Positions 1-64,000 of a stretch of DNA of 64,000 nt are shown piece after piece. Made by a program: the position numbers and the translations under genes. Each line of letters starts with the position of its first letter. Within the stretch, counting starts at the first letter, position 1. The stretch is taken from assembly GCF_035594765.1 (NCBI RefSeq), contig NC_085844.1, forward strand, positions 197,052,107 to 197,116,106, in the 5' to 3' direction. The notes below the pieces were generated by a model. It did no database searches. It worked only from the letters and a program-made list of their open reading frames with translations, and had not been told where the DNA came from. The DNA comes from Anolis carolinensis (Eukaryota).

Positions 1-506
1 CTGGGGTTTTGGAGAATAGGGAGCCTGGGCCTGTATGTACAGTTTTCACTAAGCATTTTTGGAGACGGTGAGGCAGGCAATACTCCAAACCTCTCCTTCA
101 GTCTAAAAGTCTCTCAAATCTGGCTTGTGCTTCTTGGAAACATCTCAAAGCTTCATGATCTCTTTCATGATCTCTGTTGATCCTGTGTAATTCTAGCCCC
201 AGTAAATCATATGGTTAATTTTTAGTTTACAAGGAGAGGAGAAGAGATGATGTCTCAGTAAATGTAACCAGTCCATCACATAGTTATTTTTTTGTTTACC
301 TGGAGAAGAGATGATACCTCTCAGCTGTGTTCCATAGATAATGGGAGATCCCATTAGTACAGTAACTGTTGGGGGGGGAGGGTATGAGGGTATCACCTCT
401 AAAATAGGGGTTCTGCCCCCTTCTAAAATTTGCAGCATTTTGGTAATTAATTAATTCAGATAAGCATTTAGAAATGCAATTTAGCCAGCTAAAGAAAAAG
501 GACAAT

Positions 507-1923
507 TTTTAAAAAATATTTTTATTGAAGGAAAGTTTCAATTACATAAAAAGTGGGAGAACAATCAAATGCAAAAAGAAAAGAAGGAAATGTAAAGAAG
601 AAGAAAGTGAAAAAAGAAAGGAAAAGGAGGAAAAATAAAAATAAGAAATAAGAAATATAAGGTATTATTTGTGACTTCCGTTCTTCTTCCTTCCGTTTAT
701 TATTTCTTTAGTCTATTTATCTCTTATTAAAGAGTGTTCCAATTATTTTGTTCCCTTTCAAATCATTATTTTCTCTTAATATATTCTTCAAGGGATGACC
801 AGCCTGTCATTTTTAGTCCTTTGCCAACATTTTGCTTTAATAAAAAAAGTTAGTTTGTCCATGTCTTTTATTTCCAGAACTTTGAGTAGCCAGTCCTTTA
901 TGCCTGGTACTACATCTGTTTTCCATCCTTTCGCAAAAACCATTCCTTGCTGCTGTGGCAAAGAAAATGAATAATCTTCCTTCGTTGTAATCACCAAAAG
1001 TTTCTTTATCCAGCATTCCCAAAAGCTAATATTCAGGTTTCATACTAAAATCTTTTTTCAAAATTCTTTGACATTCATTATGAATGATTTTCCAAAAGCT
1101 TTTTATAACCTCACAAGTCTACCACATGTGGAAGAATGATCCTTCTTTTGCCTTTCCAGCATTTGTTATCTGTGTTTTTGTACATCCATCCCAATTTTTT
1201 AGGTGTTATATACCAGGGGTGAAGCATTTTAGCCAATTTTTCTTTAAGTCAGAGGTGTATGTATATTTCATTTTGTTCGTCCAAATTTCTTCCCATTCTT
1301 TTAGTTGTATAGGTCTACCTATATTTCTGGCCCACTTTATCATTGAGTTCTTTATTTCTTCAGTCTCCGTGGCCCATCTTAAATGTTTATTATAAATCCT
1401 TGTTATTAGATTTTTCTCCAGTTGCAATATCTTTTCCCACCCATCCTCTTGGGTAAAACTAGTTTTTATGTCCTGATTATAATATTCTTTAATTTGTAGG
1501 TAGTGCAGCCATGAAACATCTTTATATCTTTCTTGTACTTCTTTATGAGGTGTTAGACAAATTCTCAGTAAGTAATTCTTTGTAGGATGGCCATTTCACC
1601 CATCCCAGTAGCCTTCTCTGGTTCGCTTCTAGTGGAGATACCCATCTTGGTGTTTTCGTATAAAAATTCCTTTTGTATCGATCCCAAATTCTAATTAAGG
1701 ATGACCTAATAAAATGATTTCCAAAATTTTTCTCAATATTCGTTTTTCCATACCAAAGGTATGAGTGCCATCCTTTTTGTAGATCGAAGCCTTCAATTGT
1801 AAGTATTTTCAAATTATCCAATTTGGTCCACTCCTTTGTCCATGCAAATGCACAAGCTTCAAAATAGAGCTTTAAGTCCAGAACTCCAAAACCTCCTCTT
1901 TTTTCCAAGTCCGTCATTACCAT
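507..1923 (-). mobile_element. 5'-truncated L1-clade LINE (3' part of ORF2 + 3' UTR), disrupted
   Basis: Minus-strand ORFs 1543-1923 (GGFGVLDLKLYFEAC...GWHSYLWYG), 1206-1427 and 788-997 are collinear homologues of the ORF2 C-terminus of the L1 at 18.2-22.0 kb. AATAAA and an A-rich tail lie at ~507-526 on the minus strand. Confidence 0.92.
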
Positions 1924-2576
1924 AATTTTTTTTTAAAAAAATAGTTTTTAAAAGAAGGAAAACATACTATGTATAAGAATTCTGGGTGTGAACAGTATTC
2001 AGTATTTCATCCTCTAGAATGCAAAAAAATAATAATTGTGGACTGAAACAAAATTTGAAAGCAAAATTGGGAACAATGCTGGCATTTTGCCCGTCATGAA
2101 TTCAATCACATGATGCACATACACATTACAGTCACAATATAGTTCAGGGTTGGACAGAAGCCTAACTTGGATCTATTGGGAAAGCTCAGAATGATTTGTG
2201 GTAAATCAACAAACATTTCTGGCTCCCAATTGTTTAGTAATGACAAGAACAAAATGTCACCCCAGTCACAGCCAACAATTATACTACTGAAACAAACAAA
2301 GCAGTGGAATTAGGGATAACCAGGAAGGGAATTTTATATGAATGAACTGACACTTCTGTTATACTCAAAGCAAATTCATAGACCCAGAATTGCTTAACTT
2401 GGGGTGTGACCAAGTAAACAGGAACCGTGTATTGTGTCCTAATTGCTACATGCTTGCTGAGTACAAGTATAGACACCCCCGCCACCAGCATAAGGCAGTA
2501 AAAAGCTTCTGTCTTGTTTGTGTTTGGTGAGAGAGGAACAAATCAGAGTATCAGTTGTGACAATGCCCCAGTAAAG

Positions 2577-2717
2577 CAGGCATGGGCAAACTTCGACCCT
2601 TCAGGTGTTTTGGACTTCAACTCCCACAATTCCTAACAGCCTCAGGGCCTAAAGCTGTTAGGAATTGTGGGAGTTGAAGTCCAAAACACCTGGAGGGCTG
2701 AAGTTTGCCCATGACTG
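2577..2717. mobile_element. Palindromic hAT-type MITE
   Basis: TIRs caggcatgggcaaactt / aagtttgcccatgactg, whole element a hairpin, 8-bp TSD cagtaaag/cagtaacg. Confidence 0.9.
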
Positions 2718-4371
2718 CAGTAACGAATGGGGAGGTTGTAGCCATCCAGATGTTACCGGACTACAACTGTCCTTATTTATTACTACTGACTCTGCTGTCC
2801 CAAAGTTGATCAAGTTGTACTTATCTCCCCCCCCCCCCCCCCCCGGCCCGGCCAAAAATGTAATGAAAAATTGGTAAGCCATTTTCATATGACAAGAGGA
2901 TAAATAAAGGAGAGCAACTTTGTTGAAATTTGCTAACCCTTTTTAATTCATTTTCAAGAACTGAATGGTAAAGATGACTTTGCAACTAACCAACTAGATT
3001 TTGGCATATTGCTATACTACAGAAATAGAATAACTAACAATGGACATTGCATATTTGTGTATGGGCTGCAGATAAATGAATAGTGGTATTATTGTAATTG
3101 ATAATTTATAATAATTTATATCTATTTGACATATTGTTATAATTACAGTGTTAATCATGGGAGATTAAGAAAAATAAAACAAGAAAAGTTTTTAAAACAC
3201 CCTGTCTGATGAGGTTGTATATTTAAAACAATAATCCTATCATAAAACATAAACAAACACATCCAGACACACAACTTCTGGGACTGCTCTAGAAACCTCA
3301 CACCTATTTCCTAATGATTTTTACTTCTTATTTTTTACTTATATTTTTACTTCTTATTATCCATTAGATAACACTATATGCCCACATTTCCACTTTTAGT
3401 AACATTCCTATAATTTCTAAACCGAATAGTTGAAGTTTATTCCTATCGTTACTTTAAACAATGAGATGTATAATCATTGGATGACCTTCTATCAGATATA
3501 TTTTGGCTGGGAGGTGGATTAGATAAACAATGGGAATTCCTGCCAACTCTACAGTTCTGTGAATCTCACTTTATCACCTGACTATTTTGGCTGAAATAGT
3601 TACCTGCTCGTTCCCATGACTGTTTCAAAAGAGCAAAAGTGAGCATGTCTGCTCTCTTATCCCCATTACAGTTTCGGATATTTGAAGGGCATAACAGTCT
3701 AGTTAATCCTCTCTTCACCAGGCGAAACCTACACAACTCTTTCAACTAGATGTGATTTTTAGGTGCCTCACCATTTTGGTTGTCCTCCTAAGCACACACT
3801 TTAGTTTATCAGGGTAGAGTTATACTAGATGAGTCACCCCAGGCATGGCCTGCCTATAAAGCTTTATTTAGGAATTTAGCTAAGCCCTGTTTGGGTTTTT
3901 CTAATAAATATGTGAGTAGCATGCTTGGACATGGAGAATGATAGCCCAAAAAAGAGAGATTCCACTATGCATGGAGGATATCTTTGCTAACAAGAATATG
4001 GATGCATTGTAATTTCCTCTTACTTACTTACTTCTTACTGCCACTTCTCATGCATTCATCATGGGCATTTCAACTGGACTTAATTATGTGGTTGGTGGAA
4101 GGTAAGTGGATTCTGGTTCCATTTCCTGTGTTTATTTGGAAGATCTGAAAGGGAAAAAAGGTTTTGGTGTCTGCCCAAACACAGTTACATATCTTGATGC
4201 AATCAGAAATGCTGCCTAATTGAATTCATGATTTACACAGAGCTTTCTGTCCAGGCTCCTCTAAATAATTTTTTTTTCTTACCCAACAGAAAGTTGTGGG
4301 TTGATGGGGAGGCTAGTGCCACAAATCTCCATTCCTCTCCACATTCATAGTTGTATAATGAATGAAGGTGA

Positions 4372-4530
4372 ACCAGTGTAGTGTGATGGCTTGAGAGTTA
4401 CATGAGAACTTTGGGAAACTAGAATTTGAATCCTGTTGAATGACTTAGGGCAAGTCTTTTAAGCTAAAATGAGGTCAATGGTAAACCTTCTCTGACTAAA
4501 TCTTCTGCCATAAATCAGAGTCAACCGATA
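4372..4530 (+). mobile_element. Old tRNA-derived (MIR-like) SINE remnant
   Basis: Degenerate A-box/B-box head (gtgtagtgtgatggcttgag...tttgaatcc) followed by gacttagggcaagtc core; similar copy at ~54410-54630. Confidence 0.5.
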
Positions 4531-4758
4531 AATAAAAGCTTCTTCCTTCTCATGATGTGAAATGTCTTAAAGTTGGATAATCATATTTATAGGCTACATT
4601 GTTCTGCTAGGTTATGTCCAATGTCTGATTCACTCAACCCATTTTACGTGTATTGCTATCAAGTCAGATGTCTCCCATTACATTTCTACATGTTTGAATT
4701 TGGGAGCAGGGGCATTTAAATGCCAGACTTTTATTACTCTCTGTTTGGTTTGGACCCA

Positions 4759-4912
4759 GGGCCCTTCCACATAGCCATATAACCCAGAATATCAAGGCAG
4801 AAAATCTCACAGTATCTACCCTATACTGGGTTATCTGAGTCCACACTGTCATATATTCCAGTTCAAAGCAGATTCTGTGGGATTTTATTCAGCTGTGTTT
4901 CCGGAAGGGGCC
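4759..4912. mobile_element. PIF/Harbinger-type MITE
   Basis: TIRs gggcccttccac / ggaaggggcc with internal palindromy; related copies at 6996-7114 and 46893-47023. Confidence 0.75.
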
Positions 4913-5799
4913 TAGGTCATGGGAAAAAATGTATGGCAGGTTCCAGAATTTCCCAGCTACCATGGTGAATGGCAGTGATAGTGTAGAGGTTCCTGTCAAA
5001 AGAAGCCATTTCCCCAAGAATGTCAGTTAGGCGCATAATTTAGAGATGCTTTTATATATTATGGATAGAACTTTTAAAATAAGCATCTCTCCTGATATGA
5101 TATTTAAAACCTCCACATTTTGAACTGCAACATGTTTCTGCTTTGTTTTCAATCCCTTACCTGGATAGCTGCATGCTTAATTTAGATTGTTAAAATTCCT
5201 TTCTAAAATCCAGTGTTTTCATCTTATTGTAAATTCAGCTTCCAGCTAGGCCCTCAACACAATTTAAAATTAGCCTCTTGTGGCTTTTAGTCATTCAGAT
5301 GTGCTAAAAAGATAGACTTTTTTCAAAATCATTTATAAAAATGAGCAAACAGTAGGGCATTGACATATAAATAAAATGTTAACTTGCACTTCATGCTGAA
5401 GCCTTGACCATTTTTTCGTTTGGTAGTTCTGCCAACATTTTTGTTGGCCCTTACTCCTGTACATTTAATAGAAATTTGATCTGTAGTCATTAGCAAGCGG
5501 AGAATGTTTATTTCCATGGACCATTCTGTAAAAATCATTGCTCCAGATCAAGTGGCTGTTAAAAGCACTGGAACAGGCCAGGCTGTTTTGTTTTGGCCAA
5601 TTGGCAATATTATCCTTTCAGCTAGGGAAGACAGAAGCAAATAAGGTTACTGTACCTTTAACAGCACTGAAGAAGAAGGGATTTTAGCTTGTGTGACAAG
5701 CAGTATTTTTTTTTGGGGGGGGGGGACTCTTTTACTTAAAGATAAAAGATAAAGTCCTCAAATTAAATAAAGATAAAGTTAAAGTCCTCAAAGTTTTTA

Positions 5800-6170
5800 A
5801 CCAGAGGGCCAATTCACAGTCCCTCAGACTGTTTGTGTGTGGGGGGGGGGGGGGGGGGGACTATAGTTTGGAAAAAAAAACATGAATGACTTCCTATATG
5901 CACATATCTTATTTGTAGTGCAAAAAACATGAAATGACAATACAAAATTTAAAATGAAGAACAATTTCAACCAATATAACCTTACCAGTATTTCAATGGG
6001 AAGTGTGGACCTGCTTTTGGCTGATGAGGTAGTCAAGTTAATTAAGATTGTTGTTATTTTGTGCCTTCAAGTCATTTCAGACTTAGAGTGACCCTAAGTC
6101 TAAAGCTTGGGTGGGGGGAATGACCTTGGAAGGTGACATTCAGACTGCAGGCCTTAGTTTGGAGACCCTT
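5800..6170. mobile_element. Non-autonomous hAT-like element remnant
   Basis: Ends in ggccttagtttggagaccc, as does the paralogous remnant at ~13280-13392 (shared tagtcaagttaatta(a/g)gat...tgtgccttcaagt). Confidence 0.6.
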
Positions 6171-6995
6171 ATTCTAGACAGTAAGATTATTTCCCTCCAG
6201 TATAGTCACCGGGCCGATCTTATTTGTTAAGCAGGATCCTGACATCTTTTTCCAAGGTAGAGTTGTTTCTGAAGGCCTCAAACTGGAAGGATTTTTGATG
6301 TTGGTGAATGTAATAATTTTGGCTGACACCAGCACAATTCTACATTCTTTGGCAAAAGTGAGCAGAAACTTGGCTTGAAAGATCTACATTCTTTTTTCCA
6401 CATAGTACCTTGACAACCATCAACTGGAGCCATATATAAAACACATATATGTCACAGATGGCTAGTGTAGATGCCATAACAAGCTCTGGTATTTCAGTAG
6501 TGTGCTGTTTTACACTGCCAAGTCATTCATTGAAGTTTGCATTGTAGATTGCATTGCATGAATGCAAAACTGTGGCAATACTGTGATGTAGAGTTACTTC
6601 TGATAGGGCTTCATCACAAAACTGAGGAAAAAAAAGAGGAACCAGCATATGCTGCTACTGCAGCCACACAGAAGCTTTCCTGTGTTGCATTGAGATCAAT
6701 GGGGAAGAGTGGAACCAGCTTCCTCCATGGATGGGTGCTGGTGTAAGTCATGCGGTGTGGGGTTTGGGGTGATAGGTTCCTCACACTCCACGCCAGGCAC
6801 CATCAGATTCACCATGATCCATGGTGATTCTGGAGGCACATATGATGAGGTCCCTGGTTGTGTTAGATGTTGTAGTTTAGTTTTATATATTATGAAAAAC
6901 TGTTTTTCTTGACTTTATTGTTTTTTATTTTTCTTTATTCCTGAATAATTTTTTTAAAAAAAAACCTCTGAGAAAGGAAAGTGTACAACACTCTT

Positions 6996-7114
6996 GAGCC
7001 CCATCTACACTGCCATTATAATGCAAATTGAACCAGATTATAAAACAGTGTAGACTCACATAATCCGGTTCAGTGCAGTTCAAACTGCATTATATGGCAA
7101 TGTAGATGGAACCC
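6996..7114. mobile_element. PIF/Harbinger-type MITE
   Basis: TIRs gagccccatctacactgcca / tggcaatgtagatggaaccc. Confidence 0.7.
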
Positions 7115-7135
7115 AAAAGTTTCAGTACTAAATGA

Positions 7136-8479
7136 TAAGGGTGTGCAAAGCTTCGGACCTCCATTTTGTAATTTGGAGATTTGCATGATTAATTAATACG
7201 AATATCCAAATTACTAATTGGAAAAGGAGTGTCTAAAGTATTTACGAATCAAAACAGCAGCCTCGAAATTTTCAGAGATATTTGTAAAGATTTCTTGTTG
7301 CGGAGCTTTTTTCCCATGTCACATACTCCATCGTCTGTAATTATCTGGGGTGAAGGGGGCTGATGTGATTGAGAAGGACAGCTGCCTGCTGCCTGCTCTG
7401 AGGGTGGGTAACTGGCATCCACTGCTGCGCTAGCATTACAATGTGCCTGGCTGAGTGGTTCAGGGAAAAAGGGGACTCTGTGGTTAAGATGGCGCTCATT
7501 CACAGGTGGGCTCGTTTGATCTAGACCTGACCTGAGGGGCGCTACATGGTCTCGAAGGTGCAAGTGTTCCTGTGGGGCCCAGGCCAGCACTGCTGGCAAT
7601 GCCTCCCACTTCCTGAGGTGAGTGGAGGGCCTCGCCACTGCCTCTTCCTCCTCCATTGGCGATTTCTCCCAAAGCCGAGGCTCCCCTCTAAGTTAAAAAT
7701 GGGTGCAATCAAAGCAACAAGTGCAAATGGATGGAGTTATGAGGGGAAACTATGGTTGGTGGGAGGAGGGAGGGAGTCTTAGTAGCCCCTTCCTCCTCAC
7801 TATCAGCCCCCCAATGTCTGTGTGTCTTACCCCAAACTTATATTTTCTGAATTCCCACTCCTTCCCCAAACTTTACAGCTCTTACTATCCCCCAGTTCTC
7901 TTAAATCCCATATGCCTAAATTGATTTTTTTTTAAAAAGATCAGTGAATTGATTGATTGTTGCCCCGCTCATGCTGTTTCGTTATGCCACAACTTGAGAG
8001 GATGCCTCTTCTAGTTTTGAAAAAATATTTTAATTGAAAAAAACTTATTAGAATTCCTAAAAATCAGTAGATAAACAAATCTTTCTAAAACTTTGCAGGA
8101 CTGATGCTCTGCTTATGTTGTTCATTGTGCAGAAATTCTAGGGGATGCCTCTTGTTATAAATATTTTTATTTTCTAAAAATCAGTGAAAGACCAAAACAT
8201 TCTGAAACTTGGCAAACTTATAGACTTATAGTCGTAAATGTTGCCTACAAGTGTGCCACGTTTCATCCTGATAGCCATAAAAATATCAGAGAAACGAGCC
8301 TCAAAAATTTCCTCATTGCTACTAATGGAACAAATATTCACAAAGCATTTATGAAGCTTTGGAGATCCAGATTACAAATTGGAATGGGACCCCTCTGAAT
8401 CTTTACAAATTGCAGTGGGTCCCATCTGAATCTCCAAAACAAGTTACTAATCGGATTTCAGCCATTTCACACACCTTTA
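7136..8479. mobile_element. Degenerate non-autonomous DNA transposon (hAT-like)
   Basis: Imperfect TIRs taagggtgtgcaa / ttcacacaccttta, degenerate 8-bp flanks ctaaatga/ctaagcaa, internal repeated blocks (aaaaatcagt, ggatgcctctt). Confidence 0.5.
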
Positions 8480-8803
8480 CTAAGCAACTCTTATTACCTG
8501 GATTCTGGCTAAAGAGTAGCCAGAATATCTTTTTTGTAATCTGAATCCATTACTTTACAGTCTAATTCAATCAAGCAGTAGAAAACATGGATCCACCTTC
8601 TTCCATATTTGAAAACAGCTATTATATTAGCTGGATATTTTGTCTTTAGTAGGGTCAGTGTACCCAGTACTCTCAACGGTTCTTCACAGGGCTTGGATTC
8701 AAACATTTTGCCATCTTGATTATTCTTCTTTGGACACTTTGTTTGCTAAATACAAACATCAAATAACACACATGCACAGTAAAATGTGATTGAGATTATT
8801 ATT

Positions 8804-8833
8804 AACAACAACAACAACAACAACAACAACAAC
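8804..8833. repeat. (AAC)n microsatellite
   Basis: Direct reading. Confidence 0.95.
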
Positions 8834-9781
8834 GATGAATTCTTTTTATTACCCATTTTTCCTGATGGCTCAAATCGGGGTATAACAAATTCAAAAACAT
8901 TCGAACATAAAATATATACAGTAAATTACATAGATAAAAACACACAAATATAAAAAACATGCACCAAACACAGATACAGAATTTACATATAGTAGCACAA
9001 CATGCATAAATGTGGAATACAAATTGTCCTATAAACTTAAAATATCTCAGTGTTATTCTTAAAATGAGTCAGCCTAACAAATGCACTACAAATTAAGCAC
9101 ATGCAAGGAATGTAAAATATTTCCATGACTTTGTCACAGGAGAAAAAAGGAGAGCACTGCATGAGTTTTCCAACAAGCGTGAGGTTTGCACAGACAAATT
9201 AGAACATTTGATAGGAAAGCATTAAAGAAGCTGAGTCTTTGTCTTTATATTTCCTAAATCTATTAGGTCACATATGGAAAACTGAGAGACATTTGTCCGT
9301 TACATTCTGGCCCTTGGTTTATTTCTCAGACTAGAATCTTAATTTGGGATGAGCAAACTGGTGTCCCTGTTTGTTTTTTTACTCCCATCATCCGGAGCCA
9401 TATAACTGTTCACAAGGGATTATAGCATTTATAGTACAAAATTCCTTGACAATAAAAGGTTGCCTACCCATAAACTACATGTTTGGAAAGATACTTTAAA
9501 GTACAGTTCTGTGACCTTGATACAATTTTTAGATGCAATTTTACAGTCATTTTTTATTTTAAAAAAGCCCAAACTGTTACTTTTTAATCACTTTTTAAAT
9601 GCTGCAAACCCCTGGCTTATGGTACTAAATACTCCTGCATAATGAGACCATTTGTCCCTCACAACTGCAGCAGTTATAATTATTATTTATTATTTATTTT
9701 ACTTATTAAAGTGTTTATGCCCTTTTATATGGCCAAAGATCACAAGGTACTTTACCTTAACATCAGTTGAAGGTAATACAT

Positions 9782-10597
9782 TATAACAAAAACCAGCAGG
9801 CAACTCTCATAAGTGCCTATGCACCAACACTATATGCTGGTGAAGAAATCAAGGAAAACTTTTACTGTCAGCTGGATAACATCCTATCGGAGATACCTAA
9901 GGGAGACAAAATTATCCTCCTGCATTATTTTAATGCAAGAGTTGGATAAGACTTCAACCTGTAACCAGGGCATAGGACTTTATCACATTAGGAAATCCTC
10001 CATTTGAGACCGTTTGAGAATGATTTTGAACAGGTTCCATCACATGACATTTGCCCCATCCTGTCAGTATTCTGTCAGAATCCATCTGCAAAGCATTGCA
10101 GAAACTGATAATTTGCAGACAGAATTCTATTTGTTTTTTGAAATACCATGGATTCTTCCATTGCTGAAGTGCTGTTTATGTGTGTGATAGGAACATCTGT
10201 ATTCATCCCATCAGCAACAATGCTTTTTAAAAGGTCATAGAGTGATGTAGGGGGTGTTTTGAATGGATTGGGAGGAGCCAGCCTTTCATGGTGTGATGAG
10301 TCAAAGTGCAGTGTTTTCAAACCATAAGAATCATAATAATCAGGTGTGGTGAGGAATGTACGCATCTTGTCTCAATACAGTATACAACCAGTCCTTAAAA
10401 AATGAGATGCATACGGACATAAACAGATTATATCCCAATGTAATAAGGTCCATAGACACCAAGAACTGGAAAGCCCTGGCCCTCAAGCCTTCTACCTGGA
10501 GGTCAGCTGCTACCAACAATGCTGTGGAATTCAAAGAGGCACAAATGGAGAGTGAAGGACAGAAATATGACAAGAGGAAGGCATGTCAAGCCAACCC
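9782..10597 (+). mobile_element. RTE-clade LINE remnants (endonuclease piece and ORF C-terminus), internally deleted or rearranged
   Basis: ATLISAYAPT...DKIILLHYFNARVG is a degenerate RTE AP-endonuclease; IDTKNWKALA..STWRSA..KRK at ~10450-10590 is a typical RTE C-terminus. Confidence 0.75.
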
Positions 10598-10602
10598 TTC
10601 TT

Positions 10603-10674
<72 letters not shown>
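10598..10674. repeat. Compound (TTC)n(TTA)n microsatellite
   Basis: Direct reading; probably derived from a LINE tail. Confidence 0.95.
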
Positions 10675-10998
10675 TTAAGACATACACATACACAACATTT
10701 ACAGTTCCCACCACCACCATGAGGATTATTTTCTTTTACATATTAATCCTGTTTGAGACAATCGTTCTAGATTTACATACTATATAACATTTGTATCCTT
10801 TTTCTTATGGCCTGATCTCTAGACTTATTCATAATATAATCCTTGACCCGGTTCCATTTTTTTTAACTTCTTGCATTCTATTTTCATTACCTTTTGAATC
10901 ATTTAATTTTACATCCATAATTTCAAATTCTATTTGGTCCACCATATACTGATACCATTTGTTTACTGTCCACTTTGATTTATCTTTCCATCCCAATG
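10675..10998 (-). mobile_element. Short L1-clade 3' end fragment
   Basis: Minus strand translates WKDKSKWTVNKWYQYMVDQIE, resembling an L1 ORF2 C-terminus; the tail is the adjoining microsatellite. Confidence 0.6.
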
Positions 10999-11199
10999 AA
11001 AACAAAGAGTGATACAGTGAGTTATTTTGATATTGGAATCTGCAATTGGCTACTTCTCATAAATTATAATGTGTAATTTGTAATGCAGGAATAAATTACA
11101 TTTTAAAAGGAAATCTCTGTTTTCCACCCTGGATTTAACCAATCCCTTCCTGGTTCCTTTGTGTGAGTAGTATTTGAAATTAGTTATGTGAGTGGGTAA

Positions 11200-11790
11200 A
11201 TTCTAATCCTTGGTGGGCAAAGGCCACTGGAGAGTGAAAGGTCACTGATATTGATCTCAGCAGTAAGCTGAATTGTTTACTTTGGTTCCTGTAACCCATT
11301 GTGCTTCCTTTACTGATTGAAGGTTCTTCGATCCAGTGCAGATTTCTATTAATAGAAACAGAGAAAGTGAGAGATATAGCCATTGGGGGTGCGGGACACA
11401 AAAAGACAGCATTAATCCTTCAGTCCTCAAATTTCTGGCATTGCAAAGAATGAGGCATTTAAAATAATTAACACTAAGAATTTCTATATTTGTTATGTTT
11501 GTATGTCCTTGGTCACTTTGCTTGACCCTTTTCTTGTATTTGCAAATATTTGAATAAAATGTTAAGTTACTGCAACTCTAGAGATATGGAGACCGGAGGG
11601 TTAATTAATGTGTTAGTCGAGGGGGGAGAAGTCTTGTTTAGGAGGGCAATGGCTCCTTTACTCTTTGCTTCCCAATAGCTACAGCCCTGGTGAAAATATA
11701 AAATGGTCTTTCCTGATTCCTTCTTTTTTCAACAGCTTCCTGTGACACCCACTCCCTTCTAGTCACCAGTCATGCCTTGCAAGGAGGTAG
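11200..11790 (+). promoter_or_regulatory. Candidate liver/gut-type TATA promoter/enhancer
   Basis: DR1/HNF4-like TGGGCAAAGGCCA (11214-11226) and GAGTGAAAGGTCA (11232-11244), FOXA TGTTTACTTT (11274-11283), HNF1-like GGTTAATTAATG (11599-11610), TATAAAA (11697-11703), all in repeat-free sequence. Confidence 0.5.
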
Positions 11791-12672
11791 AAGTTGAGAA
11801 TAGCATGAGACATAACACTGGAGCCTGAAGATGAAAGGGTGGGATTTAAGATAATTTCCTCTTCCCACCTTCCGTCCTCTCACAGGAACTTCCATCAGAC
11901 CAAAGAGTTTTCCATCAGCGGACACCATTGCTGGATACAAAACTATGTGCATATATATGCCTCTTAGAGAAATTCTGAGGATCATGAAAGGATACCAAAT
12001 AGTTTGTTATTAGTTTGTTCATTATGGTATTTTTATTGCCAAGGAGGATATGAGATACTTCACTCCCATGTGAAAATAAAGTCAGAACAGGGCACTCTGG
12101 AGTTGGATGGGAGTGTGGCAAAATGTATTGAGCAAAATTACTCAGAACTAAACTCAACTGTGGTCAGGGGAACTTTCTCAGAGGCAAAGAAGCAAAGGAT
12201 TGTGGTTGTAGCCAGTTCTAAAAACCATGTATTTTCATAACTCTCGAAGCATTTCTTTCTACAAGAGAATAAGATCTCACCTTTATTATCCTGTCATGAC
12301 AGCTTTCTTCCTGTCTATAACAACACAAGATTAACAAACATCATGGGCACTCCCTTTCCTTGGTCTTTTCTTCCACGCTCCTTCCACCCACCCACTAGCA
12401 ACTATATGATCATTAAAGATAGAACCAAAGTTTGAAACATTACATTTTAAATGTAATTTGTTTCTATTACTTGGTATAGTTTGAAATGTGCCTCATTGCT
12501 CTTTATTATCAATATCTTTATTTTACATTTTAAAAACTAGCAAACACTGTAATAGAAAAGACAGTATTAAAATGAGCAAAGACACAAGGGGAAAAATAAC
12601 CACTAATCTTCTCCTCCCCTTAAATCATCCCCACATTACTGGGCAGATAAACCAGAGATCAACTGAAGACAT

Positions 12673-12869
12673 GGAGCCCCTTGTTGGCACAATGGGTTAA
12701 ACCCTTGTGCTAGCAGGACTGCTGACCAAAAGGTTGGCGGTTCGAACCCAGAGAGCGGGATGAGCTCCCGTCTGTCAGCTCCAGCTTCCCATAAAGGGAC
12801 ATGAGAAAATCCTCCCACAGGATGGTAAAGACTTGCAGTTTCTCAGGTTGCTCCTGTCATGAAAAAAAA
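12673..12869 (+). mobile_element. tRNA-derived SINE (Anolis SINE2-type), internally deleted
   Basis: A box tggcacaatgg, B box ggttcgaacc, A-tail; fuller copy at 49886-50173 (-). Confidence 0.85.
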
Positions 12870-13893
12870 CAAACCCGAAGACATCAATAACAAAACTACA
12901 ACAAAGTTTTCATTACTATGTAATTACTGCTATTACTACTCAACCCATTGCTCATTTCAGTGCTGAAAAATAACTTGTTGGAGTATTCATTAATTGTCCA
13001 TTTCTCTATAAAGAAAAAACCACAGGGTAATGGTTAAAAACTGGTTTTAAACTATAGTAACTTTTGAAAATAACTATCAATCATTTCTTGTTGTACAAAT
13101 AAAGTAACTTTACTTTTACTGATTTTATTGCTTTTTAAATGTATACTATCGCATCCGAACTACCAACCCACTCACTCACTAAATAGGTATAGCTAACTAT
13201 TTTATTTGTAATGTGATACTTCCAAATCTTTACTCAGCCATTGTTTGATGCCCTTTCCAATTAGAAACTAGAGAGTCTGAGATAGTCAAGTTAATTAGGA
13301 TTTTTGTTGTTGTGTGCCTTCAAGTTGTTTCAGCCAGGTAAATGACCTTGGAGAACCACATTCAGCCTGTGGGCCTTAGTTTGGGGACCCCTGGTCTAGC
13401 ATTTATTTTGTTCCTGCCAGGCATATGCTGAATCTCTCATTTCAAGTGAGATGTTGTGTGGGAAAGAAATCTACAGAGAGAAGGGGATCTTGATGGCATC
13501 TTGCCTGGAGGCCACAAAAATCTTTCAACTTGCACTTTCTGTTACTTGAGGTTAAAATGCTGGAAGGCAAAAGCTGATTTTAGAACTCTGATGGAAGCTA
13601 TTCCATCCTTACACTTTTAAGAAAATAGCCTTTCCCTTCCTTTCTAAAATATACCTTGATAAAGTGTTAGGCACAGACATTATCAGTACCAAAATCTGCA
13701 TCGTTATTATCACTTGTCTTGGACACCATTTTAATAGAGACAGTAGACTCAAGGCATTTTACAGAGAAAATATTCAGCAGTTAAAAATTAATAAATTAAT
13801 AAATAAAATATGACATATTGCACCATTTCCCTCCAAGAACAAATGATAGTGATAATAAATTGGGCCAAGGTCAGAAATTGTAATGATATCCAT

Positions 13894-14073
13894 TCATAGA
13901 ATCATAGAATAATAGAGTTGGAAGAGACCCCATAGGCCATCCAGTCCAACCCCCTGCCAAGAAGCAGGAAATTGCATTCAAAGCACCCCCGACAGATGGC
14001 CATCCAGCCTCTGCTTAAAAGTCTCCAAAGAAGGAGCCTCCACCACAGTCCGGGGGAGAGAGTTCCACTGCCG
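13894..14073 (-). mobile_element. CR1 LINE 3' end
   Basis: catagaat tail repeats (the CR1 ATTCTATG tail read on the minus strand); reverse complement of the CR1 3' end at 27590-28015. Confidence 0.9.
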
Positions 14074-14679
14074 ATTAACATTGTTCAGATTAACATTGTT
14101 ACAACTGAGTGGCATCTGTGAGGCAGGGGGTTAAAACTGGATGGCTCCTGTGATCTCTTCCAGCTTTATAATTCCATGACACCATCCTTTCCTTTCCCCT
14201 ATGCATCCTTTTACAATATAAGTAAATAAACTATCTGGAAAATGCAGGATCAGATAATTTCTGTTTATTGATTTAAGAATATGAATGTAAACCCCTTCTG
14301 TCTCTAGGAAAGTTCCTACTCTCCATAGAATTACCTTTGATTGTGAAATCTTACTTTTGTCTTCCTGGTTGTTGACCGAAAGCTACCCGATTTTATAGAA
14401 TGCCAAATCTAGATATACAATCTCCCAAGAATCTGCTTTGATTAGCTACACTTGGGATGCAGCTTCTTGTTAAGAATTCTATGGTACCTTTTTACTGTAC
14501 ATTTTAATACTGCTCTTTGTTTTTATATAAATATCAAAATTGATTTGTGATATTGTCCATGTGGATTGCAAATATGATATATACCTGTGGTAAATTTATG
14601 TTTTCCAACAATATGCAACATATTAGTACATGTCACTCAACAAACAATAGTTATAATTCTTCCCTATATCTATACATAG

Positions 14680-15002
14680 GGAAGATTAGAGGGGACATGG
14701 TAGCTATGTATACATATTAGAAATTATGTCATATTGAAGATATAGCAAGCTTGTTTTCTGCTACTCTAGAGATTAGGAGCAAAGGACTCAAACTACAGGA
14801 AGATTTGATCAAAACATTAGGAAGAACTTTTTGGATCTTTTGATAGAGGGAATAGACTGCCTCAAAATGTGGTGGAGTCTCGTTCTCTGGGCTGGATTGC
14901 CATCTATCAGGAGTGCTTTGATTGTGTAATCCTGCATAGCAGGATATTTAGACTGGTTGGCCTTTTTTGTCTCTTCCAGCTCTTATTTTTCTATGATTCC
15001 AT
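14680..15002 (+). mobile_element. Old CR1 3' fragment
   Basis: Aligns by eye to the CR1 at 27590-28015 (aacattaggaagaactt, attccatg tail). Further CR1 RT debris at ~15130-15240 and ~15880-16010 (cagatgacaccaaa = xDDTK). Confidence 0.7.
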
Positions 15003-17109
15003 GGAGAATTCTTGAAGAGGAGAAGAGGTCCCTGAAGACTGGAGATGAGAAAACATTTTCCCCAACTTCAAAAATAGAACAATAGTGCCTAGGCAACCAC
15101 CAAGCAGTCAGCTTGATATTTATACAATCAATGTTCTAGAGCAGACTATTAAACAAACCATCATGAGAGCACTTAGAAAAGAAGGCAGTGATTGCTAATA
15201 TTCAGCATGGGTTTCTCAAAAGAAAATCATGTAAAAAATAAGAGGAGAGAGAAAGAGAGAGATTTTCCTAATACAGGCCCCACAAAGAAAGAAGGGTGGG
15301 TTTGGAGATCTGCATTGGTCAGGGAAAGTACTCTCCCCCCCCCCCAAAAAAAGAACCCCAAAAGATTCTAGAGACATCAAAAGTTGCCTTTCCTTCATCC
15401 TGATGGAATTGTGAGAACTCTACAAAGACAAGCTAACTGAGGCTCTTGGCCAGAGTCAAGGGTGTCAGACCTTATACAGTATTACTCAGTATTTAGCTTA
15501 ACAAAGGGAAGGAATGTCTCAAACATTATACTCACTTAAGAAAGACATCAGAGAATTCTTAAGATGATCACCCTTGCCTCAAAGTGACATCCCTTATCAG
15601 TGGAATTTCCTGTCTATAAGGCATTGTTTGCCAATTTGAAGAGTTAAAACTTTGGTGGGATTGGGGTATAAGCCTTATTCAGATGTGTCTCACTAGTCTC
15701 AACACATCCAGGGTTGGCATTAATGGAATTATGTTCTTTCAGAAATTGATGGGGACAAGATTTTGACCAAGAGAGGCCTCTCTAGCTAGTATTTCTGTTT
15801 CATTAGCCATACAACTGAATGTCATTTCATTTCAGAGCAGCGTCACATACATCTTGGCCGGGGTGTTATGCAAATGTAGCCTTCATTTTGATGATGGAGT
15901 ATGCTCATCAATTTTTCAGATGACACCAAAATGGGCAGATTAGTTAATAGGATAGTATCAGAATTCAATATGATCTCAGCAGATTGGAAAAGTGGACCAA
16001 AAATAACAGGGTGCTGAAGGAAGAGCTTATCTGTGATAGCGGGAGGGAAGCCCCAGGACTGACGAGCGGCGAGGGTTGGAGGATTTTGAGGATTTGAGGA
16101 CAAGGGCGCGGACGGAGGAATAAAGAAATGAAACAGTAAACACTCACCGACCTTGAGCGCCATATTGTTTAGTCTACGCTGATCTTCCTCCAAACAACTA
16201 GAAAGCCGCCCATAGGAAGGGGGAGCCCACGTGGAAGGTGGAGCCGGAACTACTGGCAAAACGGAAGGCGAAGAGAAGTAAGCAGAGGCGAAACCGGACG
16301 TAGGCGAGGGGAAGGAATTCAGAGGCGGACAGAATGGAATTGAAGAAGAAGGGAAACCAGAGAGACCTGCTAGAGAGATAAAATTAGCGGAACTCCCCCT
16401 GCTGGCAGATCCGGGAAGTCTGAGAAGATATACTCAAATGTTAGACTGTGAAATTATTAGTAAAGAAATAACAAGATTAATAAGGAGTGATAAGGTACTG
16501 ATAGAAAAGAAGAGAAGATTGACAAGAGGATGGAGTGTGAGAGGGAATTAAATTTTAAAGCTACAGAGCACCCTGGGGTTTGCAGTCCATAACAAGCACC
16601 TTTTCCAAGCCCTAAATGTGAGCAAGCTGACTTCAGCTTCAACTTGGGGAGCACCCTTAGGAGCTCCTAGGAGTTACTATTGGTGAGGCAACTCACACTC
16701 TCTCCGGTGAAGCAAGCAACTAATGGTTTTGGAAGAATAATCAACTGATGTAAATTCAAGATTTGGGTTATTCTACGGATAGCCATCAAATTTGTATACT
16801 TTATCTAAACCATTAACTCACGGTACTCATAAACTCCAGACCTATCATAAGAGACCCCCCCCCTTTCCCCCCCCCTTTTTTTCCTTTCTTTTTTCTTTTT
16901 TCTTTGTTCTTTTTTTTTCTTTTCTTTCTTCTTGTTGCTGTTTTTTAGTTCTCGAGTGAGGGTTTTTTTTTTCTTTTTTTCTTCTTTTTTCTTTTTTTCC
17001 CTTTTTCTTTTTTCTTTTTCTTTTTTGGATTTTTTAAGCAGTGTTTGGTAACTCAGGACTGGAGACACAAAATAAAATCGGGGAACTGTAATTTTGATAA
17101 TTTACCAGG

Positions 17110-18195
17110 ATGACTACTCCTAAATGGAAATCAGATAAAGACACAAGAGAGATGAAGGAGACTAAATTTAGCACTAGAAGATCATCCCTGCTGGATGATA
17201 ATTGCATGAAAGAAATCTTACGGGAGATGCAGAAAATTTCAGAGAAACAAGATATACTCCAGAAAGAAATGCTATCCATAGCAAAAAAGCAAGACACCCA
17301 ACAAAAAATGCTACAAGAGGAGATGTCAAATTTAAAGAAAGAGTTAAGAGAGGAGCTAGGCTCGATTAAAAAGGAAACCACCAAGAATTCAAATAATATA
17401 AATGAACTGAAAATAGAGAACAGAAAGTTGGAGAAAACAAATTCCAAGTTGCAAAAAAGGATCGAAACCCTGGAGGAAAAAAATAAGAAACTGGAAAAAA
17501 TACAAGAAAAAATAGAACACCAAACAATGGAGTATCAATTAAGATACAGGAATGTACAGGAAGAGACTGATGAAAACATAGGTTGGGTGATTATCCAACT
17601 AACAGCCAAAATACTGCAGTGTACGGAACAGGAGGTATGTGGACAGATCGATCGGGTCTATCGAATTCAGAATAACTACACTAGAAAAAACAAAGCAATC
17701 AAAGACGTAATCGTGCACTTCCTGAAGAAGAGTACCCGGGATGAGATCCTAAAGAAAAATGTCTCTAATCCAGCCATTTACAAAGAGAGGAAAGTAATTA
17801 TCCTTAAAGAGTTCCCGAAAGTCACACTGAATAGGAGGAAAAAATACTTTTTCCTAACAGATGAATTGAAGAGATTACAAATACGATACAGGTGGGACAA
17901 ATATGAAGGCCTAATGGCTACATATAAAGGCGAAAGGATTTGGGTAACAACTGAGGAAGAAGCCAAAGATTTCTATAAAATAATAAAAAGAGACATAAAT
18001 AGAGAATCCTCACCCCAGCAAGGGGGAGAAGAAAAATTTCCCAAGAACTCCAAAAAAAGGAGATTCGCCTCACCTAGAGAGGAAGATTTAACGATTGCTC
18101 AATTGGATCTAGCGGAGGATTTAGAAGCGAATGAGGACCCAGAGGAAGGAACATCGGAGGAAGAAGGAAAGACGGATGATGACGAAGGATCCTAA
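17110..18195 (+). CDS. L1 ORF1p (coiled coil + RRM + CTD, Transposase_22-like), intact 361 aa
   Basis: Heptad-rich N-terminal half, LRYRNVQE / IDRVYRI / DVIVHF RRM motifs, LNRRKKY CTD, acidic C-terminal tail; lies directly upstream of ORF2. Confidence 0.9.
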   Translation: MTTPKWKSDKDTREMKETKFSTRRSSLLDDNCMKEILREMQKISEKQDILQKEMLSIAKKQDTQQKMLQEEMSNLKKELREELGSIKKETTKNSNNINELKIENRKLEKTNSKLQKRIETLEEKNKKLEKIQEKIEHQTMEYQLRYRNVQEETDENIGWVIIQLTAKILQCTEQEVCGQIDRVYRIQNNYTRKNKAIKDVIVHFLKKSTRDEILKKNVSNPAIYKERKVIILKEFPKVTLNRRKKYFFLTDELKRLQIRYRWDKYEGLMATYKGERIWVTTEEEAKDFYKIIKRDINRESSPQQGGEEKFPKNSKKRRFASPREEDLTIAQLDLAEDLEANEDPEEGTSEEEGKTDDDEGS

Positions 18196-21100
18196 AAAGA
18201 TAAGTAAAGTTAGTCAAACATTAAGATGTTTTTCGAACAACGTTAATGGGTTAAATTCACCCAATAAGAGGAAAATATTATTTAATAAACTAAAGAAAGA
18301 TAGATATAGCATAGTAGCCCTGCAGGAGACGCACATCTCGCAAAAATATAGCTATCTGTTAAAAAATGAAAAAATTGGGAAAGAATTTATATCAGCTGAC
18401 AAAGAAAAAAACGGGGAGTAGTACTATATTTAAATCATGAGCTTAACGCGATAGAACAATTTAAAGATACTGAAGGGAGAATGATTGCAGTACTGATTGA
18501 CACCACACTAGGTAAAACCCTCCTATGTAATGTATATATGCCCAATGGCCCCAAGATGAAATTTGTAAAGGCATTAAGAGATAACATTGAGAAGGTAGAA
18601 TGCGATCAAATTATATTATTTGGGGATTTTAATGGGGTTCTGGACAATCAACTAGACAAAACTAGAAGAATTAGAAGGAATAAAATGTCAGGTGTCCTTC
18701 CAAAAAACCTCTTCTTATTAAAAGAAGAATATGATTTGGTGGATGCATGGAGAGAACGTAATCCAGAGGAAATTGACTATACACACTACTCCAGCAGACA
18801 TCAAACCTGGGCAAGGATCGATATGATCTGGGTATCAAAATCGATTCTACCAAAGATCAATAATATACAAATTCTCCCCAGAGAGACATCGGATCACTGC
18901 CCCATGAGTATGCAAATTAACAAAAAATTGACCACAAAATATTGGAGATTAAATGAGAACTTAATCAGACGAGAGGAAGACATAAAGCTGATCAAGGATA
19001 TGATGGCCGAATATTTTAAACTCAATGACAATAAGGAAACTAGCCCACAAAATATTTGGGATGCCTATAAGGCAGTAGCAAGAGGGTTCTTGATTCAGTT
19101 AAACTCATGGAAAAAGAAAAAGAGGGAAGCAGAGGAAAATAGGCTTAATAGAGAAATAGCAATAAAGGAAAAAGAACTGAAAAAAAACCCCGGAAGAAAA
19201 AAGTTAGTAAGATGTTTAGAACTCCTAAACAAACAAAAAAAGAGCTTGCAATTAGAAACAATAGCCAAACAATTAAAATGGGTCAAGCAAAATTCTTTCG
19301 AAAATGCGAACAAGCCAGGTAAATGGCTCGCTAGATTAATAAGGAAGAAGAAACAAAACCAACAAATTACAAAAATCAAGATACATGACAAAATATCAAC
19401 TTTAGAGAATGAGATCAAGGAAGAATTCAAAATTTTCTATGAGAAATTATACAAAGATGACGATATTAATCCGGTAGAGATAATGGATTATTTAGGAAAA
19501 CAAAAATTAGATAAAATTTCGGAGGAACAAAGATTAAAACTTAACAAAGAAATCTCAGAAGATGAAATCCTCAAAGTAGTTAGAAAACTAGAAAGCAATA
19601 AAGCCCCAGGGCCAGATGGCTTTATAGGGGCATTCTATAAGTTAGAACTCAAAGAAGTTATTAGATACTTACAAAAATTAATGAATATGGCACTACAAGG
19701 AAAAACGATTCCAAACTCGTGGAAAGAAGCAAGAATCACAATGATCCCGGAAGAAGGATCAGACACAACTGATGTGCGGAATTTCAGACCCATATCCTTA
19801 CTTAACTCGGATTATAAAATTTTCACCAAAATATTAGCGAATAGATTAAAAGAATTCCTATCAGATTGGATAAGTGAAGAACAAACGGGATTTTTACCAT
19901 CTAGAAGTATCAAAGATAATGTACGCACGATAATTAATGCAATTGAATATTATGACCAAAATATACAAAAAGAAGTAGGGTTCTTAGCATTAGATGCCGA
20001 AAAGGCTTTTGACAATTTAAATTGGAATTTTTTTAAATCAGTTTTTCAGGAAATAGATGTGGGTCTGCAATTCCAGAACGGAATCAACAGCATTTATGAG
20101 AAGCAATGGGCAAGGATTATAATAAATGGGGAAGTAACAGAGATTTTCCAAATTGAAAAAGGTACGAGACAGGGTTGTCCACTGTCCCCCCAAATTTTCA
20201 TTTTGGCGCTAGAAATACTTCTTAGAGCAATTAATAAAGATGAGAAGCTACAAGGGATTAGAATTGATAAACAAAATTATAAATATAGGGCTTTTGCTGA
20301 CGATGTCATATGCATTATCGAAAATCCAAGACAGAAAATTAAAAATTGGCTAGATAAAATTGGCGAATTTGGAAAAGTAGCAGGCCTTAAGATCAACACA
20401 AAAAAAACAATGATTCTTACAAAAAACATGTCAAAGGAAAAACAAAAGGACCTGAAAGATATTTCAGGCTTAGAAACCCCCTCAAAAATTAAATATCTGG
20501 GTATCTGGATGTCAGCCAAAAACAACCAATTATTAAATTTAAACTATACTACAAAATGGTCAGGAATTCATCAGGATTTAAAGAAATGGACTAGTTTAAA
20601 TCTTTCATTAATGGGAAGAATAGCTATGATTAAAATGAATATTCTTCCTAGACTAATGTACTTATTCCAAAACATTCCGATTGTTAGGAAAACCAAAATA
20701 TTTAAAGATTGGCAGAAAGAACTAATGAAATTTATTTGGAAAAATAAAAGACCTAGAATTAAATATTCGACAATGATTTCCCCGAAAAATAAAGGAGGCT
20801 TTGGAGTCCCGGACTTGAGATTATATCATGAGGCCAGTGCGCTTTACTGGATTAAGGACTGGATTAAATTGGAGAAGATAAAATTACTAACATTAGAGGG
20901 GCATGATTTAAGGATGGGGTGGCATGGGTATCTATGGTATGGAAAATCAAAAATCGAAAAACAATTTGGAAATCACTATATTAGATCAGTCCTCTTTAGA
21001 ACTTGGGAAAAATATAAAAGATATTTTCACCTTAAAACTCCGACTTGGTTATCACCATTAGAAGCTAACCATAGAAGATTGCTGGGATGGATAAAATGGC

Positions 21101-21996
21101 CCACCTACAAAGAAATATTGTCGGTGGAAGCAGTGAATATGGGAGAATCTAAACTAAAAGAGTTGGATGAAATTCAAAGAATCAATAAGAATATATCTTG
21201 GTACCAATATATTCAGCTAAAAGAAGCATACAAAAGAGATAAAATTGAAGGATTCGATATGGAGCAAGGGTTTTGGGAAAAACTTTTACAAATAGAAAAG
21301 AAAAATATTTCCATTATTGTACAATAAATAAAATAAAATTGAATTGGACAACCGAAACAGAGGAAATCACTAACTCAATGATTCAGTGGGCCAGAAATGT
21401 AGGAAGATCAATTTTAATACAGGAATGGGAGTCAATTTGGAGGGTTAAAATCAAATACACCTACTCTACAGACATGAAGGAAAACTGGTTAAAAACCATT
21501 CATAGATGGTACCTTACACCAAAGAAATTAGGACAGATGTACAAAAATGCTAATACAAAGTGTTGGAGATGCAAAGAACAAACAGGTTCCTTCATCCATA
21601 TGTGGTGGAGCTGTAGGAAAATTAAAAAATACTGGGAATTGATTTTAGGGGAATGTAATAAGATCTTGAAAACACAATTTGAATTAAAACCCGAGCTTCT
21701 CCTGCTAGGGCTATATGATCAACAAGTCAAAATAGATTATAATACAGACAAACTTTTCACATTTTTCATCACGGCAGCCAGAATGGAAATCCGAAGAAAC
21801 ATTGATGAAAGACTGGTGGATCGATAAAGTGATTGACATAAAAGACATGGACAAATTAACCTTTTTACTGAAGAAGAATGATGGCAGGAAAACGAGAGAG
21901 ACGGACTGGTCCAGATTGGATGACTATTTAAAGAAGCAAAGACATTGTAACAAAATGGATATAGATGAAGATAAAGAAGATAAAGAGAAAGAATAG
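18176..21996 (+). pseudogene. L1 ORF2p (AP endonuclease, reverse transcriptase, CCHC knuckle), broken by frameshifts
   Basis: NVNGLN, LQETH, GDFN, SDH (EN); KAPGPDG, RPISLLN, LDAEKAFD, GTRQGCPLSP, FADD, YLG (RT); CWRC..HMWWSC. Lesions: 1-nt loss in the A run at 18405-18411, indels at ~21310-21340, deletion at ~21785. Confidence 0.93.
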
Positions 21997-22479
21997 AGAA
22001 GAACAAGACCGGAAGTCTTCACCCCCCCCCCCCTTCTTTCCTATCCCCTATTTAACCCTAACCTATCAGTTCCTAGATACCTTCCCTTCCCTCCCTATCC
22101 CTCCCCCCGACCTTTAATGTACTCCTTTCTTCCTTTCCTTTCCCCCCCTCCTACCCAAGTCAAAGCCGCCCAAACCCCCAAGCCCCCCCTCTCCCCTTCC
22201 CTTCCCTTTCCGTCCTCCCTGGATCTTTGTATGGTAAAACCTTAATAATAAAAAAAAGGAATATTATAGAGAGATTGCATGTCCAAATTCATTTGCTATG
22301 CTTGGATGTAATTCATCTGATCCTAGAGACTTGAATTCAATTATTCAATTTTAAATATTAAGTTTAAGAAACTCTTTTCTGCAAGTATTTTACCACACCC
22401 ATTATTTTCCTGAGTTTATTTAAATCAATTTTCATAAGGCTCAGGGTACATGTCAAGTTTCCTTGTCTTTCATTTAATG

Positions 22480-23330
22480 AATCCCAGGATGATGTGTTCT
22501 GCTCAGGATTTCTACTAATTCTTTCTCCATGACTTTTCTTCCCTGTTGGTGAGGATCAGGTCCAAAAACAGTTAACCCCTTTGCCTCCTCCTTCATACTC
22601 TAGAAAATGAAATTGACTGCAAAGAAAATGAAGAATGTGTTGTTCTTACAGTTTGACTACCAACAGATATCAGAGCAGTTGAAGTCTTCCACTACTGTCC
22701 CTCTTGTTTTTTAGAACTTTGTGATCTAATCTACAAAGGCATCATCCAAACCTTCAGTTTGGCTTAGAAGATTATACAGTGTGATTATATGCTTCCCTCT
22801 TCTATCACTTTTTCTTAAATTTTCCCAATGTGCCCTCCCTGCTTCACATCTTAGATCTCCTCACTCATTTATGCATTCCTTATATATAATGCTATATTTC
22901 CTCCATACTGGTTATGTTTATTCCTTTTGAACAGGACATAGTGCTTATGTACTGAATTAATTTCATTTATGCCTCTTTTTCTACTCTGCTCCTATATTAA
23001 TATTTTAAGCTTTTCTTGTTTGCATAATATGGTTTATATATGTGTGCTTGTGTGTGGCATGGGAAGAGGGGGTGTCCCAGCAGCTTTGTTCACCATATTC
23101 CATGGGGAGAAATACAGTTCAGCAACCTCTGTAGGGATATATGATTCCAACTCAGTGCAGAAATATCTGAGACCATGGATCATTCCTTCTAGTAGGTTCC
23201 TTGTTATTTTTACGGTGTCTGGTGATATGCCATTTCAAATGCTCTATGTTTCCTATGCATTACTGACGTTGCTGTACCCAGATACTTTGTATCTTCATGA
23301 CCAATAAATATTGTTTCCCATAGAGGATTC
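22480..23330 (-). mobile_element. Old CR1 fragments (endonuclease region)
   Basis: Reverse complement of ttggtgaggatcaggtcc gives DLILTN and of gttgaagtcttc gives EDFN (degenerate GDFN). Confidence 0.55.
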
Positions 23331-23883
23331 AATTCAAAGTCCTCCGGATTACACTGATCCACATGACTAACATATCTAGCCATGAAATGGAACTAAGCAT
23401 TTCACTGCATCCCATCTGAGCCTAATCCAACTGCTAACTTGAGAAGACATAATACATAAAACAGAGTGGTAAATCAAATTACATAACCCCCGTTGGTACA
23501 ATGGATTTGCTCTGGATAGCAGTAACAGCTGGATTTGGGCACTGTTTGGCCCATGCTTTGGAACTACGTTTTGCTCTAAAAATGGGCCAAAGTAGATCCA
23601 AAGTACTCGAAAGCAGCAGTTCTCAAACTGTGCTCTTCGGAGCCCTTAGGGCACAGCAAAGCACAGTCAGGGGCTCCAGCGGTGGCAGTGTGAAGGCCCC
23701 ATAGACTGCGTTGCCAGTGTGGAGGCTTCGTAGGCTGTGCCGATGGTAGCAGTGTGGAAGCCCTATGTGCTTCCTAGACAGGGGGCAAGGCCCCCTACTG
23801 CCGCTTTGACCATGCTTTTCCCACAAGGCAGAAGGAAGTTGGATTTGGTGACCCCTGGGTTGCTCTTCCTCCTCCTATTATAA

Positions 23884-23884
<1 letters not shown>

Positions 23885-23931
<47 letters not shown>
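23885..23931. repeat. (ATT)n microsatellite
   Basis: Direct reading. Confidence 0.95.
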
Positions 23932-24794
23932 GCAAAAGCTGAATGGGGACCACCAATGAGTACCATGCACTGTAGCCTATATTTCAGAGGAAGGAAATAG
24001 CAGAACCACCTCTAAATATTGCTTACCTTAGAAAAGTTTATCAAATTCATGATGTTGCCATAAATCAACAGGAAACTTCAAGGTAAATACATACAGAAAG
24101 ACAGCTTTCATGCACATAGTTTGAAAATTTTTGTAACCATTTTGTAAAGTCTTTTCTTTTACAAGATGAACCATGAAGATGTTGTGAAGAAGCCAGGAAT
24201 GCTCCTTCCTAAAAACAACATTGAACTACAATTCCCAAGATGATTTTGACCTATGGCAACCCTGAATGAGAGACTTCCAAGTCACAACATCTCCATCTAT
24301 TCAGGTCTTGAAGACTCACAGCTGTGGTGGTATCTCTCCACATGGAAAGCAGTCTCTCTATTCTTTCCGTCTTCAGCCTTACCAAACATCACTGCTTTTT
24401 CAAGTGAATCATGTCTTCCCGCCCTATGGCAATCTCAGTTTAGTCATCTTGGCTTCTAGACAGAGATCAAATTTGATTTGCTTCGGAGCCCTTTTATTCA
24501 TCATAGATTTTCTCAAACTCCAGTTCAGCTCTACATTTAAAATGAATTTATTTTCTTCCTACCACATTACCATTTATTCTTTTCTTGACAATTTTCTGAT
24601 ATAAAGACATATGGTGGGTAGGTGGTAGAATCAACAGAATCCCTCCTTCTCCTCGTCCTCATCCTCTCCTTCATCTCCTCCAAGCTACCTTTTCTCTAGA
24701 GCTGTGGCATTGAATAATGGCCCACAGCATTCACACAGGCCTCTCCAAAGTTTCCTCATGCTTCCCATTCTTTGCTAGCACCTCATCAATCAAT

Positions 24795-26670
24795 GGAATC
24801 ATAGAATTACACAGTTGGATGAGACCATACAGACCAAACATTTCAGCCCCTACCATGCAGGCAAAGCACAATCAAAGCACCCCCAACAGATGGCCATTCA
24901 CCTGTTGAGTGATTTCAGCTCTGCAAGAACCACAGGTTCAGAAGTTCAGTGTGTCAAGTTCTCCAAAGGACCAAACAGACAGGATGAAGACAAAGAATTG
25001 AGGCTATTCTACTTTGGTCAAAAGAGGATGTCAGTAGGGTTTGCACTCCAAAGACTGACATAACATACAGAAATATTTAAAGCATTCTGACATTGGTTTG
25101 AAACAAAGGACTTTGCTGCTCTGGTTGCTGATTGGTCTAGATCGTGGCCAGTTAGTATCAGCTCCCTGATAGGAGCAGGAGTGCCATCCTGCATAACTAT
25201 TGATTGCCTCCAGGCATGCGACAAATTTAATAAATTGTCATTACTCAGTTTGAAGTTTTGTGGCTGTTCCTTGTTCCACCTCTCATGGTGGTAGGAAGGA
25301 AAGAATGTGGGTGAATCAGAGGTAATGGGATTTGATGGCCTTATTCCTGCCTGGCCAGAACATAATGGGTTTTGACTGATCATACAATGGGTGCTGAGGA
25401 TGTTGGCACACTTTGAATGGGATTCCCAGGGAGGGGATCCGATTGGCAATCAGGATGAGGAAATGTTCCCAGGAAAATACTGAGATAAAATCTGGAAAGA
25501 ACCCTGTAGCTCTTTCTAAGTCCATTATATGTCTCCAAAGGCATTGTGAAGGGAGTAGGGTTATGCTTAATGTTGAGCCCTGCCCTCAACATTAAGCATA
25601 ACCCATGGGGTGTGTATGTAGTGCTTATGCACCTTTTTGGTAAGTTCCCTGAGAAGTTACTTGAAACTGGGAAAAGGGTGATTGGGGGCTTCCTTGCTAG
25701 CACTTATAGAAACATGGATTTTGGAGCTCAATTTGGGGTCCTGGTGTTTTATTTATTTATTTATTTATTTATTTTACTTGTATACCGCTACTCCCAGTTT
25801 GGCTAGGAGCAGTTTACAGAAATAGATTAAAACAATAAAATTAGCTTTAAAATAACAATAAAAACAATAAAAACAACAATAAAAACAACAATAAAAACAA
25901 ATATATAGTTTTGATAACACAACCTCTGTTTAAAAGCCTCCAAAGAAAACTTCATCACCAGTGGAGTTCCACTGTTGAAAAGCTTTTACATACAGCCTAA
26001 TATTCAGGTGGAATCTCCTTTCCTGTAATTTCAACCCATTACTCCAAATCCTATGACCTCAGCATATGCCTCCAAACTGGATATGCTCAGCGGGGGGAAT
26101 CTGTTGCCCCACAACCTGCATCGTCCAGCTTCCACCCCACCACATCTCATGGGGAATGCATTTGCTGCCTGCCTTCCTCCATTGATCTCAATTCAACATG
26201 GGAAACTTCGCATGTTGCCACAGTGGCAGCATATGTTGCTTCATCTGCAGTTTTGTCATGGAGCTCTGCCAGAAGTAGTTCTATATCGTGGGAAGGGATC
26301 CAACAGGCTCCATCGCAAAACTACAGATGAACTGGCATATGGTGCCAAAAATAGCCCCATATGATTAGGTTGTTAGTCTCCAGGGCAGCAGAAAACACGC
26401 CTGCTCCTTCTTTCTCATGACATTCTTTCAAATACTTAAACATGGCTATCATAACTCTTCTCAATCTTCTCTTCTGCAGTCTAAACATACCAAGCTTTTA
26501 AAGCTACTCCTGATAGGGCATTGCTTCCAGACATTTGATCATTTTAATTGTCCTCCTTGGAATACACATTCTGCTTGTCAAAATCCTTCTTGAATGATGG
26601 TGCCCAGAATGGACATGGTATTCCAGGTGAGTAGAATAGAGGGACACCACTATTTCCCTTGATCTAGAGG
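24795..26670 (-). mobile_element. Fragmented old CR1 (3' part) interrupted by other repeat debris
   Basis: catagaat tail at ~24800; segments 25925-26050 and 26365-26670 are reverse complements of CR1 3' sequence; an L2/SINE tail lies at ~25745-25900. Confidence 0.6.
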
Positions 26671-26927
26671 CCTGGTTTGAGAATGAGTTATTAATAATGG
26701 ATGTTTGGCATTTCTTATTGTTCCAGGGGCCTCATATAAATATATATTGTGATATACACATTTTTAAAATGCCATAGTATTTTCTTCCTCAGAACTTCAT
26801 CTATCATTTTGTTCTTTTATTTTTCTCTTTCACAAAAGCCATGTTCTTTGGAAGCTTGTTTAAACCAAGTTAATGGCCTTTTAGGCTTCCTCCATGTGAA
26901 TAGGAGTTCACCTTTTGAATAATAAGT

Positions 26928-27407
26928 GCAGCTGGCTAGTAGCCAGCAGCAATAAATCACTACTGACTGAGAGGTCATTGGTTCGAAGCCTGAGTTGGGA
27001 TTAAGCTCCGACCATTAATAGCCTATCATGCTGCCCACCAAGCAGCTCAGAAACAGTTGCGGCTATGAGTAGAGAATCTAGGTACTGCTTAATGCGGGGA
27101 AGCTAATTTAACTTAATTTACAACACCATAAAACTGCCGGTATGTAAAGAGCAATCAGGAAGTACTACCATCAAAATGGACTTGGTGTCACAGTGGATGA
27201 TGAAGCAGCAGCTCCCCCTGTGGCCGGAATAGAGCATAGCCTCATGAAGCCGGAAACTGGAAAATGTTAAATTGCCTCTATTGTCTGTATGTTGTATGTC
27301 TAATAATGGCATTGAATGTTTGCCATGTATAGGAGCATTGTAATCCACCCTGAGTCCCCTTCGGGGTAAGAAGGGCAGAATATAAATACTGTAAATAAAT
27401 AAATAAA
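26928..27407 (+). mobile_element. Sauria-type SINE
   Basis: B box ggttcgaagcc, body, 3' ccctgagtccccttcgggg..gggcagaatataaat and (AAAT)n tail. Confidence 0.8.
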
Positions 27408-27589
27408 TTATAAGAATTACAGGTAGTCCCCCAAGTTACAAACATCTGACTTACAAATTATTCATTGTTACAAATGGGGGTGAGACAACAGGAAGTGAGA
27501 TAAATCTACACTTCAGAGGGGAAATTCACTCCTGAAAAAGTTATCATGGGGAAAAAGTGTTGTTTTTTTTTACTTTATCACCAATCCTT

Positions 27590-28015
27590 TATCATTAAGG
27601 GTCTGGAGCCCTATGAGGAGCAGCTGAAAGAGCTGGGCATGTTTAGCCTGCAGAAGAGAAGGCTGAGAGGAGACATGATGACCATGTATAAATATGTGAA
27701 GGGAAGTCATAGTGAGGAGGGAGCAAGCTTGTTTTATGCTGAACTGGAGACCAGGATGTGGAACAATGGCTTCAAACTGCAGGAAAGGAGATTCCACCTG
27801 AACATTAGGAAGAACTTCCTAACTGTAAGGAGGGCTGTTCAGCAGTGGAACTCTCTGCCCTGGAGTGTGGTGGAGGCTCCTTCTTTGGGAGGCTTTTAAA
27901 CAGAAGCTGGATGGCCATCTGTCAGGGGTGCTTTGAATGCAATCTTCCTGCTTCTTGGCAGGGTGCTGGACTGGATGGCCCATGAGGTGTCTTCCAATTC
28001 TGATTCCATGATTCT
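27590..28015 (+). mobile_element. CR1 LINE 3' fragment
   Basis: IKGLE..YEEQLKELGMFSLQKRRLRGDM..WNSLP C-terminus, tail repeats, flanking direct repeat aatcctt (27583-27589 / 28016-28022). Confidence 0.92.
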
Positions 28016-29340
28016 AATCCTTGTTTCTACAACAAGCCAAATTTGACAAAATCCAATTATCACAGGAAAAGAGAGGTAAAATCTTCTGAACAGACAGCCA
28101 GCAAAACAAACACCACAGGGCTGTTAACCCTTCACTATGCTATCCAAAGTTTATACATATCTATACACATAATAAAAACGAAAATATGTATGTGTGTATG
28201 AGTGGCAGGAGTGTCCACATACACAGACACACTCCTGCCTCCACTAAAAGCTATAACTCCCACTACTCAGGAAACACCAATGGCCCTCCCTCCAATGACA
28301 TTACAGGTTATAGTTTCCAAGAGCCCTTTCAATGTCCTCCACCAGCACAGTACTGCCCACCACCCAAGTGAAGGTTTTCATATGGGGACAAATTCATCCT
28401 AGATTTTATGTGTTTCCTTCACCACAGACATCCCAGTGTTTCTTACTCTCTCCATTGCTGTGGAATTTGCATGACCCCGCCCACTGCCTGTCCTTAGCTA
28501 TTCTTTTCCATGGCACACAGCAAACAGAGGAACTGATCAGCAGCTGAACATACTAGATTGGTTTGGGGATAATTCACCATGATTTATAGGAGTTGTAGGT
28601 ACTGAGATGTATAGTTCACCTGCAATCCAAGAGCACTCTGAACTCCACCAATGATGGACCTGGAACTAACTTGGCACACAGAACCCCCATGACCAACAAA
28701 AAATACTGGAGGTCTTTAGAGTTGTAGTTCACCTACATCCAGAGCGCACTATGAACCCAAACAATGATGGATCTGGACCAAACTTGGCATGTATACCCGA
28801 TATGCCCAAATTTGAATACTGGTGGGTTTTGAGGGGAATTGGCCTGGACATTTTGGAGTTACAAGTATTGGGATGTACAGTTCACCTGCAATCAATGAGC
28901 ACTCTGAACTCCACCAAAGATGGAATTGGACAAAACTTGGTGCACAGAGCCCCTATGACCAGCCAAAAATACTGGAGGTCTCTGGGGAAAATTCCCCTTG
29001 ATTTGGGGGAGTTGTAGTTCATCTACATCCAGAGAGCACTGCAAACCCAAACACCGATGGATCTGGACCAAACTTGGCACACATACTTGATATGCCAAAA
29101 TTTGATTACTGGAAGAGTTTAGGGGAAACTGGCCTTCCTTTCTGGATGTTGTTGTTCACCCACAACCGGAGAAACTGTGACGTCCACTGATGACGGACCT
29201 GGACCAAACTTGACACACAGAGCCCCCATGACTAACTCCCCTACTGGAGGGGTTTGAGGGGACTGACTCACCATAGTGGGAGTTGTAGTTTACCCCACAG
29301 CTGGAGAGCACATTGAACCCCAACAATGATGCATCTAGAG

Positions 29341-29922
29341 CAGGCACGAGGGGGCCAGACTCGAAGGGAGGGCAGCCGGGCACACGCTGGGTGGGATGGG
29401 ACTGGGGTGGAGAGGGCCTGGGAGAGGGAGGAACCAGGAGGGGTGGAGCAGGGCTCGGGTCATTCTCAAGTTGTCCTCCTGGCATAAGGACAGGGATGCT
29501 CACCCATCTTTATGCTGGGAAGAAAACGAGACATGTGGCGATTGCCCTGATCCTCCTTCCCAATACTCCTCCCTTGATTTTCAGGCTGTCCTCCCAGCAT
29601 TATGTCAAGAGGAGGGCGAGACAGGTGATGTCCGAGAGCACTCTGGAGGGCTCCCAACCACTGTGTGCCTTCCTCGAGCCATCCTCCCGGCATAAGTACA
29701 GGGCTGCTCGCATCATCCTTATGCCGGGAGGAGGGCAAAGACATGCGATGGTTGAGGGCACTCCAGAGGGCTCTCAGCTGCTGTGTGCCTTCTTTCTCAT
29801 ACTTTCTGCATAAGGATGCGGTGGGCAACCTTATGCCAAGAGGACAGGGAAAATGAGGAGGGTCTGAGGTAGGTGCCCAGGGGGTTGCATCCGGCCCGTG
29901 GGCCTTAGTTTGCCCATGCCTG
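29341..29922. mobile_element. hAT non-autonomous element
   Basis: Perfect 8-bp TSD atctagag (29333-29340 / 29923-29930); ends caggca / tgcctg. Confidence 0.88.
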
Positions 29923-30010
29923 ATCTAGAGCAAACTTGCTCAACATAACAAACTTTAAATATTGAGTTTTTCAGGGTTCACCTGGCATGATGTCAGTTGT
30001 TCATCTACAA

Positions 30011-30319
30011 CAGTGGTTCCCAAACTTATTTGGCCTGCTGCCCCCTTTCCAGAAAAAAATATGAATTAGCGCCCCCTGGAAAGGGGGGCGTGGCTTAGAG
30101 GGATGGGCATGGCTCCTGTTCAGGAAGACAGGGCTGAGCCTCTCCCCTAGTCCAAGATGCGGGGCTGGGAGGGGGAGGTGGGCGGGGCCACCAATGGGCG
30201 GCCAGATTCTCAGCCCCATCTTGGGCTCTTGGGAAGAAGCCATGCCCCTTCCCTGGCCCCAACCCCATGTCCAAATAGTGCCCACCAGGAAGCAGTAGCT
30301 CCTACTTTGGGAATCACTG
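30011..30319. mobile_element. hAT non-autonomous element (deleted derivative of the family at 63414)
   Basis: TIRs cagtggttcccaaa / tttgggaatcactg; perfect 8-bp TSD atctacaa. Confidence 0.92.
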
Positions 30320-30399
30320 ATCTACAACCTTAAGCATTTTGTACAAATAAAATTTGACTTTTTCAAATAACCTGAGCAACACCGGATACCCAAGCTATA

Positions 30400-30698
30400 C
30401 AGTAGAGTCTCACTTATCCAACATAAATGGGCCAGCAGAATGTTGGATAAGCAAACATGTTGGATAATAAGGAGGGATAAAGGAAAAGCCTATTAAACAT
30501 CAAATTAGGTTATGATTTTACAAATTAAGCACCAAAACATCATGTTATACAACAAATTTGTCAGAAAAAGTAGTTCAATACTGTATTTACGAATTTAGCA
30601 CCAAAATATCATAATGTATTGAAAACATTGACTACAAAAATGCGTTGGATAATCCAGAATGTTGGATAAGCGAGTGTTGGATAAGTGAGACTCTACTG
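30400..30698. mobile_element. Tc1/mariner-type MITE
   Basis: TIR cagtagagtctcacttatccaa, TA TSD; second copy at 43358-43680. Confidence 0.92.
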
Positions 30699-31229
30699 TA
30701 TATATATATTTGGCTGGAGTTATACTTAAAAAATGTACCTGTTCTGACTTACATACAAATTCACCTTAAGAACAAACTTGGGAACCACTCATGTAGATAC
30801 TATACTCCTCTTGATGTAAAATCCCATTGGCTTTTTTAGCTGCTGCATCACATTACTGGCCCATGTTCAACTTGTGGTCTCCTAAGCCTCCAAGAGTGTT
30901 GTTTTCCTCCTTGGCTTCCTTTCCTCTGGGCTCTCCCCGAGGTGCCGCCATCTCCTCCTTTCCGCCTTAACAGAGAAGCCAGCCACAACCAGGAGTCGGT
31001 TGGAGGCGAAACCACCTTAACAGCCTCGCTGCCTCCCTTTTGCGGAGGACGGGGCTGAGTCTGTGGCAGGGCTTGGCTGCCGCGTTGCCATGACGAGCTT
31101 TTCCTCCAAGCAGGCGGGACTCCGCTTGGGGAAAGGCTGGGTTTGAAAAGAGAGAGAGAAAGAGAGAGAGGCCGGGCCCACGGCGCTGCGGCTTCGCAGA
31201 GTTTGAAGGGACCCCGCGCTTCGCTTCGT

Positions 31230-31540
31230 TGTCATTCCGGGAGGAGCCAGCCAGCCCTTCCTTTCTCCTCCCAAAGTCGGAGCGGAGGAGACTTGCGGTC
31301 CGAAAGCGCGGCGCTTCCTCTCCCCTCCTCCTTGTCCTCCTCCTTCCCGCCCCCTTCCTCCTCCTCTTCCTCCTCCTCCTCTATGGAAATCCAGGGGTTT
31401 TCCCCAGCCTGTGGCAGACTCGGGGACTGGAGGCGGAGGAAAGGCAACGGGAGCGGCAGCAGAAGCGTGTGAAGCGGCTCAAGTCTCGCTTCTGGGCCCG
31501 TGAAGTTGGGCAGTGGCCCCCTTCGTCTCCCAGAGTCCGA
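31230..31540 (+). other. Probable non-coding first exon (start approximate)
   Basis: Ends at consensus donor CGA|GTAAGT (GT at 31541) inside the CpG island; no recognisable protein. Confidence 0.6.
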
Positions 31541-32029
31541 GTAAGTCTCCCCTTTTCTCTTGTTTGTCTTGTCGGTTTCTCCCGCCTCTGAAAGGCGTTT
31601 CCCCGGGAAGGGAAAGCCAGGGCGGGAAGGCTGCGGCAGAGGCTACATTTCTGTCCTGGGCTTGCTTTGGAGGGAGCAGGAGCCAAGGGCGGGGAGGTGG
31701 GGAGCCAGGAAGCAAGGAAGAAAGGAGAGGCCCGCCTCGGGAGTGACAAACAACAACAGCCCTGCTTCGCGCACCGCCTTCGCCCCGGGCTTTCTGCCCC
31801 AGGAAAGTGCGATTTCCCTGGGCTGGGCGCGAAGCGAGGCGTGGAAAAATCAGGGTGTTCCCTGCCTGCGTCCGGCGGCAGAGGGGGAATCTTGGGCGGA
31901 GGGGCGGGCATTGGAAAGGAGGCGGACTCGGGACCCATCTCCACGGCCACATAATGCAGTTTACACCCACATCATGGAGTCCCTTACACTGGTCAGTGCG
32001 TGATACATGTCTACGCTAACTATACAACG

Positions 32030-32208
32030 CAGGCATGGGCAAACTTCGTCCCTCCGGGTGTTTTGGACTTCAACGCCCATCATTCCTGGCCTCAGGCCCT
32101 TTCCTTTCCCGCTTAAGCGGCTGAGGGGGGAAAGGAAGGGGCCTGAGGCCAGGAATAATGGGCGTTGAAGTCCAAAACACCCGGAGGGACGAAGTTTGCC
32201 CATGCCTG
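32030..32208. mobile_element. Palindromic hAT-type MITE inside the CpG island
   Basis: Near-perfect hairpin caggcatgggcaaacttcg...cgaagtttgcccatgcctg, TSD atacaacg/atacaacc. Confidence 0.92.
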
Positions 32209-32757
32209 ATACAACCCCAGACTGTGGAGTTTCCTAGGGACTCTTAAAGGATCCCCCCCCCCCACCCCCTAATCTTACAGTTTCCCCATATCGGTCTTGA
32301 TCCCTTTGGCCGCCCCTCTCTACCTCGGACCCATTCTTCCAGGTGAGGCCTGCCCCCAAAGCAGACGACAACTCTCTCTCTCTCTCTCTTCCCGCAACCG
32401 ACTACTCCCAGCACAGTCACCCGATTCTTCCTCTCCTTGGGGCAAGCACAATGCCGGGTCTGTGCCTTTTGCGAGGGCAGTTGGGGCGTGGAGTGCGGTG
32501 CGGGGGGGGGGGGGGGGGGGCTCTTCCGGCACGGTGTGTTTGCCCTCATCTACACTGGAGGACGAGCGCAGTTTGGACCCCCCTCCCATGCTGTAGGGTT
32601 TGGTCAGAGAGAGGCGGGGGGCGTGGGGTCTCCAAAGGCATCTCTGCAGCGGAGGGGCAACCGAAGGCGCCTCTCACCCAGAAAGGACGCCGCTGGACCC
32701 CACTTCCGTGGGAATCCCGGGAAATGTCCTTTTAGTGAAACCGAGAAAGCTGAGTTT

Positions 32758-33710
32758 CTGGGTTGCTGTTAGTTTTCTAGGCTGTATGGCCACGTTCCAG
32801 AAGCATTCTTTCCTGACGTTTCTCCTGCATCTATGGCAGGCATCCTCAGATGTTGTGAGGTCTTTTGGAAACTAAGCAAGGGAGGTTTATATATCTGTGG
32901 AATTTCCAGGATGGAAGAAATAACACTTGTCTGTTTGAGGCAGGTGTGAATGTTGCAATTAACCACCTTAATGGCCTTTCAACTTCAAGGTCTAGCTGCT
33001 TCCAACCTGGGGGAATCCTTGGTTGGGAGGTGCTAGCTGGCTTTGGTTGTTTCTTGTCTGGATTTCCCTGGTTTTGAGTACTGTTCTTTATTTACTGTCC
33101 TGATTTTAGAGTTTTTTTAAATACTGGTAGCCAGACTGTATTCATTTTCATGGATTCCTCCTTTCTGTTGAAATTGCCCACATGCTTATGGATTTCAATG
33201 GCTTCTCTGTGTAGTCTGACATGGTGAGAGTGGTCCAGCATTTCTGTGTTCTCCAATAATATGCAGCGTCCAGGTTGGTTCATCAAGTACTCTGCTATGG
33301 CTGACTTCTCTGGTTGGATTGATCTGCAGTGCCTTTCATGTTCCTTGATTCGTGCCTGGGCATTGCCGTGTTGGGTGGAATTCCAGACATGAATCATTCA
33401 GGGTCAACTAACACCTTCCAACAAAAGATTCCTCCAGACACTAAGCAGCTAGACCTTGGAGCTGCAAGGCTTTTCAATGCTAATCAAGGTGATTAATTGC
33501 AGCATTCCCACTTGCCTCCAGCAGACAAGTATTCTTTCTCCCACCCTGGACTTTCCAGAGATATATAAAGCCCTCTTGCCTAGTTTCCAACACACCTCAC
33601 AACTTCTGAGGGTGCCTTCCAAAGATGCAGGCGAAACGTCAGGAGAGAATGCTTCTGGAACATGGCCGTAAAGCCACATTAACTCAGTGATTCCGGCCAT
33701 GAAAGCTTTC
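32758..33710 (-). mobile_element. Penelope-like element (GIY-YIG 3' part) with inverted terminal repeat copy
   Basis: ORF 33092-33397 (RIKEHERHCR..EKSAIAE..REAIEI..NFNR) is the PLE endonuclease C-terminus; 33378-33710 is an inverted copy of the pseudo-LTR. Confidence 0.9.
32812..32860 (-). ncRNA. Penelope minimal hammerhead-ribozyme-like motif
   Basis: Minus strand reads CUGAGGA-U-GCCUGC(loop)GCAGGA-GAAAC-GUC-AGG; related copies at 33603-33643 (+) and 35432-35473 (-). Confidence 0.6.
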
Positions 33711-33770
33711 TCGTGATCCCACAGCATTGAGCCATGGCAGTTGAAGTGGAGTCAGAATAGATGGATTCTA

Positions 33771-33930
33771 TAATTAATTAATTAATTAATTATTATTTCA
33801 ATTATTTATACCCTGCCCTTCTCGCCCGAGGGGACTCAGGGCGGCTTACAAGTGGCACTTGATGCCGTTACACCGTTATACAATGAACTAAAACGTTCAA
33901 ACAGTTAAAACAGTCATAAAATACAATATC
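33771..33930 (-). mobile_element. L2/SINE 3' tail with (TAAT)n
   Basis: Reverse complement of the ...gtaagccgccc(c/t)gagtccc..gggtataaa tail seen at 41740-41790. Confidence 0.7.
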
Positions 33931-34019
33931 GTGCGGATGCAGCCGAAGAGTGGCTCTTCACTATAGTCGTGCAAGTTCAAACTGCATTATATGCTAGTGT
34001 AGATCCAGCCTGGGTTTCC

Positions 34020-34494
34020 TGTGCCGCACTGACCAATGGGCTGCGGGGGTGGGAGAAGGGAATGAGAGAGAGAGAAGCTTGCCGAATGCCGCCTAATCCG
34101 TGGCTTTTGAGGGGCGCGGCCGAAGAGAGCCGATCCCTCGCCTTTGCCTTCTCCACACAGAAATCCCCAGCATAGGATCTTTTAAGGGACGAGGGGCTTC
34201 AGTGTTGCAAAGCGGGGCGCGTGTGGAGGAATGTGGCGCCACTGCGGAGATGGGAGAGGAAGGGAGAGGGTGGGCTACCTCTGGGAGTCCAGGCAGAGGA
34301 GGAAGGCGCCTCCCAGCCTCCCTTGGCCGCCTGGGGCGGAGCAAGGGCGAAAGGGTCGGATGGGAGGCCGCCTGGTTCCTCTGCCCAGGTGAACTAGAAA
34401 CCAGGAGTGATGGGTTGGAGGTGTTTTGGAGGAAGTGGGGGAGAAAAAAATAGGGAAAAAGCCAGCCTGGTTGAACTTGTTCTGCTGCTCAAAT
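34020..34494 (+). promoter_or_regulatory. Second CpG-rich patch; candidate alternative promoter/first exon
   Basis: CCAAT at 34033-34037, GC boxes (ggggcgg), donor AAT|GTGAGT with GT at 34495. Confidence 0.5.
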
Positions 34495-34557
34495 GTGAGT
34501 GGAATCTCTTTCACACCCCATTCCTCCCCAGTCTTTCACATTCAGTAGGTGCTACTG

Positions 34558-34748
34558 CAGGCATGGGCACACTTGGGCCATCCAGGTGTTTTGGACTTCA
34601 ACTCCCACCATTCCTAACGGCCTCAGGCCCTTTCCTTTTCCCCCTCAGCTTAAGCGGCTGAGGGGGAAAAGGAAATGGCCTGAGGCCGTTAGGAATGGTG
34701 GGAGCTGAAGTCCAAAATACCTGGACGGCCCAAGTGTGCCCATGCCTG
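34558..34748. mobile_element. Palindromic hAT-type MITE
   Basis: caggcatgggcacacttgggcc...ggcccaagtgtgcccatgcctg; degenerate TSD tgctactg/agttactg. Confidence 0.9.
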
Positions 34749-35376
34749 AGTTACTGTCTCTCTCCTTTCCTCCCTGTATAAACCGCTTAATTGCAGGAAA
34801 AGAGATTACAGATTCTAGGAGCAGTTGACAAGGGTGGTGGTTGTGCCTTTCGCCCTCTGCTGATTATGAGGCTGAGGACGTCAACCAACCCCATAAAACG
34901 TTCATGCTAAAAAGACAAGGAGGGCTGGTAGAGGATCTGTAACCCTGTCCTTCTGTTGTTACGGCGCTGCTTCTTAAACTAGGTCCTGTGACCCCCCAAT
35001 GGGGTCCCCCTAGCTCAGTGTTGGGTCCACTAAAAATTATTTCGGCCACAGGATAAGGTTTCTGAACACCACCTTGACATTTACACAACTCTTTCAGCAA
35101 CAAGGTGCAGTGTTGATAGTGGACTCTGCAGAAATTGCTTCAGCTGTACTCCACAAACAGAAAAAATGTTTAGTAAGCCCTGCAAATACTGGTTTATGAT
35201 CTGTAAATGTTTGGTTTTTACATCTATTTTATACATCTGTATACCAGGGGTTGCATAAAAATTTCATCAGGCAGAAAGGGGTCATGAATGGAAAAAGCTT
35301 AAGTACTCCTGCTCTATAGATGTGAGGCCAAGGAATAAGAATCAACAAGTCCTCCCATGCTTAAAACAGACAAGAG

Positions 35377-36081
35377 GTTGGGTTGCTGTGAGTTTTCCAG
35401 GCTGTATTGCCATGTTCCAGAAGCATTCTCTCCTGATGTTTCACCCACATCTGTGGCAGGCATCTTCAGAGGTTGTGAGGTCTGTTGGAAACTAAGTAAG
35501 TGGGGTTTATATATCTGTGGAAGGTCCAGAGTGGGAGAAAGAACTCTTGTCTGCTCGAGGCAAGTGTGAATGTTGCAATTGGCCACCTTGATTAGCATTG
35601 AAAAACCTTGGAACTTCAAAGCCTGGCTGCTTCCTGTCGGGGGGAACCCATGCTTGTGGATTTCAGTTGCTTCTCTGTGTAGTCTAGTTAGTAGAGTGGT
35701 CCACCATTTCTGTGTTCTCAAATAATATGCTATGGACACTTTCAACAGAAAGGAGGAAACCATGAAAATGAACACAATCTGGCTACCAGTATTTGAAAAA
35801 TCTACAATCAGGACAGTAAATAAAGAACAACACTCTGAAAACAGGGGAATTCCAGACATGAATCAAACAGGGCCAGCTGACATCTTCCAACAAAGGATTT
35901 CCCCAGGCAGTAAGCAACCAGACCTTGAAGCTGCAAGGCCATTCAATGCTAATCAAGATGGCCAGTTGCAACATTCACACTTACCTCAAGCAGACAAGAG
36001 TTCTTTCTCCCACTCTGGACCTTCCACAGATATATAAACCCCACTTGCTTTGTTTCCAGCTACAAAAGCCTTCGACAACAC
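35377..36081. mobile_element. Second rearranged Penelope-like element (inverted halves)
   Basis: Homologous to 32758-33710; LHREATEIHKH (-) and FNRKEETMKMNTIWLPVF (+) endonuclease fragments. Confidence 0.9.
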
Positions 36082-38993
36082 ATCAGGCAGGGATTTTGGA
36101 GATGGTACTTAGCAGTCGCATTAAGGCACATTTTCTCAAAACTAAAAGACAAAAAGACTTTGTATATAGATTTATCTAGGAGGCTGTTCCACTGAACTTT
36201 GTGGATCTTTTTTCTGGAAAAAATGCCCAGCTTGGTTCTGCTGTACATGGGAGCGGAGTGGGGAATCCTTTGGGTGGTGGCTTTGACACTCCACCCAGGT
36301 CTTCCTTATCTCCCTCCCCCTTCCAGCGGCTGACACCAGGAACTCTCCTCTTGACTAGATGTACAAAACCCCTGAAGTCTGACACATTTGATAATCAGGA
36401 CTGCCAAATGGCTGCGTATTTCTCTGCAGCAGATGGAAACAACCCCCTGTTCTTCCCCCTCCCCCATTAGCACCAAGGCAATCCTGTCTGACTTCCTGCC
36501 AGTCTCCTGACAGGTGGGAAAAACACACTGCACAACCTTATTTGGGGGAAACTTCCATCTGTTAGTAAATTGCCTGCTAGAGAAAGGACAGTGTCTACAA
36601 AGTTCCATTCTTGTCTCCTGTTGCTACCCCTTTCCATTTGTTTTATCCTCCGTGTGCATGTGTACGTACCTTCCGTGCTCTGCAGTCATGGCATTCTTTG
36701 CTTCCCCCTTATTTCTTTTATCATAAGTGTGCTGCTACTTTTCATGGTCTGTGTGCTAAGTTTGCTCTATTTTAATGCTGGTAGGAGAGAGGAACGGCAC
36801 ACCTTAATTTTATTCAAAGCTGCCAGTAAATAACATGCCCATGTTCTCACTCTCTCCCTCCCCCTTCCCTCTATGCTGCAAAATGAGTTTATAATGGTCG
36901 CAGTTTAGCCTAGTGTAAATGCAGGCTAGCTGCTAATAGCTGCTTTAGATGGTGCAGCGAGCCTTACTTAAGACCACTCCCTGTGCAGGGAAAATAGAAA
37001 GATGAGAGCAACAGTGTGTGATTGAGACACATGAACATTAATAGATAAGAAGCTTGCTTTATGTAATGTTCCCAAAATATGGGAAGTCAGCTCCTGTTGA
37101 TCTTCATCGTCCTTGCCAGCTTGAAGTCTGACATCTTTTAACTGGTGCTACCAGGGACTGCACCAAGGAAACTCTTGCAAGTGGAATTCTGTGTTTTGGA
37201 GCTACAGCCATTCCCAAGATAGAGAAATAGGTCTGGCAGTTTGGGTCTGGCAGGGTGATGATATGGGATACTTGATGGAAGCAGGAGTTGGAATATTCAA
37301 ATCTAAGCCAGGTAGGAGCAATATAGCAGAAATTTTGAATCAAGGAGACACCAGTGATAGATTTGATAGGGAGAGTCAAGAAAAGACTGAGCAGCTTTGG
37401 AATAGCCAAACTATGTTGAATTGATGCAGTAGAATTAATGCAGTTTGACATCAGTTTAACTACCATAGCCCTGTGCTATGGAATCACGGGAAGTGTAATT
37501 TTGCAAGGTCTTTAGCCTTCTCTGCTGAAAGGTTCTGGTGCCTCACCAAACTACAGGATTTTGTAGTATTGTGCCATGGCATTTATGGTCCTGTCAGATT
37601 GCATCCATTCTACAGTGTTGATGCACCCTAATTTCTTGGTTGCCTGCATCTAGATTCTGATGGGATCTGAGAATAAACTTAGTATAATATAACATTGTGA
37701 TCTGATTGTGGGCTAGCAGGCAATCGCTCATGGTTGAATTATAGTCCTCTTTAGGATAATGTTGGTTATTTGACTTTTCAGTAGATTTTTGACTTGCTTT
37801 AGTAACTTTACTTCCCTGTTTGAACCAACCTGTCAGATTGAATGTGGAAGAAAAACATAACACAGAAATCACCAGGATGAGTCATATCTTTTCAGTCCAC
37901 CTATGATTCTATGAATGCACAGGATGTGAACATCCTGAGTGTATCTGGATTGAATTCCTGAATTTCTGTAGAAGGTCACCTAAATTTCATGATATTATTT
38001 CATTGACTGGAAAAACCGGAAACTCTACAGTGGTATACTTTTTTTGTTTATTTTACCATTTAAAAGAAAAGGGAAGTGTAAAATTAATTGTGCTTCTCCC
38101 CCAAACCACCTCAATGAGACCCTGCCCGTGGAAACCCTCTTCCCCCTGGAGAGTTGACTGATTGAGGTTGCCCATTAAAGGGGATAATCAGCTGTCCTGA
38201 GATAGGAAGTCACCAGCAATACTTGATTGTTTAAAGGAGGAGCCTATCTCCGCTGGTGTAAGAGGAAAGGAGTCATCTAACAGATTATCATCTAGCGTGG
38301 GAAGGGGGCTAGGCACTAATGATGTCGGAGAGCGGGACTGAGAGGTAGCATAGACAAGGCCTAAAATTGGGGGATCTTGTCTACCAAGATTCAGCCTGAT
38401 GTCCAAGGGGTGAATCAATGTGTCTACTAGTACCCTCCTGAGAGTAATGCCCCACTGTTGTAGTTGATAAATGGATGCTACAGATATCTGTAATCATGGT
38501 GAAACATTAAATAAATGAGGCCATCTGAAGTAGGTGGCCACCTAAAAAAATTCCAAGTTGCACTACAAATACACTGGCTTGACCTGAAGATACAATGAGA
38601 AGACTTTCCGAATTGCCAAACAAAATGATTTCTCCAGAAGATATCAAAATTGTGTATAGCTAAGCTGATTGTCAGACCAGAGACGAGAACAAAGAGAACA
38701 CAGCCTAATTCACACTACTTCGTTATATATATTTTTAATTCCCTTGATGGTTTAAATCAGATTTCCATCAAGGTCAAGAAATGAAAGGGTGAGAACAAGA
38801 CCCATACTTGTTAGAACAAGGAGGGAAGTTCCTTCTGGTGAGATATATGTTATACCCTTCTAGGGAAATATGAAGAACTCAGATAGACCATACTTCCATT
38901 TTATGTTATTTTGGACATTTCCAATGCTACATTGTAGAGGGTTGGACTCGCCTACCACAGCACAAAAAATGCAATTTTCCATTCTGTCATTCT

Positions 38994-41618
38994 GTGCTTT
39001 GGTCTTCTGAGGATTTGAGAGTTCTGATTCCTCAGTCACCAGACACACCTCCGAGGTTTGAGTGTGTCTTCCTGAAGGTGGGAGCCCGAGACAGCTTGGG
39101 GATTCTGCTGGTGTACCGTCCACCCCGCGACCCAGCAGTCTCTCTGTCCGAGCTAGCAGAAGTGGTCTCCAATTCGGCCCTGGTCTCCCAACAACTCATA
39201 GTTTTGGGGGACTTTCACATTCATGCCGAGACCACTTTGACAGGTGCAGCTCAGGATTTCATGGTTGCCATGACGACCATGGGGCTGACTCAAGTTATAT
39301 CTGGGCCCACACATCAGGCGGGACACACGTTGGACCTGGTTTTTATTGTGGACGGTGGGACAGTCAGAGTGGAAGAGCAAAATATTCTTCCATTGTCATG
39401 GTCTGACCATCATCTGATCTGTTTAAGTTTCGCCGTGGCTTCTAACCTCCGCAGGGGTGGTGGACCCATTAAGATGGTCCGCCCCAGGAGGCTGATAGAT
39501 CCGGATGGACTTCTGAGGTCTCTTGGGGATCTTCCTGTTCTGGAGACTGGCGATCCTGTCGATGTCCTGGCTGATCGTTATAACAGCGAGTTGGCAAGGG
39601 CACTTGACACGATCGCTCCCGAACGTCCCCTTTCGCTGCGTAGAGTCACGTCGACTCTTTGGTTCACTGAGGAGCTGGCTGTGATGAAGCGTGCGAGGAG
39701 GGGACTAGAGTGCATCTGGAGGAAATCTCAGGATGTGTCTGACCAAGCACGGGCTAAAGCCGCTATTAAGGCTTACTCCGTGGCTCTGCGAGCAGCCAGG
39801 AAAGTTTTCACGACTGCCCACATAGCGTTTGCGGCCAACAGGCAATCGGAGTTGTTCCGAGTTGTTGGGGAGCTCCTGCGGCCTCCTGAGACCCAGGGGC
39901 TTCCTGATGACTTGGCAACTCGGTGCAGCAATTTCGCGCACCATTTTGCAGGCAAAGTTGCTCAGATACATCATGAGTTGGACTCCAGCTTAACTGTAGT
40001 TCCAGCGGAGGTAACCGAGGTACCTGTCTGTTCGATCTTATGGGATTCTTTCCGGCTTGTTCTTCCTGATGACGTGGAGGGGATTCTTGGGTCTGTGAGG
40101 GCGACCACTTGCGCTCTGGATCCTTGCCCATCTTGGCTGGTTAAGCTAGCCAAAGATGGGTTGTTGGGTTGGTTTATGGCTATTATAAATGCCTCCCTGG
40201 TCCAGGGGTCAGTTCCATCCTGCTTTAAGCAGGCGGTGGTAAAACCGCTATTAAAAAAGACCTCCTTAGACCCATCTGTATGTAGCAGCTACAGACCAAT
40301 TTCTAATCTCCCATTTTTGGGCAAGGTTCTGGAGCGGGTGGTTGCCACGCAGCTCCAGGAGTTCCTCGATGACACTGATTTTCTGGACCGCTCACAGTCT
40401 GGTTTCAGGCCTGGGCACAGTACTGAGACGGCTTTGGTCGCCTTGGTGGATGACCTCCGCAGGGAGCTGGACAGGGGGAGTGTGACCCTGCTGGTTCTCC
40501 TGGACATCTCTGCGGCTTTCGATACCATCGACCATGGTATCCTTCTGGGGAGGCTCTCTGGGATGGGGCTCGGTGGCACGGTTCTGCAGTGGCTCCAGTC
40601 CTTCCTGGAGGGCCGTTCCCAGATGGTGAAGCTGGGGGATACCTGCTCGGACCCCTGGCCATTGACCTGTGGGGTCCCGCAAGGGTCTATCCTATCCCCC
40701 ATGCTATTTAACATCTACATGAAACCGTTGGGAGAGGTCATCCGGAGTTTTGGAGGGCGTTGCCATCTCTATGCAGATGACACGCAAATCCACTACTCGT
40801 TTCCATCTGATTCCAAGGAAGCCCCTCGGGTGCTGAACCAGTGCCTGGCCGCTGTGGCAGACTGGATGAGGAGGAACAAGCTGAGGATCAATCCTGACAA
40901 GACAGAGGCTCTCCTGGTCAGTCGCTCGTCTGATCGAGGTATTGGGTGGCAACCTGTGCTGGACGGGGTTGCACTCCCCCTGAAATCACAGGTCCGCAGT
41001 TTGGGGGTCCTCCTGGATTCAGCGTTGACGCTTGAGGCTCAGGTGTCGGCGGTGGCCGGGAGGGCTTTCGCACAACTCAGACTTGTGCGCCAACTGCGAC
41101 CATACCTCGTGAAGTCTGATTTGACCACAGTGGTCCATGCCCTAGTTACCTCTAGACTGGACTACTGTAATGCGCTCTACGTGGGGCTTCCCTTGAAGAC
41201 GGCTCGGAAATTACAACTGGTCCAACGCTCGGCTGCCAGATTAATAACGGTGGCGAGTTACAGGGAGAGATCTACTCCCCTGTTTAAGGAGCTCCACTGG
41301 CTGCCGTTCACTTTCCGATCCCAATTCAAGGTGCAGACCATCATTTATAAAGCCCTAAACGGTTTGGGACCCACCTACCTTCGTGACCGTATCTCCTACC
41401 ATAAACCTGCCCGATCTCTTCGATCATCAGGGGAGGCCCTCCTGTCGCCACTGCCTGTATCCCAGACCCGCCTGGTGGGAACAAGGGAGAGGGCCTTTTC
41501 TGCTGTGGCCCCCCGTTTATGGAACTCACTGCCCATCAAAATTAGGCAAGCCCCCACTCTTTTAGCCTTCAGGAAAGATTTAAAAACCTGGCTTTTCCGA
41601 TGTGCTTTCGGAGAGTAA
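38994..41618 (+). CDS. L2 ORF2 (partial AP endonuclease + reverse transcriptase), open 874 codons
   Basis: YRPP, GDFHIH (GDFN variant), LDLVF, SDH; YRPISNLPFL, QSGFR, LDISAAFDT, GVPQGSILSP, YADD; LWNSLP..FRKDLKTWLF. The N-terminus of the endonuclease is missing and the first codons are probably flanking DNA. Confidence 0.9.
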   Translation: MLWSSEDLRVLIPQSPDTPPRFECVFLKVGARDSLGILLVYRPPRDPAVSLSELAEVVSNSALVSQQLIVLGDFHIHAETTLTGAAQDFMVAMTTMGLTQVISGPTHQAGHTLDLVFIVDGGTVRVEEQNILPLSWSDHHLICLSFAVASNLRRGGGPIKMVRPRRLIDPDGLLRSLGDLPVLETGDPVDVLADRYNSELARALDTIAPERPLSLRRVTSTLWFTEELAVMKRARRGLECIWRKSQDVSDQARAKAAIKAYSVALRAARKVFTTAHIAFAANRQSELFRVVGELLRPPETQGLPDDLATRCSNFAHHFAGKVAQIHHELDSSLTVVPAEVTEVPVCSILWDSFRLVLPDDVEGILGSVRATTCALDPCPSWLVKLAKDGLLGWFMAIINASLVQGSVPSCFKQAVVKPLLKKTSLDPSVCSSYRPISNLPFLGKVLERVVATQLQEFLDDTDFLDRSQSGFRPGHSTETALVALVDDLRRELDRGSVTLLVLLDISAAFDTIDHGILLGRLSGMGLGGTVLQWLQSFLEGRSQMVKLGDTCSDPWPLTCGVPQGSILSPMLFNIYMKPLGEVIRSFGGRCHLYADDTQIHYSFPSDSKEAPRVLNQCLAAVADWMRRNKLRINPDKTEALLVSRSSDRGIGWQPVLDGVALPLKSQVRSLGVLLDSALTLEAQVSAVAGRAFAQLRLVRQLRPYLVKSDLTTVVHALVTSRLDYCNALYVGLPLKTARKLQLVQRSAARLITVASYRERSTPLFKELHWLPFTFRSQFKVQTIIYKALNGLGPTYLRDRISYHKPARSLRSSGEALLSPLPVSQTRLVGTRERAFSAVAPRLWNSLPIKIRQAPTLLAFRKDLKTWLFRCAFGE

Positions 41619-41813
41619 CTATTACACACTTCTTTTGTTACTCCCCCATCATCTACCCTCTAGATTGTTTTTATCTTATGTCCCTGGTCTCCCTGATTGT
41701 ATTCTTATCCTTTTCTTGTACTGTTCTGGGCATGGCCCCATGTAAGCCGCCCCGAGTCCCCGTTGGGGAGATGGTGGCGGGGTATAAATAAAGTTTTATT
41801 ATTATTATTATTA
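39020..41813 (+). mobile_element. L2-clade LINE, 5'-truncated, young
   Basis: Uninterrupted ORF, CpG-rich, L2-type 3' end and (TTA)n tail at 41795-41813. Confidence 0.93.
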
Positions 41814-43357
41814 TGGAAGGGAATTGGTTGCTTGACTGGTGTTGCAGGATGATGCATTTTGTTTGTTTCCTTTTACCCAATATAGTAGTGTATCATTTTC
41901 TTTTACAATTTCTTCTACATTTTTTTGGTTCTCAGAATATGGTGTCAGTAAGATGATTAGGCATCTGCCTCTGTCTCTTTTGATAAGTCATAAACTTCCA
42001 AACCACCCAATTATTATTGTTGGCTGGGGTTAGAATTTGGGATTCCTCTTTCAAGCCCACTATTCAAACTTTCATAAACTTCTAATGATGTGTGCATGTG
42101 GAAGGGTATGTAGTTCAGCTATTAGGCCTGGCAAACATCCTTGCCAGAAACTCTAGAGAGCTGTTGCTGGTAGTCTGACAATCTATATTAATAGTATTGG
42201 GCTAGAGATGGACCAGGGGTTTGTTTCTGTATAATGCATTTTGCCATGTTCTCAAATCCAGCTGCATTTTGGAGAAAATAGTAAACACTGCTGTTCCATG
42301 AAAAGAAACTATTTGTGACAGGGAAGTACAGGAAGATAAAGAATGAAATGTGTCTTCATGCTACTCTATTGGAATGGATAGAGAATGCTTGCTCATCTTT
42401 GTTAAACAAGCGTTAATAAGCTATATATTTTCTTTCTGCCAAATTATTGTTCATTCAGCTGTCCCAGACTTTCCATCAGGCCCCAGAGAAGCGGAGCTAA
42501 ACCAGCCTTTGAAGAGAATGGCTTTATACCACAGGTGGTAGCAGGAGCTGTAAACTTGCCAAAGAGGTGCTCTCTTTGTCCTGCTTGTTGTCATCTCATT
42601 AGGTCTTCCGTGAAGTTCATTAGTTCAAGAATGTGCCCTCTTTGTCACTGGGCTTGCACTTCCTCTTGTAATAAATTGTGCTGCTGAATTCATCAGAGGT
42701 TGCTGTAATAGATTGGCTCTCTGCCCTTTGAGCTCTGTTGGGTCAGAGGTTTTCAGACTTTTGTTAGTAGTCAGAATTTTCATAAATAATATAAAACAGG
42801 CTTGCCTTTCTCTTTTATTATTAATTTTTCAAATTATTGTTTCATTCTTTATACAAAAAGGCTTATACATGTCTGCAAAGTTATGGTCATAAACACTTTT
42901 TAAAACAATGCCTTTTAGTTTTATAGGAATTTGGAAATCTAAATCTAAAAATCACCTTAGATTTGCTCCATTGCGTAGAAGTTTTTTTTTTTTTTTTACA
43001 GCTTGCTTGCACAATTTTGTTTTATAATATATGACTGAGTAAGATTTCTTTGGGGAATAAAGCGTAAACAGTAAGAAAGGAGTTAAAGCATTTTAACAGC
43101 CTTTCAAAACATTTTAATTTGCTGATATACAACACAAATGTCTGTTCAGAAACACTAAGAGAAATTGCACAGAAACATCAGCACATGCACTTAATTAAAA
43201 CTGAGTAGCAAATGAATTGATAAAACATGGAATTTATAGAATAATTAAATGTGGTGTGATATCTTTATTGTATTTTAAATACATTAAAGTCAACGTATTG
43301 AAAAAGGGTTTTACCCCCACTGCAGGCCTATATTAATAGCAGTTTAAAACTCAAGTA

Positions 43358-43680
43358 CAGTAGAGTCTCACTTATCCAAGCTAAACGGGCCGGCAGAAGT
43401 TTGGATAAGCAAATATCTTGGATAATAAGGAGGTATTAAGGAAAAGCCTATTAAACATCAAATTAGGTTATGATTTTACAAATTAAGCACCAAAACTTCA
43501 TGTTATACAACAAATTTGACAGAAAAAGTAGTTCAATACGCAGTAATGTTATGTTGTAATTACTGTATTTACGAATTTAGCACCAAAATATCACGATATA
43601 TTGAAAACATTGACTACAAAAATGGCTTGGATTATCCAGAGGCTTGGATAAGCGAGGCTTGGATAAGCGAGACTCTACTG
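43358..43680. mobile_element. Tc1/mariner-type MITE
   Basis: TIR cagtagagtctc(a/g)cttatccaag, TA TSD. Confidence 0.92.
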
Positions 43681-44491
43681 TATATATATTCTTTTATTAT
43701 AATTCATCTAATTAGTCAACTTGAGTCCTTGACTTTACATGCATTCTGAAAACTTTTTCCCCTTTGTAACATTCTCACAGACCCTTGGTTTCTCCTGCAA
43801 CATAGATTTCTTTCACCCATATTTTAATTATATCAGCATTATCTATTTTGTTTCTTTGGGTTTCTGATGCTCATATCCTTAACCAAAATTGAAAGATACT
43901 ACTTTTTTGTAATATCTTCAGAATCTCTCTGTTCTTAGCCATTGTGGATGTTTTGTCTAGGTGCAATTGCCACTCTTTAGCATTCTAGATTCTTGGCTGG
44001 TATCTTACTAGGGAGTTTTGATGGTATAACCACTGTGGCATGTAGTGACTCTCCGGCTGAGCCCCACATCTACACTCAGCAAGAGGCAGCCTCTGCAATC
44101 AGTAAGGATCTGGTCTTCTGTGACTTGGGAAATTACAGGCTGAAGTTTCTCCTCATCCCCTCTTGTGAATATTTCCCATTGTGACAGGCAGAAGTAGGTT
44201 CCCTGTCAGTTCCCCTCCTACCAGATATTGCTTGTATGAGCAGTAAGTGGGGATTGGAAGACTTGAATGATCCCTGTATGCCTTCTAAATAAGAAAATAC
44301 TAGTATAGGAATCGTGAATACAACAATGTATTTGGTTAAAGGTTTGTAACTCTCCCATGATTCCAGCCATTGCCATTTGCTACAAAATGTGATCTTAGGT
44401 GAATTACTTGTTGCAAATAATTGGACTGAATGGCCCATTAAACCTTTTGTAGTCTTGATGCGCCCAAAGTAGCATGCAAAAATAGTAGTGG

Positions 44492-45581
44492 TGTTGTAGT
44501 AGAGCCTGTGAGTAATGTTATAAACAGTAGTATGGGTGCCAGAAGGTGGAAAAGGGTTACTTGGGAGCAGGAATCCAATGATGAGCACCAGAGAAAGAGG
44601 ATCCGGGACATACTTACAGCATCTACAGATGAGGAGTCATTTGAGGGATTCTCTGGGGATGATAATGTTGCAGACAGTAGTATGGGTGTCAGAAGGGGGG
44701 AAAGGGTTACTCGGGAGCAGGAATCTGATGATGAACAGCAGAGAAAGAGGATTCGGGACATACTTACAGCACCTACAGATGAAGGGAGGGATTCTCTGGG
44801 GATGAGTGAAGGAGAAGAAGGAGACACCATGGATTGGACTAAGATAAGAGAAGTGCAAGCTATTTGAGAGGCACCAACAACTAGTGATTCCTTTATGGGG
44901 TTGTCTGGGAGCGAAGACTGGCAATCAGGGGATCCAACTGATTCTTGGGGGGATCTAAGTCTTGACAGGAGATGGAGGAATTGGAGGGAGAGCCAAGGGA
45001 ATTCACATGAAGAGCTAGGAGCAGCTGCGGGGGATGGTGATGGGGCGGTGGTCAGTTCATCTTCTGATGGTGATTTGTAGATAAAAGTGGGTTCAGGGAT
45101 GAGGAGTCTTTGCAAGGTGTTGATGTGTGTTCGTGTGCTGGGTGCTGTGTATTGGGAAAGTTTCTTGTAGTCTTGCTGCTGCCTGTTTCATGTTTGGCGT
45201 TGGACTCGGATCTGCAGTTTGGACCTGAACCGGTTCGGCTAAAGATGCTGCTTCTGCGGACACTGGAGCAACGCTGTTTTGGATTCCTCCTGCTTTGACC
45301 TTGGACTTCGACAACGCTTCTCTTCTTGCCACTCCATTTGTTAACCATTTGTGTACTGTGCCTTTTTGTTTTGCCTCAGAGTACTTTGTTTCACTTGCTG
45401 CTCTTCGCATCCAGTTGATTTGGATTACATTTCTGTTTACCTTTTGGATCAGGTCTGGTTTGGGTTTTTGAGTTTTGACCAGTGGAACTGCATTTAAGTA
45501 TCCCTTTTCCTTTTGTTTCAATAAACTCTGTTTTGAAGACACTTTTAAGTTTGGCCCTTTAAGGCGTCTGTGATTCCAACA
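44492..45581 (+). mobile_element. Solo LTR of an LTR retrotransposon (superfamily not resolved: Gypsy/BEL/Copia)
   Basis: Termini TGTTG...CAACA, perfect 5-bp TSD agtgg (44487-44491 / 45582-45586), TATA-like gataaaag at 45080, AATAAA at 45520-45525. Confidence 0.9.
44493..45080 (+). pseudogene. U3-encoded acidic repeat ORF (~195 codons, one internal stop) with FxGF motif
   Basis: ORFs 44508-44867 and 44895-45080 are in the same frame, which is open from LTR base 2; 150-nt (50-codon) tandem duplication; DEESFEGF at 44628-44651. Confidence 0.55.
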
Positions 45582-46892
45582 AGTGGTGGTTACAAACCAA
45601 AAAGCACCATCACAAATCCATAAACAGATAACAAAACAGTAACAGACGTTATGGAATATAGTTGCAAAATATAATTGAAGTATTATTTACACCCAGTGTA
45701 ACTAAAACTTTGTTTTGAATACAAAAATACAGAGGCAAATGAAATACCACAACTTGCAAAAAGAAAAGGTAAACATACATGGAGTGCAACCTCTAGTAAT
45801 TCCACAAATAATCATAAGACTGTCAACATATAGAGAAGACTACCTGAGGAGATAATAAGACAAGTGAAATCAGCTTTTAACATGTAATAGTTTGCAGAAA
45901 CACAAAGTAGAATCTGTTGCTTTTTATAACAAATCACAAAATATTGGCAAGTCAAATTTGCTCCAGTGAGAATACATTTCTTAATGGCTGGTAAATTTGT
46001 AACCACCCTTAATTGTTGGCAACAAATCTGTGACATTGAAAGGAGATGTTTTCTTTCTAGAATTTGTGAGCGGTCATGTCCTGAATCTGATGTACTCTGG
46101 CCTTTTTGTTATTTTCAGACAGAGTTGCAATGAAGCCATCCGTATCATGCCACAGGGCTATTTTCAGTGGCACTAAGTCCAGAATGAGGTTTGCACCAAT
46201 GATGCTAATAGATGGGCCATTGGATCAATTGGGCCACCCTCCCTTCTTGCTGTCTGTTTGATTGTCCTCATTTGCACTTAAGGGTTGGAACTGATTTTTG
46301 ACACAGTGGAATAGCATGACATCAAAGTCTGATTTAGTTAAGTTCTATCAAGCTGTATGTCTATTTCGGAAGTACTCTGAGGAAGAAGTCTGTAACTGCT
46401 TCCTAGGGCCCTTCTGTCTTTTCTTTACTACATCAGCTGTATCAGGGTTGGAGCTTGATAAGGTTGGTTTACCCCTCTAGAAACTGTATCACATCAGGTT
46501 AGTTTTAGTATATTATCCCAGCATACCAAAAATATATAGAGTAGACAGACATATGCTGCATCAGTGAATCTCAATTGCTCTGACATATTTATTCTGTCAG
46601 GAACTGAATGTTACAGTATCTTGCTATTTTAGGAAGATGGAAGAAAGATATTTGTCCATCCTGAAGGTTGCTTTTTCTGGGGGCCATTTCACACTCTACA
46701 GTTACAGTGCTGTACATCCACTAACAGCTATGGTTCATCCTTGTAGGATACCAGCTGTTGTAGGCTACATTTAAGGGAAGCACAATCACAATCCGGCAAA
46801 CTTCTGAGTATTCCCTGCCTAAAAAAAATCATGGGGTCACCATAAGTTGACAGTCAACTTGAAGACACATATATACATATTAAGGTTTACTA

Positions 46893-47023
46893 GGCCCCTT
46901 CTACACTGCTATATAATCCAGATTATTAAATCTGCTTTGAACTGGATTATATGAGTCTACATTGCCATGTAATCCAGTTCAATGCAGATAATCTGGATTT
47001 TATATGACAGTGTAGAAGGGACC
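46893..47023. mobile_element. PIF/Harbinger-type MITE
   Basis: TIRs ggccccttctacactg / cagtgtagaagggacc, cta/tta flanks. Confidence 0.8.
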
Positions 47024-47428
47024 TTATCCACAGACCACCAGTGCCTTACCAAACTTCAGCATTCCACAGGATGCATCCAGTTAAAGTAGAATCATGACAT
47101 TTGAAAAGGTCTTATATTCTTAAAATGTGATAGACTCATCATTCTTTATGACTAAGTGCCTCAGATGTGAATATTTTCTAAATGAAGATTGGCTTCTTTA
47201 TGACCACTTCTTTCTGAAGGAAGAAGAACTTAGGATTCTTCAAATGGGTGTTAGTATATCATTGTTTTTTTATTGTGGGACATGAGCAAAACTATTTGGG
47301 TTTCTGTGTTTGGAAGGGTGGGTGATTGCAGTTTGTCAGTATGTCTGTTCCACTAAGCTTTTTCTGTACCATTGTGGACAGGGAAGTGTTCTTAGCAGAT
47401 GTTCAGGAAAAACAATTCAAGTGATCCC

Positions 47429-47438
<10 letters not shown>

Positions 47439-47464
<26 letters not shown>
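47439..47464. repeat. (GT)n microsatellite
   Basis: Direct reading. Confidence 0.95.
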
Positions 47465-47470
<6 letters not shown>

Positions 47471-60241: not shown

Positions 60242-62955
60242 TTCCCAGCCTAAGTCCTTGAGATAGTTTAGAAAAGTGACTACTTTTGCCCAAATTCTTT
60301 TTACTAATGTGACCAGCAGCTAGGGAATCTCTAATCCAAAAAAGTTACATGACCAAACTCTCTGCTTTGATGTAGGGTCACTGTGCTGCTCTCTGTCTCT
60401 TTCCCAGACTGGCAACAGATGGCACTTGCTTCACCTTTCTCGAAGAGGGGCGCTTGTTGTCTCCAAGTCCCCACTTCTAAAAATAAGCTAAATGCCCTTA
60501 GCACCTGAGGGACAGAGAGTATCTTTTACCACCAAAGAAAGCTGGGGTTGCCTTGTCATAGGGTAGAAATAAATAGTAACTGTATATGGCAAGGAAGAGA
60601 TGAGAATTGGTAAAGAAGGAATCCTGAGCCAGAAAGGTATTTGATGCATTTTCCTGTACACCAGCGCCTGGAGCTGGACTTTGACCTTTGTCTGTTTTGT
60701 AAAACTGTGTACCATTTGCAGGTGACCTTAGCCCTTTCTTTGAGCAGGACCTACATGAAGCAGCCAGGTCCAGTCTCCAGTTTCAGCTATGTGGTGGTTA
60801 GTCTTGTTCAGCAGGATATCTCTGAATGTTTAAAGCTTTGTGATAAGCATTTTCCTCAGAGCACTTCCTCCATTTCTTGCAAGGCTGTTGGACTGCAAGG
60901 CCCAAGAGCCTTAGGCAACAGTGTTTATGGTGGGACACACTGGGAATTGCAGTCTTAAAATAGCAGACTAGCAACTGGAGGGATGCATGATTTCCTGCCT
61001 GCGTGCAATGTTACCAATCGTAATTTTTCATGCTGATTTTTACTAACTGGATTAGGTATACTATCAAGGAATGTCCCTCTAGATCTCCTTATAAAGTTCA
61101 AGGGGATGGTGAAGTATTATAACTGTGTGCCACATGCAGCTCTTGAATTGGGATGGCCCTTGAAGTTAAGAACATCTTTCTTTGAAGAAATGTTCCAGCA
61201 GAGTACCTAAGGGAAAGTAGTTAAATCCCAGACCTGATCTAAGAGCAGTCTTAACACAACCTTCTATATGAGGTTACTATTAGATATTTTAGATTATAAC
61301 TTCCATCTTCTCAAATAACTGGCTATGCCCTTTGAGGCTGATGGAAGCTCTAGTTTGGGAGGGATCATGTTGTGGAAGACTGGTCCAGTGTCACAACTGA
61401 AATTCTTGTCAGCCATCCCCATTTATTTTGACAAGATTCTTTGCATGGGAAAACTGAATTATTTTATGTCAGTATTATTTTACTATTTGCAAACAGTTTG
61501 GCTTTATTGTGCAGTCTCATCACTTCACATTCAGGCTACAAGTGGGAGTTCATATAGTAGAAAAGCTCCTGCATTTTCTGTGTGAGTGGTGGGGAGGGCA
61601 TAGGGCTAGCCAACAGTCTTCCTTTTGACATCTAAATTTCTCTGCGCTGGGGATATGGGATCTCCCACCTGCCACATAGACATGATCAGGTTCAGACAAT
61701 CATATCAATAATTAATAATCCAGGTTATTAACGAGTCTTTTGGATATACAGAAAGCTTCTTTGTTCCTACTTTCACAGGCTAAGCAAGTAAACCAGGAAG
61801 ACTCTAATTCGGAGGTGGAGAAACGTGTTTTTTTTTTTTTAATTTGTAGAATTCAGTTTCACTGAATGTTTAGTTTGCTTCATTTCATTGCTGTGCATGG
61901 ATGAAAATGAGAGGGCATGACTGAATAATACCAGCATATTGTAACCCAATGTGCTTGCTGTCAGTAAGTCTTGGGAGCCAGCAAATCTGAGACGGCATCA
62001 TGGAGGATGTGGATGTGACATCAGAATAGTCCCTGGGAGACTGGATGGATTCTGACTTCAGGGCTTGAGCCCCAGCTCTCCTCCATTCTCTAATTAATCA
62101 CAATATCTTGGACTAGGAAATCATGACAGCCAGCTTTGGAACAAGCCAGATTGTTGAATCATGGTTTGAAGTAGCTTAATATCCTGGCTGAAACTCAATA
62201 CTATCTCAATTTAGATGAAACAAGAAATTGGCATATTTGTGTGTTACATTTTTGTCTTGCCTAAGAGCCAGTAATTTTTGGGCACTTTACAAATTAGAGC
62301 TGAAACCATTAATTCTGAAAACTACAGAGAATGAAAGCCTTGAAAAGTAAAACACAGCCAACTACAAAACAAAGCAAAAACAAATGCGGGTTCAGTAACA
62401 AAGTCCAAAGCATCACTACAGGTGTTTGGGTTTTTTTTAAAACTTGTGCTGAGAAGGAATCGTTTGCTGGAGAAAAAGCTTGTTGATATCATGGCTTATT
62501 AAGCTGTGATATGATCCTCCAAATTGAAGTCATATCTATTATTTATATGTGTGTGGCACTGCCAGAGATGGGAAGTACTACTCAGCACAAGGGTATTTAA
62601 AAGTAACCACATGGATACTTTGTTGAAATGACTCCAAAGGAGGTTACTGCTTAGATGGGACTTTTTTTTATTTGCAGAAATAGAGCTGACTCTATCAACA
62701 GTTGTCCAAAAGTGCCTTTTGCAAGCTCTGAGGTGGTTGCACTGCAATTGCTGCTTCCCTCCCCTCCCCCCCCCCCCCCCCCAAAAAAAGGAATACATTT
62801 TGCTAATAGAAGAAAATATTCTAATGACATCTGGTTCTGGAGCAATTCAAAAAGATTCAGCCTCAATTTTGACAATTCCAAACAAACCCCACTGAGCTCA
62901 TTGTGGCATATTTCTGAGCAAGCATGCTACCGGTTGCACTACATGTTACTCTAAC

Positions 62956-63090
62956 CAGTGGTTCTCAACCTGTGGGTCCCCAGATGTTTTGACCTTCAAC
63001 TCCCAGAAATCCTAACAGCTGGTAAACTAGCTGAGATTTCTGGGAGTTGTAGGCCAAAACACCTGGGGACTCACAGGTTCAGAACTACTG
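62956..63090. mobile_element. hAT MITE with SPIN/URR1-like TIRs
   Basis: cagtggttctcaacctgtgggtcccca...tggggactcacaggttcagaactactg palindrome. Confidence 0.85.
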
Positions 63091-63413
63091 CTTTAAACCA
63101 AGACCTTAGAGAGGTTAGAAAAATAACACAGATGATCACTATAGATTTCCCGTAGTTTTTTTCTAGAAAAACTAGAAAACAAGGACTAAATTAGAATTTT
63201 ATCAGAAATTTCATGTGAATAATCTTTACCTTCCTGAATCATCAATAGCCTCAAAATACCTTTCATTGAAGGTTTTGAACAGTGATGGGCAAATGCCGTC
63301 CTCTAGACATTTTGTTTGTTTTTATTTCTTAGCCTGCCAGGGCTTCCAAGATGATGTACTACAAATAAAAAACAGATGAAACAAGTAAAATACTATTTGA
63401 GAATGGACTAAAC

Positions 63414-64000
63414 CAGTGCTTCCCAAACTTATTTGGCCTACCGCCCCCTTTCCAGAAAAAATATTACTCAGCACCCCCTGGAAAGGGGGCGTGGCTTAGA
63501 GGGGTGGGCGTGGCTCCTGCTCAAGAGGGCGGGGCTGAGCCTCTCCCCCAGTCCAAGATGCAGGGATGGGAGGGGGAGGGGAGGTGGGCAGGGCCACAAA
63601 TGGGCGGCCAGGACTGGGATGGGCGGAGTTACGAGCACTGAGGCAGGGCTGAGCTTCTATCCCTGTCCTGTAGCACCTGCGAGGATACAGGGGGCAGGGC
63701 TAGAGGAGGGGCGGGGCCTCTTCCCAAGTGCCTGATGGGGCTGAACCTCTATACCCTGCCCCTGTGTTCTAAAAAGCGCCTCAGAGGAGGTATACAGAGG
63801 TTCAGCTCTGTCTCACGCTCTTGGGAGGAGGCCCTGCCCCCACCCCTAACCCTGCCCTTTAATCCTAAAAGATCTCTCAGGAGAGGTATAGAGGCTCAGC
63901 CCTGTCTCGGGCTCTTGGAAGGAGGCCCCCCTTACCCTAGCTCCGCCCTCTGTGTCCTAAAAGATCTCTCAGGAGAGGTATAGAGGCTCAGCCCTGTCTC
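63414..64000. mobile_element. hAT non-autonomous element with internal ~95-bp tandem repeats (runs off window)
   Basis: Left end is the same as 30011-30200; ctcag(a)ggag(a)ggtata(ca)gagg(c/t)tcagc recurs at ~63780, 63877 and 63968. Confidence 0.88.

Follow-up and report, generated by a model that had tools for sequence, protein, structure and literature searches.

The U3 frame of a solo LTR in Anolis carolinensis is the read-through C-terminal tail of a Ty3/Gypsy pol/integrase and not a stand-alone gene. The LTR lies in a 64,000-nucleotide stretch of DNA (the window), and the sequence units repeated in its U3 are well supported as look-alikes of the LEDGF-binding motif of JPO2/CDCA7L type. 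The tail belongs to a chromodomain-less lizard Gypsy integrase, and we consider it fairly probable that its units serve as TND-interacting motifs (TIMs), by which the integration complex would dock on LEDGF/PSIP1 or HDGFL2, likely steering insertion to H3K36-methylated, transcribed chromatin.

The window LTR (44492..45581; this and all other window features below are on the + strand) is 1090 bp long with TGTTG...CAACA ends, falls within an Anolis Ty3/Gypsy family as a member of subfamily A1 (two-unit subtype), and is flanked on either side by the 5-bp target-site duplication (TSD) AGTGG (44487..44491 and 45582..45586). From LTR base 2, the U3 frame (44493..45080) runs for 195 codons, is interrupted by a single internal TGA at codon 125 (44865), and stops at TAG 45078-45080, directly next to ATAAAA, a TATA-like box (45081..45086). 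This box and an AATAAA polyadenylation-like signal (45520..45525) were recognized by sequence and presumably act as such. The preliminary description of this DNA had reported just such a solo LTR with three related units in its U3, and both observations hold. Unit 1 (44592..44651) is an intact TIM-like motif, comprising a putative basic/aliphatic helix, an 8-residue acidic linker containing S/T residues, and FEGF (44640-44651). Unit 2 (44742..44810) is the product, with unit 1, of a 150-bp tandem duplication (120 nt at 89%), and its FxGF has been destroyed in the window copy by a pair of small deletions, one following 44785 and the other following about 44801-44808. Unit 3 (44841..44909) is an older, degenerate repeat that contains the TGA and reads FMGL here, leaving unit 1 as the only intact unit of the three. 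Further downstream lies a W-x-x-W-R motif (44973..44987) that is conserved across A1, A2, B, C, and E. The window LTR differs from four other copies by 5.6-7.3% substitutions; with its orphaned and broken frame, it is a solo LTR in decay that probably yields no protein.

A DNA search of the genome with the window LTR returned 1066 first-look candidates, and the 40 that were scored are 88-92% identical to it; the family is high-copy in Anolis. The 30 loci that were fetched fall into two subtypes, one-unit (about 975 bp) and two-unit (about 1125 bp). Ten of 30 DNA-ranked copies are open from LTR base 2 through the same TAG, and unit 1 fits the acidic F-x-G-F pattern in 23 of 27, confirming that the frame noted in the window exceeds chance. 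Among older copies of the LTR elements, several are nested inside other Gypsy elements. No full-length A1 internal region was found in the genome using PPT/PBS patterns, nearby LTR pairs, and the integrase search; the candidates proved to be merely solo LTRs, chance TSD matches, or unrelated neighbors. The nearest integrase-linked LTRs to subfamily A1 are about 70% alike, and A1 may have lost all of its full-length copies or be non-autonomous. As regards insertion polymorphism, four sequencing runs show the flanks continuing into the LTR, and no empty-site joint was present among the results; the contigs, too, reveal only that insertions are present. A further LTR family, D, carries the same helix-acidic-FxGF unit (L013:2976-3080, L026:2702-2806), in a form nearest in look to the CDCA7 motif.

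The LTR families themselves have probably been catalogued already, and UniRef models contain the tail without comment on it. Six public Anolis gene models include it (P0001, P0124, P0127, P0274, P0275, and P0287), either joined to LINE frames or in proteins of 261 residues that begin at an internal Met; these are probably annotation artefacts. The named protein records that match the LTR family and the host genes are all from A. carolinensis, and in separate protein searches tail-matching proteins numbered 1, 2, and, among the best 150 matches, 4, the named ones again from A. carolinensis. As transposons are poorly annotated, such counts do not bound the range of the family outside Anolis. An ESM Atlas search with the tail gave three clusters at 0.76-0.77, within chance, and Pfam returned nothing above cut-off for the tail.

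Continuity between integrase and the U3 frame is evident in natural copies. A pattern anchored on the PPT uncovered a diverged LTR with a Gypsy integrase C-terminus upstream, and this integrase piece was then used as a query, with 30 loci taken from the 150 matches listed. A PPT and LTR lie downstream of integrase in 29 of the 30, and integrase reads in phase with LTR base 2 in 26 of these 29 related loci, the other three being offset by indels near the G-rich tract. In subfamily A2 (L098, L101, L102, and L103), the GPY/F module runs uninterrupted into the same repeats. In families B and C, young elements of full length, whose LTR pairs are 97.6-100% alike, have intact pol frames of 1207-1219 residues with the tail at the end. 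The preliminary description had left the U3 frame as either a pol/integrase tail or an accessory peptide, and the in-frame passage across the PPT establishes the former.

The relatives exhibit Ty3/Gypsy characteristics. Five elements (L134, L137, L138, L140, and L141) have paired TG...CA LTRs, a PPT, and a 5-bp TSD, with no env and, past pol, no third long frame before the LTR, and Pfam analysis of L137 and L134 (families B and C) and of A2 pieces shows a PR-RT-RH-IN order of pol together with a Ty3-type gag. Gag and pol overlap in different frames, and a Tf2-like SH3/GPY-F module is present. By these same characteristics (frame overlap, domain order, and module), the clade resembles the vertebrate Sushi-ichi/V-clade chromoviruses, a label for which the RT tree contains no named reference; the Anolis elements differ in that they lack a chromodomain and have instead a U3-encoded acidic tail of about 140-200 residues. 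No Pfam match to the chromodomain (PF00385) was obtained in families A2, B, and C, whereas the domain is present in a neighboring element, L139. In an RT tree of 22 rows (midpoint-rooted, with chromodomain labels assigned by pattern except for L139), the ten rows with the tail fall into a single clade (100/99) that groups with chromodomain elements, these being included among its nearest sampled branches. The acidic tail occupies the position of the relatives' chromodomain. The chromodomain-bearing Gypsy pol of L139 (L139:3-3719; G000:C2:237407000-237416000) likewise continues past a similar PPT and into its LTR, where its tail is acidic and different from that of the clade; U3 read-through may therefore predate loss of the chromodomain. 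In one A2 element, at L131 (G000:C19:473500-482500), the neighboring sequence is a C2H2 zinc-finger array.

Purifying selection on the U3 frame, for which the preliminary description had proposed a test, is detected between lineages but not among the A1 solo copies. For the tail of young family B copies, dN/dS is 0.25-0.37 in five of six pairs and 0.75 in one pair, which lies within one subfamily; between A1 and A2, it is 0.35-0.43. Differences between B1 and B2 at codon positions 1/2/3 number 24/12/48 in the tail and 65/63/60 after the stop, and two further comparisons give 28/15/54 and 9/7/29 in the tail against flat post-stop counts of 74/84/70 and 33/37/32. In the DNA-ranked A1 solo copies, however, singleton changes are spread evenly over the codon positions (38/43/38 and 37/44/46), and the shared A1 variants lack a third-position excess (6/5/7 and 17/11/12). 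A within-A1 dN/dS of 0.50 was set aside because the copies behind it had been picked for openness and protein similarity, and the DNA-ranked count is neutral. Together, the between-lineage constraint and the even changes in solo copies indicate that the tail is selected as protein in active lineages while solo LTRs decay neutrally; the U3 is thus both a promoter region and a selected coding sequence.

As described in PMC9987994, a TIM requires a helix, which is joined by an acidic linker 8-16 residues long and, optionally, by FxGF; there, FxGF is carried by all known LEDGF and HRP2 partners, a helix and acidic linker without FxGF is the layout of motifs that bind other TNDs, and the host carriers include CDCA7, KMT2A, and IWS1. 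Judged by sequence pattern, each LTR unit has a helix, acidic linker, and FxGF in TIM order. Unit 1 aligns gap-free with motif M1 of host JPO2/CDCA7L (6EMO) over the predicted short helix with its aliphatic anchors, the acidic S/T-bearing linker, and the FxGF; the linker length of 8 residues is shared with M1 and lies within the TIM range given in PMC9987994. The linker S/T residues precede acidic residues and may be phosphorylated by CK2. CDCA7L has tandem motifs, as do the LTRs, where in-frame duplication of the unit has occurred on more than one occasion (150 and 162 nt). The tails of A1, A2, B, and C also finish, at their C-termini or close to them, in a serine/acidic stretch, and such ends are reminiscent of the CK2-phosphorylated, SPOC-binding end of SMRT/NCoR.

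FxGF is present in families A1, A2, B, D, and E, and 10 of 11 family representatives retain all three of its defining residues (F, G, and F). Only family C departs from this; it is young and intact (LTRs 97.6% alike) and keeps the helix and acidic stretch without FxGF, so that FxGF is dispensable for transposition and the invariance expected of it across family members does not hold. As family C groups with A2 and E in the RT tree (97/92), its lack of FxGF suggests a loss.

The likeness was evaluated with a profile of 24 natural units drawn from 65 pattern matches, the pattern having demanded two phenylalanines and favored FxGF-type matches. Against 177,635 PDB sequences, the best match was the LEDGF IBD-JPO2 M1 complex 6EMO (E 0.0045), followed by the next at E 0.3; a single-sequence PDB search with unit 1 gave 0 matches, JPO2 being found by the profile alone. 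Over 80 kb around lizard CDCA7 and CDCA7L, the unit profile made three matches, all at those genes' own motifs. In the reverse direction, a profile of the three lizard CDCA7/CDCA7L motifs, run over 24,496 frames (1.05 M residues), ranked LTR units first, with E values down to 1.5e-7; window unit 1 scored E 2e-4, and the best non-LTR match E 3.5. Capture from CDCA7/CDCA7L was rejected as a recent event at the level of DNA, where the match within the 80 kb consists of one 14-mer only; with no DNA similarity to these lizard loci, the likeness therefore reflects convergence or old capture. The units differ from host TIMs in being retrotransposon-encoded, and their binding is a matter of prediction.

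Modeled as a complex with residues 400-490 of lizard PSIP1, window unit 1 scored 0.48 compared with 0.05 for the best control, with contacts agreeing in at least 87% between runs and a partner pLDDT of at least 62. The mark applied to such scores is reached by 51 of 78 solved pairs and 2 of 108 mismatched pairs in a calibration made without peptides, and passes at 0.60 or under comprise only 5 of the 78 solved pairs and all 4 passing mismatches of 180. Because of this calibration, and because a similar complex (6EMO) has already been solved, the score shows likeness only; the pass may reflect memory of 6EMO. Binding of unit 1 to lizard LEDGF is therefore weakly predicted, and the earlier proposal of FxGF host mimicry stands in the alignment of helix, linker length, and FxGF with JPO2/CDCA7L more firmly than in binding. 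A processed PSIP1 pseudogene with one stop in its integrase-binding domain was also encountered in the genome (L142; G000:C2:143718346-143718648).

Two weak proxies for gene-body insertion provide no support for the targeting of gene bodies that the preliminary description had proposed. At 62 A1 sites, the strand skew of the flanks gives r 0.14 (p 0.26), with the same sign at 30 of the 62, and contigs outside the six largest (C1-C6) contain 1 of 150 and 8 of 150 of the matches listed, compared with 15% of bases. The smaller contigs are probably gene-richer microchromosomes; the scarcity there could also be explained by removal after insertion. For the window itself, a first-intron setting had been suggested, and it finds partial support in a GC-rich 5'-exon-like stretch at 31200-31550 that ends in a donor-like GTAAGT and in strand skew that is mostly positive downstream of it; against this, a scan of 70 frames, 67 of them from 78 candidates, identified no host exon or gene, with one of the 70 giving a Pfam match, below cut-off. 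In any case, one insertion site says nothing about preference. The CpG-rich interval at 39-41.6 kb was ruled out as a promoter, as it is a LINE-type RT frame: a LINE-type element at 38874-41615, with a 914-codon open frame containing RT motifs, accounts for the signal. The window also contains a near-intact L1-like element (17101-21824) whose ORF1-like frame has 364 codons and whose ORF2-like frame has 975.

Three other explanations of the tail were weighed. It is very improbable that the U3 frame is a stand-alone, nef/sag-like accessory peptide made from solo LTRs, even though a third of the DNA-ranked solo copies are still open and public gene models place the tail in short or chimeric proteins: no start codon common to the families was found, the frame is continuous with integrase, U3 lies upstream of the LTR's TATA-like box, solo copies mutate evenly by codon position, and the window copy has a stop and two deletions. 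The HIV nef and MMTV sag genes that had been invoked are the wrong analogues for what is a Gypsy/chromovirus-derived retrotransposon. That the conserved features represent a nuclear localization signal with an acidic phosphorylated spacer, or the site of an unrelated partner, with the likeness to FxGF incidental, is unlikely in our estimation. All families, C among them, retain the basic cluster and W-x-x-W-R, which is not true of FxGF, and acidic low-complexity sequence inflates short-motif matches; yet F-x-G-F persists at a fixed spacing from the helix across families with saturated synonymous sites (dS above 1), the whole unit has been duplicated in frame repeatedly, and two independent profile tests pick out the JPO2/CDCA7 motifs.

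We regard as somewhat unlikely, but deserving of more weight, a tail that binds TND proteins without choosing targets, through general chromatin holding, integrase stabilization, or competition for LEDGF/HDGFL2, IWS1, or TFIIS with the host proteins that carry such motifs, CDCA7/CDCA7L among them. The nearest host matches are indeed CDCA7 and CDCA7L, an insertion-site signal is absent from the two weak proxies, and family C has the layout described for other TNDs in PMC9987994. Opposing it is the position of the tail, at that of the relatives' chromodomain, which is the place of known targeting modules in Neumann et al. 2011 (PMC3059260). The CRM group A chromoviruses treated there are a plant lineage with centromeric targeting and an unrelated motif; the Anolis clade is a vertebrate lineage, and its helix-acidic-FxGF motif points to transcribed chromatin.

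TND-mediated tethering that affects target choice, the reading we prefer, appears rather probable. Pol would be made from full-length RNA and the U3-encoded tail would stay on integrase, where its motifs would bind the TND of PSIP1 or HDGFL2, likely boosted by CK2 phosphorylation of the linker and with tandem in-frame units likely adding avidity; the PWWP domain of PSIP1/HDGFL2 would then hold the complex on H3K36-methylated chromatin, with an effect on target choice. The full account, extending to gene-body targeting, is plausible at best and on balance doubtful. HIV uses LEDGF to steer integration into active genes, and lentiviral integrase binds LEDGF via a folded catalytic-core dimer and not via a copied linear motif. 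In Ty5-Sir4, Ty1-AC40, and MLV-BET tethering, targets are chosen through a disordered integrase tail that imitates an interaction motif of the host; to our knowledge, none of these motifs is U3-encoded, and motifs and partners differ from those of the Anolis tail. Lentiviral tethering by LEDGF is placed under viral mimicry in PMC9987994, and use of the same host reader by the Anolis tail would bias integration to active gene bodies.

LEDGF tethering is familiar from lentiviruses, and neither a retroelement with a host-type TIM nor the Anolis tail was found described in the titles and opening abstracts returned by full-text literature searches. We offer tentatively, as something short of probable, the broader notion that a vertebrate Gypsy lineage swapped a heterochromatin-reading chromodomain for an LTR-encoded CDCA7L/JPO2 mimic and so gained access to LEDGF/HDGFL2 and active gene bodies, by a route separate from that of lentiviruses and via a different interface, while duplication or loss of FxGF let sister families tune their target. 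A natural experiment is available in one genome, which contains families whose FxGF units number one, two, or three, a family that has none, and relatives with a chromodomain, and in which the link between integrase tail and target choice is testable from insertion maps alone. If binding is confirmed, the tail would represent a second, independent route to LEDGF, taken by a clade still young within the anole genome.
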